Shown here: piece after piece, positions 1 to 64,000 of the stretch | Layout: every line of letters starts with the position of its first letter | Position numbering within the stretch: position 1 is the first letter of the stretch | Sequence record: NC_070963.1 | Strand: one strand, 5' to 3' | DNA length: 64,000 nucleotides | Program-made: the position numbers and the translations under genes | Notes under the pieces: generated by a model | Told to the model about the DNA's origin: nothing | Seen by the model: only the letters and a program-made list of their open reading frames with translations | Database searches by the model: none

Positions 1-21
1 ATAAATAACTAAAAAACCGCA

Positions 22-1452
22 ATGTATATCGGAAACTCTCCGACAGATGGAGAAAACAACAGTTTTAAACTTATAGACTCATTAGCATCAGTCACAAAGA
101 CTTTTGATGGGTCATCAGCATCTGTTGTTTCTACAATAGATGACTCAATCGTCATTAACAATCACCCGTTTGTCACAGGTCAGAGAGTCACATATACCAC
201 CACCGGAACAGCAATTGGTAATTTAATTTCTGGAACTGCTTATTATATTATCAAGTATGACCAGAATACAATCAAACTTGCATTAAATTACACGAATGCA
301 ATTAATAATGTTGTATTGAATCTCACAGGACTTGGAACTGGCACAGACCATAATCTAAATGTTGCCTTTGATGGAATCAATACAAAGTTCGTTGTAACTT
401 ATGACAACGGCACCAAAGCACAATTCACAAGAGCAGCACAACTTCAAATCTCTATCAATGGTGTCATTCAGCAACCACAAGACACCACATCTCCGACAAA
501 TGGATTTGGTATTGATTTAAATTCAGTTATTATCTTCTCTACACCACCAGCAGTATCAGATGTCTTCTGGGGAAATCTGATTGCAAATAATTTCCCAACC
601 TTTGATATTGCCGATAACACTGTTGATAGTTTTACTGGCAATGGTTCTCAAACAGACTTTACATTATCCAAAACACCAGCAAATAATCAGAACGTTCTAG
701 TCACAATTGATGGTGTTGTTCAGTATCCATCAGACGCTACAACAGTTAGAGCATATTCTCTCTATGGAAATGTCTTAAGTTTTGTTGGTGTTCCTGGCAA
801 TGGAACTGCAATTCAGGTTCGACATATTGGTTTTGCTGGAGCAACATCAAGTGCAGTCACTGGATTTTATGGAAGAACTGGAAATGTAGTTCTAACGAAT
901 CAAGATAATATTACGGTTGGAACAATTTCTTCTATTGGTAACATTAATTCAAGTGGCATTGGAACATTTGCGTCTCTTGTTGTTACTGGAAACGTAAGTG
1001 TTGCCGGAACAATTACTTCTGAAGACGTAGTAAATATTGATTCCATTGGAATCATCACTGCAAGAAGTGGAATTAATGTGATTTCTGGTGGCATCAATAC
1101 AACTGGTGCTGCAGTTTCAATGGGTAATGTGATGGCAGGAATCATCACAGCATCCAAGTTTGTGGGTGATGGTTCTTTGCTGACTGGTGTTGTTTCATCA
1201 AAGTGGAGACAAAATACTGCAGGTATTACAACTGAAAGTTCTGTAGGAGTCAACACAACCAGTGTAGATGTAGCAGGACTCACTGGTGTTGGAAATTCTT
1301 TTAATGGTATGTATGTTTCGAATGGTATGATTATCTATGATAATGTTTTGAATGGCAATCATTATATTGGAACGAACTTTAATGGTCTGATGGCAGGACC
1401 AGTGACAATCAATGGAACATTGACGGTTGATGGTAACTATGTTGTTGTCTGA
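22..1452 (+). CDS. virion structural / tail fibre-like protein
   Basis: G/T/S/V-rich. Has FTGNGSQTDFTLS and 'V.I.GVVQ.P' repeats typical of cyanomyophage fibre proteins, plus the T.EDV.N.DS.G.ITARSG motif shared with 4303 and 6243. TAAATA late promoter at 3-8. Confidence 0.75.
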   Translation: MYIGNSPTDGENNSFKLIDSLASVTKTFDGSSASVVSTIDDSIVINNHPFVTGQRVTYTTTGTAIGNLISGTAYYIIKYDQNTIKLALNYTNAINNVVLNLTGLGTGTDHNLNVAFDGINTKFVVTYDNGTKAQFTRAAQLQISINGVIQQPQDTTSPTNGFGIDLNSVIIFSTPPAVSDVFWGNLIANNFPTFDIADNTVDSFTGNGSQTDFTLSKTPANNQNVLVTIDGVVQYPSDATTVRAYSLYGNVLSFVGVPGNGTAIQVRHIGFAGATSSAVTGFYGRTGNVVLTNQDNITVGTISSIGNINSSGIGTFASLVVTGNVSVAGTITSEDVVNIDSIGIITARSGINVISGGINTTGAAVSMGNVMAGIITASKFVGDGSLLTGVVSSKWRQNTAGITTESSVGVNTTSVDVAGLTGVGNSFNGMYVSNGMIIYDNVLNGNHYIGTNFNGLMAGPVTINGTLTVDGNYVVV

Positions 1453-1479
1453 TAAATACCAGAATGGGAGAGAAGTAGA

Positions 1480-2826
1480 ATGACGATTATTACACCTACT
1501 GGTATTACGGGTATTACAAGTATTACCTCCACTGGAAATACTCTACAGTTTACAAGTGCTTCTGGTGGCAATTTAGATGTTAATGGTTTAAGTGTTACGA
1601 GTGGTTCAAATATTAATGTCAGTGGTATTGTAACTGCTTCAGGTTTTGTTGGTAATATAACAGGAAATATAAACTCAACGGGTGTTTCTACTGTTACGAC
1701 TTTAAGATCTACAAGTATTGTAGGTGTTAGTAGTATTGGAGTTACTACATCTTATGTAACTTCTATTAATGATGGTCCTATTTCTGGTGCCCGGAACCGG
1801 ATAATCAATGGGGCAATGGAGATTGCACAAAGGGGAATAAGTGCAACTTATGCAGGAACATCGCAAAATCAATCAACTTACAATACTATAGATAGATTTG
1901 CTTTTGCTTCTTATGGATCATATCCAGCAGGAACTTATGCAACAGTTGCACAAATTGCCGATGCTCCTGTTGGATTTTCAAGTTGTTTAAGAGTAACTGC
2001 CAACCAAACTTTAACCGTTGGATCTTCAAATGCTCGTGGAGTTTGGGTAACACAAGCAATAGAGGGATATAATTTTGTAGATCTTTGGAATAAACCAATT
2101 ACAGTTTCTTTTTGGGTTAAAACTAGTAATGTTGGAACTTATTCATTAGCATTTTCTGGAACAGGATCTACCGCTGGATATGCAACTTCTTATACTGTAA
2201 ATTCTGCAAATACTTGGGAATATAAATCTGTTACACTTACACACAGTACTTCATTATACACTCCCGATAGAAGTAATGGAGTTGCATTAACTTTAGTATT
2301 TGGTCTTTTGGGAGATGCGACTTGGATTGGAACTGCGACAGCAAATCAATGGGTAAGTGCTAATGTTCCATATCTTCACGGATGTAAAAACTTATTTGAT
2401 ACATTAAATGCTACTTGGCAAATCACAGGAGTCCAACTAGAAGCAGGAACAGTCGCTACTCCTTTCGAAAGAAGATCTTATGGACAAGAGTTAGCATTGT
2501 GTTATAGATATTATCGCAAATATTCATCAAGTGGATCAACTTATACTTCTTTTGGTTCTGGACTTACCGGTGGATCATCTTCCATAAATCGATGGGGATT
2601 TTCTTTAGATATTCCAATGAGAACCACTCCCACAGTTGCCTTTACAAATTGTGTTGGGTGGAATGGTCCAATTGGTGGAGCTATTTCAGTTGCAGGATCA
2701 TATACAACAAATAATAATATAGACCTTGATCTTAATACAAGTGGATTAAATACTACTGTGGGATTTATTGCAAAGGTATTATTACTTTCAAATGGATATG
2801 CTGAACTTACAGGAGCAGAACTATGA
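1480..2826 (+). CDS. tail fibre / receptor-binding protein
   Basis: RNRIINGAMEIAQRG...QLEAGTVATPFERRSYGQELALCYRYY domain typical of cyanophage fibres; preceded by TAAATA. Confidence 0.75.
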   Translation: MTIITPTGITGITSITSTGNTLQFTSASGGNLDVNGLSVTSGSNINVSGIVTASGFVGNITGNINSTGVSTVTTLRSTSIVGVSSIGVTTSYVTSINDGPISGARNRIINGAMEIAQRGISATYAGTSQNQSTYNTIDRFAFASYGSYPAGTYATVAQIADAPVGFSSCLRVTANQTLTVGSSNARGVWVTQAIEGYNFVDLWNKPITVSFWVKTSNVGTYSLAFSGTGSTAGYATSYTVNSANTWEYKSVTLTHSTSLYTPDRSNGVALTLVFGLLGDATWIGTATANQWVSANVPYLHGCKNLFDTLNATWQITGVQLEAGTVATPFERRSYGQELALCYRYYRKYSSSGSTYTSFGSGLTGGSSSINRWGFSLDIPMRTTPTVAFTNCVGWNGPIGGAISVAGSYTTNNNIDLDLNTSGLNTTVGFIAKVLLLSNGYAELTGAEL

Positions 2827-3053
2827 CTTATAAACTCACACATTCAACTAGCATTATTGATATTTCACGAAATGCTGCTATTCCCGCAGACCCAGATAAT
2901 ACCGACTATCAAGAGTATTTACGTTGGTTAGAAGAAGGTAACGAACCTCTACCACCAGATCCAATTCCAGAACCAGAACCCTTAACACCACAACAAAAAC
3001 TAGAACAAGCAGGACTCTCTATAGAAGAACTCAAAGAACTTCTTGGTCTATAA
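2823..3053 (+). CDS. putative tail fibre assembly chaperone
   Basis: Small acidic protein (IPADPDNTDYQEYLRWLEEGN) overlapping the fibre gene stop (ATGA). Confidence 0.55.
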   Translation: MTYKLTHSTSIIDISRNAAIPADPDNTDYQEYLRWLEEGNEPLPPDPIPEPEPLTPQQKLEQAGLSIEELKELLGL

Positions 3054-3070
3054 ATACCTAAAAACTCACT

Positions 3071-3985
3071 ATGGCGTCAGAGATTCGTGTAAATCAGATA
3101 CAAAACCGAAGTGGATTAAGCACCGTAACCTTCAGCGATACTGGTGTGGTTATTTCTGGTATTACAACGATTTCTGACTTAAGAACCAGTGGAACCACAG
3201 TAGTCGCAGCAGGAACTACCAGTGCTCCATCCATAAGTCCAACAGGCGACTCTAACACTGGTATTTTCTTCCCTGCTGCTGATACTGTAGCAATCGCAGA
3301 AGGTGGTGTTGAGGTTTTAAGAGTTGATAGTTCTAGTAACGTTGGTATAAACAGCACTTCACCAGCAAGAAAACTTGACGTTGTAGATAGTGGTGCTAGT
3401 GGTTCTGTTATAAGGTCTAGAGTCACTACAAATAATGGTGGATATCTAGCATATGAGGCACTAAACTCTTCTGGAACTTCTGTGTTTAGTGTGACACATA
3501 ATGGAAGAATAAACCTTTCAGAAAATATTGTATTTGCTTCTGGACAGGGGTTAGACTTCTCTGCGACTGCTAACAGTTCAGGCACAATGACCAGTGAGTT
3601 GTTGAGTGATTATGAGGAAGGAACTTGGACACCTACTTTTACCAACGGTGGAACCGGTGCTTATTCAAATAGAACAGGTAAATATACTAAAATAGGAAAC
3701 ACAGTTGTTGCACATGGATATCTGCAATTTAGTTCAGTAGGAACTGCATCTGGAACTGTTCAAATTTCTGGTTTTCCATTTCCATGTAATAACTATGGAT
3801 CTAGTTCTACAATTCATGGAAATTCTTGGAGTGTTGCTAGATCTAATTTAAATGGATTAATTTCACCATCAGTATCTTACATGGATTGTTATTATAATAC
3901 TGGTGGTACTGTTGCATCTATACAGCATAGCGATATAGGTGTTGGAAATTTTCTATTTACGATTGTATATCAAACATCATCATAA
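3071..3985 (+). CDS. tail fibre-like protein (paralogue of 9568-10584)
   Basis: PSISPTGDSNTGIFFP motif, GLDFSA..SELL.DYEEG.WTP motif; near-identical central DNA to the 9568 gene. Confidence 0.75.
   Translation: MASEIRVNQIQNRSGLSTVTFSDTGVVISGITTISDLRTSGTTVVAAGTTSAPSISPTGDSNTGIFFPAADTVAIAEGGVEVLRVDSSSNVGINSTSPARKLDVVDSGASGSVIRSRVTTNNGGYLAYEALNSSGTSVFSVTHNGRINLSENIVFASGQGLDFSATANSSGTMTSELLSDYEEGTWTPTFTNGGTGAYSNRTGKYTKIGNTVVAHGYLQFSSVGTASGTVQISGFPFPCNNYGSSSTIHGNSWSVARSNLNGLISPSVSYMDCYYNTGGTVASIQHSDIGVGNFLFTIVYQTSS
3342..3426 (+). repeat. 85 nt exact repeat, copy 1 (copy 2 at 9896-9980), within a longer near-identical block
   Basis: ttggtataaacagcacttcacc...ggtctagagtcac read identically at both sites. 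Confidence 0.85.
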
Positions 3986-4030
3986 ATACCTCAAAACCAT
4001 AAACCTGTTTAATCCTGGAGGATTATCCTA

Positions 4031-4285
4031 ATGGCAAACTTTACTGAAAGACACGAACATAAATTAGAAATCATTCCACCTTACTCAATTATCCAATGTC
4101 GTAGAGCAGACATTATAGAAAAGGATGGAGTAGAAGTCGGTAGAACATATCATAGACATTGCAGAGCACCTGGAGAAGACGTATCAGAAGACTGTGACGA
4201 ACTCAAAGCAGTCGCAGCAGCATTATGGACTCCAGAAGTCATCGCTGCTTATCAATCATCATTGGAGGCAAATCAACTTTCATAA
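4031..4285 (+). CDS. small fibre-associated protein, putative chaperone (paralogue of 10630-10884)
   Basis: Strong GGAGG RBS; near-identical protein to 10630-10884. Confidence 0.65.
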   Translation: MANFTERHEHKLEIIPPYSIIQCRRADIIEKDGVEVGRTYHRHCRAPGEDVSEDCDELKAVAAALWTPEVIAAYQSSLEANQLS

Positions 4286-4302
4286 ATATCTAAAAAACAA
4301 TA

Positions 4303-6213
4303 ATGGCACTTGAACGTTTAACACAGATTACAAACTCTGGAATTACAAGTGGTATTACAATCACTGGAGTTAATCTCACTGGAGTTATAACTGCAACAAG
4401 TGCCAATGTTGGTTCAGGTATTACATTAAGTGGAACTCAAATTAATGTAGGGTCTGCAACCACAATTCATAGTAGTGGATTTCAAATTGGAAGTTCTAGT
4501 CTTCATTCTACTGGAATTAGTTTAAATAATATCAATGCTTCTGGTGTTGTAACTGCCACCACATTTAGTGGAAATCTTACTGGTAACGTAACAGGAAACG
4601 CAACTGGTCTTTCCGGAACACCAAGTATTACTGTAGCAACTATAAATGCTTCTAATGCAACCTTCAGTGGCAATGTGAGTGTTGCAGGAACAGTGACCTA
4701 TGAAGACGTAACCAACGTTGATTCTGTTGGTCTGATTACTGCCAGAAGTGGCATAAGAGTTAATGATGGTGGAGTTGTTCTTATTGGATCAGGAACTTCT
4801 ACAGGAACTGCATCACAACCACTTCAGGTCACTGGTGGTGCTTATGTTTCTGGTAATCTTGGTATAGGAACTACGAATTCAACACAAGCATTAGATGTTA
4901 ATGGAAATATAAATTTAGTATCAACTAATAATTATATTCAAAAAAATATTAATGATAATACAGAGGAATATATTTTAAGAGGACCAACTCTTTCATCTTG
5001 GCACCCAACAATTGCATATACCAGAAGCACTGGAACTTCGGCAAGAGGGTTTAGATTTGGATCCAACGATAATGCAGGAAATAAATCTGAATGGTTTTCC
5101 ATTTGGAATGGATCTGTTGGTATAAACAGTTCACTTCCAGCATCAACTGCAGATGTTTTTGGACAACAAGCAAATACTGGATCTACAAGTGCTAGTGTTC
5201 CGACTGGAACTTTAAGATTGGCATATGATGGTGCATCGGAAGCGGAAAATTATGGATCAAGTTTAGTATTTACTCAACGATATTTTTCTGGACAAAATGC
5301 ACAGATTGCTGTTGGTCAGATTGCTGGAGTTAAAATTGCTGGTGGTGGAAATTATGGTGGTGGATTAGCATTCTTTACTAGTAATGGTACTGGTAATAAT
5401 TTAGCAGAAAGAGTTAGAATTGATAATTCCGGAAACACTGGAATAGGAACCAATAGTCCAAGAGCAAAATTAGATATTGGAGGTGGTTCAATATATAACG
5501 CAGGAACTTATCAGGCACCTCTTGTATCAGTGAGTGGTGGTTATCTATCTATTAAATCTCAAAATGCTGATGGAGTTTCTAGACTTACTTTAATTGGAGA
5601 TAGTGCTACTGGTGATGGTATTATTGATTGGGGTGGCAATGGTAATTTTAACCTCAAATTTACTAACAATGGTTCGGAAAGAGGTAGGTTTGATAGTTCT
5701 GGACGCTTTGGTATAGGACTTACAAATCCACAATTCCAATTGCAAACCACTGGCAATGCATTTTTTAATAATCAATATGTGGTAGATAAGTATATGGGAT
5801 ACTTTAATGATCCTGGTTCATATCCGGAATATATGTTACTTGGTAGAAATAACTCTGGAGATGTATTTAGAGTGTTGGGGCAAATATATGGTCATAGAGG
5901 TGGGGGAGGAGAAAGAAATGCATTCTTTAACATATGTTGTTCGAAGACTAATTATCCTAGCACAAGTTATGCTGCTGGAGGAAGACTTGGAAGTGCATCT
6001 TTCGCATTGGTTACTTTAACATATGCCGGTAATTCTTGGTTAGCATTGCAGAGTGGCAGTGCTGGAAATTCAGGGGGACTAAATTTATCATTTACTGGAC
6101 AAATTTATCATTCATATTCAGGAACACAATGGACTCATATGGATTTTTATGGAAGTCCTGTTGCTATTTCCTCAGGGAGTGTAAGTAGTGTAAGCACCAT
6201 TATATCATTCTAA
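4303..6213 (+). CDS. tail fibre protein
   Basis: Repeated GNxGIGT motifs, TYEDVTNVDSVGLITARSG motif, Gly-rich. Confidence 0.75.
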   Translation: MALERLTQITNSGITSGITITGVNLTGVITATSANVGSGITLSGTQINVGSATTIHSSGFQIGSSSLHSTGISLNNINASGVVTATTFSGNLTGNVTGNATGLSGTPSITVATINASNATFSGNVSVAGTVTYEDVTNVDSVGLITARSGIRVNDGGVVLIGSGTSTGTASQPLQVTGGAYVSGNLGIGTTNSTQALDVNGNINLVSTNNYIQKNINDNTEEYILRGPTLSSWHPTIAYTRSTGTSARGFRFGSNDNAGNKSEWFSIWNGSVGINSSLPASTADVFGQQANTGSTSASVPTGTLRLAYDGASEAENYGSSLVFTQRYFSGQNAQIAVGQIAGVKIAGGGNYGGGLAFFTSNGTGNNLAERVRIDNSGNTGIGTNSPRAKLDIGGGSIYNAGTYQAPLVSVSGGYLSIKSQNADGVSRLTLIGDSATGDGIIDWGGNGNFNLKFTNNGSERGRFDSSGRFGIGLTNPQFQLQTTGNAFFNNQYVVDKYMGYFNDPGSYPEYMLLGRNNSGDVFRVLGQIYGHRGGGGERNAFFNICCSKTNYPSTSYAAGGRLGSASFALVTLTYAGNSWLALQSGSAGNSGGLNLSFTGQIYHSYSGTQWTHMDFYGSPVAISSGSVSSVSTIISF

Positions 6214-6242
6214 TTAATATGATAAATATCTAAAAAACCATA

Positions 6243-7310
6243 ATGGCATATCTTGGGCGATCTCTCACCGCAGGAAATTACTTAAAACTTGATGACTTGA
6301 GTTCCCAATTCAACGGAACTCAAAAGACCTTCAATCTTACATCAGGTGGTCAAGCATTCTATCCAGGATCTGCTTTTTCTATTCTGGTTTCTCTTGGTGG
6401 TGTTATACAAGAACCAGAAACAGCATATCAAATTAATCAAAGTCAGATTACTTTTGCTGTTGCTCCACAAGTATCAGACGATTTCTTCTGCATTGCATTA
6501 GGAGTTGCATTAGGAGTTGGAGTTCCTGCAGATGGAACCGTATCAGGAGCAAAACTTACGAAACCATTTAATTATGATAATGGTCTCCTTTATCTTGATG
6601 ATACAAATAATCGAGTAGGTATTAACTCTACAACTCCAGGATATACATTTGATGTTAATGGAGATGCAAGAATTGCTGGTATTTTAACGGTCGGCACTTC
6701 AAGTCTTACATTAAATGGCGCGACAAATCAAATTAATGGTGTAACAATTAGTAGTGGTATTGTAACTGCTACAAGTATCGTAGCAACCACAGGAACGTTC
6801 ACTGGAGATGTTTCTATTGGAGGAACTCTGACTTATGAGGATGTAACTAACATTGATTCTGTTGGAGTCATTACTGCAAGAAGTGGTATAAGAGTTACTG
6901 ATGGTGGATTAGTTGTTACTTCAGGAGTTTCTACATTCGTAGGATTTACCACTTTCCAGAATAATGTTTCCATTGCTGGTAGTATGGATGTCAATGGAAA
7001 CATCAACTTCAATGGAGACTTATTCCAAGACAATCAACCATTTGTTGCTTCTCGTTGGACAGCAGCAAGTAATGGTCTAGACATTTATCGTCTATCGAAT
7101 GTTGGTATAGGAACCACAAATCCATCAGAAGAACTTCAAGTTGAGTCTGGAAATATTTTTATTTCTGATGGGGCATTACTAACAGATCAAAATATTAATG
7201 TCAATGTTTCGATTGGAACTGGTAAGAATGGATTGTTGATTGGTCCGGTTACAATTGGTCTTGGAGTAACGATAGATGTTGCTCCAGGTTCTACACTTGT
7301 TATAGTCTAA
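6243..7310 (+). CDS. virion structural / fibre protein
   Basis: MAYLG start, 'LGGVIQEP' repeat, RVGIN/GIGT motifs, C-terminal GPVTI motif shared with 22-1452. Confidence 0.7.
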   Translation: MAYLGRSLTAGNYLKLDDLSSQFNGTQKTFNLTSGGQAFYPGSAFSILVSLGGVIQEPETAYQINQSQITFAVAPQVSDDFFCIALGVALGVGVPADGTVSGAKLTKPFNYDNGLLYLDDTNNRVGINSTTPGYTFDVNGDARIAGILTVGTSSLTLNGATNQINGVTISSGIVTATSIVATTGTFTGDVSIGGTLTYEDVTNIDSVGVITARSGIRVTDGGLVVTSGVSTFVGFTTFQNNVSIAGSMDVNGNINFNGDLFQDNQPFVASRWTAASNGLDIYRLSNVGIGTTNPSEELQVESGNIFISDGALLTDQNINVNVSIGTGKNGLLIGPVTIGLGVTIDVAPGSTLVIV

Positions 7311-7333
7311 ATACTAAAAAAGTGATATAAGGA

Positions 7334-8374
7334 ATGAGCACTCTTCGCGTTAGTAATATAGAAGCAAAGGCAGATGCTTCAAGTCCTACTATTGATGAGA
7401 AGGTAAAGATTACGAACTCTCAAGGTAGAGTTTTGATGCAGGTTGATGGAGTAACCGCTGGTATCACTACCGTAGGAATTAATACAACTGGAAATACTTT
7501 TACTGTTAGTGGGAGTAATGTAACTTTTTCGGGTAGTGTAACTTCAAGTGGAGTTTCTACTTTTTCTAGTGGCATTGTCGTTTCTTCGGGTTCAACTTCA
7601 ACACCATCTATAAGTCCATCAGGAGATAGTAATACTGGAATATTTTTTCCATCACCTGATACTGTAGCAATTGGCGAGGGTGGGTCGGAAGTCTTAAGAG
7701 TAAATTCGAGTGGTTTTATTGGTATAAACAATACAAATCCAGAAAAACTTATTGAAGTTGGTGCTGCAAATACAACATCAAAATTTCAATTAAGTCCTCA
7801 TGGTAGTGGATGGGATTTAGGTGTAACATCGGGAAATATAGCACCTCACTATCAAACCAATTTTACATTGTATAATGGACAAATAGGATCTGGTGCTACA
7901 AGGTGGCAAATTAATAATAGTGGACAAACTACAATTCCTTTTCAACCTTCTTTTAGAGCAGGGAGAAATGCTGGTTATTCTCCGGGAGCAAATAGCGATA
8001 TTGTATTTAATGACACAAGCAGTACGTATCATCATAATACTGGAGGACATTACAGCACTTCAAATGGAAGATTTACTTGCCCAGTTGCAGGAAGATATTT
8101 AATAAGTTTTCAAGTAATTTGGGAAAGTCTTGCTTCTGGAACCGCTATGGATGACTGTGCTTACATTTATGTGAATGGAAACTTAGCAATGTATTCATTC
8201 AGAAGATCGAATTATGTTGTTAATACGACAGGTAGTTCTGGATATTATGTGGATTTTGGAACTTGTATTTTATCACTAAACGCATCAGATTTTGTTACCA
8301 TTAGAAATCGTTTAAATTTAACAGTTCATGGAAATAGTTATTATTCTTGGTTTGCTGGTTACTTATTAGGATAA
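7334..8374 (+). CDS. tail fibre protein with C-terminal C1q-like domain
   Basis: FQPSFRA...IVFN...YSTSNGRFTCPVAGRYLISF...FAGYLLG matches the C1q/TNF-like fold pattern. Confidence 0.7.
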   Translation: MSTLRVSNIEAKADASSPTIDEKVKITNSQGRVLMQVDGVTAGITTVGINTTGNTFTVSGSNVTFSGSVTSSGVSTFSSGIVVSSGSTSTPSISPSGDSNTGIFFPSPDTVAIGEGGSEVLRVNSSGFIGINNTNPEKLIEVGAANTTSKFQLSPHGSGWDLGVTSGNIAPHYQTNFTLYNGQIGSGATRWQINNSGQTTIPFQPSFRAGRNAGYSPGANSDIVFNDTSSTYHHNTGGHYSTSNGRFTCPVAGRYLISFQVIWESLASGTAMDDCAYIYVNGNLAMYSFRRSNYVVNTTGSSGYYVDFGTCILSLNASDFVTIRNRLNLTVHGNSYYSWFAGYLLG

Positions 8375-8394
8375 TAAATACCTAAAAACTCCCA

Positions 8395-9246
8395 ATGAGC
8401 ACTCTTAAAGTTAATTACATTCAAGCAAACACAACGAGTGAAATTGATATTAATTCTCCATTGGGGACAATTCCTTCATTAGATGTTACTGGTTCTGCAA
8501 CGATTGGTGGTAATTTAAATATCACTGGAGTTTCTACGTTTACTGGGAATTCTTATGTTGCTGGTAGTCTTGGTATAGGAACTGCAAGTCCCGGAACTAA
8601 ATTGCACCTAATTGGAAATCAATATTTACAAGGTGGTAATTATTTTACAGATACAACTAGTGGATATTTTTGGGCAGGTAATGGAAGTTTTGCTGGTGGA
8701 ATTTATGGAAGTAATTCTGGAAATGTAACAACAATAATTTCACCGCAAACAATAAATTTTGTAACAAGTAGCACTCAAAGGTTAAGTATAGATTCTAGTG
8801 GTAGAATTACAGCACCTTTTCAACCTTCTTGTTCAGTATATCTTTCAACAAATCAAAATATTACTAGTTCAACTTGGACACAGTTAAATATAAATACAAG
8901 TCGTTTTAATACGGGCAATAATTTCAATACTTCAACATATACTTTTACCGCGCCTGTTGCTGGAAAATATTTTATTTCTTATACTGTTAATTTTGCACTA
9001 GATACAACTATTGTTAATAGTGGATCATACTTGTATACTGCCATTAAAGTAAATGGTGCGTTTTATCATTATGGACAAGGATTTCGTAACTCAGTTATAT
9101 GGAAAAATGATAGCACATTAAGTGCTGGACAATTGGTTAATCTTGCTGCAAATGATACAGTGAATCTTTGGGCATATTCGGATGGGAATAATGTGGTAGC
9201 ATCTGGAAGTGAAAGATCTCATCTCGCAGTTCATTTATTAGGTTAA
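8395..9246 (+). CDS. fibre protein with C-terminal C1q-like domain
   Basis: FQPSCSV...FNTSTYTFTAPVAGKYFISY...LAANDTVNL...VHLLG. Confidence 0.7.
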   Translation: MSTLKVNYIQANTTSEIDINSPLGTIPSLDVTGSATIGGNLNITGVSTFTGNSYVAGSLGIGTASPGTKLHLIGNQYLQGGNYFTDTTSGYFWAGNGSFAGGIYGSNSGNVTTIISPQTINFVTSSTQRLSIDSSGRITAPFQPSCSVYLSTNQNITSSTWTQLNINTSRFNTGNNFNTSTYTFTAPVAGKYFISYTVNFALDTTIVNSGSYLYTAIKVNGAFYHYGQGFRNSVIWKNDSTLSAGQLVNLAANDTVNLWAYSDGNNVVASGSERSHLAVHLLG

Positions 9247-9275
9247 TAAATACTCAAAGAAATTCACAAAATACT

Positions 9276-9548
9276 ATGGACTATACAATTACCTTAACCG
9301 AAGCAGAAGACCTAGCACTTCAGTATGTTGCTGCTGACCCTCAAGAATGGATTGATAATGCTGCAACCAATCGTGCTCGTATTGCGATTGATGAAATCTG
9401 CGATCTTTATGTTAAGAACAAACTAGAGAACAATCAACCAATTACGGCAACCAATAAACCTGATATGGTTCTTGCTGCTTATGAAGAGGGTTTAATCAAG
9501 ACAGCAGCACAAAGAAACGAAGAAGCAGCATCTCAATTGCCTTCATAA
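9276..9548 (+). CDS. small fibre-associated protein (putative chaperone)
   Basis: Acidic 90 aa ORF directly after the C1q-domain fibres, with own TAAATA. Confidence 0.55.
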   Translation: MDYTITLTEAEDLALQYVAADPQEWIDNAATNRARIAIDEICDLYVKNKLENNQPITATNKPDMVLAAYEEGLIKTAAQRNEEAASQLPS

Positions 9549-9567
9549 ATATCTAAAAACCATATAA

Positions 9568-10584
9568 ATGTCTGACATAAGGGTTAATCGTTGGTTACAT
9601 CAATCTGGTACTGGCGGAGTCTATCAAGATTCCAGTGGTAGAGTCGGTATCGGAACGTCTGTACCAACGAGTGCTTTAGATATTCAGTCAGGGTCAATTA
9701 AGATTGGTAGCAATACTTTAAGTTCTTCTGGGGTTTCTACTTTTACAAATATTGTAGTTTCTTCGGGATCAACAGCAGTACCATCCATAAGTCCGACAGG
9801 GGATTCTAATACTGGAATATTCTTTCCTGCTGCTGATACTGTTGCAATTGGTGAGGGTGGTGTAGAGGTACTAAGAGTTGATAGTAGTTCTAATATTGGT
9901 ATAAACAGCACTTCACCAGCAAGAAAACTTGACGTTGTAGATAGTGGTGCTAGTGGTTCTGTTATAAGGTCTAGAGTCACAACTAATAATGGTGGATATC
10001 TAGCATATGAGGCACTGAACTCTTCTGGAACTTCTGTATTCAGTGTAACTCATAATGGAAGAATAAACCTTTCAGAAAATATTGTTTTTGCCTCTGGACA
10101 GGGATTAGACTTCTCTGCAACCTCTGATGGTTCTGGAACAATGTCTAGTGAGTTGTTAGCAGATTATGAGGAAGGAATTTGGACACCAAGAATTTCAGGG
10201 ACTGGTGGTGGAGATTATACTCCAGGAGCAAATAATCTAGGTCGATATGTTAAAGTAGGAAAAATAGTAACTGCATCTGCAACAATTCATTGGACTGCTG
10301 CAGTTACTCCATATATTGGAAATTTTATTGTTTCAGGTCTTCCATATGCTGCATTAAGTGTTAGTAACTATAGAGCAGCGGGTTCTATTCCAGGACAAGT
10401 AGTTGGAGTGTATGCATCTGGGTCTTACAATATGTTAAAAGCAGGAATAGATGGCAGCAATTCTTTTGTCTATATTGTTATGGCATCCGAAACAATTACT
10501 TCAAGTAGCAATTATTCTCATACTCCAACTGTTCTTTCTTCAGGAACCTTGTATGGATTTACAATCACATATGTATCAAATTAA
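9568..10584 (+). CDS. tail fibre-like protein (paralogue of 3071-3985)
   Basis: Shared central region with the 3071 gene, divergent C-terminus. Confidence 0.75.
   Translation: MSDIRVNRWLHQSGTGGVYQDSSGRVGIGTSVPTSALDIQSGSIKIGSNTLSSSGVSTFTNIVVSSGSTAVPSISPTGDSNTGIFFPAADTVAIGEGGVEVLRVDSSSNIGINSTSPARKLDVVDSGASGSVIRSRVTTNNGGYLAYEALNSSGTSVFSVTHNGRINLSENIVFASGQGLDFSATSDGSGTMSSELLADYEEGIWTPRISGTGGGDYTPGANNLGRYVKVGKIVTASATIHWTAAVTPYIGNFIVSGLPYAALSVSNYRAAGSIPGQVVGVYASGSYNMLKAGIDGSNSFVYIVMASETITSSSNYSHTPTVLSSGTLYGFTITYVSN
9896..9980 (+). repeat. 85 nt exact repeat, copy 2
   Basis: Identical to 3342-3426. Confidence 0.85.
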
Positions 10585-10629
10585 TAAATACCTCTGCCTA
10601 AACCTGTTTAATCCTGGAGGATTATCCTA

Positions 10630-10884
10630 ATGGCATCATTTACTGAAAGACACGAACATAAACTAGAAATCATTCCACCTTTCTCTATCATTCAATGTCG
10701 TAGAGCAGATATTATTGAGAAGGATGGTGTAGAAGTCGGTAGAACATATCACAGACACGTTAGAACTCCCGGCGAAGATGTTTCTGATGATTGTCAAGAA
10801 CTTCAAGCAGTCGCAGCAGCATTATGGACTCCAGAAGTCATTGCTGCTTATCAAGCATCTTTAGAGTCTAATAGTAATTTATAA
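10630..10884 (+). CDS. small fibre-associated protein, putative chaperone (paralogue of 4031-4285)
   Basis: Near-identical to 4031-4285, including the upstream leader. Confidence 0.65.
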   Translation: MASFTERHEHKLEIIPPFSIIQCRRADIIEKDGVEVGRTYHRHVRTPGEDVSDDCQELQAVAAALWTPEVIAAYQASLESNSNL

Positions 10885-10941
10885 CTCATCTTCAAAAGCA
10901 ACAAACCTACTCTAGACACAAAAATCAAAGTTGTCAACCCC

Positions 10942-10970
10942 TTGACAATTCCACCACGTTCTCTTATGAT
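10942..10970 (+). promoter_or_regulatory. sigma70-type promoter
   Basis: TTGACA-17 nt-TATGAT. Confidence 0.7.
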
Positions 10971-10976
10971 ACTGAA

Positions 10977-11078
10977 GTCTTTTAAGTTCTTTGCATCTTT
11001 GAGAACGAAAGACCCTCTTCGGTGGTGTGAAGAGGTTGGTTGGTGGTATAATTAGAGGAGAGAAATCTCCTCTTTTTT
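10977..11078 (+). ncRNA. candidate structured small RNA
   Basis: Lies between the sigma70 promoter and an intrinsic terminator, no convincing ORF; two predicted hairpins. Confidence 0.45.
11054..11078 (+). terminator. intrinsic terminator
   Basis: AGAGGAGA-GAAA-TCTCCTCT followed by a T run. Confidence 0.8.
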
Positions 11079-11111
11079 CTTATATAAATTATTAATAAAT
11101 CTTAATGACAT

Positions 11112-11354
11112 ATGAATTTCACAGTTTATTCAAAAGACGAATGTCCATACTGCTTCAAAGTTAAAAAAGTATTAGAGTTGACAGACAGTAACTTTGTGGT
11201 TTATAATCTCAACGAGCACTTTACCAAAGAAGAGTTTTATGCTGAGTTTGGTGAAGGGTCTACTTTCCCACAAGTCGTTTGCGATGATCAAAAATTAGGA
11301 GGTTCAGTTGAGACAATCAAATTCCTCAAAGAAAAGCAAATCATCAAGTCCTGA
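11112..11354 (+). CDS. nrdC: glutaredoxin
   Basis: YSKDECPYC (CPYC) active site, TFPQV cis-Pro motif, LGG. Confidence 0.9.
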   Translation: MNFTVYSKDECPYCFKVKKVLELTDSNFVVYNLNEHFTKEEFYAEFGEGSTFPQVVCDDQKLGGSVETIKFLKEKQIIKS

Positions 11355-11529
11355 CATAAATAACCGTGAAGATCATTTCAATCGTGGCGTTGAATTGATA
11401 CTCAACAATGGAGGTAAAAGAAAGCAGACTCAACCATTTCACATTATCTTTGAGAAGATAGTTTGCTTTCTGAATCGGGAAGTCACTATCTATTTTGAAT
11501 TTTCCTTAAAGTCAAGGAAGAAAAAGTAA
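11308..11529 (+). CDS. conserved cyanophage hypothetical protein
   Basis: ORF in tightly packed operon; true start uncertain. Confidence 0.5.
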   Translation: MRQSNSSKKSKSSSPDINNREDHFNRGVELILNNGGKRKQTQPFHIIFEKIVCFLNREVTIYFEFSLKSRKKK

Positions 11530-11547
11530 TTTTCCCGGAGAAAACAA

Positions 11548-11793
11548 ATGTTAGCAATCAGTTTAGTCTTTGGTTCTTTTCTAACGATCTTGTTTCTGAT
11601 AATGGGAATGGTTATTGGTTGGGTAGGCCGTGAATATATGATGACTCATCAAGAAGGCCCAAAACAAATTGCTTATCATCCGGAGTTTTATGATAAAGAT
11701 GGTGAGTTAATTGATCAAGAAATTGTATCTGTAAGATTTGAGCAAGGATACTTTGAAGATGATTTTGAGATGGAAGAAGAGGATGAATCATAA
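11548..11793 (+). CDS. small membrane protein
   Basis: N-terminal hydrophobic helix, acidic tail, GGAG RBS. Confidence 0.65.
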   Translation: MLAISLVFGSFLTILFLIMGMVIGWVGREYMMTHQEGPKQIAYHPEFYDKDGELIDQEIVSVRFEQGYFEDDFEMEEEDES

Positions 11794-11835
11794 TCAATAA
11801 ATAATTTCAACATAATTCAACATTCTGTTAATCAT

Positions 11836-12441
11836 ATGACAACGACAACTAAAGCAAAAACTACTGTCAAAAAAACTGCTCCAAAACCAAAAGTTGCAGA
11901 AGCACCAATTCCCGATCTTCCTGCAAATCCTTTTGTTTTTGAGATTCTGAATATTGTAGTTAAACAGCGAAGCAACGCTAAAAAGATTGAAGCACTCCAA
12001 AAGTTTGAGCATCCTTGTCTGAAGGCAATTTTTATTTGGAATTTTGATGAGTCAATTGTTTCAGCACTTCCTCCTGGCGATGTTCCTTATGCTGCTGTAG
12101 ATGAGATGGATTCATTCAAAGGAACTTTGAGTGAAAAAATTACTGACGCAGTTGAAAAAATGGGAGAACTTGGAAGCAACTCTTTGGGTTCTCAAGATCA
12201 GGGAAGATCCTCAATTCGCAAAGAATATACCAAGTTTTATAATTTCGTTAAGGGTGGTAATGACGGATTAAGTTCAATGCGTAGAGAGACAATGTTTATT
12301 AATACTCTTCAGGGTCTTCATCCTCTTGAAGCAGAAATTCTTTGCCTTGTAAAGGATAAGAAACTGGATACAAAGTATAAGATTACAAAAGAGATTATTT
12401 CACAGGCATATCCTGATATTCAGTGGGGAGGTCGTAGTTGA
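11836..12441 (+). CDS. conserved T4-like phage hypothetical protein
   Basis: 201 aa ORF, ETMFINTLQGLHPLEAEIL motif seen in T4-like phage hypotheticals. Confidence 0.7.
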   Translation: MTTTTKAKTTVKKTAPKPKVAEAPIPDLPANPFVFEILNIVVKQRSNAKKIEALQKFEHPCLKAIFIWNFDESIVSALPPGDVPYAAVDEMDSFKGTLSEKITDAVEKMGELGSNSLGSQDQGRSSIRKEYTKFYNFVKGGNDGLSSMRRETMFINTLQGLHPLEAEILCLVKDKKLDTKYKITKEIISQAYPDIQWGGRS

Positions 12442-12791
12442 GCAAACTTCGTGATGTGGTAGAAAAAGCAAAGAATACCGAAACTCCTATGGAAAACTGG
12501 ACTCCCGCAGAAAAAGAAACTTGTAAGTCACGATATGGTTGTGACATCATGATTGAAAATGGTTCTTATGCGGAAGTTTGCACTAAAGAAGCACCTAGTG
12601 ATGCATATATTGTAAAATATATGGTCGATAATAAGATTTGTTTTGATCTAACTAGAGGTTCAAAACTTCGTTTATTTGATATGTATTGGGATAAGTTTCG
12701 TGAGAATCTTATGAGTGTTGAATTTGGATATGGGAGAATCAATCCAAAACTTTGGGGCATTAAACCACCTGAAAAGAAAAAGCGAAAGTGA
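12438..12791 (+). CDS. conserved cyanophage hypothetical protein
   Basis: Overlaps the previous stop; FDMYWDK and GYGRINPKLWG motifs. Confidence 0.65.
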   Translation: MSKLRDVVEKAKNTETPMENWTPAEKETCKSRYGCDIMIENGSYAEVCTKEAPSDAYIVKYMVDNKICFDLTRGSKLRLFDMYWDKFRENLMSVEFGYGRINPKLWGIKPPEKKKRK

Positions 12792-12873
12792 TTTCCCAGA
12801 TCGGGTAAAAAATTTTCCGGTAAAATTTTCCACGCGATGGTTTTTAAAAAAGTAGCGTACTGATACAATTTTA

Positions 12874-12887
12874 GTATCGGTTGCTAC
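12874..12887. promoter_or_regulatory. putative NtcA binding site
   Basis: GTATCGGTTGCTAC = GTA-N8-TAC consensus, upstream of -10-like hexamers TATGAT (12899) and TAATAT (12904). Confidence 0.5.
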
Positions 12888-12917
12888 TTTTTAAGTTTTA
12901 TGATAATATATACATTA

Positions 12918-12959
12918 CGTTCATCTGAAAATCAGACGGAAGTACGCCGACTCGGAACG
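12918..12959 (+). ncRNA. glutamine riboswitch-like (glnA-motif-like) aptamer 1
   Basis: CGTTC..GAACG outer stem, TCTGA/TCAGA inner stem, CGGAAGTA junction as in glnA RNAs. Confidence 0.6.
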
Positions 12960-12963
12960 AAGT

Positions 12964-13132
12964 CGTTCATCTATGGAAACACTTCTTTTAACCTGTCTTC
13001 AAGCACAATTCTTAATTAAAAGAATTGAAATGACTCATTTAACTCCCAGAGAAAAGAATGATTTGATTTGGGAAGTTAAGCAGATAAGTCGAAAAGAGTG
13101 TAAAATAGACGCAAAAGCCGACGGAAGGAACG
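12964..13132 (+). ncRNA. glutamine riboswitch-like aptamer 2 with large P2 insertion
   Basis: CGTTCA-TCTAT ... ATAGA-CGCAAAAG-CCG/CGG-AAG-GAACG; same architecture as aptamer 1 but the P2 loop holds about 130 nt. Confidence 0.5.
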
Positions 13133-13140
13133 CTCTTTAA
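12973..13140 (+). CDS. 55 aa hypothetical protein nested in aptamer 2
   Basis: Hand translation METLLLTCLQAQFLIKRIEMTHLTPREKNDLIWEVKQISRKECKIDAKADGRNAL. Confidence 0.55.
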   Translation: METLLLTCLQAQFLIKRIEMTHLTPREKNDLIWEVKQISRKECKIDAKADGRNAL

Positions 13141-13163
13141 CTTAAAAATTAAGGAGAAACCTA

Positions 13164-13301
13164 ATGTCACAAGTCGTTTATAGAGGTGTCCCATATGACA
13201 CCGAACACCGCCGCCAAGCACAACAACAGGTGCAACAACAACCCCAACAATACAACGAAACATATCGTGGAGTTAAGTTTGTAAAGGGGGCAGAAAAATG
13301 A
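13164..13301 (+). CDS. DUF4278-family small protein, Gln-rich
   Basis: MSQVVYRGVPYDT...TYRGVKF (two YRGV motifs); AAGGAG RBS. Confidence 0.75.
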   Translation: MSQVVYRGVPYDTEHRRQAQQQVQQQPQQYNETYRGVKFVKGAEK

Positions 13302-13399
13302 ATACTTATTTTGTTCTTTATTTAAAGAAAAAAGCAAAAAGAGAAAAGTTTCTTAAAATCGCACAACTGAATATGGCAAAGCAACCACAAGTTGCTTAA
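13298..13399 (+). CDS. 33 aa basic peptide
   Basis: ATGA overlap with the DUF4278 stop; MNTYFVLYLKKKAKREKFLKIAQLNMAKQPQVA; ends just before the terminator. Confidence 0.45.
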   Translation: MNTYFVLYLKKKAKREKFLKIAQLNMAKQPQVA

Positions 13400-13402
13400 T
13401 CT

Positions 13403-13431
13403 AAAGGAGGGTTGATTCCCTCCTTTTTTTA
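13403..13431 (+). terminator. intrinsic terminator
   Basis: GGAGGG/CCCTCC stem followed by a T run. Confidence 0.8.
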
Positions 13432-13461
13432 TGATAAAATACCTGAAGAGTACAATACCCG

Positions 13462-13620
13462 ATGGACAAAGACCGATTAAAACTTATTGTTCGTAATCTG
13501 GAACTCTTGGTTGATTCTCTGAAAGCAGAAATCTATTCTGATACAACTGCTTATAAACCCAAAGAACCAATGGGAAAAAGACCAATTTTAGATTACGATG
13601 AAATCTTTGAGGATGATTGA
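13462..13620 (+). CDS. conserved cyanophage hypothetical (52 aa)
   Basis: MDKDRLKLIVRNLELLVDSLKAEIYSD...DYDEIFEDD by hand translation. Confidence 0.65.
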   Translation: MDKDRLKLIVRNLELLVDSLKAEIYSDTTAYKPKEPMGKRPILDYDEIFEDD

Positions 13621-13785
13621 ATGAGTAGAGCAAAACAACTGGTTAAATTGTTGGAAAGAATGCTCAAACAAGAGCATTTATTTTCGAAAGAACAAATTGT
13701 AGAAATCAAACAACAACTGCGAGTTGTCAAGAAAGAACTTGCAGAAGTTGAAGCACAAACATCAAAAGGATTTGGAAAGAAATGA
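13621..13785 (+). CDS. conserved cyanophage hypothetical (54 aa, coiled coil)
   Basis: MSRAKQLVKLLERM...SKGFGKK; abuts the previous gene and overlaps the thyX start. Confidence 0.6.
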   Translation: MSRAKQLVKLLERMLKQEHLFSKEQIVEIKQQLRVVKKELAEVEAQTSKGFGKK

Positions 13786-14537
13786 AACCAATTAAAGCAA
13801 AAGATCTTCTTGAACTAGATAAAGAAATGAAAGTTGTGATGCTTCGACAGACACAACTTCCACAAACTCTTGTCTGGCAAGCGGGAAAGAATGATTACTC
13901 TGAGGAACCTATTCATACGAAATTCCCTCCGAATGAAACGGAATGTGGTAAATGGGTTATTGAGCAATTACTTGCAAATGAGCGTGGCCACTGGGGCCCG
14001 CTGGAACATCCTGCGATTGCTTTGGATTGTGTTGGATTTGTTCATAATGTAATGGTACAGGCAAGAACTCATCGTGTAGGAGTATCATTTGATGTTCAAT
14101 CTCAACGTTATACTGGTCGTCGTGTTCTAAAGGTTGCTAGAGGTGAATTGAAACCACAAGAGGTTTATTATGTGCGCCCTGCTGGTCTCTATCTTGACCG
14201 TAAAGGGCACAAATACGAATGGACACAAGATGACTACGAAAGGCAGTTAAAGTTCTGTCTGGCGGCATCTGAGAGGTATGCAGAGGGGTATGAAAAGCGT
14301 GGTATGGCGGAGGAACATCTTCGTGATTATCTTCCTCAAAATATTCGCCAAAACTTTGTGGTTTCATTCTCATTGAGAGCAGCACTTCACTTCCTCGACC
14401 TTCGTGCAAAACTTGATGCACAAGTTGAGATTCAGGCACTTTGTGAAGGTATGGTTCCAGTAATTAAAAAATGGGTTCCAGAGATCTTTAGTTATTATGA
14501 AGAAAAGCGTCTTCATAAGGCACGGTTGAGTCCATAA
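13782..14537 (+). CDS. thyX: flavin-dependent thymidylate synthase
   Basis: GHWGPLEH and RTHRVGVSFDVQSQRY (RHRx7-SxR-like) signatures. Confidence 0.92.
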   Translation: MKPIKAKDLLELDKEMKVVMLRQTQLPQTLVWQAGKNDYSEEPIHTKFPPNETECGKWVIEQLLANERGHWGPLEHPAIALDCVGFVHNVMVQARTHRVGVSFDVQSQRYTGRRVLKVARGELKPQEVYYVRPAGLYLDRKGHKYEWTQDDYERQLKFCLAASERYAEGYEKRGMAEEHLRDYLPQNIRQNFVVSFSLRAALHFLDLRAKLDAQVEIQALCEGMVPVIKKWVPEIFSYYEEKRLHKARLSP

Positions 14538-14564
14538 ATATTTTTGTGTTGAATTTATAACTTT

Positions 14565-15116
14565 ATGGAGTATTATACTTATGCATATCTAAGAAAAGAT
14601 AAAACTCCTTGGTATATTGGTAAAGGAACTGGTAGGAGAGCATATCAAAAACACGATTTTTTTAATTGCCCATCAAAAGAAAGAATACTTATTTTAAAAA
14701 AGAATCTTACAGAACAGGAGGCATATAAACACGAAATTTATATGATTTCTATTTTTGGTAGGAAAGATTTAGGAAATGGTATTCTTCGTAATAGGACTGA
14801 TGGTGGTGATGCTCCTCCTATTTTTAAGAGGCATACTGAAGAATCTAAACAAAAAATACGAAATTCTTGTAAAGGTAGAATTTTAGGTCCTGGTATGAGT
14901 GTTGAGGCAAGAATAAAAAGATCAGAAAAAAATAAAAAAATGGGTATCAAACCTCCCCTATATACAAAGTCATATAAATTAATTTCTCCAACGGGAGAAA
15001 TATATGAAGGTGAAAACATCAATAAATTTTGTTTATTGAATAACTTAAATCCAGATGCAATTTACAGTATGAGGCGTGGAAAACAAAAACAACATAAGGG
15101 ATGGAGACTAGCATAA
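14565..15116 (+). CDS. GIY-YIG-like homing endonuclease
   Basis: YYTYAYLRKDKTPWYIGKG, EA..HE, LRNRTDGG; C-terminal KQHKGW motif. Confidence 0.8.
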   Translation: MEYYTYAYLRKDKTPWYIGKGTGRRAYQKHDFFNCPSKERILILKKNLTEQEAYKHEIYMISIFGRKDLGNGILRNRTDGGDAPPIFKRHTEESKQKIRNSCKGRILGPGMSVEARIKRSEKNKKMGIKPPLYTKSYKLISPTGEIYEGENINKFCLLNNLNPDAIYSMRRGKQKQHKGWRLA

Positions 15117-15355
15117 TGCCCACATATAGATTTGAAAATATAGAGACTGGTGAAATCTTTGAGAAATGGATGTATATGGCAGAAAAAGATTCATATCTCA
15201 AAGAAAATCCACATCTTAAACCACTTATTCCAACACAAATGAATGTTGGCGAGGTGGGGGACTGGAAAAATAAATTGATCAATAAGCATCCAGATTGGAA
15301 TACTGTATTGGATCGTGCAAGTAAAGCGCCAAAATCAACTGTAAAGAAACTCTAA
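15116..15355 (+). CDS. FmdB-like small protein
   Basis: MPTYRF start typical of the FmdB family; conserved position before phoH. Confidence 0.55.
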   Translation: MPTYRFENIETGEIFEKWMYMAEKDSYLKENPHLKPLIPTQMNVGEVGDWKNKLINKHPDWNTVLDRASKAPKSTVKKL

Positions 15356-15356
15356 T

Positions 15357-16115
15357 ATGGCAAGAAGAAAGAGAAGCACTGCAGACCAACCAATTGGAGT
15401 TGGTCTTACAGCAAAGCAGGCAAAGAGAAAGAAACCATTAAGTTCAGAGTATTTGGTTGATATAGAACCTCTTACAGACAATCAAAAGCGTTTGTTTAAT
15501 TCTTATGCAGACGGTAAGCATATTGTTGCTTATGGTTGTGCTGGAACTGGTAAAACCTTTATCACACTCTATAATGCTCTGGTTGATGTTCTAGATGAAA
15601 GAACTCCTTATGAGAAGATTTATCTTGTAAGATCTCTTGTTCCAACTCGTGAGATTGGGTTCTTGCCTGGAAGTCACGACGATAAGGCAGACATTTACCA
15701 AATTCCTTATAAGAATATGGTGAAGTATATGTTCCAAATGCCTTCTGATGCTGACTTTGAGATGCTTTATGGAAATCTTAAATCGCAAGAAACAATTAGA
15801 TTTTGGAGCACTTCATTTATTCGTGGTGTGACTTTAGATAATTGTATTATTATTGTAGATGAGTTTGCCAACCTTAATTTCCACGAACTTGATTCTATTA
15901 TTACTCGTGTTGGTGAGAATACCAAGATTTGTTTCTGCGGAGATGCTACTCAATCAGATCTTATAAAAACAAATGAACGCAATGGTATTGTAGATTTTAT
16001 GACTGTGTTGCGTAAAATGACTTCTTTTGATATAATAGAGTTTGGTATAGATGATATTGTTCGTTCAGGAACAGTTCGAGAATACCTTATTGCTAAAACG
16101 GATGCTGGTTTTTAA
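15357..16115 (+). CDS. phoH: PhoH family ATPase
   Basis: GCAGTGKT P-loop, RSLV, IGFLPG, DEFAN, GDATQSD motifs. Confidence 0.93.
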   Translation: MARRKRSTADQPIGVGLTAKQAKRKKPLSSEYLVDIEPLTDNQKRLFNSYADGKHIVAYGCAGTGKTFITLYNALVDVLDERTPYEKIYLVRSLVPTREIGFLPGSHDDKADIYQIPYKNMVKYMFQMPSDADFEMLYGNLKSQETIRFWSTSFIRGVTLDNCIIIVDEFANLNFHELDSIITRVGENTKICFCGDATQSDLIKTNERNGIVDFMTVLRKMTSFDIIEFGIDDIVRSGTVREYLIAKTDAGF

Positions 16116-16792
16116 TGTTCAAACATATTGATATTGAACTCCCAAAGTTGGAGCGTGAGACAATAGATGGGGTCAGGTATTATAAAGTGCCTGATGATGA
16201 AGAACTTCTTAAACTAGTTTCAATCACTTCTGTTACGAGTCATTTTAATCGTGAAATATTCGTCAAGTGGCGTAAAAAAGTCGGTGAAGAAGAAGCACAG
16301 AAGATTACTAAAGCGGCAACGAATCGTGGCACGGATTTACATTCTCTCGTGGAAAACTATCTTTATAATAAGGATCTCCCGCCTGTTCCGCCGCTTCCGG
16401 ATTTTCTTTTTAAGATTGCGAAAACCGAACTTAATCGTATAAATAATATTTACGCTCTCGAAGGTTCCCTATATAGTAAGCAACTAGGCATTGCTGGAAC
16501 TGTCGATTGTATTGCCGAATATGACGGCGAATTAGCAATAATTGACTTTAAGACTTCTAAAAAACCAAAACCACGAGAGTGGATTGAACACTATTTTGTT
16601 CAATGTATGGCATACGGTGCAATGTTCTATGAACTCACTGGTATTCCAATTAAAAAACTTGTAATCATTATGTCTTGCGAAAATGGAGAATGCGTCGTTT
16701 ATGAAGAAAGAGACAAATCAAAGTATCTCAAACTACTTACCGAATATATTAGAACATTTGTTAGAGACAAACTCGCAGAATATGGAACCTAA
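16115..16792 (+). CDS. PD-(D/E)XK exonuclease
   Basis: RGT..H, AGTVDCIAEY, IIDFKTS, Q..AY motifs. Confidence 0.85.
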   Translation: MFKHIDIELPKLERETIDGVRYYKVPDDEELLKLVSITSVTSHFNREIFVKWRKKVGEEEAQKITKAATNRGTDLHSLVENYLYNKDLPPVPPLPDFLFKIAKTELNRINNIYALEGSLYSKQLGIAGTVDCIAEYDGELAIIDFKTSKKPKPREWIEHYFVQCMAYGAMFYELTGIPIKKLVIIMSCENGECVVYEERDKSKYLKLLTEYIRTFVRDKLAEYGT

Positions 16793-17042
16793 TAAAGAAC
16801 TAGAACAAGTTATAGAAAATAAGTTTTTGACTCCTTCAAAGTTTGCTCTAGAAATAGAGAAAATTGTGATTGAAGAGAACTTCAATTATATTGACGCAAT
16901 CTGTCATTATTGTGAGATTAATAATCTTGAAGTGGAATCGGTGACCAAATTAATTTCAAAACCATTGAAAGAAAAACTCAAATATGATGCGATTAATTTG
17001 AACTTTATGAAGAAAACCTCAAGGGCAAAACTTCCTCTATGA
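16782..17042 (+). CDS. 33: late transcription co-activator gp33
   Basis: YIDAI..YCE.N.LE..SV.KLISKPLKEKL; T4 gene order 33-59-32. Confidence 0.85.
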   Translation: MEPNKELEQVIENKFLTPSKFALEIEKIVIEENFNYIDAICHYCEINNLEVESVTKLISKPLKEKLKYDAINLNFMKKTSRAKLPL

Positions 17043-17629
17043 GTCCATTTGAAGTTTATCAAAATTATTTGAGTCTTAAGTCACACTTTACCAATCCAAA
17101 ATACGATTACTTTAAATACAACAAGAAAGTCAGAGCAACACTGACTTCTTTTAATAAGCGTAAAGACAAATACTTCTTTGAGAAATCTTCGAGAAAGTAT
17201 TCTGACAAAGAAGTTGTCGATTTTCTTGTATCAAACTTTGTAGCAGCAGACAACCCACAGAACTTATGGATTGGCGAAATTATCAATTCTGGCGAAAGAA
17301 CATACGCAGAGTGGATGCGACGACAGCAGAGTTTAACTTACTTGTTCAAGGAACAAAGCAACGAATTGTTCTCGGAGACAAAATTAGAGGATGCCTTGAA
17401 CTGTTCCAAAGGACATCCACCAATTCTAAAAAGTTTTTTAAGTGGTAAAATCTGCTTGGAAACTTTGGTAATCTATGATAGAATATTCCAGTTCAGTAAA
17501 AGGTTTGATAAGAAACTTCTAGACCCCGTATGGGAGACTGTAAGTTTAAAAATTTCAAAATACTCTCCTTTTCTAAATACTGACATATTCCAGTATAAGC
17601 GTATTTTGCGGGAAATTATCAATGAGTAA
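17039..17629 (+). CDS. 59: helicase loader gp59
   Basis: YLSLKSHF...YDYFKYNKK, F.KRKDKYFFEK, I.LETLVI. Confidence 0.88.
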   Translation: MSPFEVYQNYLSLKSHFTNPKYDYFKYNKKVRATLTSFNKRKDKYFFEKSSRKYSDKEVVDFLVSNFVAADNPQNLWIGEIINSGERTYAEWMRRQQSLTYLFKEQSNELFSETKLEDALNCSKGHPPILKSFLSGKICLETLVIYDRIFQFSKRFDKKLLDPVWETVSLKISKYSPFLNTDIFQYKRILREIINE

Positions 17630-17954
17630 ATTTTTTGACTCTGATATTATTCAAGATGAACTGACAGAAATTAATCAGTTACAAGAGGACATTTACGGAA
17701 GTATTCTGTCTTTCGGTATGATGACCCGTGAAGACAAACTGGAACATATTGAAAAACTTGAATTGCTACTTGAAAAGCAGCGTGTAATGTACACACGTCT
17801 GTCACTTTCTGATGACCCAGAAGCAGTTGTAATGAAAGAAAATCTTCGCAAGTCAGTTGCTCTGATGGGATTTCCACCAGAAACTGATATGAACATTCTA
17901 TTTAAAAGTATGACTAAAACAATCGAATCTCTCAAACAATTTATTGACGCTTGA
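17622..17954 (+). CDS. DUF1825-like cyanophage/cyanobacterial protein
   Basis: FFDSDIIQDE; LLEKQRVMYTRLSLSDDPEA motif. Confidence 0.7.
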   Translation: MSKFFDSDIIQDELTEINQLQEDIYGSILSFGMMTREDKLEHIEKLELLLEKQRVMYTRLSLSDDPEAVVMKENLRKSVALMGFPPETDMNILFKSMTKTIESLKQFIDA

Positions 17955-18052
17955 TAAATAATTGTACCTGATCGGGTGACACTTTTCAGGTAGAAGAGGG
18001 CAACAAGTGCCCTCTTCTTGTATAAATACTTAAGTCACCCGGTTAGAGAAGA
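17955..18052 (+). promoter_or_regulatory. endonuclease leader cassette A (late promoter, 2 hairpins, late promoter)
   Basis: TAAATA 17955; ACCTGA/TCAGGT hairpin whose loop CGGGTGAC (17973-17980) is complementary to GTCACCCG (18034-18041); 10 bp hairpin 17993-18017; TATAAATA 18021. Confidence 0.7.
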
Positions 18053-18703
18053 ATGAAAAAGTATTTTTATGTTTATTATTCCTATGAGGAATATGGTAGA
18101 GGTTATATTGGAAAAAGAGAGTGTAAATGTCTACCGAAAGAAGATACAAGATATTTTGGAAGTTTTAATGACAAAACTTTCAAACCAACTCAAAAAATTA
18201 TTTTGGAAACTTTTGATAGTGTTGAGGAAGCACTTGAAGCAGAATGTGCTCTCCACGACTTTTATCAGGTAGATAAAAATCCTCATTTTGCAAACAGAGC
18301 AAAACAAACTTCAAGAAAATTTTATTATATTGCTCCTAGAGAAAATATGTTGGGAGAAAATAATCCAGCAAAAAGACCAGAAGTTAGGGAAAAAATATCG
18401 GCAGCAGCAAAAAATAGAAAAGCATCCGAAGAAACTAAAAGAAAAATGAGTGAAATGCGTAAAGGAAAACCTTCTCCAAAAGGAATGTTAGGTAAAAAAC
18501 TTACAGAAGATCAAAGGCAAAAGATAAGAGAGAAAAAGGTGGAAAGAGATAATAAGATTTGGATAATAAAAGATCCTGAAGGAAAATTACATACCACAAA
18601 TAATTTAAAATATTTTTGTGAATTAAATAATTTAACAGATTCGGCAATTCATCACGTAATTTCTGGAAAAAGAAATCATCATAAAGGATGGACAAGGGCT
18701 TGA
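18053..18703 (+). CDS. GIY-YIG (Seg-like) homing endonuclease with NUMOD-type repeats
   Basis: FYVYYSYE...GYIGK, YFGS, EA...E, basic HSEET-like repeats, HHKGW tail. Confidence 0.8.
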   Translation: MKKYFYVYYSYEEYGRGYIGKRECKCLPKEDTRYFGSFNDKTFKPTQKIILETFDSVEEALEAECALHDFYQVDKNPHFANRAKQTSRKFYYIAPRENMLGENNPAKRPEVREKISAAAKNRKASEETKRKMSEMRKGKPSPKGMLGKKLTEDQRQKIREKKVERDNKIWIIKDPEGKLHTTNNLKYFCELNNLTDSAIHHVISGKRNHHKGWTRA

Positions 18704-18728
18704 CATCCCTTTATAGATCTTCTATAAT
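18700..18728 (+). promoter_or_regulatory. sigma70-type promoter for gp32
   Basis: TTGACA-17 nt-TATAAT; -35 box contains the endonuclease stop codon. Confidence 0.8.
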
Positions 18729-18772
18729 AAAGTTGTTATAAAAACAAATCCAATTTATCCAACATATCTAAA

Positions 18773-19699
18773 ATGAGTTTTGCAAACCTTAAAAAACAAT
18801 CTAAACTTGGTTCTTTAACTGAAAAACTGGTTAAGGAAGTTGAAAAGATGAACGCGAGTAGTAGTTCAGGAGATGATCGTTTCTGGAAACTTGAGTGTGA
18901 CAAAGCAAACAATGGTTATGCGGTAATTAGATTTCTTCCTGCCCCTGATGGGGAAGATCTGCCATTCGTAAAACTTTATAGTCACGCATTTCAAGGACCT
19001 GGAGGTTGGTACATTGAAAATAGTAGAACTACAATTGGAGAAAAAGATCCAGTTTCGGAATATAATGGACAACTTTGGAACAATGGCACTGATGCTGGTA
19101 AAGAAGTCGCTCGCAAGCAGAAGCGTAAACTGACTTATATCAGCAATATCTATGTTGTCAAAGACCCTGCGAATCCTGAAAACGAAGGTAAGGTCTTCCT
19201 CTTCAAGTATGGTAAGAAAATCTTTGATAAGATTATGGAAGCAATGCAACCTGAATATGAGGACGAAACTCCTATCAATGCATTTGACTTCTGGGAGGGT
19301 GCAAACTTCAAACTGAAGGCAAAGAGTGTTGCTGGTTATCGTAACTATGATTCCAGTGAATTTGCGACTCCTGGCGCTCTTCTGGATGATGATGACGCAA
19401 TGGAAGCAATCTGGAAGAAGCAGTATTCTCTTACTGAATTTGTTGCTCCAGACCAGTTCAAGACTTATGAAGAACTGAAGAAGCGTCTTGACTCTGTGCT
19501 TGGTGCCAAGACTTCTACTCGTCTTGATGAAGAAGTTGAGGACGAAGACGATACTCGTGGTTCAGTTCGTGACCTTGATGATGGTCTTCGTAGTGAACTC
19601 AATAATCTTCAATCCACTCGTCGTGCTGTGGCACCCGTAGAGGAAGATGAAGACGACGATTCTGCTTTGCAGTATTTTGCTCGCTTGGCAGAAGACTGA
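18773..19699 (+). CDS. 32: single-stranded DNA-binding protein gp32
   Basis: GYAVIRFLPAP, HAFQGPGGWYIEN, GKVFLFKYGKKIFDKI, acidic C-terminus. Confidence 0.95.
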   Translation: MSFANLKKQSKLGSLTEKLVKEVEKMNASSSSGDDRFWKLECDKANNGYAVIRFLPAPDGEDLPFVKLYSHAFQGPGGWYIENSRTTIGEKDPVSEYNGQLWNNGTDAGKEVARKQKRKLTYISNIYVVKDPANPENEGKVFLFKYGKKIFDKIMEAMQPEYEDETPINAFDFWEGANFKLKAKSVAGYRNYDSSEFATPGALLDDDDAMEAIWKKQYSLTEFVAPDQFKTYEELKKRLDSVLGAKTSTRLDEEVEDEDDTRGSVRDLDDGLRSELNNLQSTRRAVAPVEEDEDDDSALQYFARLAED

Positions 19700-19707
19700 T
19701 ATAAAGT

Positions 19708-19730
19708 GGAGGAGAGAAATCTCCTCCTTT
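19708..19730. terminator. intrinsic terminator between convergent gp32 and gp53
   Basis: GGAGGAGA-GAAA-TCTCCTCC-TTT; same hairpin core as 11054. Confidence 0.7.
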
Positions 19731-20421
19731 AAAATGGAATTGTAACTTTCGTATTTTCTGTTTTAATCAATTTATCACTTACATATTGCGATGATCTATC
19801 ATAAATCATCGCTTTTCTTGTATCATTCAGAACTTGCTGTAAGTATCTTGGTTTGAGGATATAAATGCCTCTCTTATCATTATTCTTTAGAACTTCATAT
19901 TCATAATTACTAATACCTACAACTGGATCTGAAATACGAATGACATTTGCTCCAAGTTGAGATGCATCATTTGTATAAAGATTTCTACCATAAGTATAAT
20001 AAACTTTAAAGTCTTCATCGACAACTTGACCAGAAGGAAGAATCAAACGATCTTCTGGATCTTTAACTTCTGTTGTTTCATAATGATGAACAGCATTCAA
20101 ATCATTTCCATAGATTGATTCAGCATAATCATAAACTTGCTTGTCAGAAAGTGGCCATTCGTCCCTAAGTCTTGTGATTCCTGCAGATACAATTACAACC
20201 CAATCATATTGAACACTACCATAAAGTTCTTGTGCGACTAATTCTGGTCTTGACCCATCTGGAATTTGATACTTATCAAAAATAGTAACGACATTTTGTA
20301 AGTCATCACGAAGTTTGACTCTACGAAACAGATTCTTTACGGTCAAATACTGATCAGAAGATTTTGAATTTGGTAAAAATGATTGGTATTCTAGATTAGG
20401 TAATTCTCTAAAGTAAGTCAT
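19729..20421 (-). CDS. 53: baseplate wedge subunit gp53
   Basis: YFRELPNLEY, KNLFRRVK, RPELVAQELYG, DEWPL, VHHYET. Confidence 0.88.
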   Translation of the reverse strand: MTYFRELPNLEYQSFLPNSKSSDQYLTVKNLFRRVKLRDDLQNVVTIFDKYQIPDGSRPELVAQELYGSVQYDWVVIVSAGITRLRDEWPLSDKQVYDYAESIYGNDLNAVHHYETTEVKDPEDRLILPSGQVVDEDFKVYYTYGRNLYTNDASQLGANVIRISDPVVGISNYEYEVLKNNDKRGIYILKPRYLQQVLNDTRKAMIYDRSSQYVSDKLIKTENTKVTIPF

Positions 20422-21320
20422 TAGTATCCAACTCCTATTCTTCCTTCTTCTGTATCATAATTTTCTGCATAAATTGGTGACAGTTCTTGAAACTGTAATG
20501 TCAATTGCATATGCACTGGAGTTGCATCTGGATATGTTGCATATTGTGCAGATCCATTATAATTTACGCTCATTTGCGTAAGAGCACAAGGTTTGAATCG
20601 ATGTAAAAATGGATGTTGTTTTCCTCCACTCATATACTCTAATTTAAAAACATTTGGTGCTTTAACAAAAAGACCATTTCCATTTACATCTGGTGCTCCT
20701 TTTCTAGGAGTCATATTTGTTTTAAATCTTCTAATAATTGTTTTAATTATTTCAGATTCATCTGTAGATCTGGGAACCATATCAAATGTAAAATTAAACG
20801 CTGGGCGTATTGTAACTCCATTGAAAAGAAGTTCTACATTTTCATTAAATACTTGTCCAGTTGCTCTTGAAATAATTTGATTAATATTTCCTTGCCCCAA
20901 TGCTGCTTGTAAACCTGCAGCAGCTGCTCCAGCGGCCGCCGCAGATTGTCCTTCTCCAGTGGATAATGCACCACCAATGTTTTCAAAAAACTTTGATCCA
21001 GATTTAAATAATGATCCTACAAGATTTGAACTTAAAACTGCTTCAGCTCCAGCTGAAGCTAAATTTCCTACAATTGGATTCATCGTTCCAGATTGCCAAT
21101 CTGCACCGTTATTATCCTGAATATTTGCAGGCATTGGTAAAATAATAGTTGTTCTAGAAGTTTTAATACTTTCCTGCAATGCCTCTTCTGTGGTGCCGAG
21201 AGCAAAACTATTTTGTTTTTGCAATCCTAATCCAGGAGCCTTATACTCAAGGACTTGTATTTTAAAGTAATCATCTTGTGGCCCAATATTATTACGAGGA
21301 TATCTTAATAATTCTGCCAT
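20421..21320 (-). CDS. 48: baseplate tail tube cap gp48
   Basis: N.NVELLFNG...R..F.F.FDMVPRS..ES, C.LT...VNY, LTLQFQEL. Confidence 0.8.
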   Translation of the reverse strand: MAELLRYPRNNIGPQDDYFKIQVLEYKAPGLGLQKQNSFALGTTEEALQESIKTSRTTIILPMPANIQDNNGADWQSGTMNPIVGNLASAGAEAVLSSNLVGSLFKSGSKFFENIGGALSTGEGQSAAAAGAAAAGLQAALGQGNINQIISRATGQVFNENVELLFNGVTIRPAFNFTFDMVPRSTDESEIIKTIIRRFKTNMTPRKGAPDVNGNGLFVKAPNVFKLEYMSGGKQHPFLHRFKPCALTQMSVNYNGSAQYATYPDATPVHMQLTLQFQELSPIYAENYDTEEGRIGVGY

Positions 21321-21342
21321 TTACTTTTTTAACTATTTATTG

Positions 21343-21924
21343 CTAATTCCTTATTATTCTTTTATAAGGAACTGATTTTAAAATATTATATTCTTGAGGT
21401 GTCAATTCATATAATCCACTTACTAATCTATCACCATCTTCTGTATTATATTGTCTTATTTTACCCCAATGATAATTAAAAGCACGGAATCCTTTAGGTA
21501 ATATATCTCCTGCAATAATTAAAGGATGGCGATCATAAAGTATTCTGGGAGTAGCAGCATAATAGATATAAGTATAATACTTACCCGGAACGGGAAAATT
21601 TCTTTTGGTGTCACTTGCAATTGTCAAAATTTCATCCATTAATTGTTCGGGTGTTTCATTTCCAAATAAAGATTCTTTAAACTTTGAAAATCTATTTCCT
21701 AAACGACTTGTTCCTGATAATTTAGGAGATTTTGGATTAGCACTTTTATAGTCATGATCGTTTTTGATTAAACTGATTAACTGAGATTTTGGTAATCTTT
21801 GATATCCACTAATTCTACCTTGACCAGTTGCTGTTGTATAATAAACAGCATATTTTTCAGCAATCTCAACTAGTTCTTTTTGAGTGTATTGATCTAATGG
21901 TTTTTCGTATCCTGTGAGTGCCAT
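21343..21924 (-). CDS. 2: DNA end protector gp2-like
   Basis: PGKYYTYIY, YDRHPLI, GFRAFNYHW; position next to gp4. Confidence 0.65.
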   Translation of the reverse strand: MALTGYEKPLDQYTQKELVEIAEKYAVYYTTATGQGRISGYQRLPKSQLISLIKNDHDYKSANPKSPKLSGTSRLGNRFSKFKESLFGNETPEQLMDEILTIASDTKRNFPVPGKYYTYIYYAATPRILYDRHPLIIAGDILPKGFRAFNYHWGKIRQYNTEDGDRLVSGLYELTPQEYNILKSVPYKRIIRN

Positions 21925-22619
21925 TACTTGATACCTTTAATAATTTTTCCACCTTGTTTTAAAATAATATATCTAGAAAGTCCTGTTTCTTTAATTGCTT
22001 CTGACATAGACTTGTATATTTTATTATTATATTCTACTGGTTTAGACGCATAAGATTGATTCTTCATAAATTCACTGTGCTTTTTATGTTTCTCTTTATC
22101 TGTTCTATTTCTTTCTGCCATCTTTTTTAAATTTTTTTCATAATAAGATAATGGTCTAGGATTATTTTTTAATTTTTCTTTCCAAGTATTTGATAACTTT
22201 TTTCGCGCATCTTCAGAAATTTTTCTTCCTTTCAAACTTTTTTTATTTGCAGCACCAATTTTTGCTTTAACTTCAGGTTTTTTTGTTGGACTGTTGTCAC
22301 CATACATTTTGGGGGGCGCATTACCACCATCAGCAATATTCATCAAAATACCAGTTCCATCACATTTTTTACCAAAAACCGCAATCATATAGATTTCGTG
22401 CTTAAATGCTTCTGCTTCAGTTAAATTTTGTTTGAGTTTAATTATTCTACTTCTATCTTTTGGTGGTTTGCAATTTTTCCCATACTTATAATACAATCTT
22501 TTATCTTTCCCTTTACCAATGTAATAAGGGGTGCTGTCTTCTCTTAGGTATGCATATGTATAATAGTCATTCATTTGTATTTTTATATCTATATCGTTAT
22601 TTAGAACCAAAAAGTTCAT
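21924..22619 (-). CDS. GIY-YIG-like homing endonuclease
   Basis: YYTYAYLREDSTPYYIGKG, EAFKHEIYMI, LMNIADGG; probable start at MNDYY. Confidence 0.8.
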   Translation of the reverse strand: MNFLVLNNDIDIKIQMNDYYTYAYLREDSTPYYIGKGKDKRLYYKYGKNCKPPKDRSRIIKLKQNLTEAEAFKHEIYMIAVFGKKCDGTGILMNIADGGNAPPKMYGDNSPTKKPEVKAKIGAANKKSLKGRKISEDARKKLSNTWKEKLKNNPRPLSYYEKNLKKMAERNRTDKEKHKKHSEFMKNQSYASKPVEYNNKIYKSMSEAIKETGLSRYIILKQGGKIIKGIK

Positions 22620-23037
22620 TCTCAGTTATTACTTTAAATTCATATCCATGATCAGCACACCACTCCCGTGCTGCTTCCCATTTTGATTGATTTTTAGCAT
22701 ACTCATAAACCTCAGCAATATATTTCTTTGTTTGTCTTTGTGGTTTAGTAGGAGGAACTGTTTGTTTTGATGGTTTAATTTCAATCATGTATTTTTTCAT
22801 ACTACCATCAGACTCTTTGACTTTGATAAGAAAATCAGGAAAATATCTATGAACCTTTCCATCCAATGGAGACCTATATGGAATACATTTTTCTTCTGAC
22901 GACCATTCAATTATTTTTTCATTCGTATCACAATAGACGCAAAACTTTCTTTCCCATAATGATCGATAAATGATATTTGTTGGGTCTCCGTTGTATTTTT
23001 CTGGATAAGACGGTTTATATTTTCCTTTGTATGACAT
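22597..23037 (-). CDS. 4: head completion nuclease gp4
   Basis: KYNGDPTNIIYRSLWE, WSSEE, YFPDF, IEIKP, N..KWEAA, FKVITE. Confidence 0.92.
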   Translation of the reverse strand: MSYKGKYKPSYPEKYNGDPTNIIYRSLWERKFCVYCDTNEKIIEWSSEEKCIPYRSPLDGKVHRYFPDFLIKVKESDGSMKKYMIEIKPSKQTVPPTKPQRQTKKYIAEVYEYAKNQSKWEAAREWCADHGYEFKVITENELFGSK

Positions 23038-23077
23038 CTAAATACTTGTAACAATATACTCATAATAGGTATTTAGA

Positions 23078-23887
23078 GTGGCGTTACCACGCAGAATATC
23101 AGATATCAAACCACTATTTACAAATCTGGCACAAACTTCTCATTATGAAGTTAAGTTTGGTGGACTCCCTGGAGAACTTGTAAGTTATTTGAGAACTAGG
23201 GGAGTATCATCAAGATTTATTGCTGAGGATGCCGGTCTTCTATGCCACAATGCAGTGCTACCAACATCACAATTTGCAACTGTAGATGTTCCTGGAAACT
23301 ATACTGGAATTACAGAAACTTTTGCTCATCGAAGAATTTATCAGGATATAAGTCTTGAGTTTTATGTTGATAGTAACTATACTACTCTAAAATTTTTAGA
23401 GCATTGGATGGAATTTATTGCTAGTGGATCATCAAATCCAATTGACGGAATCAATTTTCCAATTAATACAAATGTTGATGAGGGATATTTCATAAGAATG
23501 CAATATCCAAAATACTATAAATCAAATCAAACAAGAATTATTAAATTTGATCGTGATTATCGAAGAGAAATAGAATATACTTTTATTGGTCTATATCCAT
23601 ATAATATTGCATCTATACCAGTTTCTTATGGGCAATCTGATGTATTAAAAATGCAAGTAACATTTAAAATTGATCGTTATGTGATTGGAAGATCTTATAG
23701 TGTTGATTATAATAGAAATGATGATAATAATAAACTTCCTACTCAACCTCAACCACAACCAATATCTCAACCAAAACCTAGATTAGTTCCAAGATCTCCT
23801 GGATCTATACCATCAAATGGCGTTGAATTATTTCCAATAAATCAAACTTTAACAGAGTCACTTTACGGATCTCAGAATAACAGATAA
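23078..23887 (+). CDS. tail tube-like / tube initiator protein (gp19/gp54 family)
   Basis: R.Y.DISLEFYVD..Y..L.FLEHWM, Y.FIGLYP..I....SY motifs. Confidence 0.7.
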   Translation: MALPRRISDIKPLFTNLAQTSHYEVKFGGLPGELVSYLRTRGVSSRFIAEDAGLLCHNAVLPTSQFATVDVPGNYTGITETFAHRRIYQDISLEFYVDSNYTTLKFLEHWMEFIASGSSNPIDGINFPINTNVDEGYFIRMQYPKYYKSNQTRIIKFDRDYRREIEYTFIGLYPYNIASIPVSYGQSDVLKMQVTFKIDRYVIGRSYSVDYNRNDDNNKLPTQPQPQPISQPKPRLVPRSPGSIPSNGVELFPINQTLTESLYGSQNNR

Positions 23888-23914
23888 ATAACTTTATCAT
23901 ATCTTTAATTGAAA

Positions 23915-24634
23915 ATGTCATTACCAAAAATTGCGACTCCTTCTTATTCTTTAGAAATTCCATCTCTTAAAAAAGAAATTAAATATCGCCCATTTCTTGT
24001 AAAAGAAGAAAAAATTCTCATCATTGCAATGGAAAGTGAAGATCCAAAGCAAATTGCAGAAGCGGTTAAAACTGTAATCAATAATTGTATTTTAACTAGA
24101 GGAATTAAAGTTGAGCAACTTGCAACTTTTGATATTGAATATTTGTTTCTTAATATTCGTGGAAAATCTGTAGGAGAAACAGTTGATGTTTTAATTACAT
24201 GCCCTGATGATGGAAAAACTCAAGTTCCTGTAAGTATTAATCTTGATGATATTGAAATTATCGTTGATAAAAAACATTCAAGAGATATTAAACTTGATGA
24301 TAATTTGACTTTGAGAATGAAATATCCCTCAATGAATGAATTTATTAAATCTAATTTTGGAAATGATTTTAATATGAGTGTAGATGATACATTCAGTTTG
24401 ATTGTTTCTTGTATGGAGCAGGTTTATAATGAAGAGGAATCTTGGTCTGCATCTGATTGCACTAAGAAAGAATTATCTGAATTTATTGAGCAATTGAGTT
24501 CAAAGCAATTTAAAGAGGTTGAAAACTTCTTTTCTACAATGCCTAAACTTTCTCATACTCTTAAGATTAAGAATCCAAATACTGAAGTTGAAAGTGAAGT
24601 ATTGCTGGAGGGATTATCAAGTTTTTTCGCTTAG
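23915..24634 (+). CDS. 26: baseplate hub subunit gp26-like (possible tail assembly chaperone)
   Basis: MSLPKI.TP.Y.L, IKYRPFLVKEEKIL, FDIEYLFLNIRGKSVGE, FF..MPKL. Confidence 0.88.
   Translation: MSLPKIATPSYSLEIPSLKKEIKYRPFLVKEEKILIIAMESEDPKQIAEAVKTVINNCILTRGIKVEQLATFDIEYLFLNIRGKSVGETVDVLITCPDDGKTQVPVSINLDDIEIIVDKKHSRDIKLDDNLTLRMKYPSMNEFIKSNFGNDFNMSVDDTFSLIVSCMEQVYNEEESWSASDCTKKELSEFIEQLSSKQFKEVENFFSTMPKLSHTLKIKNPNTEVESEVLLEGLSSFFA
24622..24628 (+). promoter_or_regulatory. candidate -1 ribosomal frameshift heptamer T TTT TTC
   Basis: In gp26 frame AGT TTT TTC GCT TAG; the -1 frame is open into gp51. Confidence 0.5.
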
Positions 24635-24636
24635 GG

Positions 24637-24810
24637 ATGGCTCATGAAAGTCTTGAGTCATACTATAAGACAAATTTTTCTTTAGTTCAGCATCATAAAT
24701 ATTCATTGACTGAAATAGAAAATATGATACCATGGGAGAGAGAAATTTATATCGCTCTTCTTAAACAATATATTGAAGAAGAAAACCTAAAGAACCAATC
24801 AAATGGCTGA
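24637..24810 (+). CDS. 51: baseplate hub assembly protein gp51-like
   Basis: Hand translation MAHESLESYYKTNFSLVQHHKYSLTEIENMIPWEREIYIALLKQYIEEE. Confidence 0.85.
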   Translation: MAHESLESYYKTNFSLVQHHKYSLTEIENMIPWEREIYIALLKQYIEEENLKNQSNG

Positions 24811-26413
24811 GTTAGATCCTGAAAAAGTTGGCAGATTAGGTGTTGATCCGGGCACAGGGTCTCCTTTGTCTCAAGAAGTTCGTAATGCTCTTTTAAAAAA
24901 ATCTACTATTGATGCATCAGTTTTTCAAAATATTGAAAATAGAAGAACGCAAACTGATGCACAAAATGCAGAATTATCTAGAGGGCAAGAACAAGCTCTT
25001 TTAGGATTTAATTCGACTCTCCAGGCAATAAGAACTGATATTGTAAAATTAGGAACAGGTCTTTCTGGAATTGCACTTCTTCTTCAACAAGATGCTGCGG
25101 AAGATCAAAATAAAATTAGAGCAGAACAAGAAAAACAAAGATTATTAGCAGAACGACAAGTTAGAATTGGAAAAGAAAGTGATATAGAACAAAAAATTCA
25201 AAATGCAGTTGCTGAACCTGTACAAAAATTAGTTCCTAAAGTAGATGATATTTTTGGTAAAATTGGTGCTGCTCTTGGAATTTTATTTGGTGGATGGTTA
25301 ACAAATCAAACTGTTCAAGCAATACAAGCATCTGAAGAAGGAAATACAAAATTATTCAACGATATTCGTTTTAATATTCTCAAAAATATTGGAATAGCAG
25401 TTGGTGGATTGTTTGCAATTAGGGCAGGATTTTCACTAATTACAAGAACAATTGGATCAATTGCTTCAGGACTAACTAAACTTTTTATTGCAAAACCTCT
25501 TGCAATTGCTGCGGCATTACTTCCTCGTCCTGGTGGTGGACCAAAACCAGGTGGTCCAAAACCAAGTGGACCAAAACCATCTGGAGGTGGATTTCTTGGA
25601 TTGCTTGGTAATATTATAAATGGTGTCACTGGAGTAATGAACTTTTTAAATGGTGAAAATGTTGATGCTGCTCTTGCTGCATTAACATTTGTTCCTGGTG
25701 GTGGAGTATTTAAACTTGCTAGAGTTGCTGCGGGAACAGTGTATACTCTTGATCAAATTGCAGAAGCACTTGATAAAAATTTTACTGGTGCAGATCCAAA
25801 ACTTTTAGCACAAAAAAAGAAAGAATTAGAAGAAGCAAAGAAAAAAGAAAAACCCCTTACATCAACTAAACCAGCACCTGCTACACTTCCTGCAGCACCT
25901 CCTGCAGCACAACCACAAACTCCAATGATGGGTGAGCAAACGCCATCAACTCCTGCTCCATCTCCTGATATGGAAAAGAAATTTGAGCAGGCATGGCAGT
26001 ATCGTAATAATCCTATGGCAAGAGGAAGAATTGAGGATGCTTGGAGTAAAATGACTCCAGATCAACAACAGCAGGCAAAAACTTGGGCACAAACAAAAGG
26101 TTATGATTGGAATGAAATGAAATTAAAGGATGCTGTTGACATGAGTGATTTGAAACAGCAACCATCTAAAACTGAAACTGCAGAGATAAGTCCGGCACAA
26201 GTATCAATGCCACTTAAAGAACCCCAACAAGTTGGTCAATTGCCAGAACCAAAACCGTCACTGACAATGATCAAAACGTCAAATAATCAATCTCAACAGG
26301 TAATTCCCCCACTAACAAATGAACCTTTGACTGACGTTCCATTAATCAATTCAGCAAACCCTGATAATTTTTATGTCTTGTATTCTCAATTAAATTATAA
26401 TGTGGTGATGTGA
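24803..26413 (+). CDS. tape-measure-like / baseplate hub protein
   Basis: Helical N-half, hydrophobic Gly-rich middle, Pro-rich linker; follows gp26/gp51. Confidence 0.55.
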   Translation: MAELDPEKVGRLGVDPGTGSPLSQEVRNALLKKSTIDASVFQNIENRRTQTDAQNAELSRGQEQALLGFNSTLQAIRTDIVKLGTGLSGIALLLQQDAAEDQNKIRAEQEKQRLLAERQVRIGKESDIEQKIQNAVAEPVQKLVPKVDDIFGKIGAALGILFGGWLTNQTVQAIQASEEGNTKLFNDIRFNILKNIGIAVGGLFAIRAGFSLITRTIGSIASGLTKLFIAKPLAIAAALLPRPGGGPKPGGPKPSGPKPSGGGFLGLLGNIINGVTGVMNFLNGENVDAALAALTFVPGGGVFKLARVAAGTVYTLDQIAEALDKNFTGADPKLLAQKKKELEEAKKKEKPLTSTKPAPATLPAAPPAAQPQTPMMGEQTPSTPAPSPDMEKKFEQAWQYRNNPMARGRIEDAWSKMTPDQQQQAKTWAQTKGYDWNEMKLKDAVDMSDLKQQPSKTETAEISPAQVSMPLKEPQQVGQLPEPKPSLTMIKTSNNQSQQVIPPLTNEPLTDVPLINSANPDNFYVLYSQLNYNVVM

Positions 26414-26414
26414 T

Positions 26415-28325
26415 ATGGCAACTGTATTAGAGTCTCTTCGAAAATCATCTATAAACATTCAAAGTATTTCTCAGACACTATCTGATACTAAAAAAAGCAC
26501 ATCGACAGTAAATAATTCTGTAGAAAATATTTCAAGAATTGTTGCAACAAATACAAGAGTTAAAAGAGAATTATTTACAAGATCTAATATTTTAAATTCT
26601 AGAAGAGAAGAAGCATCTAAAAGACAAGAACTTGAAGATCAAATTGAATCGACAAGAGTATCATCGTCCCCACAATTAGGACTTTCATTCTCTTCTAGAA
26701 GTGAAAAAAGTCCTCTAGGTAGATTGTTAGGATTTTTAGGGTTCATTACCGCTGGTTGGATTGTAGAAAATATTCCTACGTGGATTTTTATGGGTCAAGA
26801 ATTCGTATCTAGAATTCAGACATTTGGAAGATCCATGTATAATATGGTTAGTAATATGCAAAATATAATCAAATATTTTGGAGATACATTAAAGTATTCT
26901 TTTGATGCGATTATTCGTTTAGATTTTGATGAATTTGCTGGAGAAGGAACTGTTGCAAGATCTTTTGAGGAATTAAATCTTGCTGTTCAAGATTTAGGAA
27001 CTAATATTACAGATACGTTTAAACTCTTTACAACACCACTGACAGAATCCTTAGAAACTGGTGAAAAAGCACCCGGACTTGGAGAAACACGTCCGGATAC
27101 AATGTTTCCTTCTACAACTCAAGGAGGTGGTATAGAAAGTATATCTAAATTTATTGCAAAAGCAGAAAGTGGTGGTAGATATACTGCTTATGCTGGTGAC
27201 CGTGGTAAGGGAGATCAATCAATAACTACAATGACTTTGACTCAATTAAAACAAAAATATGGAGATTATAATACTGCAGTTGGTGCATATCAATTTATGC
27301 CAGGAACTGCCATTGGACTAGCAAAACAGTTAGGAATGGATCCAAATAAAACTGTCTTTACTCCAGAAGTTCAAGATAAATTAAATCAATATCATCTCAA
27401 GACGATGGGATATGAACAATTTAGAAGTGGAAAATTATCTCAAAGGGAATTTGGAACAAGAATAGCGCAGCAATACAGGGCATTACCAGATCCTAGAACT
27501 GGTAGAACTTATGCAGACCAATATGCTTCAGATAATAGAGCAACAGTATCTTTAACTGAGTTCAATACTGCTCTTACAAGTTCAAAAGAACAAAAACCAT
27601 CTCCTCAACCATCATCGATATCACCATCACCTTCACAAACATCAAACTTAAGTGGATATAGAGTAACAAGAAATGGGAGAAATATAACAAGTTTAGGTCA
27701 ATTACCACCACATCATGGTTCAACTAGAACAACATATGGGGGAAATAGATTAAGGCAAGATTTTACCTTATACAAAGGTAATCAATTTTTAAACATACCA
27801 GTTCCATCTCCAGTTTCTGGAACTATAAATTTTTCAGGAAGTGCTGGTGCTGGTGGTAATTGGATAGAAATACAATCTTCTCAAGGTCTTGTAGAACTAG
27901 GACATTTTAATTCTCTGAATGTTAAAAAGGGTGATAAAGTTTCTGTAGGAACTATTCTTGGTTTACAGGGATATACTGGAAGAGTTAGTCCATCTGGAGT
28001 TGATGGAACTCATGTTCACATTCAAGCACCGGACGCTGTGGTTTCAAATTATATTTCAATGTTGTCTTCTGGAAAAATTCCATATGCACCTGTAGAAAAA
28101 AGAGAAGCACAAATCTCAGCACAACCAAAACTGCAGCAACCTGCTGCAATGACTCCTGAAAGAAAAGGATCACAAATGCTTTTCATTGATGCTACTCAAC
28201 CACAACAACCTCAAGTATCTTATCCTGCACAACAACAATCAATAGTAACACCAACAATTACTGAATTTAAACTGTTAAATAACTTTATTAAGAATAAACT
28301 TTTACTCGATTTAGCATACCTATAA
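26415..28325 (+). CDS. tail protein with lysozyme-like and M23-peptidase-like domains
   Basis: IAKAESGG...TAVGAYQF (lysozyme-like); SPVSG, GNWIEI, GH, V.KGD.V..G..LG..G.TG, HVH (M23-like). Confidence 0.7.
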   Translation: MATVLESLRKSSINIQSISQTLSDTKKSTSTVNNSVENISRIVATNTRVKRELFTRSNILNSRREEASKRQELEDQIESTRVSSSPQLGLSFSSRSEKSPLGRLLGFLGFITAGWIVENIPTWIFMGQEFVSRIQTFGRSMYNMVSNMQNIIKYFGDTLKYSFDAIIRLDFDEFAGEGTVARSFEELNLAVQDLGTNITDTFKLFTTPLTESLETGEKAPGLGETRPDTMFPSTTQGGGIESISKFIAKAESGGRYTAYAGDRGKGDQSITTMTLTQLKQKYGDYNTAVGAYQFMPGTAIGLAKQLGMDPNKTVFTPEVQDKLNQYHLKTMGYEQFRSGKLSQREFGTRIAQQYRALPDPRTGRTYADQYASDNRATVSLTEFNTALTSSKEQKPSPQPSSISPSPSQTSNLSGYRVTRNGRNITSLGQLPPHHGSTRTTYGGNRLRQDFTLYKGNQFLNIPVPSPVSGTINFSGSAGAGGNWIEIQSSQGLVELGHFNSLNVKKGDKVSVGTILGLQGYTGRVSPSGVDGTHVHIQAPDAVVSNYISMLSSGKIPYAPVEKREAQISAQPKLQQPAAMTPERKGSQMLFIDATQPQQPQVSYPAQQQSIVTPTITEFKLLNNFIKNKLLLDLAYL

Positions 28326-29659
28326 TGTCAATTAAAAAGTCCTTATATGATGAATTAATTTTAGAATCAAATGACAGATCTAGATCTGTTGGACTTATAG
28401 GTGGTGCAATTCTTTTTGAATATTTTGAGGATGTATTTTCTCCTACAATTACTGCTAAAATTAAAATAGTTGATAATGGAAATGTTATCGCTTCTCAGAA
28501 TAATCCAGATGGAGACAAGCAATCAATTTATAATGGATTACCTCTTAGAGGTGGAGAAAGACTCTCTTTGAAAATCGCAGGAAACTCATCAACAAATCCT
28601 GGACTAGATTTTTCAAAAAGAGTAGAAGATTACTTTTATGTTTCTAGTATCACTGATGTAATTTCAGAATCAAATAGAGAAAGTTTTACACTTCATTTAG
28701 TTTCAAGAGAAGCAATTACAAACGAAACATCAAGAGTTGGTAAAAAGTTTAAAGTTAATAGTCGAATTAGTGATTCTGTAGAAAATATTTTAAGAGACTA
28801 TTTGAAAACTAATAAAATAGGAAAAATAGATAAATCTTCAAATAAGTATGGATTTATTGGTAATTTAAGAAAACCATTTACAATCTTAGTTTGGTTAGCA
28901 TCTAAGGGAGTTCCGGAGAAATCTGGAAGTGCAACTGCAGGATTTTTATTTTATCAAACTCAAGATGGATTTCAATTTAGATCAATTGATGATTTATTAG
29001 ATCAAAGTCCAAAGGCAATCTACACTTATACACAATCTCAAGAATCTTATGATGACAGTAATAAAAAACTAAACAATGATTTTAACATTCTGAATTATTA
29101 TGTGGAGAAGAACCAAAATTTAATTGAAAAACTCAGACTTGGAACTTATGCAAGTCAACGAATGTTTTTTAATCCACTTGATTTTTCTTTTTCAAAAGAA
29201 GCAGATGGAAAGTTTAGACAATCTAATTATGTTGGAAAAACAAACAATCTTGGAAGTCAAATTAAACTCCCACCCTTGTCTGAAGGTTCTGATTTAACTC
29301 TTGGTGATGTTCCAACTCGAATCATTACTGCAGTTTATGATGTTGGAACACTAGATCCAGCAACTTCAACAGATATTAATTCAGATCAAAGAGAATATCA
29401 ATCTCAATCTTTAATGAGATATAATATTCTCTTTACTCAAACTTTAAGTATTATTGTCCCTTCGAATACTAATCTACGAGCAGGAGATATTATTGAATGT
29501 AAATTTCCAAAAATTAGTCAGTCTGATACGAAAGAATATGACACTGAAACAAGTGGTCTATATATGATTAAGGAATTGTGTCATCACTTTGATATAAGTC
29601 GATCATATACTTCTATGAAACTGATTAGAGACACTTTTGGAATTAATAAGAAGGCATAA
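28325..29659 (+). CDS. baseplate hub / tail protein
   Basis: FEYFED.FSP, FLFYQT.DGFQFRSID, LRAGDII, SGLYMI..LCH motifs; position before gp5. Confidence 0.65.
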   Translation: MSIKKSLYDELILESNDRSRSVGLIGGAILFEYFEDVFSPTITAKIKIVDNGNVIASQNNPDGDKQSIYNGLPLRGGERLSLKIAGNSSTNPGLDFSKRVEDYFYVSSITDVISESNRESFTLHLVSREAITNETSRVGKKFKVNSRISDSVENILRDYLKTNKIGKIDKSSNKYGFIGNLRKPFTILVWLASKGVPEKSGSATAGFLFYQTQDGFQFRSIDDLLDQSPKAIYTYTQSQESYDDSNKKLNNDFNILNYYVEKNQNLIEKLRLGTYASQRMFFNPLDFSFSKEADGKFRQSNYVGKTNNLGSQIKLPPLSEGSDLTLGDVPTRIITAVYDVGTLDPATSTDINSDQREYQSQSLMRYNILFTQTLSIIVPSNTNLRAGDIIECKFPKISQSDTKEYDTETSGLYMIKELCHHFDISRSYTSMKLIRDTFGINKKA

Positions 29660-29662
29660 TAA

Positions 29663-31681
29663 ATGATAGACGAGTCACTTCTTAAAAGTAATTTTATTGG
29701 TAGAGATGGTTTCCGTTGGTGGATTGGTCAGATTCCACCCATCTCTGCTATGGGAGGTCAGGTAGATGGAAAGGGATGGGGAAATAGATTCAAAGTTCGT
29801 ATTATTGGGTATCATCCTTATAGTGAAGCAGAACTTTCAAATGAAGACCTGCCTTGGGCACAATGCTTGATTCCAACCACAGCAGGAAGTGGAGCAGCAA
29901 ACGTTGCCACAGGAGTACAATTACAACCTGGTGATACTGTTCTTGGATTCTTTTTGGATGGTGATAATGCTCAAATCCCAGTCATTCTAGCAACATTTGG
30001 TAGAACTTTTTCTGTTCCTTCAAAAACTTATAAATCACCATTTGTTCCTTTTACAGGTCGTTCAGAATTAGTAAGTAAAAATAGTAAACTCACACCATCG
30101 GGCGGACCTAATTCAGAATCAAATGAACTAAAAGAAAATTCAAACCGTTCTCCCCAAAGCATTATTTCGGAGCAAGCACAGCAATTATCTCAAAGATTGG
30201 GAGAAACAATTGTTTCAGAAAACTTTGCGATTGGAAATCAAATTCCATTGGCAAATACTGTTAAGAATACAAGAGTTGATAAAATTAAGTCGATTGTCAA
30301 GAATCTTCTTCGCAAGTTAAATAATCTTCAAGGAAATCTTGTAAGAATTGAACAAGCAATTCGTGAGGCAGCAAATAAAATTGTCACTTTATGTAATGAC
30401 CTCATTGGTGGAATGTTCAACTTTTTGATTAATCAATTAATTAATCTACTCAAACAAGGACTAGATTTACTTTATAAGTTAGTTTTTGCTCAGGTATTAG
30501 CAGCAACTGGAAATCCAGTAGCAGCACATCTTGCGGGAGTCGCAGCACAAGAAGCAATGGTATTGCCAGTCAAAGCACTGGAAGAAGCATTCGGATGTAT
30601 TGCTGGTGCTGCGATTGAAAGTATGAAGAGTTTAGTTTTTGATATTCTCAACTCGACAGTCAAAAATGTAGATCGTTTTGTAAGTTGTGCTGCAGATCAA
30701 TTTGCAGGAACACTTCTCAATTCAATCATTGGAGTTCTTGAAACACTTCTTGAAAATCCATTGGCAGGAGTTGCAAAATTATTACAATTCTTCTCTGGAT
30801 TTAATGTTGGTAATCTACTTCGTGAAGGAATTGGTGCTTTATCAGAGTTTGGTGCTGGATTTGCATGTAATCAAAGTTTGGATAATTATAAAGGTCTTGT
30901 AAATGAATGGACTGTGGGTGGTGGACCATCAGGATCTGTTTCATCAGTTGCATCTTCACTTGTCAACACTTATGGAAACATTAAAGATATTACAAATATC
31001 ATTAGTTCTGGAGTAGATATTAATTCAGTTCAACAATGTTTTACTGGTGCTTTGCAGTTTGCCAGTCCCCCAACAGTTAATATTTTTGGTGGTCGTGGTT
31101 CTGGAGCATCAGCAATTCCAATTTTTGGTAATCTAGTTACAAATCCGGATGGAAATGTAACTGCAAGTATTATTGGTTTACAACTTACAAATCCTGGATC
31201 GGGTTATGCTTATTCTCCTTTTGTAGAAATTATTGATGATGCTGATCAAGGATATGGTGCTGTAGCAAGAGCACTGATTAATCAAAATGGAGAAGTTGAA
31301 TCGATTTATATGGTTTCTGAGGGTGAAAATTACTCTGTTGGAAATCTTGCAGAGTTTTCTGTTCTTAGAGTATTGGTTGAAGAGGGTGGAAGTAATTATG
31401 GAAATGATACTATCATTACTGATAATCTTGGAAATGAATATAATTATCAGATTACAGAAGGACGTATCACTCAAGTCACACCTCTAAATAATATTGTTGA
31501 TAGTCTTCCTACATTGACTGTGGCATCAGATACTGGATTTGGAGCAATTCTACGTCCAGTTGTAGGAGCACTGAAGGGTGATGGTGCAATTCCTGCTTCT
31601 CCTGATGCAGATCCCAATTCTCCAAATTCAGCAAATCTCTTTAGTCAAGAAGTTCAAACCTCTATAGATTGTCCGATATAA
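29663..31681 (+). CDS. 5: baseplate hub gp5-like protein (OB-fold N-terminus)
   Basis: GRDGFRWWIG, R.KVRIIGYH, DLPWA, VLGFFLDG..AQ.PVI. Confidence 0.85.
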   Translation: MIDESLLKSNFIGRDGFRWWIGQIPPISAMGGQVDGKGWGNRFKVRIIGYHPYSEAELSNEDLPWAQCLIPTTAGSGAANVATGVQLQPGDTVLGFFLDGDNAQIPVILATFGRTFSVPSKTYKSPFVPFTGRSELVSKNSKLTPSGGPNSESNELKENSNRSPQSIISEQAQQLSQRLGETIVSENFAIGNQIPLANTVKNTRVDKIKSIVKNLLRKLNNLQGNLVRIEQAIREAANKIVTLCNDLIGGMFNFLINQLINLLKQGLDLLYKLVFAQVLAATGNPVAAHLAGVAAQEAMVLPVKALEEAFGCIAGAAIESMKSLVFDILNSTVKNVDRFVSCAADQFAGTLLNSIIGVLETLLENPLAGVAKLLQFFSGFNVGNLLREGIGALSEFGAGFACNQSLDNYKGLVNEWTVGGGPSGSVSSVASSLVNTYGNIKDITNIISSGVDINSVQQCFTGALQFASPPTVNIFGGRGSGASAIPIFGNLVTNPDGNVTASIIGLQLTNPGSGYAYSPFVEIIDDADQGYGAVARALINQNGEVESIYMVSEGENYSVGNLAEFSVLRVLVEEGGSNYGNDTIITDNLGNEYNYQITEGRITQVTPLNNIVDSLPTLTVASDTGFGAILRPVVGALKGDGAIPASPDADPNSPNSANLFSQEVQTSIDCPI

Positions 31682-31682
31682 A

Positions 31683-32258
31683 ATGGCAGAAAGAAATAAG
31701 AACGTCTTCAAAAGACAACTAATTAGTTTCAATCCAAACTTTAGAATTGATACTGCAAATCCTCAAATGGGTTTGAGTGGAACTGATGTTTATAAGATTT
31801 ATGGAGTTACTGATACTGGAGACAATCAATCTTCTATTAGTTTAAGTAGTGGTGGATTATTCTCCATTTATAATGACCAAACAATTCAGATTTCTGGTGG
31901 TGCTAAAAATCCAGAAGGAAGAGAGGATGTAGTTATTATTGGAAACAATGGTAATGTTTCTATCTCAGCAAACGGAATGGTTCGTTTGTATGCTACGAAC
32001 ATTATGATTGAAGCAGAAGAAGATATTCACTTCAAAGCAGGTAGAAACATCACAATGAAAAGTGGTGCTGGTCGTATTATGATTGATGGACAAAGAGTTG
32101 ATATAAAAGGAACCAGTGGGAATATACCATCTTTACTTGGACTTGACTTCACATCAAAAATTTTCTCAGGAAGTTTTGTCGGTGCTGACTTTATTACAAA
32201 TGCTGTGGGTGGAATTGTTGGTAATGTTGTAAACACTGTAATTGATTCTGTCTTATGA
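31683..32258 (+). CDS. gp5 C-terminal-like beta-helix/spike protein
   Basis: Alternating 8-residue beta repeats (NIMIEAEEDIHFKAGRNITMK); follows gp5. Confidence 0.55.
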   Translation: MAERNKNVFKRQLISFNPNFRIDTANPQMGLSGTDVYKIYGVTDTGDNQSSISLSSGGLFSIYNDQTIQISGGAKNPEGREDVVIIGNNGNVSISANGMVRLYATNIMIEAEEDIHFKAGRNITMKSGAGRIMIDGQRVDIKGTSGNIPSLLGLDFTSKIFSGSFVGADFITNAVGGIVGNVVNTVIDSVL

Positions 32259-32443
32259 GCAATAATCAGTATTTTAGTGAAGAAACTTTTTTCAATAATG
32301 ATGTTAAGTTTTATCAGAGTGTAGAACTTTCTGGTAATGTTTATATAGATTCTGGTAATCTAATCATGCGGTCTCCCAATGGAACTAGATATAAATTGGT
32401 AGTTTCAGATACAGGAGTTTTATCGACAGTTGCTCTTGAGTGA
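32255..32443 (+). CDS. small structural protein
   Basis: C-terminal RSPNGTRYKLVVSDTGVLST motif typical of fibre tips. Confidence 0.5.
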   Translation: MSNNQYFSEETFFNNDVKFYQSVELSGNVYIDSGNLIMRSPNGTRYKLVVSDTGVLSTVALE

Positions 32444-32500
32444 CACTTTCTCAACCGGCACGCTCCTCTTGACACCAGACCCAAGACCCCTTATAATATG
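32442..32500 (+). promoter_or_regulatory. repeated early-promoter cassette copy 1
   Basis: GACACTT-N4-AACCGGCAC then TTGACA-17-TATAAT. Confidence 0.75.
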
Positions 32501-32522
32501 GGGGTAATCAAAAAACGACCGA

Positions 32523-32732
32523 ATGAGTACTGCACAAGAGACCGTTCAAGGCATTGTAATTGATGTCTGTAGTAAATCTTTTCTTCTTTTGAGTAATCAA
32601 GGATCTACCAAGCAAGTAAATTGTGATACAACTGAAGAGTTTATGAACGTGTTGGAAGTTGTAACCAGTAATCTAGAACCCGACCAGATTGAATACGCCG
32701 ATATTGCGATTTATGAAAAAACTCAGCATTGA
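32523..32732 (+). CDS. conserved cyanophage hypothetical
   Basis: First ORF after the promoter; V.C.T.EEFMNVL motif. Confidence 0.6.
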   Translation: MSTAQETVQGIVIDVCSKSFLLLSNQGSTKQVNCDTTEEFMNVLEVVTSNLEPDQIEYADIAIYEKTQH

Positions 32733-32895
32733 ACAACTTCAGGTAAAGTTTGAAGAATACTTTGACCTTGTAGAATCTGGCGAATCCTTTATCATCACTA
32801 GTGAGCATGGAGATGTCATAATGACTCCCGTGAATGTGATTGAGGAAGTTGATGACCTTGTGCGAATACACACTGATCACGAAGAAGGTTGTTGA
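32713..32895 (+). CDS. Phd/YefM antitoxin-like small protein
   Basis: MKKLSIEQLQVKFEEYFDLVESGESFIITSEHGDVIMTP resembles the Phd fold. Confidence 0.5.
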   Translation: MKKLSIEQLQVKFEEYFDLVESGESFIITSEHGDVIMTPVNVIEEVDDLVRIHTDHEEGC

Positions 32896-32943
32896 TTCAA
32901 GGCAACATATGGGTCTTATAAGTTGTCTCAAGGCAACTTTTAT

Positions 32944-33031
32944 GCGAGTGAGACTTGGTAGTCAGAGGAGTCTTATAAACTCTTTCCGCCAGATTAGCGG
33001 CTTTGACCTGGTTCGAATCCAGGCACTCGTA
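32944..33031 (+). tRNA. atypical tRNA, anticodon UAU (nominally Ile), long variable arm
   Basis: Acceptor GCGAGTG/CACTCGT, loop CTTATAA, variable stem CCGC/GCGG, T-arm CCTGG-TTCGAAT-CCAGG. Confidence 0.65.
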
Positions 33032-33032
33032 T

Positions 33033-33064
33033 TACATACACTCTATTATAAATAGGTGTATGTA
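33033..33064 (+). promoter_or_regulatory. late promoter inside an inverted repeat upstream of the HNH gene
   Basis: TACATACAC ... TATAAATA ... GTGTATGTA. Confidence 0.65.
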
Positions 33065-33078
33065 TATCTTCATAACAA

Positions 33079-33498
33079 ATGATTATCTGTAAATCCTGCG
33101 GTAAAGAAGTTGAACAGCACCAGAGAAAAGGTGGAAGATCAAAACTTTATTGCAACGAAACTTGCCGAATGAAATGGAGATACAGAAACGATCCTTCTGT
33201 TATGAATAGGAACACTTACACGGAACAAAAAGAAAGAGCTTACTCTAATAAGTGGAAAGCACTTCAATATAAAGGTGGTAAGTGTCAAAAATGTGGTGAA
33301 GATAGACCTGCAACTCTATGCTTTCATCACAGAGATCCATCCCAAAAAGAACTAAAACTTGACGGGAGATCCTTTGCTAATAGAAAATGGGAAACAATCA
33401 AAGAAGAAGTTGATAAATGCGATCTTCTTTGCCACAACTGCCATCATATGCTACACTATGGAGATAGTTGGGGTGAGTTCCTACAAACGCTGGTTTAG
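33079..33498 (+). CDS. HNH endonuclease in tRNA cluster
   Basis: CxxC zinc motifs, CQKCG, LCFHHRDP, CDLLCHNCH. Confidence 0.8.
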   Translation: MIICKSCGKEVEQHQRKGGRSKLYCNETCRMKWRYRNDPSVMNRNTYTEQKERAYSNKWKALQYKGGKCQKCGEDRPATLCFHHRDPSQKELKLDGRSFANRKWETIKEEVDKCDLLCHNCHHMLHYGDSWGEFLQTLV

Positions 33499-33561
33499 CT
33501 CTCTGGCGAAAGCACTGCCCTCATAAGGCAAGACAGGTCGGTTCGATCCCGACAACCAGCA
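33489..33561 (+). tRNA. tRNA-Met/Ile2 (CAU)
   Basis: GCTGGTT/AACCAGC acceptor, TGCC-CTCATAA-GGCA anticodon arm, GTCGG-TTCGATC-CCGAC T-arm. Confidence 0.85.
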
Positions 33562-33562
33562 C

Positions 33563-33591
33563 TTGACCACTACAACTCTTTGAGTTATAAT
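33563..33591 (+). promoter_or_regulatory. sigma70-type promoter embedded in an imperfect hairpin
   Basis: TTGACC-17-TATAAT; GACCA..AACTC-TTT-GAGTT..TGGTC. Confidence 0.6.
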
Positions 33592-33603
33592 GGTCTTATC
33601 CAC

Positions 33604-33676
33604 GCCCGTGTAGTCCAGCGGAAGAGACAGAGGACTTAAAATCCTTCCAGGGTCGGTTCGAATCCGACCACGGGCA
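33604..33676 (+). tRNA. tRNA-Leu (UAA) with short variable loop
   Basis: GCCCGTG/CACGGGC acceptor, GAGGA-CTTAAAA-TCCTT anticodon arm, GTCGG-TTCGAAT-CCGAC T-arm; 73 nt. Confidence 0.85.
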
Positions 33677-33706
33677 TAAAATAAATATAAGATATGGGAA
33701 ATCCCA

Positions 33707-34000
33707 ATGTCTTATAAGATTACGCAAGCATATTGTTGGTATAATGAAGGCAGTATAATTGTGAAGATGTATTTTATTAATGAGATTCCTTTTACGTTTG
33801 ATGAACTACCAGATGGGCATCTATATGATAAGGATTTAATTGAACTTGCAGATCAGCAATTAAGGTTCGAACCAGAGGACTTATATCTTAACTCATTTTA
33901 CTTAATCGACGAAGAAGCACATCCCTGTTTCTTTGATGTAGAGATAGAAAATCCTCAAGATTTGCCAGAAGATCTTCAATTTGAATTGGATGAGGAGTAG
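33707..34000 (+). CDS. conserved cyanophage hypothetical
   Basis: Acidic 97 aa ORF with TAAATA upstream. Confidence 0.65.
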   Translation: MSYKITQAYCWYNEGSIIVKMYFINEIPFTFDELPDGHLYDKDLIELADQQLRFEPEDLYLNSFYLIDEEAHPCFFDVEIENPQDLPEDLQFELDEE

Positions 34001-34050
34001 GATTTCACTAACTAAATAAAAGATAATGAGATCTCAAAGAAAATAGAAAA

Positions 34051-37000
34051 ATGCCATTGAACAAATTAGATAACTTTATTAAAAATGTTGATGGTCGCAC
34101 GTTATACGTCAATCCAAATGATTTAGACGCTACTGATTCAATTACGAACACTGGTAATTCTCTTGCTCAACCATTCAAGACAATTCAAAGAGCACTTCTA
34201 GAAGCAGCAAGATTTTCTTTTGTGAATGGTAAAGATAATGATTTAGTAGAAAAGACAACTATATTAGTTTTTCCTGGTGAGCACGTAATTGATAACCGTC
34301 CAGGATTTGCGATTTATGATAATGGTGGAACTGCTTATACTGTGCCTCCAACAGGTGGAATAGGGTCTCCAGCACAAGGAGTTTTATCACTCGAATTAGA
34401 TTCTAATTTTGACTTAACACAAGAAGATAATATTCTTTATAAGTTCAACAGTATCAATGGTGGTGTCGTAGTTCCAAGAGGAACTTCAATCATTGGTCTT
34501 GACCTAAGAAAAACAAAACTTAGACCAAAGTATGTTCCCAATCCAACTGATGACTTAGTTGCAAAATCTGCAATTTTTAGAGTTACTGGTGCGTGTTACT
34601 TCTGGCAGTTTTCTTTCTTTGATGGTGATGAGTCGGGATTGGTTTATACTCACCCATCATTTTTTACGAGTAACTATCAATCCACACCAAGATTTTCTCA
34701 CCACAAACTGACTTGTTTTGAGTATGCTGATGGTGTCAATGAAGTTGGCACTTATGGTCTAACTGACCTTGATATGTATTATAGTAAGCTATCAAATGCT
34801 TTCAATTCATATCGCCCAATTCCAGCAACTGCGAAGTTTCCTGCCAGCACTGAAGACTTTGCAAAGAGAAACTCTGAATGGCAGATTGTCGGAGCATTTG
34901 CTTCGGATCCAATTGATATTTCTACGATTATTTCTGGAAATGGAACTACAGCAAGCACTCAAGTTACTGTAACTACAGCAGAAGCACACAATCTGAATGT
35001 AGGAACTCCAATCAAAATCAAAGGAGTTTCTGCTTCTGAATATAATATTGCTTCGACTGTACAATCAGTTATTAGTGATACACAATTTACATATCTACTT
35101 GAAACTTTCCCAATTACTCTTCCTGCCAATCCAAGTGCTTCGGGAGCAACTGTCACTGTAGAAACTGATACAGTATCTGGTGCCTCTCCCTATATCTTTA
35201 ATATCTCCCTACGTTCCGTATGGGGTATGAATGGAATGCTTGCTGATGGCGCTAAAGCATCAGGATTCCGCTCAATGGTTGTTGCACAGTTTACTGCTGT
35301 GTCGCTTCAAAAAGACGACCGTGCTTTTGTGAAGTATGATAAGGAGACTAGAACTTATAATGGCGTCATTTACAGCACAGTTTATGGTGGAGATCTACCA
35401 ACAGGTGCGTCTCAAACTGATACAACAAAGGTTTATCACCTAGATCCAAATGCCATTTATCGTCATGGATGGGAAACAAGTCATATTAAAGTTACGAATG
35501 ATTCGTTCATCCAGGTTGTTTCAGTTTTTGCAATTGGGTTTAACAAACACTTTGATCTTGAGTCGGGTGGTGATGCATCAATTACTAACTCTAACTCTAA
35601 CTTTGGTCAAATCTCCCTTAACTCTGACGGATATAAAGCAGAAGCATTTGAAAAGGACAATAATGCATTTATCACTTCTATCATTACTCCAAGAGATATT
35701 AGTCCAGTAGAAGAAGATATTGAGTGGTTGTCAATTGACGTTGGTCTAACTACTTCTGTAGGAATTACAACTCATTTATATCTGTTTGGATTGAATGCTT
35801 CAGATAGTATTCCTGTCAGTGTCACACAAGGATATAGAATTGGTGCAAGAGTTGAGGATAAATTATATCTCTCTATTGGATCTACAGAATATTCTGCAAA
35901 CATTTATATGCAGGATGGAATCACAAGTTCCTCTAAATCATATAATGTAACCAGTGTATCATCTTCCATTCTGACTCTTGGATCTCACACACTTCAAACT
36001 GGTGAAAAGATTATCATCAATAGTGAAACTGGTGATCTTCCAGAAAACGTAACCCCACATATTGTTTATTATGCGATTCGTGTTAATTCAACTCAAATCA
36101 AACTTGCAACATCATTCACTAATGCTCTGAATAATGAAGCATTGACTCTTTATGGTGGAACTCAACTCAAAGTTTACAGTAGAGTTTCTGATAAAATTGC
36201 AGGAGATATTGGTTCTCCAATTCAATTTAACTCTGCTGCAGGAAACTGGTATATTACAGTCAATAGTGCAAACCAAATTTATAATCAACTTAATACTCTT
36301 GGAGTTGCAGAATTAGGTGAAACAACCGATCTGACTTACGTCAAGAGAATTGTTGATGAAAGAAGTTTGGATGAGAGAGTTTATAAAATCAGAGCGGTTA
36401 TTCCAAAAGAACTTACTGCTGCAAAAGATCCTGAAGAAGGATTTATTATTCAGGATTCTAGCACAACTGGTGCAAGACCAAATGATTTCACAAGAACAAG
36501 TATTGCAAGCACAGATTACAATTATAAGAAGAATCAAAGATTCATTACAACTTGTTCGGTAAGTTCAAATACAGTTACAGTTTTATCAGAACTTCCTCAT
36601 GATTTAAACATTGGTGATATTGTCGTTGTTAAGAATGTAACTGACAGCAATAATTTGACCGGAACAGACGATCGTGGTTATAATGGAAGATTCCGTGTTG
36701 CTTCTGTTGTAGATGATATGTCATTTACATACTCTACAACTGATTTAAGTGGTAGAGTTCATACTCCAGGAGCAACAAGCATCAACAATATTGACTTAAG
36801 AGTTACTGATGAACAAGTTAGAAATCTACCACGATTTGAAAGAAATGATCTTCAACAGAATCTTTACATTTATAGGAACGAAGTCATTTCACCATATGTT
36901 GAAGGTCAGCAAGATGGAATTTATCACTTATATGTTCTAAACGCAAGCAATGGAATTCCAGAAGAATTCGTTAATCTTGAGTATTCTCAAAGTCCTGTAG

Positions 37001-39636
37001 ATCTTTATCCACAGTTAGATAGAGATAATATTGATTCTAATCCTCCAGCAGCAAAAACATTTGCTCTTCGTGCTCCAATTGGCGACACAAATACAAGTGA
37101 CCTGAAGAAGAGTATCACTAGAGAAACGATTGATAAATTCACTACATCTCTAGGAATTGGTCAATCAATTACTGCAACTTCTACAACACCAACCAGTTCA
37201 ACACTTACTTTTGGTAGAAGACACGGACTCGGTGCAATTGCTCTTGGCGCCATTACTGCTGGAGCATCTTATACTGATGGAACTTACTATGATATTAAAC
37301 TTTTGAACAGCAACGCAGATCCGCTTGTTGGAACTTGGAAAGGAGCAACCGCAAAAGTTGTTGTCTCTGGTGGAGCAGTAACTTCTGTTGAGATTATTTC
37401 GGCAGGATCCGGATATACAAACGGAGAAGCACTATTTTTTGATAATACTAGAATTGGATCTGGTAATGGCAATGCGAGATACACTCTATCAACTGCTGGC
37501 ATCTCCACAAGTATTGGGGATGTTGTTCAAATTACAGGTATTGGTACAACCTCAGATTCTTATCATCGAATCAGTGCAGTTAGTTCCGCAACTCAAATTT
37601 CTATTGCTAAAACTGCCGGAGATCCTAATCCTGTCATTGGTCAATATGTAGTGGTTGTTGGTCCATCTGCAAGAATTATTACAACAAGTTACAGTTCTGC
37701 AACTGGAATCGGAACATTCACAACAGCAACTCCTCACGGATTACTTGCAGGTAATAAATTTAGAATCATTGACTCCTCCAATAATAATGTTGGAGATTAC
37801 ATTGTAAAAGAAAGAGTTGGCATCACAACATTTACAGCAACAACAAATAAATCTTTGAGTGTTGTAAATGGTTTTGTATTAAAGCACGGTCTTTCTGCAA
37901 ATGATGCAATTTCTGATGTCAGAGAAGAAAACTTCGGTGTTCGTCAAACATCTTTCTATGGAAATGAAATTATAAGACTTACAACTGCAATTTCTGATGA
38001 CTCTGCTGCAACTACACTTCAAGTTTCGGCAATCACATCAGGTATTGGAACTGATGCAAGATTCTCAATGGGATCTTACATTCAGGTTGATAGTGAGGTA
38101 ATGAGAATTACATCCTCAAATAATAATTCACAATTCACTGTAATTCGTGGTGCTCTTGGAACTAGAAAAGAAACTCATGATGCTGGATCTCTGATTCGTA
38201 AGATTAATCCACTTCCTGTTGAATTCCGAAGACCATCTATTCTTCGTGCCTCTGGGCACACATTTGAGTATCTTGGATATGGTCCTGGAAATTATTCTAC
38301 AGGTCTTCCTCAAGTTCAAGTTAAATCTTTGACAGAAAGAGAAGACTTTCTTGCTCAGTCTCAAGAAAGGGCAGGTGGTATTGTTGTTTACACTGGTATG
38401 AATAACAGTGGTGACTTTTTTAGTGGAAACACCAAAACTTCATCATCTTCAGGTGAGGTTACTTCATATGATATTCCAACTCCTACCGTTACTGGAGAAG
38501 ATCCTTCCAAGTCAAGTGCTGTTTTTGATGAAGTCACTGTTAAAGAAAGACTTCTTGTTGAAGGTGGTGATTCTGGCACAATTCTGTCACAGTTTGATGG
38601 TCCAGTTACATTTAACAAACAAATCAGAGCAAAAGATGCTGTAACATTTAGCGGTCAAGTTAGAATTACTAATACGACATCTTCAGATTCTGTCGGAAAA
38701 GGTGCTCTGACTGTTAAAGGTGGAGTCGGAATTGTTGAAAACTTAAATGTTGGTGGAAATTCTAATTATACTGGAACAGTTTCAATCACAAATTCAACTC
38801 AATCTACATCAACAACTACTGGCGCATTTACAGTTGCTGGTGGAGTTGGAATTGAAAAGAATCTGAATGTTGGTGGAACACTAGCAATCACTGGAGTTTC
38901 AACATTCACTGGTCTTCTTGATGCAAATGGTGGAGCAACCATCGACAACATCAGAATTGGTGTTGCTGGTGATAATGAGATTGATACATCTACCGGCAAT
39001 TTAACAATTGATTCTGCTGGTGGAACTACAACTCTTGATGATAATGTAATCATTACAGGAATTGCAACTGTTACTGGTTTACTTGACGCGAATGGTGGTG
39101 CTTCAATTGATAACATTCAAATTGGTATTTCTGGCGACAATGAGATTGATACCTCTACCGGTAATTTAACAATTGATTCTGCTGGTGGAACTACAACTCT
39201 TGATGATAATGTCAGTGTAACTGGCACACTTTCAGTCAGCAGCACTTTAAGTGTCAATGGCAACTCAACTCTTGGTAATGACAGTGGAGACATTACAACT
39301 GTAAATGGTGAACTTAGAGTCACTGGAGACATCACTGCATTCTATACTTCTGACCAAAGATTTAAGGATAATATTGCTCCAATTGAAGACCCACTTGCAA
39401 AAGTGCTCTCAATCAGTGGTAATACCTATACTTGGAATGAACAATCTGGAAAAGAAGGTAATGATGTTGGTGTCATTGCTCAAGAAATTTTAGAAGTTCT
39501 TCCTGAAGCAGTTGCAACTAGAGATAATGGATACCTTGCCGTTGAGTATCATAAGATTGTTCCACTACTTGTTGAGGCAATTAAGGAACTTTCTGCAAAG
39601 GTTGAATCTCTTGAGCAAAAACTCCAAGATAAATAA
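34051..39636 (+). CDS. large tail fibre / structural protein with C-terminal intramolecular chaperone (peptidase S74-like)
   Basis: 1861 aa; N-terminal pectin-lyase-like region; C-terminal TSDQRFKDNI...GNTY.W...GVIAQEI..VLPEAV...Y.K.VPLLVEAIKEL. Confidence 0.85.
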   Translation: MPLNKLDNFIKNVDGRTLYVNPNDLDATDSITNTGNSLAQPFKTIQRALLEAARFSFVNGKDNDLVEKTTILVFPGEHVIDNRPGFAIYDNGGTAYTVPPTGGIGSPAQGVLSLELDSNFDLTQEDNILYKFNSINGGVVVPRGTSIIGLDLRKTKLRPKYVPNPTDDLVAKSAIFRVTGACYFWQFSFFDGDESGLVYTHPSFFTSNYQSTPRFSHHKLTCFEYADGVNEVGTYGLTDLDMYYSKLSNAFNSYRPIPATAKFPASTEDFAKRNSEWQIVGAFASDPIDISTIISGNGTTASTQVTVTTAEAHNLNVGTPIKIKGVSASEYNIASTVQSVISDTQFTYLLETFPITLPANPSASGATVTVETDTVSGASPYIFNISLRSVWGMNGMLADGAKASGFRSMVVAQFTAVSLQKDDRAFVKYDKETRTYNGVIYSTVYGGDLPTGASQTDTTKVYHLDPNAIYRHGWETSHIKVTNDSFIQVVSVFAIGFNKHFDLESGGDASITNSNSNFGQISLNSDGYKAEAFEKDNNAFITSIITPRDISPVEEDIEWLSIDVGLTTSVGITTHLYLFGLNASDSIPVSVTQGYRIGARVEDKLYLSIGSTEYSANIYMQDGITSSSKSYNVTSVSSSILTLGSHTLQTGEKIIINSETGDLPENVTPHIVYYAIRVNSTQIKLATSFTNALNNEALTLYGGTQLKVYSRVSDKIAGDIGSPIQFNSAAGNWYITVNSANQIYNQLNTLGVAELGETTDLTYVKRIVDERSLDERVYKIRAVIPKELTAAKDPEEGFIIQDSSTTGARPNDFTRTSIASTDYNYKKNQRFITTCSVSSNTVTVLSELPHDLNIGDIVVVKNVTDSNNLTGTDDRGYNGRFRVASVVDDMSFTYSTTDLSGRVHTPGATSINNIDLRVTDEQVRNLPRFERNDLQQNLYIYRNEVISPYVEGQQDGIYHLYVLNASNGIPEEFVNLEYSQSPVDLYPQLDRDNIDSNPPAAKTFALRAPIGDTNTSDLKKSITRETIDKFTTSLGIGQSITATSTTPTSSTLTFGRRHGLGAIALGAITAGASYTDGTYYDIKLLNSNADPLVGTWKGATAKVVVSGGAVTSVEIISAGSGYTNGEALFFDNTRIGSGNGNARYTLSTAGISTSIGDVVQITGIGTTSDSYHRISAVSSATQISIAKTAGDPNPVIGQYVVVVGPSARIITTSYSSATGIGTFTTATPHGLLAGNKFRIIDSSNNNVGDYIVKERVGITTFTATTNKSLSVVNGFVLKHGLSANDAISDVREENFGVRQTSFYGNEIIRLTTAISDDSAATTLQVSAITSGIGTDARFSMGSYIQVDSEVMRITSSNNNSQFTVIRGALGTRKETHDAGSLIRKINPLPVEFRRPSILRASGHTFEYLGYGPGNYSTGLPQVQVKSLTEREDFLAQSQERAGGIVVYTGMNNSGDFFSGNTKTSSSSGEVTSYDIPTPTVTGEDPSKSSAVFDEVTVKERLLVEGGDSGTILSQFDGPVTFNKQIRAKDAVTFSGQVRITNTTSSDSVGKGALTVKGGVGIVENLNVGGNSNYTGTVSITNSTQSTSTTTGAFTVAGGVGIEKNLNVGGTLAITGVSTFTGLLDANGGATIDNIRIGVAGDNEIDTSTGNLTIDSAGGTTTLDDNVIITGIATVTGLLDANGGASIDNIQIGISGDNEIDTSTGNLTIDSAGGTTTLDDNVSVTGTLSVSSTLSVNGNSTLGNDSGDITTVNGELRVTGDITAFYTSDQRFKDNIAPIEDPLAKVLSISGNTYTWNEQSGKEGNDVGVIAQEILEVLPEAVATRDNGYLAVEYHKIVPLLVEAIKELSAKVESLEQKLQDK
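38908..39213 (+). repeat. tandem 165 nt (55 aa) duplication in fibre gene
   Basis: TGLLDANGGA.IDNI.IG..GDNEIDTSTGNLTIDSAGGTTTLDDNV occurs twice. Confidence 0.85.
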
Positions 39637-39652
39637 CTAAAAAACGTATAAG

Positions 39653-41656
39653 ATGGCAAATTATAAAAAGTCATTTAATTTTAGAAATGGCGTTCAAGTT
39701 GATGAAGATAATTTTGTCGTAAATGCAAATGGTTTGGTTGGAATCGGAACAACGATTCCTGAAGGTTATCTTTTAAATGTGTATGGTGACACAAGAGTTA
39801 CTGGAGTTGTAACTGCAAGTCAATTAAATGTTGGAGTTGCAACGGTTGGTTTTCTTACAGCAACTGGGGCGTCAGTTTCTGGAGTAGTGACTGCAGCATC
39901 TTTCTCTGGAAGTGCTGCTGGTTTGACAGGAATCTATGCCATCGCTGTAGATGGTTGGTATGTTTCTACAGGAAGTATTTCTACCACATCAAATGTCGGA
40001 ATCGGCACCACATTACCAACAGGTACTTTCCAAGTTGGTGCTGCAGTTACAATCAATAACAATGGAAATGCAACATATACTGGAATCATAACTGCCGCTG
40101 GATTTACAGGTGTTGGAACTGTATCTGCAGCAACTTTTGTTGGTTCTGGTGCCAATATTACAAATCTAAATGCATCTAATATTGCATCAGGAACATTATC
40201 AAATAATAGACTTCCATCAGACATTAGTGTTTCTGGTATTATAACTGCTTCTAAATTTAGTGGACCCGGAGATGCTATTACTGACTTAAATGCATCGGTA
40301 ATCACGTCAGGAACACTATCAAATGATAGATTGCCATCAAATATTAATGTTGCTGGAATCGTAACTGCTTCGAGTTTTGTTGGTTCTGGAATTGGACTTA
40401 CACAACTTAATGCAAGCAATGTAGAATCTGGAACTCTTTCAAATAGCAGACTTCCAGCAAATATCAGTGTCTCTGGAATCGTAACTGCAACTACTTTTGT
40501 TGGTAATTTAACCGGAACTGCTACTACTGCAACTGCTCTATCAGGAAGTCCAAATATTGTTGTTGGTATTGCAACAGCATCTAATTCTGTAAATGTTGGA
40601 ACCGCAGGAACAGGATTTGCAGCATTAAGCACTGGAAACATTGGTGTAGGAACTGCAATTCCAACATCAGAACTACAAATTATTAAAAATAATAACTCTT
40701 TAGTAGAAGTTATTTCACAAACAAACCAAGCAAGAATTAGTATTGGTCAATCTGTTGGTGTTGGTAGAAGCACTGCAGTATTGAGATTTGGAAGCACAAA
40801 TAAAACTTTTGATATTTTAAATAATGATACTGGAAACATAAATCTTTATCTTCATGCTGGTCCTTCAGGAATTGGAACAGGAAGATTTGATTGGATTTAT
40901 GGTCAGACAAATACTGAATTAATGTCTCTGACTTATGGTGGTAGATTGGGTATTGGAATTACAAACCCATCAAGTAATCTACACGTTGTTGGAACTTCAA
41001 CTGTTACTAGTAACGCTCATTTTGGAAGTAATGTAACAGTTGTTGGAAATCTAACTGCCGGAAGTATTACACTTCCATCATTAATTACAAATACAAATAT
41101 TATTAACTCTTCCGGTGTTTCTACATTCTTTGATTTAAATGTATCTGATAATTTATTAATTACTAACAATATTGGAATCGGAACCACATCATCAATCACA
41201 GATTTAGACGCTAGGGGAAAAACTGCATTATTTGGAAGCATTGGAATTAATACAAATGTAGTTCCAACGGAAAGTTTAGTTGTAGGTGGTTACACATATT
41301 CTAATGGTGTCGGAATTGGAACTACAACAACAAACGCACATTTAGGTGTTTATGGAAACATTAATGTATATCCACCAAAAGATGGATATCAATCTATCAT
41401 TAATGTTTATGGTGGAAATGCAATTTTTGATAATACCTCTACAGTTGGTATAGGAACCACAGTTGCTCTAGCAGCGGTCGATTTCTCAAATGCTGGATAT
41501 GGAATTACAAATAAAATTGCTTCGTTTATGATTATTCCAAGAGTCACTGCATCAGAAAGAGTTGGACTAATCACTCAAATTGGTGCAATTGTTTATAACT
41601 TAACGACAAATAAGTTTCAGGGATACACTGGAGTTGGTTGGACTGACTTTCATTAA
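39653..41656 (+). CDS. tail fibre protein
   Basis: Many GIGT motifs; C-terminal P..T..ER...G.IVYN.TTNKFQGY..GW. Confidence 0.8.
   Translation: MANYKKSFNFRNGVQVDEDNFVVNANGLVGIGTTIPEGYLLNVYGDTRVTGVVTASQLNVGVATVGFLTATGASVSGVVTAASFSGSAAGLTGIYAIAVDGWYVSTGSISTTSNVGIGTTLPTGTFQVGAAVTINNNGNATYTGIITAAGFTGVGTVSAATFVGSGANITNLNASNIASGTLSNNRLPSDISVSGIITASKFSGPGDAITDLNASVITSGTLSNDRLPSNINVAGIVTASSFVGSGIGLTQLNASNVESGTLSNSRLPANISVSGIVTATTFVGNLTGTATTATALSGSPNIVVGIATASNSVNVGTAGTGFAALSTGNIGVGTAIPTSELQIIKNNNSLVEVISQTNQARISIGQSVGVGRSTAVLRFGSTNKTFDILNNDTGNINLYLHAGPSGIGTGRFDWIYGQTNTELMSLTYGGRLGIGITNPSSNLHVVGTSTVTSNAHFGSNVTVVGNLTAGSITLPSLITNTNIINSSGVSTFFDLNVSDNLLITNNIGIGTTSSITDLDARGKTALFGSIGINTNVVPTESLVVGGYTYSNGVGIGTTTTNAHLGVYGNINVYPPKDGYQSIINVYGGNAIFDNTSTVGIGTTVALAAVDFSNAGYGITNKIASFMIIPRVTASERVGLITQIGAIVYNLTTNKFQGYTGVGWTDFH
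40130..40505 (+). repeat. three tandem 40 aa repeats
   Basis: F.G.G..IT.LNAS...SGTLSN.RLP..I.V.GI.TA repeated with a 120 nt period. Confidence 0.85.
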
Positions 41657-41679
41657 ATAGTATGAGTTAATTTGTAAGT

Positions 41680-43137
41680 ATGAAAAAATTTGTAATTCTT
41701 GGGTCTGGAACTTCTGGATTGATTGCTGCTACGATGATAAAGAAACGCTGGGGAGATGAAGTTAGCGTTTCTTTGTATTATGATGCAAAGAAGAAAAATA
41801 TTGCAGTTGGAGAAAGTACAACACCAATTGTCACATACTTCTTAAAAAAGTATTTGGATGTAGATATCAGTGAATTTTTAAAAGATACTGGAAGCACAGT
41901 TAAACTTGGAATCAATTTTAAAGATTGGATTCCTGGAGTAGAATACTTTCACGGATTTCCTGAACTTGATTTTTCTAATACTCATTATCCAGAAAGTTTA
42001 TATTCTATTTTAATTGGAGATTATGATGGTGGAATGAATTACTCAAAGGCAACGACAACATTGCCGAGTCATACATTTAGATTTGTTCACGCATTACATA
42101 TAGACACACAAATACTGTCACAATATCTTCAGGAAAAAATTGAAGACCAAATTGAAATTATTGATGATATTGCAGAAAAAGTAAACTCTGATGGTGAAAA
42201 TATTCAAAGTATAATATTTCAAAAAAGTGGAGAAGTTACTGCAGATTTTTATATCGATGCCTCTGGATTTAACTCTCTTCTACTAAAAGAATTAAATCCG
42301 AAGTGGAAAGATATATCAGATTACTTACCAATTAATAGGGCAATTCCTCAACAAATCCCATATCAATTTACAGAAGTTCCTTCTTATACATTGGCAGAAG
42401 CAACCGAAAATGGTTGGATATGGCAAATTCCAATTGGAAATAGATATGGAACTGGATATCTGTATTCTTCTAGATTCACTTCTGATGAAGAAGCAAGAGA
42501 AAAATATAACCAGTGGATGTTAGATAATTTTAATGTTGAACTTCAAACTGATAGAATCATTCATTATAATCCAGGATATTATGAAAATCACTGGATTGGA
42601 AATTGTATGGCAGTTGGATTATCAAGTGGTTTCGTAGAACCTTTGGAATCCACTGGTATTCACATTATTGTGCAGCAAATGAAAGATTTTATTGATTACA
42701 ATCCAACGTTGAGTAATTTAAAATATAATCGTATGGAATGCAATCGTCGCTGCAATAGTTTATATAAAGAAGTTGTAGAATTTGTATGCTTACATTACAA
42801 TACAAATCGTACAGATTCTGATTTTTGGAGATATATGACTTCTCACAAATCAGAATGGGTAGAAGCATTCGACCAAAAATGTAGAGAAGAATTTCTAGAA
42901 GAAACAAGTATTGAAAGAGAAAAAGAATTCTGGCACGTGGATAGTTATATTCAAGTTGCTCAGGGACTCAGAATGTTTAACCCAGAATCAATTCGAAAAT
43001 TTATAAATTCATTACCAAATGGAAATGAGATTTTAGAAAATTGTCGTCTTCGTTATGAAGAGGTTCAAAGAGCAAAAAAACAGAATATGAATGTTCCTCA
43101 TAGGTCTGTTTTAAATGGTTCAGTTATCATAAATTGA
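41680..43137 (+). CDS. flavin-dependent (tryptophan-halogenase family) halogenase
   Basis: VILGSGTSG FAD motif, VGESTTP, FYIDASG, GWIWQIP (WxWxIP), FVEPLESTG. Confidence 0.9.
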   Translation: MKKFVILGSGTSGLIAATMIKKRWGDEVSVSLYYDAKKKNIAVGESTTPIVTYFLKKYLDVDISEFLKDTGSTVKLGINFKDWIPGVEYFHGFPELDFSNTHYPESLYSILIGDYDGGMNYSKATTTLPSHTFRFVHALHIDTQILSQYLQEKIEDQIEIIDDIAEKVNSDGENIQSIIFQKSGEVTADFYIDASGFNSLLLKELNPKWKDISDYLPINRAIPQQIPYQFTEVPSYTLAEATENGWIWQIPIGNRYGTGYLYSSRFTSDEEAREKYNQWMLDNFNVELQTDRIIHYNPGYYENHWIGNCMAVGLSSGFVEPLESTGIHIIVQQMKDFIDYNPTLSNLKYNRMECNRRCNSLYKEVVEFVCLHYNTNRTDSDFWRYMTSHKSEWVEAFDQKCREEFLEETSIEREKEFWHVDSYIQVAQGLRMFNPESIRKFINSLPNGNEILENCRLRYEEVQRAKKQNMNVPHRSVLNGSVIIN

Positions 43138-43172
43138 AGTCCTAAGAATAAATAAAGAAAAATCCAACTGAA

Positions 43173-44261
43173 ATGTCAGCATCTGTAACAAAAGCAGGAC
43201 CATATTACTCTTCTGGGTCTATTTCTTTTAGTTCCTTACGAACTAACTTTAAGGAATCTGATTCTGGGTCTATTAGTGCTTCGGAGTTGAGAAGAAATAC
43301 AACAACTACAAATACAAATCCAACTGTTCCAGATGCAACAGAAAATAGCAGTATTTCTACTGCCTCTAATTTAGCAATATCTCAATTTAGAAATTCAATC
43401 AAGTATTATTATATCACACAAACTGGAACTGATGTTAATTTTGATATTGATGCTCAATCTTGGAACAGTAATTTAAACAAAAACATCCGAAAGTGGATGT
43501 ATATAAATGGAACTTGTGGATCTAACTCAATATCTTCAACTGCCGTAGATTTTAACGCAACTGCATATAACTTAACTGTTGATGTTTCTGGTGGCATTTA
43601 TGGTGCTGCTGGTTCTGGAGGAACTGCTGCCACAATTAGTGGTGGTAGTGGAGGAACTGCTCTCTCTGTAAATTCTTCTGGGGGAAATAATATTGTCGTA
43701 TTTGTAAGAGACAGTGCAAATATCTATGGTGGTGGTGGAGGAGGAGAAAAAGGTGCTACAGGTGCTACTGGAAGTCCAGGAACTTGCACAGATTCTTATA
43801 CTGCATCACAGTGTGGTAGTTGTCCGGAGTGTCCATCACCTTATGTAAATGGTTCTTGCTGGGGTGGTGGAGAATGTGGAAGAAGACAAGTTTGTAACTG
43901 GTGGGGAAACTGTTGGTGGGAAGCAAGTCAATGGACTCAATATAGAACTTGCACCAGAACTTATGGAGTTTCTGGAGGAACTGGTGGTGCTGGTGGTGAT
44001 GGAGGCACTGGTAGAGGATACAATAATGCAGGGTCTCTAGCAGGTGCAGCAGGGGCAGCAGGAGGTTCTAACAATGGTTGTGGGTCTACGAATGGTGCTA
44101 CTGGAGAGACTGGTGGAAGCGGTGGAGATTGGGGTTCTAGTGGTGTAAATACTGCAAACAGTGGAAATGGAGGCCCTTCTGGAAGAGCAATTTCAGGGTC
44201 TAACTATTCTGTTTCTGGAACAATTAACTCATCAACAATTAAGGGATTATACCTACCATAA
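43173..44261 (+). CDS. Gly-rich virion structural protein with Cys/Trp-rich insert
   Basis: Collagen-like GAxG/GGxG runs; CGSCPECP...CWGGGECG...CNWWGNCWW block. Confidence 0.65.
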   Translation: MSASVTKAGPYYSSGSISFSSLRTNFKESDSGSISASELRRNTTTTNTNPTVPDATENSSISTASNLAISQFRNSIKYYYITQTGTDVNFDIDAQSWNSNLNKNIRKWMYINGTCGSNSISSTAVDFNATAYNLTVDVSGGIYGAAGSGGTAATISGGSGGTALSVNSSGGNNIVVFVRDSANIYGGGGGGEKGATGATGSPGTCTDSYTASQCGSCPECPSPYVNGSCWGGGECGRRQVCNWWGNCWWEASQWTQYRTCTRTYGVSGGTGGAGGDGGTGRGYNNAGSLAGAAGAAGGSNNGCGSTNGATGETGGSGGDWGSSGVNTANSGNGGPSGRAISGSNYSVSGTINSSTIKGLYLP

Positions 44262-44281
44262 TAAATATTTGAAACTTTGAA

Positions 44282-44626
44282 TTGATTAAAATGTCTGAAA
44301 ATCAAGATTATCCATCATTAATTGAGCAAGGAAAAAACCTAGCAAAGTTTTCTTGGGATCTCATCAATTACATTCAAAAGAATCAAGATAAAGTATTGTT
44401 TGTTTCTGATGATGTTTATGAGGAAAGAATTAATACTTGTAAGGAATGTGAAAAGTATAACGAATTAGAAAATCGTTGTAAAGAATGTGGATGTTTTATT
44501 CCTGCAAAGGCAAAGATTATTCTTGATAGTTGTCCTTTGAATAAATGGAAAGAAGACAAAGAAAGTTGGGATAAGAAGTTTGAGGATATTGCAAAAAACC
44601 TTGACAAACCTCAAGAATCCCATTAG
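44282..44626 (+). CDS. small Cys-rich protein (DUF6171-like)
   Basis: R...C..C.K......RC..CGCF..AK......CP..KW pattern. Confidence 0.6.
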   Translation: MIKMSENQDYPSLIEQGKNLAKFSWDLINYIQKNQDKVLFVSDDVYEERINTCKECEKYNELENRCKECGCFIPAKAKIILDSCPLNKWKEDKESWDKKFEDIAKNLDKPQESH

Positions 44627-44669
44627 AATAGGTTTGTTCCTTTTGAGATAAAGGTTTAAGCTTCTATAA

Positions 44670-44733
44670 GGACACTTTAGAAACCGTCCACCGGGTCACA
44701 TCGAGGGCGGTTTTCTGCTATAATACTTCCATA
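44670..44733 (+). promoter_or_regulatory. repeated early-promoter cassette copy 2
   Basis: GACACTT-N4-AACCGTCCAC, stem, TATAATACT. Confidence 0.7.
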
Positions 44734-44748
44734 CACAATGAAACTCCA

Positions 44749-45978
44749 GTGATTCAACTCCGTCCTCATCAGGATCATGCAATTGGCATGATGTCTAAGC
44801 ATGATAAAGGAATTATCTGTGCTGTAACCGGTGCAGGTAAGACTCTGATTGGCGTCTTTGATACCATGAAACAGTTCGAACAAGAAGAAGATCAAACAGT
44901 CGTTGTAGTTGCTCCACGACTGATGCTTGCAAATCAATTGTCCCATGAGTATCTGGAATTTATTACCAATGCTTCTGTTTTTCACTGCCACAGTGGAGAT
45001 ACAACACATGAGTCTTCTACAAATCCCAATGTGATTCGTAAGTGGGTTAATAACACTCCTGGACATAAGTTGATCTTTACAACTTATCATTCTCTTCATC
45101 GTTTGATTGAATCTGATATTGTGATTCATACTGCACATTTAGATGAAGCACACAATTCTGTACAGAAAAACTTTTTTCCTTTTGTAGAGAAATTGTCTGA
45201 AGTATCGAAGCGTTTTTATTCCTATACTGCAACGTTAAAGTATTCTTCACAGTTTAATAAACCTGGAATGAACTGGGGTAGAGTTTATGGACAAGTGATT
45301 GTAAATATTTCTGCTCCTGAGATGATTTCTAGTGGTTTTATTGTTCCTCCTCAAATTCTTCCTCAACAGATCAAATCTAATCGTGAAAAAGAGTTTGCGG
45401 CAGAGCGTGATTGCATGACTCTTCTAGATACGATTCTCAATGAGGATAATATGCAGAAGGTTCTTGTGGCAGCACCGAACACTAAGGTTCTGATTCGTAT
45501 GCTTGCCGAAACTGAATTCATGACCGAAGTGCAATCTTATGGGTATGAACTTCTTTGGATCACATCTAAGTATGGTGCATTCATCAACAATCAGAAAGTG
45601 AGCAGGGAACAATTTTTCAATACCTTGAAGACCTATGGTAGTGATCCATCTAAAAAGTTTATTCTTCTTCACTATAGCATTCTCTCTGAAGGTATTGATT
45701 GCCCAGGATTGACCTCCTGTATCCTCATGAGAAACCTTGATTACATTTCTATGGCACAAACCATTGGTAGGATCATTCGCCTTCATCCAGACGATTCTAA
45801 GCGCCTCTCAGAAGGTTCTCTGATTCCTGGGAAAACGGAAGATTATGTGAAGTCCTATGGTTTTATTCATGTTCCGGTGTATAGTAACACTGGTATTGCA
45901 ACTGCTCGACGACTTCAGAGTGTTGCAGAGACAATTTTTATAAAGGGTCAACCTGTAATTTCAACTATTCAAAAGTGA
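44749..45978 (+). CDS. superfamily 2 DNA/RNA helicase
   Basis: TGAGKT, DEAH, TAT, LSEGIDCP, QTIGRIIR motifs. Confidence 0.9.
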   Translation: MIQLRPHQDHAIGMMSKHDKGIICAVTGAGKTLIGVFDTMKQFEQEEDQTVVVVAPRLMLANQLSHEYLEFITNASVFHCHSGDTTHESSTNPNVIRKWVNNTPGHKLIFTTYHSLHRLIESDIVIHTAHLDEAHNSVQKNFFPFVEKLSEVSKRFYSYTATLKYSSQFNKPGMNWGRVYGQVIVNISAPEMISSGFIVPPQILPQQIKSNREKEFAAERDCMTLLDTILNEDNMQKVLVAAPNTKVLIRMLAETEFMTEVQSYGYELLWITSKYGAFINNQKVSREQFFNTLKTYGSDPSKKFILLHYSILSEGIDCPGLTSCILMRNLDYISMAQTIGRIIRLHPDDSKRLSEGSLIPGKTEDYVKSYGFIHVPVYSNTGIATARRLQSVAETIFIKGQPVISTIQK

Positions 45979-45989
45979 GGTTCTGAATC

Positions 45990-46130
45990 ATGAAACACCG
46001 AGTTATGTGCATGGTCAGTGGGCAGACATTCTATGTGGAGTGTTATGCTCGCAATCGACAAGAGGCAATTCAAGTTGCTCTTTCACAATATCCAAATGCC
46101 CGTGTTATGTCTTCTACGGTTGTGTTTTGA
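45990..46130 (+). CDS. small hypothetical (46 aa)
   Basis: Hand translation MKHRVMCMVSGQTFYVECYARNRQEAIQVALSQYPNARV. Confidence 0.55.
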   Translation: MKHRVMCMVSGQTFYVECYARNRQEAIQVALSQYPNARVMSSTVVF

Positions 46131-46351
46131 TGAATATTCCGAATGAAGGTCTTCTGAATCCAATTCCTGGAGATCCTGCAGGTTACGTAACTAAAGATCT
46201 TGAATGGGCAGCAGTTCCGTTTGGAAAAAAGTTTATTATCATTCACAACGGACAACAAGTTCACACTGCTAACAACTACAAGACTGCAAGGTCTTATATT
46301 GCGAAAGCAGTTAAAGGTAAATCCGTCTCAAGTTTGGACAAATTTCTATGA
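46130..46351 (+). CDS. conserved cyanophage hypothetical
   Basis: MNIPNEGLL...GYVTKD..WAAVP.GKKFIIIHNG.Q; overlapping stop/start. Confidence 0.6.
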   Translation: MNIPNEGLLNPIPGDPAGYVTKDLEWAAVPFGKKFIIIHNGQQVHTANNYKTARSYIAKAVKGKSVSSLDKFL

Positions 46352-46949
46352 AAACTCTACTTGCTTCTGCAGTTATTCTTTTCACTCCAGCAGCATTTGC
46401 TCAAGAGGTTTATCCAATTAATGTGAATAAACTTTGTGCTGCCATTGTCGGTATTCCTTACGCTTCTGACAATTTTTCAGATGAAGAATGGGAAAAGTTT
46501 AAGACCTGTGTAGAAAATGTCAAAACATATCAAGATTAAATAATACACTATCTTAAAAATGAATATGTCTTATTACATATGGTTCATTATATTTGCAGTG
46601 GTGGCATACTTTATCGTAACTGATAATAGTGTTGCTGCTGCTTTTGATTATGTAATGAGACTCTTAAAATTAGAATATGAAAAGCGTAAATGGTGGTTGC
46701 TGAATAATCCAAGAAATCCCATCGTAAAATATCTGATTTGGAGACGCTCATACAAACTTGCCAAACAAATTGAAAATGAAATCCAAATGGAACGTCAATC
46801 CAGAATGTCTGACAACAATAGCGAGATTGCTGAGTGAATTGGAAGGAGTATCATATATTCTTGACTGTCTTGAAGATGAAGAAGCATCTGAGTATATTTC
46901 TAAATTAAAGAAAAAGTATTATAAAGAATATTTTCGTAGAAATAAATAA
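46348..46949 (+). other. three small overlapping hypothetical ORFs (46348-46539 secreted-like, 46559-46837 membrane, about 46776-46949)
   Basis: ORF track, tight packing. Confidence 0.5.
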
Positions 46950-46968
46950 CCATATATGGAGATTATAA

Positions 46969-47292
46969 ATGCTTTCTACACAATATAGATTGAAACTTGA
47001 AGGTATTTGTGAAAAGATTGCAAAGAGAGAAGAAGTATCATTAGAAGAAATGATCTGGGCGGAAAAACTTGCAAATGTAAATCCAACAGCAGCAAAGTTT
47101 CTTCGTCAGGCAAGAAGAAAGGCAGAGAATCCTAATATGCAAGAAGGTGATATGGATGACTTTCTCAATCAGTTGGATATTGGAAGTTTAGGGCACGAAA
47201 GAAGAGGTATAAGAGAATTTAATTCTCCAGATGAAATTGCAGAGTGGTTTAGCAGAGATAGAGATGGTGATGAATGGAGACGTAGAGACTGA
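46969..47292 (+). CDS. conserved cyanophage hypothetical
   Basis: MLSTQYRLKLE.IC..I; GGAG RBS and TAAATA upstream. Confidence 0.65.
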   Translation: MLSTQYRLKLEGICEKIAKREEVSLEEMIWAEKLANVNPTAAKFLRQARRKAENPNMQEGDMDDFLNQLDIGSLGHERRGIREFNSPDEIAEWFSRDRDGDEWRRRD

Positions 47293-47495
47293 TGAAATCA
47301 TTTCAAGAGTTTCTTTTTGAAGAAGAAAAGTCATCTAAAGCAACGGCAGAGTATCAGAACGAACCAAAGGGCAATGAGAAGTGCTCTAATTGCAATATGT
47401 GGAGACCGCCAAATGCTTGCACTGCAGTAAAAGGTAAGATTGCTGCTGATGGTTGGTGTAAGTGGCATCAATATAATAGGAAGAATCGTGATTAA
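47292..47495 (+). CDS. HiPIP-like 4Fe-4S protein with N-terminal capsid-targeting-like peptide
   Basis: YQNEPKGNEKCSNC...CTAVKGKIAADGWC: four Cys in HiPIP spacing; N-terminus MKSFQEFLFE. Confidence 0.75.
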   Translation: MKSFQEFLFEEEKSSKATAEYQNEPKGNEKCSNCNMWRPPNACTAVKGKIAADGWCKWHQYNRKNRD

Positions 47496-47606
47496 GATAT
47501 GTAAAGTAAATGTCATAAAGTACAAACAATATGATAAAATAACAATGTGAGAGCACTACAACATAAAAACTTTTTATTATAATGTTTTTTGTGCGTGGAG
47601 GTCATT

Positions 47607-47783
47607 ATGCACAATCTAATTTCTTACAATCAACTTGCTTCTTGGAAACATCTTGAAGATACAGTCAATCATTTCGTAGAAGAAAGTGAATTAATCAATG
47701 ATTATTATACTTGTCTAATTGATTGTGATGAAAGTCAGCAGGAGTGTAAGAGAATATGTAGAAAACTTTTGAAATCCTCATAA
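47607..47783 (+). CDS. small Cys-containing cyanophage protein
   Basis: GGAGG RBS; YYTCLIDCDESQQECKRICR. Confidence 0.6.
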   Translation: MHNLISYNQLASWKHLEDTVNHFVEESELINDYYTCLIDCDESQQECKRICRKLLKSS

Positions 47784-47830
47784 ACCGTCCATTGACCCTT
47801 GACAATTCCCGTCAGGGGTCTTATAGTATG
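47781..47830 (+). promoter_or_regulatory. early-promoter cassette copy 3 (partial upstream motif)
   Basis: AAACCGTCCA, TTGACA-17-TATAGT with GACCC/GGGTC stem. Confidence 0.7.
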
Positions 47831-48434
47831 TGAGTATCCAGTTTTGAGTATGTCAGAGAGAACACAAGAGTTTATGAATGCTGTATGGGAAGCACGAAAT
47901 GCTGGTGCTGATACGGAAGAAAAACTGGTTGCAGCAATTCTGAAGACTGCTGCAGAAACTGTGAGATTTTATCAGGCACAGAATGACTTGATTGTGCTTG
48001 ATAAGAATGATATGTTGGAACTTGCAAAAGAACTTGAAGAATGAAAGAACTTCCTGATAAAAGAGAACTGGACATTATGTGGACGGTTGCCACTTCGACC
48101 AGTATTGAAACTGGACGACGACCCCACTACGGTTTCGCCCAGATGCTGTATGATTATCTTGTAGACAAAAAACCCCTTGTTGAACTTGGTGATGACAAAC
48201 TTTTACACAAAACTCCCGAACTGTGATGTTCTTCGCAGTAAGATTGATGTCTTTGAACTTACTGATGAGGCAGAAAATCAAACCTATCGTGTAGAACTCA
48301 CGGTAGATAATTCTGGTGTCTTTATTACCTCTTGTGAAGGTGGTGCTCGTGAGGATATGAGCATTGGTCACAAGGATGTGGCAATTGCTGTTGCCCGTGC
48401 TATTCTGGAAGCATACTCCGTTCCTTATATCTCA

Positions 48435-48535
48435 TAAATAATAATACCTGATGATACGGCAATTTCACAGGTGGATTAGGTGCTTTCGGGCACCTTTTCC
48501 CGTATAAATAGTATTGCCGTATCATTAGAGTAGTT
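48435..48535 (+). promoter_or_regulatory. endonuclease leader cassette B
   Basis: TAAATA 48435; ACCTG/CAGGT hairpin with loop ATGATACGGCAAT (48451-48463) perfectly complementary to ATTGCCGTATCAT (48513-48525); AGGTGC-TTTCGG-GCACCTTTT terminator; TATAAATA 48503. Confidence 0.8.
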
Positions 48536-49072
48536 ATGTCTAACAAGACATTATGTTGCAAATGTAATGCAACAAAGGAAAATATTAAATTAAGTTATTG
48601 CAATTCTTGTAATGCAGAAAAAACAAGAACTTGGTATAAAAATAATTTAGAAAAAGCAAAAATAATAAAGAAAAGAACTTACAATAAACATAAAGAAAAT
48701 CATATAGCAAGAGCAACAAAATGGAACAAAGATAATAGATTATCTCATAGAAATTCTAACGCTACTTGGAGATGGAAACTCCGCCAAGAAATTATTGAAG
48801 AATATGGTGGGTCTTGTGCTTGTTGTGGTGAAGTAATACCAGAATTTTTATCAATAGACCACATTAATAACGATGGAAATGAAGAACGGAAAGCAAATAA
48901 TAACAAGGGAGGCGCTAAATTTTATAAAGAATTGAAAGATAGGGGGTTTCCAAAAGACAATTATCAGTTATTGTGTATGAATTGTAATTTTGCAAAAGGT
49001 CACTTTGGATCATGTCCCCATCAAGTTATGGGTTTATCAGTTGCACCAGTAATGGGAATAGATGTAATATAG
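48536..49072 (+). CDS. HNH homing endonuclease
   Basis: CACCGE...LSIDHINNDG...YQLLCMNCN. Confidence 0.8.
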   Translation: MSNKTLCCKCNATKENIKLSYCNSCNAEKTRTWYKNNLEKAKIIKKRTYNKHKENHIARATKWNKDNRLSHRNSNATWRWKLRQEIIEEYGGSCACCGEVIPEFLSIDHINNDGNEERKANNNKGGAKFYKELKDRGFPKDNYQLLCMNCNFAKGHFGSCPHQVMGLSVAPVMGIDVI

Positions 49073-49136
49073 GACACTTGACGAACTGGACCACTCCACT
49101 TGCTCTGGGGTGGTTTTTGCTTTATAATACTCTCAT
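49073..49136 (+). promoter_or_regulatory. early-promoter cassette copy 4
   Basis: GACACTTGACGAACTGGAC, stem, TATAATACTCTCATA. Confidence 0.75.
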
Positions 49137-49918
49137 ACAACAACAGACCGATGACCTACAAAGCATCTCTTAAAGTTCAATTTGATAGTGAATGGACTTC
49201 CACTAGTTACAGTAGTGGTTTTGATGATACAGTGCTCCCCGAAGAGCATTATACTTTTCAGGTTCCTGCCGAAGACCTTAACATCCATCAACTGTTTCGT
49301 TTCTTTGCAACTGTTGCCCGTGCAATGGGTCATAGTGAAATCAACATTATGAAAGGTGGTTGTGGTCTTGCATTTGCTGAAGAGAAAAGTGTAGAAGATA
49401 TGCGTAAGGTTGCTGATGAGTTTGACCTGACTTTGGGTGAGGATTTGAAGAGGAAGTTTGATGATATGCGTGAGGCAGAAGAAGAGTGGGCACGTCTTAA
49501 AAAAGGTCCTATGGGAACTGTCCTGTCTGATGATGAAGAACAATGAGAAGAGTAACAGTCAGACCCAAAAGCAGCAAGGCAAAGAACCGTCTTGCTAACT
49601 CTATGGGTGGCAATGCTATCTGTATTGTAGAGCAAGACAAAGGTGATGGTATGCTGTTTCTCGCATCAGAGAACCAAAAATACTTCTTCTGGGTCAATGT
49701 AAGCAACGATTGTCATTGGGAAACTGAATGGGAGGTCTTGTGAAACCAAAGTTTTATGTGATTCTAGAACAAGCAATTGAGGAAGGTGTCCGTCAAGGAT
49801 GGCATCGGGCACATAAACACGTTGAAAATCCTTCTGAAGGTGCTGTCATTCAGCACATTGAAGATGCTGTGATGTCTGCGATTCACGAATACTTTACTTT
49901 TGATGAGGACGAATATCG

Positions 49919-50209
49919 ATGAGTTTTACTAAAACTATTTCTATTTTTGCCGCACTCGCAAGTATTTTTGGTGCTGGTGCTGCTGGATGGAAATTGGCAC
50001 AAGATGACAATCAACAACCAAAGATTTATGAAGAACGCATCCAACAACTTGAAGAGCAACTGAAACAACAATCAACTCAAACTACAGTTCCACAACCAGT
50101 TATACTTCCATCTACACAATCTCAAGTTCAACAAGCACCGCAAGCATCTCAACTTCCTCCTCCACCTCCTCCTGTGCCACCTGAACAAGTGTCCCAGAGC
50201 ACCCCATAG
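49919..50209 (+). CDS. membrane-anchored Pro/Gln-rich protein
   Basis: N-terminal hydrophobic segment, coiled coil, PPPPPPVPP. Confidence 0.55.
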   Translation: MSFTKTISIFAALASIFGAGAAGWKLAQDDNQQPKIYEERIQQLEEQLKQQSTQTTVPQPVILPSTQSQVQQAPQASQLPPPPPPVPPEQVSQSTP

Positions 50210-50239
50210 GTGCTTTTTTTGTAGTATAATACTCTCATA
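50173..50239 (+). promoter_or_regulatory. early-promoter cassette copy 5 (inside 3' end of the upstream ORF)
   Basis: GTGCCACCTGAACAAGTGTCCC, AGCACC/GGTGCT stem, TATAATACTCTCATA. Confidence 0.65.
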
Positions 50240-51248
50240 TGGAAAGGAGAAAACCCTATGTCTGGTGGTCATTTCGGTGATTATGACTATTACAAGGTTC
50301 AACAGTTTGCTGATGAACTTGAAGTAGAAATCCAAAACAACAACAAAAAACTGGATGAGTATGAGTATGCTCCCAATTTTTCACCAGAAACTATCAAGTA
50401 TTTGAGGAAGCAACTTCGTCAGATGCGTAAGATGGCAGAGATTATGAGGCATATTGATTATCTGTATAGTGGTGATCATGGTGATGATAGTTTTATGGAT
50501 CGTGTAAAAGAAGTAGAGAAACACTGGGAAGAGTGTGAAGACCTTGCTAATCGTATGGATGAATGGAATGAAACTGGAGATGGAGTATGACGCATCCAGC
50601 AAATGATTGGGAATGGTCTGATGATGCTGAAAAGGGATTTAATGAGTGGTTCAATCAAGACTGCGGACCTTATACTTGGCAGTGTGAATGGTTCTATGGG
50701 GATTGTGAAGTAGAAGACGAAAAGACACGAAAAGACCTGATGTATAAGTGGATGCACGCAGCATATGTAAGTGGTTATGAACGAGGTCTTTATGGTAAAT
50801 TGGAGGAACAAAATGACTGACCGAAATCTAGAAAAAGAACTCAATTATTATGTCTATAATGACCCAGAATATGGGGAAGACATTGAACACATCTCTCATC
50901 CTTCCTTGATTTGTATTCTTACAGAACTGATTGATAGAGTAGAACAACTTGAAAAGGACAACGAACTCCTCAAATCTTATGCTTGGGAACAATGAAACTC
51001 TTTGACTACGAAACTTATTCTGATTATGGAACGGAATGGTTCTTTCAAGTTCTAACATCCCGCAGATTTGCTCTGCTGGATATTACAGTTCAGTGGGACG
51101 ATTATGGGTGTGATGATTTATTGCCAGCAATTCAGTTCAGTATTGGTTCAAGTCATTTGTTTGGGGGTTTTATACGATACAAACGATTTCAATTTGATTG
51201 TAGTATAATTGATTGGAAACCCCGTGATTTAAGGTGGTATCGTCTACA

Positions 51249-51347
51249 TAAATAGTAATGCTTGTGTTTGGTCGCAGAAGCAGAGATTAGGTGCTTTCGG
51301 GCACCTTTTCTTGTATAAATAGTAAAGACCAAACACAAAGTAGAACT
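51249..51347 (+). promoter_or_regulatory. endonuclease leader cassette C
   Basis: TAAATA 51249; TGCTT/AAGCA hairpin; TTGTGTTTGGTC (51262-51273) complementary to GACCAAACACAA (51327-51338); same terminator; TATAAATA 51314. Confidence 0.8.
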
Positions 51348-51992
51348 ATGGTAAGTCCATACAGATTTTATACTTACGCATATTTGCGTGAAGATAGAAC
51401 ACCCTATTATATTGGTAAGGGTAGAGGAAATAGAGCATATTACAAATATAAGGGAACAAAACCACCTAAAGACAAATCAAGAATAATATTTCTCAAACAG
51501 AACCTAACAGAGGAGGAATCATTCAAACACGAAATCTATATGATTGCTGTCTTTGGAAGAAAAGATTTAGGAACTGGTATTCTTCACAATAGAACTGATG
51601 GTGGAGATGGTCCTTCTGGTTTGATAAGGACTGAAGAACATAAGAGTAAAATTCGTAAATCGTTACTTGGTAGACCTCGTTCTCAAGAAACTAAAGAAAA
51701 ATTGAGAAAAGCAAATTTAGGAAAAATTCGCAACCCTTGTTCGCAAGAAACTAAAGATAAAATAGGTGCTGCCAATAGAGGAAAAAAACACTCTAAAGAA
51801 TCTAAAGAAAAAATTGGTGCTATTTGGTCAAATTGGTGGAGAATAACATTTGATGATAATAGTGAGATTGTGATATTTGGATTATCTACTTGGTGTAAAA
51901 ATACAAAATATTGCAAATCAAGTATGCTTCGTATAGCATCAGGAAAACAAAAAACACATAAAAATGTTGTGAAGGTTGTAAAATTAGATTAA
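51348..51992 (+). CDS. GIY-YIG-like homing endonuclease
   Basis: FYTYAYLREDRTPYYIGKG, ILHNRTDGG, NUMOD3-like repeats; start reassigned to the ATG after the late promoter. Confidence 0.82.
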   Translation: MVSPYRFYTYAYLREDRTPYYIGKGRGNRAYYKYKGTKPPKDKSRIIFLKQNLTEEESFKHEIYMIAVFGRKDLGTGILHNRTDGGDGPSGLIRTEEHKSKIRKSLLGRPRSQETKEKLRKANLGKIRNPCSQETKDKIGAANRGKKHSKESKEKIGAIWSNWWRITFDDNSEIVIFGLSTWCKNTKYCKSSMLRIASGKQKTHKNVVKVVKLD

Positions 51993-52050
51993 GACACTTT
52001 ACAAACTGGAACAAGGGTACTTGAAAACAGGTGCCCTTTCTGGTATAATA
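51993..52050 (+). promoter_or_regulatory. early-promoter cassette copy 6
   Basis: GACACTTTACAAACTGGAAC, GGGTAC-TTGAAAACAG-GTGCCC, TTGAAA-17-TATAAT. Confidence 0.8.
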
Positions 52051-52396
52051 GTTTTATAATCAAAAGACCGATGACTGAAAACTACCCTAACTATATGTTT
52101 GAAGAAGCAGCACGGCGGGAACTCATCAACGAAGCACTTGAAGAACTCAACGCAATCGTAATGGGAGGACAAGACACCAGAGAGTTTTATCAATCTGTGA
52201 CTTATATTCGTAAAGTATTAGAAAGTCTAAAATGACTTATAAAGTTAGATATACTGGTTTCGGTCCATATAAGGATGTTCTTCAACATAATCAAATCTTC
52301 ACAGTCAAAGATATGGTAGTTTATGCCTGGCACGAAAACTTTGTCTTCAGGGAAATAGAAGGTGAGTATCATACAATTTTCTTTGAGGATGTAGAG

Positions 52397-52455
52397 GACA
52401 CTTTCTAAACCGTCACAAGGGCACTTGATTTCAGGTGCTCTTTCTGGTATTATAT
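52397..52455 (+). promoter_or_regulatory. early-promoter cassette copy 7
   Basis: GACACTTTCTAAACCGTCAC, GGGCAC/GTGCTC stem, TTGATT-17-TATTAT. Confidence 0.75.
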
Positions 52456-54645
52456 GATTAACCAAGAAAATCAAATGTCTGATTACACTTTAAATCCCGA
52501 AGCAAAACCTTTTAGTTATACTCGTGAAAATTTGTTTTCTTGTATCACTCGTATTGTTTCGCATCCCCACTCTGTTGTGACTTCTCACGATGAAGCAAGA
52601 GCATTAGCAATACTTTTGGTATTTGAGGATTATTTCTCAAATTTCTTGGAATCTGATAATAATGGTTCTCACTATGTTTATGAACGGGATGAACTTGACT
52701 TTGAGGATTTTGTGAGGTATAAACTTAATCTTGAATATTATCATCCTGTTGATGCTGATGAGGTGTTGAAATGACGGACCTAAAACTCTGTAAGGATTGT
52801 AAGTGGTATAAGAAATCTTGGATTGAGACTTTTATTTTTGGTAATGACGGAGACGATAAATGCTTTCATCCAGTATTGAGTGGAAATTTGGTGACTGGAA
52901 AAGTCAAAGGTGGTCGTGTTTGTAGTTTTATGAGATTACATGGTGGTGGATGTACTCCAGAAGGTAAGTATTGGGAGGCACGGAAATGAGTTCTTATATT
53001 TCGTGCTATAATATGAACCGAGAACTGGAGCACTTTGAGGTTCCTGAACCTGTTTATGTGTATATCGTTCAACTGGAAAATCAAATCAAGTATGGTTCTG
53101 GTGGTGTGAAACGACTTTATCCTTTTAGATTTGGAGAGAAAGTAAATGACTGATATGAAAACCAAAGCAAAGAAAGTATTTTCTGCTTATTGGGATGACC
53201 CATGCCACGACCCTGCTTTACACCTTACTACTGTTCTTCGTGAGGTAATCAACCAACTTCAACAATCTCCTGGTGTGATTTCCTGTGCTGATATGTTAGA
53301 ATTGTGTGAAGAGATTGAAAAATTGTGACTAAACTTACACAAGAACAACTACAAACTATTGAAGACGCATTCAATTCAATTCCAGAAGATATGAGAACTG
53401 GAACATATATGACGATGGGGGGAATTGAAGAACAACTTGCGAGTGGTGCTAAAATTATCCTTTATATAAGACGAGGTGAAAATATAATGTATGATGGTAA
53501 AGAAAATATACAATTTGTGATAGAAAAAATGAGGTTGGAAGAATGACTAACCATCCATCATACTGCTGTCCTAAATGTGGAGAACAAATCGGTTGGTTGG
53601 GACGATTTTTTAACTTTTTTATTCCAAATTATCATAGGTGTGTGAAATGACTGAACAACCAATCAAACAGACAAAAATTACAGATGCATCTAAAATTCCT
53701 GGACTTGAGTTTGAACCAGGAGGAAGTATTGAAATCTTTGGTGATGCTAAAATGATACTCAAAATTGATGATAATGAGATTGAGTTAAAAAATGACTAAC
53801 GAATGGAAACCTGAAAAGAATATCTCATCTCCTTGGGATGTTGATACTTGGGAGAACAATATCGGGCAACCAGTAAAACCTTCTGGTGATAATCTGCCGT
53901 ATCCTTATACAACTTCTTATATTCATCAACCAGAAGTGATTTGTGAGTGCGACTTGTTCGGACAGAAACAAATGGTTATTTCATTTCATAAAAGTGATAC
54001 ATTTCCAGTTCCAAACCGATGGATTAGATTTTGGACGAGAGTGTTCTTCAATACCAAATGGAACTTTAAGAAATGACTAAACAAAAACTCAAAATACAAA
54101 AAGCACCAAAAGTCTATAAAATAGACCCAGAAAAATTATCTGAACTACCACAAAGAGTTTTTGCTCTTGTGATGTGTGATACGATGTATTTTAGTGAGGA
54201 CTATAAGTATTTTGATGTAATCAAACCTTATCTTGATATTCCAGAAGAACCCAAAACTCTGGAACAAATCTCACAAGAACTCAACGATAAGATTGATGAA
54301 CTGATTGAGAATACTAAAAACAAGTTTTATCAATCCAAATATATTTCAGAAAAACTATACAACACAAAGTTCAATAGGATTATTCAGGACTTTGAGTATG
54401 CGAAGGAGCACGGACAGTTTCCACAAAAACTTACTCTTGGTTACTCCAAGTTTGATTCCTCCAATTTTGTTGTGAGTGGTAGTTCTGTGGAAAGTTCTCT
54501 TGTAATCAAACAGGGGAAAAAACACGAAGGTTATTATACGAATGGTAATCGTAGATATTTCAAGTATTATATGCCTGATAAACCGAATATGATTGTGAGG
54601 TTCTTTATGAAAACTTGTTTGGGTTTTTATTGGGTTGATGAGAAG

Positions 54646-54723
54646 GACACTTGAAGAACTGGCACAAGGAGACCCCACAAGGTCTCCTATTGGTCTATAA
54701 TACTCTCATAAGCAACCAAACCG
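54646..54723 (+). promoter_or_regulatory. early-promoter cassette copy 8
   Basis: GACACTTGAAGAACTGGCAC, GGAGACC/GGTCTCC stem, TATAATACTCTCATAAGCAACCAAACCGATG. Confidence 0.8.
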
Positions 54724-55960
54724 ATGATTGACCTCTCTCAACTGACCGAAGACCAAATCAACGAACTTGAACTTCAAATCCAAAAACATAAGGAAGAACA
54801 AAAACACAAAGATAATCTAAAAAATCTAAAAGGTTATAAAGTGACCTTTTATGTGAGGTTTGACCCTGAAAAGCATAAGGATGATGATATGCTTACAGAT
54901 GAGGGAGAACTTGACCCGAACATTTTTGCTGATTATTTGTGCGATAATGTTGTTGGACAACTGGTTATGAATTTTGATTTGCGTGGTTATGAGGATGTGA
55001 GTTATCCTAATGTGGAAGTAGCAACTCAACAAGATATTGAAGACAAGTTTTGAGGAACTGAAATGAAACTCCTTGTAGTCAATCTTCAAAATCCCAACGA
55101 TACAAAATATCACAATCCAAAGAATATTGGAGTTTTTATGTGGGGTCGTCGTCTTTCTAATTATCCTATGTTTGCTGTGAGTGAGAATGGTGAAATGAAA
55201 CAGATTGTTCTTGAAAGTGCTGATGTTATGGAAATTCAAAAGCAAGTAATGGAGCAACTGAAATGAGATACTACGATAGAACTTATGAGCACCAGTGTGA
55301 CTTTGATGCTAAAAACAGAGCAGAAAAAGCATCACAAGATTACTACAAAAAGTGGATAAATCTTCGTAAAGAAGTAAAAGAACTGGTGAGAACTCAAAAC
55401 ATTTCTATTACACCTGAATTTGCTAAACTGATTGGATTGAAATGACTGACGAAGAATACCAACCAAGAAATCGTGAGAAAGCAAAACAAGCAAAGTATGG
55501 AATGGTGTGGTGTGGGGTGTGCGATAGACAAATCGTGTCTGATGGTATAAAATGTCCTGTATGCGGACACAGACACAAACCGAAGAAAATTAGGTATGAC
55601 TGATAAACCAATCACAGCACAAGAACTTGAAGAACTTTTTGGTAAGGTAGATTGGGAACAACTCATTAGGGATGAAGTCCTCAAAGAAGGTGCAGAAGAA
55701 ATACAAAGACAACACGATCATCACTTACTGACTACTTTGTATGGTAGTAGTTTTGCTGATATGGTTATGATAGAACCAGGAGTTTATAAGTATATGAAAT
55801 ACAATCGTAAAATGAATGTCTTTGAGAAGTTAGAGGCATCTTGGTGGTGGATGACGCAAATTTTTGAAGAGTGGTGTTGGCAAATGACACACGATGATGG
55901 AGAGTTCTTTCACTATCTTCAAACTGATTACTGCAAATATGAGGAGGATACTTACTACAC

Positions 55961-56058
55961 TAAATAATAGTGCTTGTGTTTCGCAACTATAGCAGAGGAA
56001 AGGTGCTTTCGGGCACCTTTTCTTGTATAAATAGTATTGCGAAACACAAAGTAGAACT
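55961..56058 (+). promoter_or_regulatory. endonuclease leader cassette D
   Basis: TAAATA 55961; TGCT/AGCA hairpin; TTGTGTTTCGCAA (55974-55986) complementary to TTGCGAAACACAA (56037-56049); same terminator; TATAAATA 56026. Confidence 0.8.
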
Positions 56059-56742
56059 ATGACTTCACAAAGTCCAAGAATTTACATATATAAAATTATT
56101 TTTGAGGAAGTACCTTATTATTACTATGGAGTTCATAAGGAAAAAAAGTTTAATGAAGAGTATTTTGGGTCTCCTGTAACTCATAAATGGTGTTGGGAAT
56201 TTTATACTCCAAAAAAGCAGATATTAGAATTTTTTGAGTTTAGTGATGAAGGATATATTAAAGCACAAGAAGTTGAAGCAAGATTGATTAGACCTGTATT
56301 TAATATTGATAAATGGTGTTTGAATGAAAATTGCTTGGGTGTTTTTTCTTTGGAACAAAAACGAAAAGCAGGAAAGATAGGAGGAAAAAATTCATATGAA
56401 ATGAAACTTGGAGTTCATGGAAGAACAAAGGAACAAAAAGTTGAAGATGCAAAAAAAGGTGGATTGATTGGTGGAAATATATCAAAAGAACTGGGTTTGG
56501 GTATTAATTCATTAACATCACAAGAAAGAGCAGAAAATGCAAAAAAAGGTCATATAATTCAAAAAGAACTTGGTCTTGGTTTGTATGGAATACCAAAAGA
56601 AAAAAGAATTGAAACCGTTAAAGAAGTCAATTCTCAACGATGGGAATGTTGCAAAACAGGTTATATTTCAACTTCTGCTGGACTTACAAAATACCAAAAA
56701 TCAAGAGGCATAGACACTTCTAAAAGACGCAGATTATCATAA
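56059..56742 (+). CDS. GIY-YIG (Seg-like) homing endonuclease
   Basis: IYIYKI...YYYYGVH, YFGS, A..VE..LI, CLNEN; basic Gly-containing repeats. Confidence 0.75.
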   Translation: MTSQSPRIYIYKIIFEEVPYYYYGVHKEKKFNEEYFGSPVTHKWCWEFYTPKKQILEFFEFSDEGYIKAQEVEARLIRPVFNIDKWCLNENCLGVFSLEQKRKAGKIGGKNSYEMKLGVHGRTKEQKVEDAKKGGLIGGNISKELGLGINSLTSQERAENAKKGHIIQKELGLGLYGIPKEKRIETVKEVNSQRWECCKTGYISTSAGLTKYQKSRGIDTSKRRRLS

Positions 56743-56745
56743 AAA

Positions 56746-56810
56746 CCACTTGAAGAACTGGAACAAGGGCACTTGAAAACAGGTGCCTTTTCTGGTATGA
56801 TACTTCTATA
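56746..56810 (+). promoter_or_regulatory. early-promoter cassette copy 9
   Basis: CCACTTGAAGAACTGGAAC, GGCAC/GTGCC stem, TTGAAA-17-TATGAT. Confidence 0.8.
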
Positions 56811-57329
56811 AACAAAAACCTATGAACTACCAAGAGTTTCTACAAACTCCACACACCTTTATGAATGATGTAGTTGAAATCATCACAATCAAAAAGAAAT
56901 GGGGTTTAGCACTTACAAGAGAAGAAAAAATGCTTCAAAGACACATTCGCATTCTTACCTTACGAAGTTCTTATGAGGCACAAAAATGAATAAACCTTAT
57001 TTGCTGATTGCTGGAGAAAATTTTTACCCTTCTAGGGATACTGGTGATTGGATTGGGTGTTTCTCTACCTATGAAGAAGCAAAGGCACAAGTAGAACCCA
57101 AAAAACCCAAAGGATATACAGTAAATGGATGGGAATGGGGTTGTGATTGGTATAAAATTGTAGACCTTCGTGAATGGACTGAATAATGATTAAAATGATT
57201 AAAACTCTACTCAAATTCTTATTCTCAAAAGAAATAGAAGTTGCTCCTGGTGTTTTTTGGTTGGGTGGAGTATTATATGAGAACCGAAACAAACCAACAA
57301 CACCACCACCTCTCAAATGGAAGAAGAGG

Positions 57330-57410
57330 GACACTTGAAGAACTGGCACAGGGACACTCCAAATGCCCCTGTGATGCCCTATAATACTCTCATAAGCAAC
57401 CAAACCGATG
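57330..57410 (+). promoter_or_regulatory. early-promoter cassette copy 10
   Basis: GACACTTGAAGAACTGGCAC ... TATAATACTCTCATAAGCAACCAAACCGATG (leader identical to copy 8). Confidence 0.8.
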
Positions 57411-60400
57411 GACTACGAAACAGACATCAACATTCGTCAGTATTTTGCCGATGGAACTTACTATTTCACTCTCAAAGTGACTGATGTAATCAACCAAGAT
57501 TTCTATTATGAGGGTAGTGCTCCTACTCTTGAAGATGTTATGGGTTGTATCAAAATCTTCCTGAAAAATCACCAGAACTGAAATGACTAACTCAATCACT
57601 CCCAAAGTAGCATACATTCCTCTGGAATATCATATGTCTGTTGAAGATTTCTTGGAAGTCTGGAAGGATATGGGAATGGAAGATGAACCAACCCAAGAAG
57701 ATTATGATACTGCTGTTCTTGATAGGGCACAATCGTATTTTCACGATATGAGAGGAATGTTTGAAAAGTACATTCGTTTGGAGAATGCTTGATTATGACT
57801 AACCTTTCTACCGAAGCACAAGCAATCATAGATGCTGCTGATGAAGTATTTTCTCACGGAGGAACAATTAGAGAGGGCTTTGCTGCTGCTCTTCGTGTTC
57901 TTGCTGATAATGTTGCCCCTGAAAATTATGCCTGTTTTTCGGGGCATAGAGAATGGGATGAGGCACTTGAAACAAGAAATGAAAGTATTCGTGAGGCAAT
58001 TTTAGATATTGCTACTGAATTGGAGGCAAACTGATGAAACTCTACCGATACAAAAAAGACGGATGCCTCTACAATCTTTATGAGATGTTGAGGCCCTGTT
58101 ACCAACTCCAAGCAGTTCCCTATTTTCCAAATCAAGGTATTCTTGCTAAAAGTAAAAGGAGTATTTCTATGAATGACTTTGAGGTAGTTGCTGAACGATG
58201 ACTGACGACCTTCACAAAATGGAACAAAGGTTTCTCAAAGCACTCAAAGAACACAAAAAGAAATCTTCCAAAGACAAACAACCACCCAACACTTGTATCC
58301 CTGCTGTAATTGCTGCTGTATTATGACTAACGAACAAATCCTAAAACTTGCTAAATCCTGTGGGTTTGATACATTCGTGGGTGAAAAAGACGATGGGACA
58401 AACTCCGATTACTGGGAGTGTTGGGAACGACAACTCTTGAAGTTTGCTGCTTTAATCTACACAGAAGGTTTCAAAGTGGGTTATGATGAGGGTTGGGAAA
58501 GTAGTAATGTAAGCACCAAAATGAATACTTGGAGTTCTGATGATGACTGAAGAACAAATCCTTGAACTTGCAGAAAAACTAAAGTTCTGTCTTCGTGATG
58601 AAGATGATTGGAGAAATTGGAAAGTAAGTCCTTCTCTTATTCTTGAGTTTGCCCAAGAAATTCGTAAGCAAACGATTGATGAAATCCTCACTACATTAGA
58701 AGAAGTTCCTAATCCAGAAGCAAACCGAACAGCAATCAATCGTATTAAGGGTATTTGATTATGACTGACACCGAAAAACTCACACTTCTTCTCAAAGTTC
58801 TCAAAGACTACGCAGAGATGAAGCACTGCTATAATAAGTATGGGGATGATTTCGATCCAAATGATTATACTAGTGGTGATGTTGCCTTTGATACTGGTGC
58901 TGAATGGGGTGAAATTACCTTTGCTCGCACACTTTTAGAACAAATTGGTGTAGAATATGAGAACCCTGTGATGAAAGAAAATGCCTAAAATTGAACTGAA
59001 ACTTTCTTTTGCTCTTGGATTTTTTCTCCTGATTGCTCTGTATATTACTCTTATCTTCTTGGGAGAAGTACAAGAACGAATGATATACCAACAAGCATAT
59101 GCAAAGAATATGGAATGTAGAGTTGCTACTACTCAATCAAGAGGTAGTGATGTTGTGAATAAAGTTTGTGGAGAAATCCCTCAATTTGGAAATTATCGTT
59201 ATGACTAACCTTTCTCCACAAGCACAAGCAATCATAGATGCTGCCTATGCCCTTCCTTTGAGGAATGGACAACCTAACATTGTTGCTGCTCTCCGTGCCC
59301 TTGTGAGTAATAATGAGGAATGGGTAGATGGAACTTATATGGTAAAATCAGAAGACATTCTCAATATCGCAACTGAACTTGAAGCATTATGACTAAACTC
59401 ACAGCACTTGACTTATACATTCTCACAGATACTGTGCTACACTCTATAAGTCAGGATAATTATTGGACTGGTTCTTCTACAAAGAAAGGAAGAGAAGAGG
59501 TGCTCAAAAAACTTCAAATGATTATGAATGAAATGGAAGTAGAACTAACTGTGGAGAAAACTGATGCATAAGATGACTTATGAAGAATGGAGTGAAAAAA
59601 ATCCAATTGATTGGGATGAGATTGAAAAAAATGATAATCCAGATATGTTGGTTACTAAAACAGGTGTAGAAATGTGGCATCATCATCTATACTTGTGGGA
59701 ATGTAAGAAAGAAGAGGAAACAAATGACTGACCGCAACGACTTTCCAACAGAAGAATGTTATAATCCCGATGAGATTATTGTGCGGGATATTGATACTTT
59801 TCATATGGAGATGATGGGCCCTGATAGTATGTGGATTGGTATTACCCGCAAGGATGGACAGATTGACCACTTTAATGTTATAGTGAAGGGTAAGAAACTT
59901 GATACTCTTTGGACACCTCGCACAGGGCATATGGATCCTGATAAATTATGATTGATATGAACTCTGTAGCAAACAAAGTAATGCAAGAGTTTTATCGTTC
60001 TTGTTTGGGTAAGCAACCAACATTCAAAGACGATAAGATTGCTGTTGCTGTTGTTATTCGTGAGATTGTAAATCAACTACAATACTATCATTTTGGTGAT
60101 GGTGAAGATATGGTTGTGAGTGCTCGTGCTCTTTATGAACTTGCAGATGAATTGGAGGTATTGTGACTACCAGAGCACAAGAACTTTTAGATGCTTCTAT
60201 GGAACTCACCCTGCGACCACAGAAGGACGATCGTAAAAAACTGATTGCTTTTATTATTAATGAAGTAGCAGCACGACTTTGCACCGATTGGGCAGAAGGA
60301 CAAATGCCGCAAGATGTATTGTATGAAATTGCTGATGAAGTGGAGGAACTCTAATGTTTGGTATTGAAAAGGATTTCCAAAACCTAATGGAACAAGTTTA

Positions 60401-61530
60401 TGGACCTCTCAACAAAGATAAACAATTACCAGACACTATTGAGTTTGGTGGTGTAAAGTATAAAAGGGTAGAGGACACTCAAAGTTTTTATGATAAACTC
60501 TGGGGGTTGTTAAAAACTAAACTTGGTGATAGTGTTGAGTGTGATGAAATGGCAGACCGAGTGAGGGATTTGATTAGGGAGTATATTCCTAGTCCTACTA
60601 GAAATAAATTTAAGTCAGAGTATCTTTTAGGTTATAATGAAGCAATTCGTGAAGTAAAATTGAGGTTATTTAATGGCATTCAATAATCAAATTGAAGAAC
60701 TCAAAGGGCAAATCAAAGTGCTTGAAAAGAAACTTGCTTTGCTGGAACAAATTGAGGAACATAAGTCCCCAGTAGAAAAGGCATATCGGGATGTTTATGG
60801 AAAGTATCCTATCACCGATGATATGAGTGGTGCTGATATAGATTATGTCTCTTGGGATGCTTTCCAAAAGGGATATAATGCTGCTTATGAAGAAAAGGTG
60901 AGTGAAGAACCAGAAGAACAAAAATGGGATGCTGTCCGTGAAAGTGTGCGGTGGTGCGAAAAAAATCCCGACAAAGACCCATTAGATTGCTTGAAACCAC
61001 AAACACCAGAGCAAGTTGCTGATGGATTGAAAGAAGCATTCCGAGAAGCAATCAAAGGAGGAATTATTCCAGAGGTAAATAAACCTACTGATGACCTGAT
61101 TGATAAACTTACAAAGAACCCACCAGAGTTCTTGAAGTTTGAACTGGGACAATCTCTTACTGATTTGATTTATGATTGGTGGGAAGATATTTTTACAGTT
61201 CAAAGTGATATGGATATGGAAACTTCTATTGATGAGTTGGTAGAAAGAATCAAACAATGGTTGCCTAAACCTCAATCTGCTGCTGGTTCTCAATCTCTTG
61301 GAGTTGAGGATATGGTAGAAGGTTTCAACGACGCAATCAAGAAAATCAAAAGGAAACTACGATGAAAATTGTAATCACAGACAATCCACAAGACGATAAT
61401 TACATCTGGAAACTTTATACTGGTCCTGATGGTATAGATGATTATGATGGAGTTTGCTCATCATTAGGTGAATGTTTTGAAGAGATTATAAAAACTGAAT
61501 ACTGGAATGGTAGGAGTTATTACGGATAAA

Positions 61531-61596
61531 GACACTTGAACAACTGGAACAAGGGCACTTGAAAACAGGTGTCCTTTGCAGTATAATACTCTCATA
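61531..61596 (+). promoter_or_regulatory. early-promoter cassette copy 11
   Basis: GACACTTGAACAACTGGAAC, GGGCAC/GTGTCC stem, TTGAAA-17-TATAAT. Confidence 0.8.
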
Positions 61597-62343
61597 GACA
61601 CAAAACATTATGAAAGACCTTGAACTCGGACAAATGTTGTTTGGAAATCCCGCAGAAGAATATCCTGTTCCTCGTGAGAAATGGATGAAAGGACCATTTG
61701 AAATCTTGATGGATGCGATTACTGAAAAAACTGGAGATAAGAACTTTATTTACTCTCCTGATTTCTCCAACGACTTCTTTACTATTCGTTCTTATTACTG
61801 GGGAGATGATGAAGATGAAATGGAAAAACCCAACTTTGAAATCCCAAGTGAGAACTTTTCTTTGACTTGGTATAAGTATCCGTTTCGGGGTTCTTATTCA
61901 AGTGAGAAACTTACTCCTAAAAGGTGGAATGACCTTATTCAAAAATGTATTAAGAGTTTAGAGTGAGGAAACTACGATGAGTAGCAAAACTTATTTACAA
62001 TACGTTGCGATTCCCGCACTTGCATTTTTCATTTCTGCAATGGTGTCCTATAATCTAATGCCAGAGAGAACACCTCAACACAACTCTACTGTGTCTGGGT
62101 CTTCTGGTGAACTTAAATGCACTTCGTCTTGTGTGGTGAAAGAACAATGATTAAACTATTTCAGTTTCTATTGACTGGTTGTTGGCATTCGTGGGAAGTA
62201 TTTGAGAAAAAACAAATCTTTGATACTGGTACAAAAATCACGCACGATCAAGAAGAAGTTCCACTTCCTATTGCAACAAAATACATTATGCGTTGCAAAC
62301 ACTGCGGTGAGATGAAGGTCTTTGATACAATGAAGGTTTGGTA

Positions 62344-62400
62344 ATGGACTTCCCAGTATTCTTAAACAAGTGGATAATCGGATTTAAATCGATTAAATGA
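62344..62400 (+). pseudogene. truncated 5' fragment paralogous to the gene at 63339
   Basis: MDFPVFLNKWIIGFKSIK* versus MDFPVFLNKFIIGNKYL... Confidence 0.65.
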
Positions 62401-62407
62401 TGGTAGA

Positions 62408-62514
62408 TAAATAATAGTGCTCTAATGTGTTCGCATCCATAAGAGTGGAAAAGGTGTCTTCGGGCACCTTTTCTTGTATAAATAGTATTGCGAACACAAT
62501 TTAGAAGCAGAACT
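62408..62514 (+). promoter_or_regulatory. endonuclease leader cassette E
   Basis: TAAATA 62408; CTCT/AGAG hairpin; TGTGTTCGCA (62426-62435) complementary to TGCGAACACA (62489-62498); GAAAAGGTGTC-TTCG-GGCACCTTTTC; TATAAATA 62477. Confidence 0.8.
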
Positions 62515-63273
62515 ATGGTAAATCCTAATAGGTTTTATACTTACGCATATCTACGGGAAGATAGAACTCCTTATTATATTGGTAAAGGTAAAGGAAATAG
62601 AGCATTTTCTTCAAATAGGACAATAAACAGACCAAAAGACAAATCAAGAATAATATTTCTCAAACAGAACCTAACTGAAGCAGAAGCATTCAAGCACGAA
62701 AAGTATATGATTGCCGTGCTTGGTAGAAAAGATTTAGGAACTGGAATACTTCATAATAGAACTGATGGTGGAGATGGTGCTTCGGGTTCTGTTAGGAGTA
62801 AAGAATCCAAAATAAAATGTAGTGAATCAAAGAAAGGTGAAAAGAATCCTCAATACGGTAAACGAGGTAAGAATTCTCATAATTATGGGAAATCTCCTTC
62901 TGAAGAAACCAGAAAAAAATTAAGTGAGAGGCAAAAAGGTGAAAAGAATCACAATTATGGCAAATCTTTTTCCGAAGAAACCAGAAAAAGAATGAGTGAA
63001 GCACGAAAAGGTGAAAACAATCCTATGTATGGTAAATCACGTTCAGAAGAAAGCAGAAAAAAGCAAAGTGAATCACTTAAAGGTAAATATGGTGGAGAAA
63101 AACACTATCTCTACGGTAAATCACCTTCAGAAGAAACTAAAAGAAAAATAGGTGAGACAAATAAAGATAAAAAATGGTGGAACGATGGCAAAGAAAATAC
63201 TAAATTTACTGAAGAATGTCCTGGAGAAAATTGGGTTCCTGGTCGTGGAAAGAAAAAACTATGTGTCACCTGA
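62515..63273 (+). CDS. GIY-YIG-like homing endonuclease with NUMOD3 repeats
   Basis: FYTYAYLREDRTPYYIGKG, ILHNRTDGG, multiple SEETRKKMSE/GEKNP.YGK repeats. Confidence 0.85.
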   Translation: MVNPNRFYTYAYLREDRTPYYIGKGKGNRAFSSNRTINRPKDKSRIIFLKQNLTEAEAFKHEKYMIAVLGRKDLGTGILHNRTDGGDGASGSVRSKESKIKCSESKKGEKNPQYGKRGKNSHNYGKSPSEETRKKLSERQKGEKNHNYGKSFSEETRKRMSEARKGENNPMYGKSRSEESRKKQSESLKGKYGGEKHYLYGKSPSEETKRKIGETNKDKKWWNDGKENTKFTEECPGENWVPGRGKKKLCVT

Positions 63274-63325
63274 CGAACTGGCACGAGAAGACTTGATTTT
63301 TATTGAAATTTTGGTATAATATCTG
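63264..63325 (+). promoter_or_regulatory. early-promoter cassette copy 12
   Basis: GTCACCTGACGAACTGGCAC then TTGATT-16-TATAAT. Confidence 0.65.
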
Positions 63326-63338
63326 TACTACAAGAATA

Positions 63339-63674
63339 ATGATGGACTTTCCTGTATTTCTAAACAAATTCATAATCGGCAACAAGTATCTTCGGTACAC
63401 CAGTTTTGGGTGTTGGTTCCGTCTCATCAATCATTCTAATTGGAGAATGGACGACCACCAAAGATACTGGGACTTTTGGTTGAGTATAAATCGTGGGTAT
63501 GATGATATGAACTATCAACATAAGTTTAGAGAGTTCTGGGGTAAAAACGCAAAACCAGAACGCATTGTGCTATCCAAAGAAGACTTTGATGCTTTGGTAG
63601 AAAAACTCAACGAACCACCACAATATAACGAAAAGATTGCGAGAGTGTTACAACGAAAAGCGCCTTGGGACTAA
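63339..63674 (+). CDS. hypothetical protein, Trp/aromatic-rich
   Basis: ORF after promoter copy 12; C-terminal IVLSKEDFDALVEKLNEPP. Confidence 0.6.
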   Translation: MMDFPVFLNKFIIGNKYLRYTSFGCWFRLINHSNWRMDDHQRYWDFWLSINRGYDDMNYQHKFREFWGKNAKPERIVLSKEDFDALVEKLNEPPQYNEKIARVLQRKAPWD

Positions 63675-63699
63675 ATACACTATCATATGCAGTTGGGAT

Positions 63700-64000
63700 A
63701 TGGAACTGCTTCAAGAAGACGATATATTGCTTCGTAGAAAGGCAAAGAGAGTTGATAAGATTGATGATACTGTAAGAAACATTGCTGCGAATATGATACG
63801 CACAATGATTGAAAATAATGGTATTGGTCTGGCAGCAAATCAAGTTGGAATACTCAAACAAATCATTGTGGTTCTTGTCAATAATGAACCAAAGGTAATG
63901 ATAAACCCAGAGATACTTGATTTTTCAAGAGAATACTGTGTAATGAACGAAGGGTGTTTATCATTTCCTCAACAATTTTATGATATTCAAAGACCAGAAA
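63700..64000 (+). CDS. def: peptide deformylase (partial, runs off window)
   Basis: Hand translation MELLQEDDILLRRKA...GIGLAANQVG...MINPEI...EGCLSFP. Confidence 0.92.
   Translation, partial: MELLQEDDILLRRKAKRVDKIDDTVRNIAANMIRTMIENNGIGLAANQVGILKQIIVVLVNNEPKVMINPEILDFSREYCVMNEGCLSFPQQFYDIQRPE

What the first reader, a model, noticed from the sequence alone, without database searches (positions are those of the whole stretch)
12850..13431. Phage nitrogen-sensing unit: NtcA box, tandem glutamine-riboswitch-like RNAs and a Gln-rich DUF4278 peptide
Seen: a perfect GTA-N8-TAC site (12874-12887) in an inverted repeat just upstream of -10-like hexamers. It is followed by two glnA-like RNA folds, a DUF4278-type ORF containing QAQQQVQQQPQQ, a 33 aa basic peptide and a terminator. 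Established: in Synechocystis the GS-inactivating factor gene gifB is repressed by NtcA and activated by a glutamine riboswitch, and glnA-class riboswitches often precede DUF4278 genes. Inference: the phage reads host N status at two levels, possibly to modulate glutamine synthetase or lysis timing. The Gln run could add translational Gln sensing.
Basis: partly seen in the sequence, partly recalled or inferred. Interest (0 to 1): 0.68.

Follow-up and report, generated by a model that had tools for sequence, protein, structure and literature searches.

The report
Cyanophage nested glutamine riboswitch operon
A freshwater cyanophage carries a small nitrogen-sensing cassette: an NtcA-type operator, then a glutamine riboswitch built as one aptamer inside another with a protein gene lodged in its loop, then two tiny peptides of the family that includes a glutamine-synthetase inhibitor; the kind of switch is known, but this architecture is not described in the papers I could search.

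Summary
The window is Synechococcus phage S-SRM01. Comparison with more than 240 related viral contigs and 43 cyanophage isolates shows they form one conserved cassette.

Two points change. First, the "two tandem aptamers" are not side by side. Each half lacks part of the type-I consensus. Covariation supports a nested fold: an outer P1 (12918-22 with 13128-32), a G:C linchpin, loop E, and a long-range 8-bp P3 (12945-52 with 13116-23). That P3 encloses an inner CGUUC/GAACG module. Second, the inner P2 loop holds a real 55-aa gene (12973-13140, dN/dS about 0.26). Its start sits in the stem base and its stop lies in the anti-SD strand.

The box occurs in 85 of 94 distinct upstream regions (0.026 expected per region). 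In S-SRM01 it covers the -35 element, which suggests gifB-like repression, though the polarity is unproven.

Glutamine binding, NtcA binding, glutamine synthetase as target and lysis timing are all untested. The Gln run is not conserved across the peptide family.

Verdict: a known kind of switch (cyanophage glnA riboswitch with DUF4278 cargo) in a new structural variant.

The parts
12847..12892 (+). Strong hairpin followed by a U run: terminator-like end of the upstream operon. Its 3' arm carries the NtcA box and the -35 element.
   Evidence: -22.3 kcal/mol, z -7.9. One search lists it as terminator-like; the 3' arm is invariant in 5 related loci while the 5' arm varies.
12874..12887 (.). GTA-N8-TAC, an NtcA-type box (GTATCGGTTGCTAC)
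   Evidence: Homologous boxes occur in 85 of 94 distinct upstream regions against 0.026 expected, with GTA and TAC invariant and N8 variable.
12881..12909 (+). Predicted sigma-70-type promoter: -35 TTGCTA (12881-86), 17-nt spacer, TG-extended -10 TGATAATAT (12901-09). The predicted start is about 12916.
   Evidence: Read from the sequence. TGn-TAATAT is kept in 4 of 5 loci of the S-SRM01 subgroup. There are no transcript data.
12918..12922 (+). Outer P1, 5' strand (CGUUC). It pairs with 13128-13132.
12924..12936 (+). Outer P2 hairpin (UCUGA-AAA-UCAGA)
   Evidence: three stem pairs show 2, 21 and 17 double compensatory changes among 37 homologues.
12937..12944 (+). CGGAAGUA: the ACG core, linchpin G12939 (pairs C13133) and the loop-E 5' strand AGUA
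   Evidence: consensus; the linchpin is G:C in 43 of 43; it is C:G in marine relatives.
12945..12952 (+). P3 5' strand (CGCCGACU). It pairs with 13116-13123.
   Evidence: compensatory changes at several pairs. S-SRM01 has C-G where most relatives have A-U.
12955..12968 (+). Inner P1 hairpin: GAACG, loop AAGU, CGUUC
12970..13109 (+). Inner P2, closed by UCUAU/AUAGA (12970-74 with 13105-09). Its expanded loop carries the nested ORF.
12973..13140 (+). Nested ORF, 55 aa (GenBank QPX47982, hypothetical). Cys8 and Cys43 are invariant and the predicted fold is a helical hairpin. The stop UAA lies inside the anti-SD strand.
   Evidence: intact in 45 of 45 loci, with indels in multiples of three; dN/dS 0.26; 113 clusters; pLDDT 76.
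13109..13112 (+). Inner ACG-C core
   Evidence: the C pairs with the first linker base, G:C in 38 and C:G in 1. In S-SRM01 that linker base is A, a mismatch.
13116..13123 (+). P3 3' strand (AGCCGACG)
13124..13132 (+). GAAG (loop-E 3' strand) followed by GAACG (outer P1, 3' strand)
13133..13156 (+). Expression platform: anti-SD CUCUUUAA (13133-40, starting with linchpin C13133) paired with UUAAGGAG (13149-56, containing the SD)
   Evidence: -6.2 kcal/mol. It is conserved in alignment A1 and analogous to the gifB model.
13164..13301 (+). DUF4278 peptide, 45 aa, with two YRG motifs joined by a Gln-rich linker
   Evidence: (phrog_5049, E 7e-14).
13298..13399 (+). 33-aa basic helical peptide, translationally coupled through an ATGA overlap
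   Evidence: 70 representative clusters. It is fused to DUF4278 motifs in either order in other sequences.
13403..13432 (+). Intrinsic terminator of the cassette
   Evidence: 9 bp, 5 of them G-C, followed by U7.: -14.5 kcal/mol, z -3.5.

Best explanation
The region 12847-13432 is a self-contained nitrogen-status cassette that cyanomyoviruses share. A sigma-70-type promoter, whose -35 lies inside an NtcA-type box, drives a leader RNA of about 250 nt.

The leader is a type-I (glnA) glutamine riboswitch in a nested form. The outer aptamer uses CGUUC 12918-22 with GAACG 13128-32 as P1. It also has P2 (12924-36), the core CGGAAGUA...GAAG (loop E), a G12939:C13133 linchpin, and a long-range P3 (12945-52 with 13116-23). 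The P3 loop contains a second, inner core: a GAACG-loop-CGUUC hairpin, an inner P2, and ACGC.

By analogy with gifB, glutamine binding locks the outer P1 and the linchpin. That pulls C13133 out of the anti-SD/SD hairpin and frees the SD. The DUF4278 peptide is then translated and, through the ATGA overlap, the 33-aa basic peptide as well.

The inner P2 loop carries a real 55-aa gene. Its AUG lies in the stem base, and its stop lies in the anti-SD strand. Translation of this gene and folding of the aptamer therefore exclude each other.

Shown here: the elements, their conservation, the covariation and the coding signal. Inferred: glutamine binding, the ON direction, NtcA binding and its polarity (I favour repression at N limitation), and the peptides' target.
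For: Identity and context.

Riboswitch:
- RF01739 hits the first half at 28.9 bits. Homologous halves score 33-36 bits.
- A single-aptamer relative, L344, has a plain P3 hairpin made of the same two strands and passes the gathering score at 42.7 bits.

Nested fold:
- The cross linchpin is G:C in 43 of 43 units. The tandem-model linchpins pair in only 2 of 43 and 1 of 43.
- The cross linchpin switches to C:G in marine phages.
- P3 covaries. Pair 8 is G-C in 24, U-A in 18, and A-U in S-SSM7-type units. Pair 1 is A-U or C-G. The strands AGUCG/CGACU, AGUCA/UGACU and AAACGAC/GUUGUUU also occur.
- The nested topology has lower energy in 43 of 43 units and in S-SRM01 itself, -60.8 against -55.1 kcal/mol.
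- Canonical tandem doublets from SAR86-type genomes have two complete aptamers of 57-64 bits each.

Other elements:
- P2 covariation.
- Anti-SD hairpin: with the gifB model.
- Nested ORF.
- Cargo.
- NtcA box.
- Published precedent for NtcA plus riboswitch plus DUF4278.
Against: - No hit in the window reaches Rfam's gathering score.
- The unconstrained minimum-energy fold does not form the outer P1.
- P3 keeps two conserved A.C mismatches.
- The inner linchpin is mismatched in S-SRM01 (C.A), so a second ligand site is doubtful in this phage.
- The box-to-(-10) spacing is 16 nt, not the canonical 20-23 nt of NtcA-activated promoters, and no transcription start site is known.
- No reads could be obtained.
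- Ribosomes on the nested ORF would open the SD regardless of glutamine, which could blunt the switch.
- P1 never varies, so it gives no covariation evidence either way.
Confidence: 0.7

Rival explanations
1. Two independent type-I aptamers stand in tandem, each with its own P1 (12918-22 with 12955-59, and 12964-68 with 13128-32), and give a pseudo-cooperative response.
For: - The Rfam model aligns each half with a local P1.
- S-CREM1 is annotated in this way.
- Tandem glutamine doublets are common (Sherlock 2022; Weinberg 2010).
- All four P1 strands are identical, so both topologies can pair.
- In marine relatives the linchpins fit both models.
Against: - Half 1 lacks GAAG and half 2 lacks GGAAGUA.
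- The tandem linchpins pair in only 2 of 43 and 1 of 43 units.
- P3 covariation links the two halves.
- The halves score about 33 bits, against 57-64 bits for true tandem aptamers.
- There is no expression platform between the halves; the linker is 3-4 nt.
- The tandem topology has higher energy.
Confidence: 0.12
2. NtcA activates the cassette rather than repressing it. It would then be expressed at N stress, as proposed for cyanophage NtcA promoters in general, and glutamine would add a second, opposing gate.
For: - Sullivan 2010 proposes that cyanophages exploit NtcA-driven promoters.
- NtcA-activated promoters carry the box over the -35 region (Klahn 2018).
- In short-form relatives the box lies 22-23 nt before a TAN3T-like TACGTT.
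Against: - That hexamer is the 5' end of the aptamer, so such a start would delete P1.
- The S-SRM01 box centre is about -35.5 relative to the predicted start, not -41.5.
- A good -35/TG-extended -10 promoter overlaps the box.
- The cellular counterparts (gifB, Prochlorococcus PMM1846) are NtcA-repressed.
Confidence: 0.25
3. In S-SRM01 the GTA-N8-TAC is only a by-product of the terminator hairpin and the -35 element. It is not a protein-binding site.
For: - The pattern is common (16 per 64 kb).
- It lies inside a strong hairpin.
- Its spacing differs by 6 nt from the short-form relatives.
Against: - 85 of 94 homologous promoters carry a box, with invariant half-sites and 47 different N8 sequences.
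- In the S-SRM01 subgroup the box-bearing arm is invariant while the other arm varies.
Confidence: 0.1
4. The RNA is a relic or a purely structural leader that no longer senses glutamine. The conservation would then reflect the overlapping coding sequence and mRNA stability.
For: - The Rfam score is below threshold.
- The 3' core doubles as codons IDAKAD of the nested ORF.
- Some relatives lost the first half to a nuclease-gene insertion (L109 and L022).
Against: - The core nucleotides are invariant over hundreds of contigs, including those without any nested ORF.
- In S-SRM01 the RNA pairing (C-G in P3) was kept at the cost of the ORF's usual stop codon.
- Covariation is RNA-like.
Confidence: 0.06

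Closest known systems
Glutamine-I (glnA RNA) riboswitch, Rfam RF01739; structure by Ren et al. 2015 as cited in Klahn 2018 and Huang 2019
   Same: The P1 sequence is CGUUC/GAACG. P2 directly follows CGUUCA. The ACG core, the AGUA/GAA loop E flanking P3, the linchpin pair next to P1 and an anti-SD strand that begins at the linchpin C are all present.
   Different: P3 is not a small hairpin. It is a long-range 8-bp helix whose loop holds a second CGUUC/GAACG/ACG core. The P2 loops can hold whole genes. The Rfam model therefore sees only sub-threshold halves.
Canonical tandem glutamine-I doublets (Weinberg 2010; Sherlock 2022: 157 doublets, classed as pseudo-cooperative)
   Same: There are two CGUUC...GAACG units in one leader before one small gene.
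   Different: In true doublets, such as the SAR86-type loci L142 and L161, each unit is complete and scores 57-64 bits. In the phage unit the consensus is split between the halves, and covariation links them.
gifB (IF17) control in Synechocystis: NtcA repression plus a glutamine-riboswitch ON switch (Klahn 2018)
   Same: An NtcA box sits at the promoter, a type-I aptamer lies in the 5' UTR, the linchpin C and its neighbours mask the ribosome-binding site, and the cargo carries DUF4278.
   Different: The unit is phage-borne. The cargo is only 45 aa, corresponding to the N-terminal, non-inhibitory part of IF17, plus a separate 33-aa basic peptide. The aptamer is nested and contains an ORF.
Glutamine-II (Downstream-peptide, RF01704) with IF17-like DUF4278 genes of Prochlorococcus (Yfr6, PMM1846)
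   Same: The cargo is a short DUF4278 peptide with an NtcA motif at the promoter. The inner module and the marine relatives use the type-II polarity of the linchpin, ACG-C with GAACG-G.
   Different: There is no P2/pseudoknot arrangement of type II. RF01704 gives only 10-17 bits.
Glycine riboswitch (dual aptamer, one expression platform)
   Same: If both cores bind ligand, two sites for the same ligand act on one platform.
   Different: The glycine aptamers are adjacent and dock through tertiary contacts, whereas here one core sits inside a helix of the other. This is a functional analogy only and was not tested.
glnA riboswitch annotated in cyanophage S-CREM1 (Zhang et al. 2023) and listed for other cyanophages
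   Same: It is the homologous element, 93% identical over the compact unit.
   Different: It is described there only as an Rfam hit. That paper mentions no NtcA and, in the passages retrieved on riboswitch and glnA, no nested fold or nested ORF. The S-SRM01 genome paper mentions no riboswitch, NtcA or nitrogen at all.

Membership tests
Glutamine-I riboswitch (RF01739) | Score at or above Rfam's gathering threshold (35 bits) | tested here: not met
   12916-12967 scores 28.9 bits and there is no hit at gathering level. The model cannot span the 180-nt P3 insert. The single-aptamer relative L344 scores 42.7 bits.
Glutamine-I riboswitch (RF01739) | P1 CGUUC/GAACG with P2 directly after CGUUCA | tested here: met
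   P2 shows compensatory changes at 3 pairs. P1 is invariant.
Glutamine-I riboswitch (RF01739) | Loop E (AGUA / GAA) flanking P3 | tested here: met
   This is met only in the nested reading: AGUA 12941-44 and GAAG 13124-27 flank P3 (12945-52 with 13116-23). P3 covaries.
Glutamine-I riboswitch (RF01739) | Long-range Watson-Crick linchpin (G23-C60 of Ren 2015) | tested here: met
   G12939:C13133. The pair is G:C in 43 of 43 freshwater units and C:G in marine units.
Glutamine-I riboswitch (RF01739) | Selective binding of L-glutamine | not testable with these tools
   This needs in-line probing or ITC.
Glutamine-II riboswitch (RF01704) | Covariance-model match and the P2/pseudoknot layout | tested here: not met
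   relatives score at most 16.8 bits at this locus, and S-SRM01 has no hit here.
DUF4278 (PF14105), the IF17 N-terminal domain | Pfam score at or above the 25.3-bit cut-off | tested here: inconclusive
   The window protein scores 20.4 bits, E 6.7e-4. In its family 37 of 39 members hit, best E 3.6e-8. The YRG..Y..T and YRG motifs are invariant.
GS-inactivating factors IF7/IF17 | IF7-like C-terminal module with the arginines needed for glutamine synthetase binding | not tested
   No IF7 or IF17 sequence was available through the tools. There was no hit in Pfam, NCBIfam or PDB for the basic peptide. The HMM search found no long IF17-like protein. Only the two-module layout is shared.
NtcA-regulated promoter | GTA-N8-TAC palindrome conserved at the promoter | tested here: met
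NtcA-regulated promoter | Canonical activator geometry (box, then 20-23 nt, then TAN3T; centre -41.5) | tested here: not met
   The spacing to TAATAT is 16 nt, giving a centre of about -35.5 from the predicted start. In relatives the box lies 13 nt before a TA(T/A)ATA element.
NtcA-regulated promoter | NtcA binding and 2-oxoglutarate dependence | not testable with these tools
   This needs an EMSA or footprint.
Intrinsic terminator | G+C-rich hairpin followed by a U run | tested here: met
   13403-13426 plus U7.

The most novel reading that the evidence does not exclude
The leader is a two-output toggle with two glutamine sites.
- At high glutamine, the nested double aptamer folds. It hides the start codon of the gene lodged in its inner P2 loop and frees the SD of the DUF4278 and basic-peptide pair.
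- At low glutamine, ribosomes enter the lodged gene and unzip the aptamer. They end in or next to the anti-SD strand.

In this way one RNA would choose between protein products. This 'gene inside an aptamer' design would then be the normal state of the glutamine riboswitch in T4-like cyanophages, including P-HM1, P-SSM2, S-SSM7 and others.
Probability: 0.3. Interest if true: 0.88.

Novelty: new variant of a known kind. Interest (0 to 1): 0.74.

Why it matters
Glutamine riboswitches in cyanophages, NtcA boxes in cyanophages and the link between riboswitch and DUF4278 are each known. The following were not found in the papers I could search.
1. What is annotated as tandem glnA aptamers in cyanomyoviruses is one aptamer nested in the P3 of another. 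That would be a dual-core, single-platform layout for this riboswitch class.
2. The variable loops of a metabolite aptamer host conserved protein genes, with start and stop codons interlocked with the aptamer core. In S-SRM01 an RNA-pairing change even displaced the stop codon.
3. The NtcA box is a near-constant partner of this riboswitch.

The element occurs in laboratory phage-host pairs such as P-HM1/P-HM2 with MED4, S-PM2 with WH7803 and P-SSM2 with NATL1A. How a phage reads host glutamine and 2-oxoglutarate, and what the three tiny proteins do, is therefore directly testable. The result also explains why covariance models score these phage elements just below threshold.

Tried and rejected
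- No whole genome is held for the window. The phage records were searched instead.
- The strict scan of cellular genomes returned nothing, but the result is void. I wrote 10 N where the unit has 9, and 0 of 121 phage loci match that pattern. Absence from cellular genomes is therefore NOT shown.
It yielded only 7 true canonical doublets, which I used as controls.
There are no expression or transcription-start data, and read laying was not used.
- A common origin for the two nested-ORF families (inner P2 and outer P2) is not supported: hhalign probability 0.5%.
- The nested ORF has no Pfam or NCBIfam hit, only a weak phrog_504 match, no Atlas hit and no PDB fold match with E below 5.
- The basic peptide has no Pfam, NCBIfam or PDB match.
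- Ames and Breaker 2011 is not held, so their description of tandem glnA RNAs could not be read.
- A recurring second 'box', GTAGATGTTTATAC, about 100 nt upstream in many relatives lies inside the upstream gene's coding sequence (speD in S-PM2) and was dismissed.
- Complex prediction with glutamine synthetase was not run. No host glutamine synthetase is available, IF-GS pairing is species-specific, and a negative result would say nothing.
Full report
IDENTITY AND CONTEXT

The window is bases 1-64000 of Synechococcus phage S-SRM01 (MW015081), a freshwater T4-like cyanomyovirus from Singapore; the match is 100%. GenBank annotates only hypothetical proteins at 12973-13140, 13164-13301 and 13298-13399. 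The genome paper mentions no riboswitch, NtcA, glutamine or nitrogen. The flanking genes are DUF6433 and phrog_485 genes upstream, and small phage ORFs and thyX downstream.

CHECK OF THE OBSERVATION

- GTATCGGTTGCTAC is at 12874-12887.
- It lies in the 3' arm of a very stable hairpin, 12847-12892 (-22.3 kcal/mol, z -7.9). A U run follows, so the hairpin looks like the terminator of the upstream operon.
- Downstream comes TGATAATAT (12901-09).
- Rfam finds nothing but two tRNAs at gathering level.
- In a local search RF01739 (glutamine aptamer) matches 12916-12967 at 28.9 bits, below the threshold of 35, with E 4e-4.
- The 45-aa ORF matches DUF4278 weakly on its own, but 37 of 39 relatives match, best E 3.6e-8.
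- The 33-aa ORF overlaps the DUF4278 stop by ATGA.
- A clean terminator follows at 13403-13426 plus U7.

COMPARATIVE MATERIAL

- The 3' end of the RNA plus the anti-SD strand occurs in at least 120 IMG/VR contigs.
- A marine variant occurs in at least 120 more.
- The compact unit matches 43 cyanophage isolates and nothing else in the phage collection. These include S-PM2, P-SSM2, P-SSM4, P-HM1, P-HM2, S-SSM7 and S-CREM1.
- S-CREM1 is the only record that annotates it, as 'glnA riboswitch'.

THE RNA IS NESTED, NOT TANDEM

The type-I consensus is CGUUCA, P2, aCGGAAGUA, P3, GAAGGAACGC. In the phage unit the first half has CGGAAGUA but no GAAG. The second half has GAAGGAACGC, but ACGCAAA stands where CGGAAGUA should be.

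The linchpin is the pair equivalent to G23-C60 in the solved structure. That pair is needed for the ligand-bound fold (Klahn 2018 citing Ren 2015; Huang 2019). Read as tandem, the linchpins are G.G (or G.A) and C.C. They pair in only 2 of 43 and 1 of 43 compact units. Read crosswise, the picture changes:
- ACG-G of half 1 pairs with the C after GAACG of half 2 in 43 of 43 units.
- ACG-C of half 2 pairs with the first linker base after GAACG of half 1 in 39 of 43 units, including one C:G swap.
- In marine phages the outer pair is C:G instead of G:C. This is a double change at exactly these two distant positions.

The 8 nt after GGAAGUA pair with the 8 nt before GAAGG, and this helix shows compensatory changes:
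- Pair 8 is G-C in 24 units, U-A in 18, and A-U in the S-SSM7 type.
- Pair 1 is A-U in most units and C-G in S-SRM01, L057 and L066.
- The strand pairs AGUCG/CGACU (57 loci), AGUCA/UGACU, AGACAAC/GUUGACU and AAACGAC/GUUGUUU also occur.

In the single-aptamer relative L344 these same strands form an ordinary P3 hairpin, and that RNA passes Rfam at 42.7 bits. The composite unit is therefore a type-I aptamer whose P3 loop has received a second core: GAACG, linker, CGUUC, inner P2, ACGC.

Further support comes from energies and controls:
- The nested topology has lower energy in 43 of 43 compact units, mean -26.1 against -23.1 kcal/mol.
- In S-SRM01 it is -60.8 against -55.1 kcal/mol.
- True tandem doublets from SAR86-type genomes have two complete aptamers of 57-64 bits each, while the phage halves reach only about 33 bits.
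- The review of tandem riboswitches lists glutamine doublets as separate pseudo-cooperative units and does not use the word 'nested'.

Caveats: P1 never varies. P3 keeps two conserved A.C mismatches. The free-energy minimum without ligand pairs the 5' CGUUC with GGAAGUA instead. In S-SRM01 the inner linchpin is C.A.

EXPRESSION PLATFORM

C13133 (the linchpin) through A13140 pairs with UUAAGGAG at 13149-56, which contains the SD. This matches the arrangement proposed for gifB, where glutamine binding melts the helix below P1 and allows initiation. The riboswitch classes were shown to act as ON switches in vivo. I infer an ON switch here.

A GENE INSIDE THE APTAMER

In S-SRM01, DSL-LC02, DSL-LC03 and 42 other freshwater contigs, the inner P2 loop is expanded to about 140 nt and holds an intact ORF of 50-55 aa.
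- The ORF lengths (50-55 aa) and the spacings of 160, 163, 166 and 169 nt differ by whole codons.
- Third codon positions vary most, and the median dN/dS is 0.26 over 746 pairs.
- 113 protein clusters exist.
- Cys8 and Cys43 are invariant.
- AlphaFold gives a helical hairpin with pLDDT 76, with no informative fold or family match.
- Across 135 loci with an expanded loop, 129 keep an ORF that starts 9-11 nt after the C of CGUUC.
- In most of them the ORF stops at the UGA formed by the last P3 base plus the GA of GAAGG.
- The last six codons (IDAKAD) are the aptamer core itself.
- In S-SRM01 the P3 pair changed from A-U to C-G. This destroyed that UGA, and the ORF runs on to the UAA inside the anti-SD strand.

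The RNA constraint and the coding constraint are thus visibly superimposed. Another first-stage note on this same stretch (s1-414016) had flagged an ORF nested in a riboswitch-like aptamer, and my tests agree with it. Because the AUG lies in the P2 stem base next to the inner P1, and the stop lies in the core or the anti-SD strand, translation and aptamer folding must compete. The regulatory outcome is open.

CARGO

The first ORF after the SD is nearly always a DUF4278 peptide with two YRG motifs. The linker between them is Gln-rich, or of the type KEEY..WYS.THAPAHP, or of the type RPNQTFK.EPHVEI. The Gln run is therefore not a conserved feature.

The second ORF is a basic helix of 27-34 aa with the consensus NWL.LIK.Q..KE..L..AQL.MA. 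A profile search finds 70 representative clusters of small proteins. The helix is fused to DUF4278 motifs at either end in several sequences, and in one of these DUF4278 scores above the Pfam cut-off. In many marine units the helix is the only cargo. The two peptides are thus modules of one system.

DUF4278 is the N-terminal part of IF17, which is dispensable for inhibition. The inhibitory part is the basic, IF7-like C-terminus. The two-module layout is suggestive of IF17, but I could not test homology of the basic helix to IF7.

NtcA BOX

- A GTA-N8-TAC lies within 85 nt upstream of the aptamer in 85 of 94 distinct regions, against 0.026 expected per region from the same contigs. There are 47 different N8 sequences, and many are of the TGTA-N8-TACA type.
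- In most relatives the box is 13 nt upstream of a TA(T/A)ATA element. A subset has an extra covarying hairpin between this element and the aptamer.
- In the S-SRM01 subgroup the box-bearing arm of the terminator hairpin is invariant while the other arm varies. The box encloses a -35-like TTGCTA that lies 17 nt before TG-TAATAT.
- With a start near 12916, the box centre is about -35.5. This is not the activating position of -41.5.
- The cellular counterparts, gifB and Prochlorococcus PMM1846, are NtcA-repressed.
- Cyanophage NtcA sites have, however, been proposed to drive phage genes.
- My odds are repression about 0.5, activation about 0.25, and no or other role for the rest.

VERDICT

The cassette is real and conserved. 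The element as a kind is already known in cyanophages. The new findings are the nested double-core architecture and the genes lodged in the aptamer loops.

Glutamine binding, NtcA binding, the direction of both controls and the targets of the three peptides remain to be shown. 

Noticed in passing
L012:5043-5246, L041:698-901, L064:4965-5168 (related viral contigs); P-HM1 PHM1_179 (L259:166-369): In many relatives the OUTER P2 loop also holds a gene. It encodes 66-69 aa with a signal-peptide-like N-terminus (MTKALLLLAWVPLLS...) and two invariant Cys, with dN/dS 0.31. Some contigs carry genes in both loops. hhalign finds no similarity to the inner-loop protein.
   Followed up: partly
Upstream of the aptamer in 'long-form' relatives, e.g. 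L010, L041, L064: A 5-bp hairpin with covarying stems (AGGTC/GACCT, AGAGG/CCTCT, GGGG/CCCC and others) and a TATAAT loop sits directly 5' of the aptamer. The loop, together with an upstream TTGAC(T), also reads as a perfect sigma-70 promoter. It is unclear whether the hairpin acts in RNA or in DNA.
   Followed up: no
L109 and L022: A homing-endonuclease-like ORF ends exactly where the first half of the riboswitch should be. Only the second CGUUC half and the cargo remain.
   Followed up: no
L142, L161, L180, L186, L192, L198, L206: SAR86 and other gammaproteobacterial MAGs carry canonical tandem glutamine-I doublets (57-64 bits each where scanned) before small ORFs. The anti-SD design resembles the phage one.
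   Followed up: partly
window 14565-15116: This 183-aa ORF next to thyX has a GIY-YIG-like N-terminus (Y.GKG...R) and is probably a homing endonuclease.
   Followed up: no
window 33489-33561 and 33604-33676: Two tRNA genes, scoring 46 and 56 bits in Rfam.
   Followed up: no
L374:1-133 (minus strand): A manA RNA (RF01745, 105 bits) lies on the same marine cyanophage contig as the riboswitch unit.
   Followed up: no
window 13412-13440: A promoter-like site, TTGATT-17-TAAAAT with TG, overlaps the cassette's terminator. It probably restarts transcription for 13462 onward.
   Followed up: no

Follow-up and report, generated by a model that had tools for sequence, protein, structure and literature searches.

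A HiPIP-type protein with a T4-like candidate capsid-targeting sequence in the freshwater cyanophage S-SRM01

The window, that is, the whole stretch of 64 kb analysed here, corresponds to bases 1-64000 of Synechococcus phage S-SRM01 as identified by blastn (MW015081.1 / NC_070963.1; positions in the window are those of the record). S-SRM01 is a T4-like cyanomyovirus (Kyanoviridae) from a freshwater reservoir in Singapore; it has a genome of 240.8 kb with almost all genes on the + strand. The locus described here is a unit of two genes, a member of phrog_507 followed by the gene of a small HiPIP-type protein (Table 1). The TGA of the first gene overlaps the ATG of the second (TGATG, 47290-47294), and this stop/start overlap is kept in most related loci. 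Judged from its sequence, the HiPIP gene is translationally coupled to the phrog_507 gene in a conserved two-gene unit. Homologs of the phrog_507 gene are found in 461 cyanophage records, and since this late-looking gene is so widespread, the HiPIP gene behind it is apparently a lineage-specific addition. It is surrounded by small non-structural ORFs in an early-looking region that is distant from the head module. An intrinsic terminator 3' of the HiPIP gene found no support: the spacer of 111 nt folds no better than its shuffles (z -0.45), and the one terminator-like match overlaps the start of the next gene. Elsewhere in the window, at 44282-44626 (+), a Cys-rich protein of 114 aa is encoded that matches Pfam DUF6171 (E 5e-11); its gene is small and late-looking, with ATAAATA before it at 44261, lies near the adhesin-tip gene and has no known function.

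Table 1 Features of the HiPIP locus, tagged genes and the prohead protease gene of S-SRM01.
Feature	Position	Strand	Remarks
Late-promoter-like motif AATAAATA	46941-46948	+	3' end 21 nt ahead of the start codon at 46969
Upstream gene, 107 aa, no known function	46969-47292	+	phrog_507 (E 2.6e-37); first gene of the two-gene unit
HiPIP-type protein, 67 aa (tagged gene)	47292-47495	+	QPX48026.1; ATG start; deposited as 'hypothetical protein'
Candidate capsid-targeting sequence, codons 1-10	47292-47321	+	MKSFQEFLFE; L-x-E protease motif at residues 8-10
HiPIP core, residues 11-60	47322-47471	+	C31, C34, C43, C56; Y21, G54, W55
Cys codons	C31 47382-84; C34 47391-93; C43 47418-20; C56 47457-59	+
Short basic C-terminal tail, residues 61-67	47472-47492	+	lower confidence in the AlphaFold2 model
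Tagged gene, 53 aa	81722	+
Tagged gene, 276 aa	82315	+	paralog of 83142
Tagged gene, 338 aa	83142	+	paralog of 82315
Tagged gene, 102 aa	126582	+	phrog_1742; in structural module
gp21-type prohead serine protease	135233-135883 (L009 22233-22883)		Peptidase_S77, E 7.9e-37; deposited as 'primosomal protein'
Tagged gene, 56 aa	138614	+	directly after gp23
Tagged gene, 59 aa	157606	+
Tagged gene, cytidyltransferase, 440 aa	165428	+
Tagged gene, 447 aa	176324	+

The 67-aa ORF with four Cys in HiPIP spacing is present exactly as the original prediction had described it, and both the profile search and the structure prediction support the assignment. Pfam PF01355 (HIPIP) matched the ORF with 23.7 bits (E 6.2e-5, profile positions 15-63 of 66), which barely exceeds the gathering cutoff of 22. 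A phmmer search of the PDB sequences gave PioC of Rhodopseudomonas palustris (6xyv) with an E-value of 3.1e-10 over residues 12-59, and two more HiPIPs with weaker matches. The Cys spacing C-x2-C-x8-C-x12-C is identical in PioC and the phage protein, and the identity of the cores is 37%. An exhaustive HMMER search yielded 950 relatives at E<=0.001. In an alignment of 141 sequences Y21, C31 and C34 are invariant, and P25, P40, C43, V46, G48, G54, W55 and C56 are conserved to at least 90%. The AlphaFold2 model based on this alignment has a mean pLDDT of 86, with values of 89-95 for residues 11-60, whereas residues 1-10 form a separate helix (pLDDT ~67). When the model was compared with the PDB by Foldseek, ranks 1-16 were all taken by HiPIPs with PioC first, and the predicted structure superposes on PioC with a TM score of 0.79 (normalised to the target) and an rmsd of 1.4 Å over 49 columns. 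Based on the profile, the homology to PioC and the predicted fold, we assign the HiPIP fold and its ligand set, and a HiPIP fold with four Cys ligands is very probable for the 67-aa protein. A weak precomputed Pfam label, 'BAS4', on some of the homologs was disregarded as uninformative.

Zn binding is frequent among small proteins with four Cys, a basic internal protein can do without a cofactor, and the Pfam score is marginal with respect to its cutoff. This could mean that only the fold is derived from HiPIPs and that the protein carries no cluster but serves to pack DNA as a small basic protein that binds Zn or no metal at all, with Cys of structural function. However, not only the four ligand Cys but also Y21 and W55, which shield the cluster, and the sequence G54-W55-C56 are all conserved with bona fide HiPIPs, and both the Cys spacing and the core identity relate the protein to PioC. 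A cluster-less protein is therefore highly improbable to us.

PioC and the other small HiPIPs of PF01355 (6xyv, 1isu, 3h31) share with the S-SRM01 protein not only the Cys spacing but also a core of about 50 residues, the Tyr before the cluster and the G-W-C at the last ligand, and the predicted fold superposes on them at 1.1-2.3 Å. Unlike these proteins, the S-SRM01 protein has no twin-arginine signal and would hence not be periplasmic; furthermore, it has an N-terminal tag of 10 residues and a basic tail, and it is encoded by a cyanobacterial virus. HiPIPs are known from textbooks as electron carriers in the periplasm of purple and iron-oxidising bacteria, and cyanobacteria are, to our knowledge, not a group known to use them. 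The absence of a Tat signal peptide, which had been predicted, was borne out: the HiPIP core begins after only some 10-12 residues, which leaves no room for such a peptide, and there is no RR motif. The export of cellular HiPIPs by the Tat system, which had been taken as established, agrees with the relatives retrieved, among which those with a long N-terminal region mostly have a hydrophobic stretch after a twin-arginine motif. In HiPIPs of the phage type only 8-16 residues precede the core, and these proteins start with MKxF...[LIF]-x-E.

A word-index search gave 22 clusters of proteins with 66-91% identity to the S-SRM01 HiPIP, all without a signal peptide, and their contigs are fragments of freshwater T4-like cyanophages with genes for gp32, gp59, gp53, PhoH, Thy1, speD and baseplate proteins. 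The HiPIP is encoded on at least 91 IMG/VR contigs. Among phage isolates it is not a common gene, since no PHROGs family matches the ORF and tblastn against 50,697 deposited phage records retrieved S-SRM01 itself only. A scan of 185,579 species genomes with the protein gave a single match, on a contig of 8.4 kb (JBIPMW010000269.1, locus L216) that had been binned into a Crocinitomicaceae MAG from Lake Mendota. Besides the HiPIP gene, this contig has two other tagged ORFs, which start with MKTFREFLEEAY and MKSFQKFLEEAY; with three tagged ORFs in all it looks like phage DNA, and it is very likely a cyanophage fragment that was mis-binned into a bacterial MAG. Distant signal-less HiPIPs likewise start with MKxF...hydrophobic-x-E ahead of the core. 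One of the distant phage HiPIPs, that of locus L095, is encoded shortly after an ATAAATA and next to a gene with a similar start, and is found among genes for AhpC, CMD and a 2OG-Fe(II) oxygenase. Four signal-less HiPIPs (P0029, P0032, P0036, P0038) differ at the other end: they have longer C-terminal tails with a conserved extension past the last Cys (W-Y-E/A-G-G-A-Y/P-G-x-x-G-K).

The N terminus of the S-SRM01 protein had been likened to the capsid-targeting sequence (CTS) of T4, and the comparison stands. As read from NC_000866, ipII and ipIII start with MKTYQEFIAEA and ipI starts with MKTFKEF; MKSFQEFLFE fits this type with an aromatic residue at position 4, Phe at position 7 and [LI]-x-E (L8-F9-E10) at the end. 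The CTS of T4, MKTYQEFIAE, undergoes a single cut by the prohead protease and is enough by itself to bring foreign proteins into the head. Residues 4 and 7 are reported as the main determinants of targeting, residues 8 and 10 as those of processing (PMC9026906). In the 44 distinct DNA versions of the HiPIP gene, K2, F4, F7, L8, E10, E11, E12 and K13 are invariant at the amino-acid level, and these include all four positions reported to be critical in T4 (F4, F7, L8 and E10). Positions 3, 5, 6 and 9 of the tag do change. Synonymous codons vary at the invariant positions, up to four different codons for L8, and invariance of the amino acids together with synonymous variation argues against a cause at the nucleotide level such as a ribosome-binding site or gene overlap. 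At the sites that are critical in T4, purifying selection evidently acts on the protein sequence of the tag. The predicted cut is followed by Glu in the S-SRM01 HiPIP, but by Ala or Ser in T4 IPII and IPIII and in many tagged proteins; cleavage could therefore occur elsewhere or be absent. A look-alike of the tag that is one residue shorter is present at the start (MNYQEFLQTPHTF) of a small ORF at 56822-56989 (+) of the window, and relatives of this ORF (MTYEEFLDMPTTF, MDYEEFLDMPTTF) are found directly upstream of the HiPIP gene in loci L041 and L053.

The tag is not restricted to the HiPIP. In the whole S-SRM01 genome, ORFs of 35 codons or more have 5311 possible starts. When each of these was given a CTS-like score out of 10, a score of 8 or more was reached at nine ATG starts only, all of them on the + strand and all belonging to real genes (Table 1); no decoy ORF and no ORF on the minus strand scored above 7. 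Like the HiPIP matches, the tag is thus no product of chance. The nine genes share the start MK[STN]F-x-[EQ]-F, with Glu following at position 9 or 10. Apart from one pair of paralogs the encoded proteins are unrelated, they are mostly basic (pI 9-10.7), and all but the cytidyltransferase are annotated as hypothetical. The HiPIP and the eight other proteins are a candidate set of internal head proteins. Eight of the nine starts agree with the annotation, and the ninth is 21 nt upstream of the start that was deposited. In the latter case (157606-157785; L009 44606-44785) the deposited CDS begins at an internal Met at 157627, and the start 21 nt upstream gives MKTFQQFMEK with CTAAATA at -20; the CDS annotated from 157627 is probably too short.

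A similar picture emerged from IMG/VR, which was searched with a back-translated pattern for M-K-[ST]-F-Q-E-F. Of the 83 occurrences analysed among the matches listed, 64 have the tag within 10 codons of an upstream in-frame stop, i.e. at the start of an ORF, and in 57 there is an [AC]TAAATA no more than 65 nt away. Downstream of the tag, 79 distinct sequences were found among these matches; they fall into at least 32 families that are unrelated at a blastp E-value of 1e-4. Many of the tagged proteins among the matches listed continue with [ILVM]-x-E-[AS] like T4 IPII and IPIII, and many are rich in Lys and Arg. Tagged genes can be clustered, as in locus L094, where three adjacent genes have tag-like starts, and in L216. 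The tagged contigs that were examined closely come from freshwater T4-like cyanophages or are phage-like. As far as sequences can tell, the tag is a module that is common to unrelated proteins.

The TAAATA motif before the upstream gene at 46969, which had been taken as a sign of late expression, is indeed there as part of AATAAATA. In 23 of 28 distinct metagenomic contexts of the HiPIP locus [AC]TAAATA is kept at -27/-28, with variable flanking bases. The S-SRM01 genome has 91 copies of ATAAATA on the + strand and 7 on the - strand, with copies 28-44 nt ahead of gp22, gp17, gp25 and the small gene that follows the portal gene. [AC]TAAATA is present between -65 and -8 in all eight tagged transcription units, as compared to 74 of 352 crude + strand genes (21%; binomial p 3.8e-6). 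The T4 late core TATAAAT is the motif that was used for cyanophages by Sullivan et al. (PMC3037559). Going by the motif, the HiPIP unit would be expressed late in infection.

A different function has to be considered at this point. The HiPIP could be the product of an auxiliary metabolic gene, a signal-less soluble electron carrier that stays unpackaged in the cytoplasm of the infected cyanobacterium, with an N-terminal peptide that is only a structural helix or a start favourable for translation. S-SRM01 does have other auxiliary metabolic genes for redox reactions and photosynthesis (ferredoxin, peroxiredoxin, psbA, hli), the small non-structural ORFs around the HiPIP gene would be fitting company, and the same holds for the AhpC, CMD and oxygenase genes next to the distant HiPIP of L095. 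However, the tag is absent from the ferredoxin, the peroxiredoxin, Dps and Hsp20 of S-SRM01. Moreover, a purely cytoplasmic role leaves unexplained why the tag is found on nine genes of S-SRM01 and in at least 32 unrelated families elsewhere, why the four T4-critical positions stay invariant under synonymous change, and why late-promoter-like motifs are found at all tagged genes. We therefore regard this explanation as unlikely. The comparison with the ferredoxin (petF) and plastocyanin (petE) of cyanophages is instructive in this connection: these are, like the HiPIP, small redox carriers borrowed from cellular electron transport, but the ferredoxin of S-SRM01 is untagged and the presumed place of action of the petF and petE carriers is the infected cell and not the particle.

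S-SRM01 encodes a prohead serine protease of the gp21 type (Table 1), and its gene lies between the portal gene and gp22/gp23; gp20, gp22 and gp23 are annotated nearby. The system thus resembles that of T4 in having a gp21 protease, a gp22 scaffold and a tag on unrelated cargo within one genome. The likeness extends to the proteins: as in the T4 internal head proteins, M-K-[ST]-[FY]-[QK]-E-F is followed by [LI]-x-E, and the predicted mature part is basic. A late-promoter-like motif lies upstream. The putative cargo differs from that of T4, which is an orphan basic protein or an anti-restriction factor, in being a metalloprotein of a known cellular redox family.

That tagged proteins can occur in cyanophage virions is documented by a different protein. 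Sullivan et al. (2010) identified 41 proteins in purified virions of the cyanophage S-SM1 by mass spectrometry, among them a putative cytidylyltransferase (T4-GC190) with 25 peptide counts. This protein, SSM1_190, starts with MKKFSAFLNEAERS and is the only ORF in the S-SM1 genome that reaches the strict tag score; with so few tagged genes it is an anchor and not a statistic. A second virion protein of S-SM1, SSM1_192, starts with MLSFKELQEK and is a weaker case than SSM1_190. Orthologs of the cytidylyltransferase start with MKKFSAFLKEA (P-SSM4), VKSFGQFLTEA (S-SSM7), MKSLFQFLNEA (Bellamy) and MKNFHQFITEA (S-SRM01). The cytidylyltransferase is similar to the HiPIP in that it has the same kind of tag and belongs to a family of enzymes and not of structural proteins. 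It differs in being a cyanophage core gene with an unrelated fold and function, whereas the HiPIP is found only in S-SRM01 among cultured phages. In Synechococcus phage Bellamy the annotated start of gene 170 (L219 401-1636) omits 16 codons (48 nt); the tblastn match and the upstream ATG restore MKSLFQFLNEA, the CTS-like start of the T4-GC190 cytidylyltransferases. In S-SM1 (NC_015282, 146446-151332) the adjacent SSM1_188, 190, 191 and 192 are all present in the virion proteome. Their genes surround that of the cytidylyltransferase as a cluster for non-T4 virion proteins, which is located between mazG and gp61.

Altogether, the explanation towards which we lean is that a redox-active HiPIP became a packaged internal head protein in one lineage of T4-like cyanophages from fresh water. 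The protein would be synthesised late in infection and would acquire its [4Fe-4S] cluster in the cytoplasm, just as Tat substrates gain their cofactors in the cytoplasm before export. F4 and F7 would then recruit it into the gp22 scaffolding core of the prohead; this targeting by means of the N-terminal tag is probable. A gp21-type protease would trim the protein after L8-x-E10, and the basic holo-protein of about 57 aa (6.5 kDa, pI ~9) would stay among the packaged DNA until it is ejected with the DNA into the next host. For the ejection itself the arguments are about evenly balanced. T4 heads accept folded cargo fused to the CTS such as GFP and beta-galactosidase (PMC9026906), and the compact IPI* of T4 is thought to traverse the tail without unfolding, which makes a HiPIP of this size a plausible passenger.

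Not every protein that enters the core stays in the head. In T4 the majority of the core proteins are broken down and lost from the head, which keeps only some of them. By analogy, the tag might bring the HiPIP into the prohead core only for assembly, after which it would be degraded or expelled with the scaffold, and the small acidic stretch EEE after the motif would fit such a role. The retained internal proteins of T4 are, however, described as basic, and so is the predicted mature form of the HiPIP, with a pI of 9.0-9.4 depending on the cut site. Furthermore, the predicted fold is compact and looks protease-resistant, with high model confidence, and the sole hydrophobic-x-E tripeptide of the core (at A17-T18-A19-E20) is presumably a weak site. 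A function in assembly only is thus quite improbable.

If the HiPIP is indeed packaged, its role in the capsid or in the host would most likely be one-electron transfer or redox buffering. Electrons could be transferred to or from the host or a co-packaged partner, or the packed DNA could be protected by redox reactions. It is tempting to speculate that a [4Fe-4S] HiPIP on packaged DNA is a sacrificial electron donor or sink within the capsid against photo-oxidative damage to the genome of a virus of sunlit water, or, once ejected, a ready-made redox effector in the first seconds of infection, but we consider such specific functions doubtful. One argument against a packaged HiPIP is that a few hundred copies of an electron carrier would have no obvious stoichiometric effect on the cell.

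HiPIPs and the T4 CTS are each well known, and it is their combination that is new in the literature searched, where we found no report of a phage-encoded HiPIP, of a HiPIP combined with a T4 CTS or of a redox metalloprotein as internal head protein of a phage. The paper on S-SRM01 mentions neither the HiPIP nor virion proteomics, and the review of T4-like genomes by Petrov (2010) has no text on the CTS. Fe-S proteins have been reported in particles of giant viruses, so that Fe-S proteins in virions are not without precedent as a general idea. As far as we know, the tag of the T4 internal proteins has been studied almost only in coliphages. A signal-less viral HiPIP with a head-targeting peptide would be a different use of the HiPIP fold. 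If true, it would also mean that a tag of the T4 type takes cofactor proteins of cellular origin as cargo. Were the HiPIP confirmed in virions, redox chemistry within the capsid or at DNA entry would arise as a question.

Beyond the HiPIP, a start of the type MK[ST]F-x-[EQ]-F together with an upstream late-promoter-like motif offers a rule by which packaged, possibly injected orphan proteins may be predicted. Among the tagged proteins, one of ~148-181 aa encoded at position 3515 (+) of locus L154 starts with MKTFQEFIAEAK, which is the tag of T4 IPII and IPIII with Phe replacing Tyr at position 4. This protein has a stretch G-V-Y-T-S-T-N that is reminiscent of ADP-ribosyltransferases, and it is possibly an Alt-like packaged enzyme.

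Follow-up and report, generated by a model that had tools for sequence, protein, structure and literature searches.

The DNA analysed here (the window) comprises, at 100% identity, bases 1-64000 of Synechococcus phage S-SRM01 (240,842 bp; MW015081.1), a freshwater T4-like cyanomyovirus of the Kyanoviridae, and the comparison took in the whole genome. At 48536..49072 of the + strand it carries the gene of a 178-aa HNH/Endonuclease VII-like homing endonuclease, which is annotated as an HNH endonuclease, matches endonuclease VII/HNH in PHROG and gives a weak match to Pfam Endonuclease_7. A cassette reaching from a promoter-like box to the start codon of this gene (48433..48541, + strand) was recognized by reading the sequence and by a match of 94.9 bits to the covariance model R1, which is described below. 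Its first element, P1, is a TAAATA late-promoter-like box (48435..48440, +) with a predicted transcript start at 48446, and the ORF upstream of it, 48177-48437, terminates at the TAA of this box. Hairpin 1 (48446..48472, +) has the stem ACCTG/CAGGT and holds in its loop a 13-nt anti-leader segment, arm 1 (48451-48463). In hairpin 2 (48478..48499, +) a GC-rich stem with a UUCG-type loop precedes a T run in the manner of an intrinsic terminator; an identical hairpin at 51289-51306 was listed by the terminator scan. Then come P2, a consensus late promoter TATAAATA (48503..48510, +) with a predicted start at 48516, and the leader (48513..48535, +), where arm 2 (48513-48525) matches arm 1 exactly in reverse complement and a conserved TAGAGTAG stretch 3' of arm 2 base-pairs to the 5' strand of hairpin 1.

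An earlier note on this DNA had described one upstream layout shared by five endonuclease genes, and our reading of the sequence confirmed it in all five places. The order is the same in each copy, namely P1 TAAATA, hairpin 1 with the anti-leader, a GC hairpin followed by a T run, P2 TATAAATA, the complementary leader and the ATG, altogether about 105 nt. All copies and their genes lie on the + strand. The copy at 17953..18059 (R1 score 78 bits; arm and folding analyses) has P1 at 17955-17960, hairpin 1 at 17966-17991, arm 1 at 17973-17980, hairpin 2 at 17992-18018, P2 at 18021-18028 and arm 2 at 18034-18041; it precedes a Seg-like homing endonuclease gene with NUMOD3 and an I-HmuI-like NUMOD (18053..18703; phrog_314 homing endonuclease, 2.5e-26). 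The other three were each recognized by the R1 match, the arm scan and folding. At 51247..51351, P1 (51249-51254), hairpin 1 (51260-51281), arm 1 (51262-51273), hairpin 2 (51289-51306), P2 (51314-51321) and arm 2 (51327-51338) stand before a homing endonuclease gene of the GIY-YIG type ('YAYLRE') with NUMOD3 (51348..51992; profile matches). The cassette at 55959..56062, with P1 at 55961-55966, hairpin 1 at 55971-55994, arm 1 at 55974-55986, the core of hairpin 2 at 56002-56017, P2 at 56026-56033 and arm 2 at 56037-56049, is followed by a gene of an uncharacterised family (56059..56742, 227 aa), a probable mobile endonuclease by its context. The last copy (62406..62518) consists of P1 (62408-62413), hairpin 1 (62419-62446), arm 1 (62426-62435), the hairpin 2 core (62453-62468), P2 (62477-62484) and arm 2 (62489-62498) and precedes another 'YAYLRE' gene of the GIY-YIG type, which has six NUMOD3 repeats (62515..63273; profile matches).

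The exact complements between the arms that had been reported were recovered by the scan: 8 nt (17973/18034), 13 nt (48451/48513), 12 nt (51262/51327), 13 nt (55974/56037) and 10 nt (62426/62489). These are the correct exact cores, but as lengths of the arms they are too short, the true complementarity extending over 16-19 bp with a conserved outer helix included. The designation of all five downstream genes as endonucleases was borne out for four, whose proteins match the profiles NUMOD3, I-HmuI-like, Endonuclease VII/HNH and PHROG homing endonuclease; the 56059 protein matches none.

Beyond the window the S-SRM01 genome contains a sixth cassette before an HNH-type gene at 192520 and a variant seventh before a GIY-YIG gene at 77663. 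The start annotated in MW015081.1 for the gene at 192466-193167 falls within the cassette, which puts the true start at 192520; the product read from there (MNYLK...) is an HNH-type homing endonuclease by PHROG 655. The variant, at 77559-77668 before the GIY-YIG gene, represents a second subtype of the cassette, with one long hairpin (GGGCAGCAAC...GTTGCGTAAGTCCC) and a T run, the anti-leader in the apical loop and arm 2 adjoining the ATG, and it is common to five relatives in IMG/VR (L045, L070, L075, L076 and L084; L048 is a duplicate of L045).

In a genome-wide arm scan the 30 nt after each of 98 ATAAATA sites were compared with the preceding 110 nt, and a reverse complement was sought. A complement of at least 6 nt was absent at 41/98 sites, merely 6 nt were found at 28 of the 98, and all complements of 10 nt or more precede endonuclease-like genes. 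If up to 3 mismatches are allowed, the block formed by hairpin 2 and P2 is found at four places, whereas the expected number is 0. With R1 exactly the six main-type copies were matched in the genome, and no other gene is preceded by a match. Promoters were not treated in the genome paper of S-SRM01. The cassette matched no Rfam family at the gathering score and gave chance matches far under the threshold; two tRNA genes (33489-33561 and 33604-33676) are the sole Rfam matches in the window.

Distribution of the cassette and borders of the mobile unit

In metagenomic phage contigs about 100 endonuclease genes have this cassette in front of them, and nearly all IMG/VR loci encoding relatives of the 51348 protein have the same upstream layout. 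The model R1, for which 65 cassettes were used and the long helix was set as the structure, gave 85 matches in GIY-YIG loci. Matches that had not been chosen by the downstream gene precede two HNH kinds, classical GIY-YIG genes, the 'YVYYSYEEYG' type and the 'YAYLRE' type; owing to this variety of nucleases behind unselected matches the link of the cassette to at least six mobile nuclease families holds, so that the tie to endonucleases of several families proposed earlier was not only confirmed but widened. R1 found no cassette in 74 loci that encode distant homologues of the HNH protein at 48536 and come mostly from other phage types, and therefore the cassette belongs to the phage lineage and not to this protein family. 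When one cassette was compared with cultured phages by blastn, S-SRM01 itself and chance matches were returned and nothing else, a search that is uninformative because the cassette is too short and too variable. Tandem nuclease units, often of different families, were also observed in IMG/VR contigs, with second cassettes 1-2 kb 3' of the first (L043 2724-2833; L071 2614-2720; L035 2568-2669; L037 3217-3326; L061 2743-2854).

The protein encoded at 56059 deserves separate treatment. Since it has no match in Pfam, PHROG, NCBIfam or PDB, its nature as a probable mobile endonuclease is judged from its context. At least 1714 metagenomic relatives were found, none with a Pfam domain, and a G-x-G-containing repeat is present in the family in variable number. 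All 14 IMG/VR loci of this family carry the cassette; these loci are outside the training set of R1, and each has new complementary arms. In the AlphaFold model (pLDDT 70) the N-terminal order is strand-strand-helix-strand-helix; a GIY-YIG fold is not supported, as Foldseek against the PDB returned nothing below E = 3.5. The 56059 proteins are possibly an undescribed family of homing endonucleases.

The borders of the unit could be read from the comparison of an occupied locus (L201) with two empty ones (L177 and L203). The insert starts exactly at the P1 TAAATA, which replaces the last codon and the stop of the upstream ORF, and it ends just 5' of the conserved module ACTTGA-N-GAACTGG; GGAC is present at both junctions. 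It was shown in this way that the cassette is the 5' end of a mobile endonuclease unit and travels with the gene, and from the borders of the insert it follows that the unit consists of P1, hairpin 1, hairpin 2, P2, the leader and the nuclease gene. Many relatives exist of the conserved gene that lies 3' of the 48536 nuclease gene, and a cassette is missing upstream of most of them.

The module at the 3' border belongs to a repeated intergenic element, ACACTTGA-M-GAACTGG-M-AC, after which come a stem-loop, TATAAT and, ahead of the next ATG, a conserved leader. Seven copies are in the window (49074-49092, 51994-52012, 54647-54665, 56746-56764, 57331-57349, 61532-61550 and 63266-63284) and 13 in the genome as a whole, all of them on the + strand. 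Three of these sites were called sigma-70-like promoters by the promoter scan, and a nuclease unit stands directly upstream of four of the seven modules in the window. The module resembles an early promoter cassette (sigma-70-type) of the plastic region, and it may be the landing or homing site of the nuclease units. Judged by its sequence surroundings, the unit lands at the 5' edge of this putative early-promoter module, which could restart early transcription of the next gene. A terminator-like hairpin with a T run (49088-49116), directly past the stop codon of the 48536 gene, overlaps the early-promoter module. Promoter-early stem-loop (PeSL) cassettes, short repeats between the small genes of the plastic regions of T4-type phages, were reportedly described by Arbiol, Comeau and Krisch in 2010. 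The module 3' of the nuclease genes, with its -35-like hexamer, stem-loop and TATAAT, looks of this kind, whereas the endonuclease cassette has late promoter boxes instead of early ones and, in addition, a covarying long-range helix.

Pairing between the anti-leader and the leader

For the analysis of covariation 74 distinct cassettes were aligned to R1. Paired cells amount to 95.4% as compared with 67.5% in shuffles, in an alignment that is fitted to the structure and so favours pairing. The covariation score was 0.718 against 0.215 for shuffled sequences and was reached by 0 of 500 shuffles; when the partner was slid by 1-3 columns as a control, it was 0.105 at most. RNAalifold on a plain MAFFT alignment returned the same two helices with many double changes. 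The co-variation of the arms claimed in the earlier note, and the covariance model with a search for compensatory changes that it had called for, thus gave a clear outcome: complementarity is kept in the relatives, with double changes in 15/16 pairs. The outer helix covaries too (TGCC with GCAG, TACC with GTAG; CG in 48 versus UA in 23 cassettes), and the mean duplex energy is -21.5 kcal/mol for cognate arms and -11.0 kcal/mol for non-cognate ones. Mismatches of the G.U type number 36 and those of the A.C type 20 (p = 0.044), an excess which fits sense-strand RNA pairing rather than a DNA structure. We consider it very likely that RNA pairing between the anti-leader and the leader is under strong selection.

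An element acting at the level of DNA, whether as a cruciform, as an operator or recognition site of the endonuclease or as the terminal repeats of a small transposable unit, is on this evidence highly improbable. Such a role has a precedent in I-TevI, which represses its own late promoter via an operator resembling its homing site (PMC2988022), and the arms do flank P2. However, unrelated nuclease families have the same conserved parts, the outer helix covaries and the wobble pairs are strand-biased. Moreover, the arms vary and the interior is conserved, which is the reverse of transposon terminal repeats, and the ends of the mobile insert lie at P1 and past the gene, not at the arms; a MITE or a transposon with terminal inverted repeats was rejected on these last two grounds.

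In the folded read-through RNA of all seven S-SRM01 copies a long-range helix of 16-19 bp is formed between arm 1 and arm 2, with hairpin 2 and P2 enclosed. Its z values are -5.6 to -7.0 in the six main-type copies (-5.9 to -7.0 in the five of the window) and -2.2 in the variant. The leader is unpaired with a mean probability of 0.65 in the P2 transcript, as against 0.24-0.27 in the read-through RNA; for the start region (-12 to +3) it changes from 0.58 to 0.35-0.40, a partial cover. The helix includes the extreme 5' nucleotide of the predicted P2 mRNA and ends 1-6 nt 5' of the AUG, and a clear Shine-Dalgarno sequence is absent. An outermost helix reaching the AU of the start codon (ATAGT/ACTAT) is present in several S-SRM01 copies and shows one compensatory change relative to the close relative L005, but it is not general (cognate 0.23 versus non-cognate 0.40 kcal/mol, p = 0.65).

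We propose that the cassette is the regulatory 5' part of a self-contained mobile endonuclease unit and acts on the level of RNA. The anti-leader, that is arm 1 with the 5' strand of hairpin 1, would complement the first 18-20 nt of the P2 mRNA. RNAs with both segments would arise from starts upstream of or at P1 that pass a leaky hairpin-2 terminator; in these the long helix would hide the leader to within 1-6 nt of the AUG and the nuclease would stay untranslated. An RNA started at P2 would be devoid of the anti-leader, and its open leader would allow late translation. Hairpin 2 would halt most of the incoming transcription, so that by silencing through the helix and by termination expression would be doubly locked to P2. 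Translational silencing, the leakiness of the terminator and the timing are those parts of the mechanism that we infer. That any transcript with both arms is silenced and only the P2-initiated late mRNA can be translated is, in our judgement, probable, though well short of certain.

Silencing in cis is consistent with the selection for pairing, the folding of the long helix, the lowered accessibility of the leader in read-through RNA and the G.U-type bias, which fits pairing of sense-strand RNA; it also agrees with a mobile insert that begins at P1. There are precedents in T4 and Aeh1 (PMC3014915, PMC2988022), and in passages of Dassa et al. cyanophage-like hairpins are read likewise (PMC2677866). 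A classical simple hairpin is found in the same genome before the Endonuclease VII-like gene at 126172: at 126123-126177 a perfect 20-bp stem (z = -7.2) has the late promoter in its loop and the start codon in its 3' arm, as in the layout of T4 gene 49 and I-TevI. A second plain hairpin at about 142260-142310, before the Endonuclease VII-like gene at 142306, has a late box in its loop and is weak (z = -2.0). The T4-like cis hairpin of read-through RNA, which the earlier note had set beside its own proposal as the established T4 case, is the best-supported minimum. Against silencing in cis it can be said that the AUG itself is left uncovered by the helix, whereas T4 hairpins sequester the ribosome binding site directly, and that a strong-looking terminator lies in the loop, so that few read-through RNAs may exist.

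Alternatively, the duplex might mainly govern the processing or stability of the RNA, the perfect helix of 18-20 bp being a site for a double-strand-specific RNase, or the buried 5' end of the mRNA altering its decay. The inclusion of the extreme 5' nucleotide in the helix and the incomplete occlusion of the AUG would suit such a role, and transcripts of T4 segB and segG and of Aeh1 mobE are cut in an RNase E-like manner (PMC2988022). Nevertheless the position of a promoter between the arms would be left unexplained, and the effect, which is compatible with a translational block, is hard to separate from it; we regard this possibility as unlikely.

The upstream promoter-like box and a predicted small RNA

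Silencing in cis by itself needs neither an invariant P1 box nor a conserved hairpin 1, which even competes with the silencing helix. The hexamer TAAATA is nevertheless present at P1 in 70/72 distinct cassettes, at a fixed spacing of 5 AT-rich nt before the first base of hairpin 1. Position -13 can be any base and position -12 is A in 51 and C in 21 of the 72 cassettes, and the genuine late genes of S-SRM01 show the same N[A/C]TAAATA spectrum. The supply of a stop codon was ruled out as the cause of this conservation, as upstream ORFs stop inside the box in only 29 of 53 cases. P2 TATAAATA is likewise found in 70/72 cassettes, 3-5 nt 5' of arm 2. In T4 the late box occupies -13 to -6 (PMC2988020), and by this rule, with +1 six nt past the box, the predicted P1 transcript begins at the first base of hairpin 1.

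The predicted RNA from P1 to the T run has a mean length of 56 nt, and in 72/72 cassettes it folds into a 5' hairpin and a terminator hairpin. Hairpin 1 begins at nt 1-2 in 69/70 cassettes, as against 13.6% of shuffles, with stem pair types that vary, and hairpin 2 has a mean z of -6.0. For both hairpins folding of each sequence with shuffles was used instead of a second model, because the MAFFT alignment of the segment from P1 to the T run was structurally inconsistent. On the P1 and on the P2 side alike, the complementarity specific to cognate arms goes no further than the predicted +1. Position +1 is paired in 97%, and in arm 2 the covarying bases begin with the predicted P2 +1; the pair at -1 does not vary, and at -2 pairing falls to 15% (P1 side) and 30% (P2 side), which are non-cognate levels. 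New, as features read from the sequence, are the conservation of the P1 box and of hairpin 1 and a complementarity that ends at both predicted start sites.

The terminated P1 RNA may add an effect in trans, the reading favoured in the earlier note: if P1 works as a late promoter and hairpin 2 terminates efficiently, an anti-leader small RNA of about 50-60 nt, running from P1 to hairpin 2, could pair with the 5' end of the P2 mRNA. On the sequence evidence, which strengthens this idea, we regard such an RNA, which would be compatible with silencing in cis, as a serious possibility, if rather less likely than not. In a likewise tentative outline its loop would meet the 5' end of the mRNA first and hairpin 1 would then open; the RNA would set a threshold or a delay for the nuclease and might create a site for RNase III. 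The near-invariant, regularly spaced P1, which stop codons do not explain, argues for this RNA, and so do the box spectrum shared with the late genes and the agreement with the T4 rule. The same can be said of the universal two-hairpin fold with hairpin 1 at the very 5' end and of P1 as the first feature of the mobile insert. Complementarity is confined to the predicted transcribed parts, and the end of cognate-specific pairing at the predicted P1 start is not predicted by silencing in cis alone; that the further helix of the S-SRM01 copies is not general (p = 0.65) points in the same direction.

Several observations weigh against the small RNA. P1 may be weak, since it has C at -12 in 21/72 cassettes and, at -13, any base; in the second subtype, counting the S-SRM01 copy at 77.6 kb and its five relatives, an upstream TAAATA box exists in just 2/6. 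The arms of three related copies in the window have 8-12 nt in common, so that their RNAs would cross-react. The boundary at P1 may also reflect constraints on a promoter with another role, and as of a 2010 review T4 had no characterised trans-acting regulatory small RNA (PMC3014915). The label 'type I antitoxin-like' given earlier to the predicted RNA is unapt, and a type I toxin-antitoxin system was rejected: the RNA would come from the same strand and would not overlap its target, and the targets are nuclease-type genes of 178-252 aa instead of genes of small toxic peptides.

Relation to known systems and significance

In the IS10/Tn10 system RNA-OUT, a short stem-loop RNA of the mobile element itself, prevents translation of the transposase mRNA by pairing of its loop with the very 5' end of that mRNA, and the small RNA predicted here would act in a similar way. 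RNA-OUT is an opposite-strand transcript over the same DNA, whereas the anti-leader of the cassette is an upstream inverted repeat on the same strand and its RNA is a predicted one.

Translational silencing in cis has closer relatives. In the T4 genes e, soc, 49, I-TevI/II/III and segB the upstream RNA hides the initiation region and the late RNA is made without the 5' arm (PMC3014915), and mobE of the Aeromonas phage Aeh1 follows the same scheme of hairpin and late promoter (PMC2988022). The cassette resembles these hairpins in that an upstream segment pairs with the leader and a late promoter lies between the arms, so that expression would be confined to late times. It differs in its loop of about 50 nt with an inner terminator-like hairpin and T run, in a 5' arm displayed in the loop of a conserved hairpin with a late-promoter-like box before it, and in a helix covering the 5' two-thirds of the leader and not directly the ribosome binding site or the AUG. 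A further difference is that six or more nuclease families have it in common and carry it along when they move.

The earlier statement that this is not a described element holds in part. In passages of their 2009 paper Dassa et al. reported hairpins holding TATAAATA 5' of free-standing endonuclease genes at 'fractured gene' loci of cyanophage-like metagenomic DNA (PMC2677866). As described there, these hairpins also have a late promoter inside and two mutually complementary conserved motifs, and they were read as translational control (PMC2677866). Compared by text, those passages contain no upstream TAAATA box, inner terminator, loop-displayed arm, covariation statistics or small-RNA reading (PMC2677866); the P1 box, hairpin 1 and the start-site-bounded complementarity are the new part. 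The principle was known; what seems to be new is the composite architecture, together with its movement along with the gene and the extent of the covariation.

The plastic regions of T4-like phages are filled with homing endonucleases, selfish nuclease genes whose harm is held in check in ways that are only partly known. Here one portable module of about 105 nt serves at least six unrelated nuclease families, and more than 70 sequence variants of it keep the pairing, which is among the RNA interactions in phages best supported by covariation. Comparing occupied with empty loci fixes where the mobile unit begins and ends, and it suggests that the unit lands at a repeated early-promoter module. 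Should the predicted small RNA be true, it would move and co-evolve with its endonuclease gene as a same-strand analogue of IS10 RNA-OUT/RNA-IN, and it would be the first trans-acting regulatory RNA with an assigned target in any T4-like phage.
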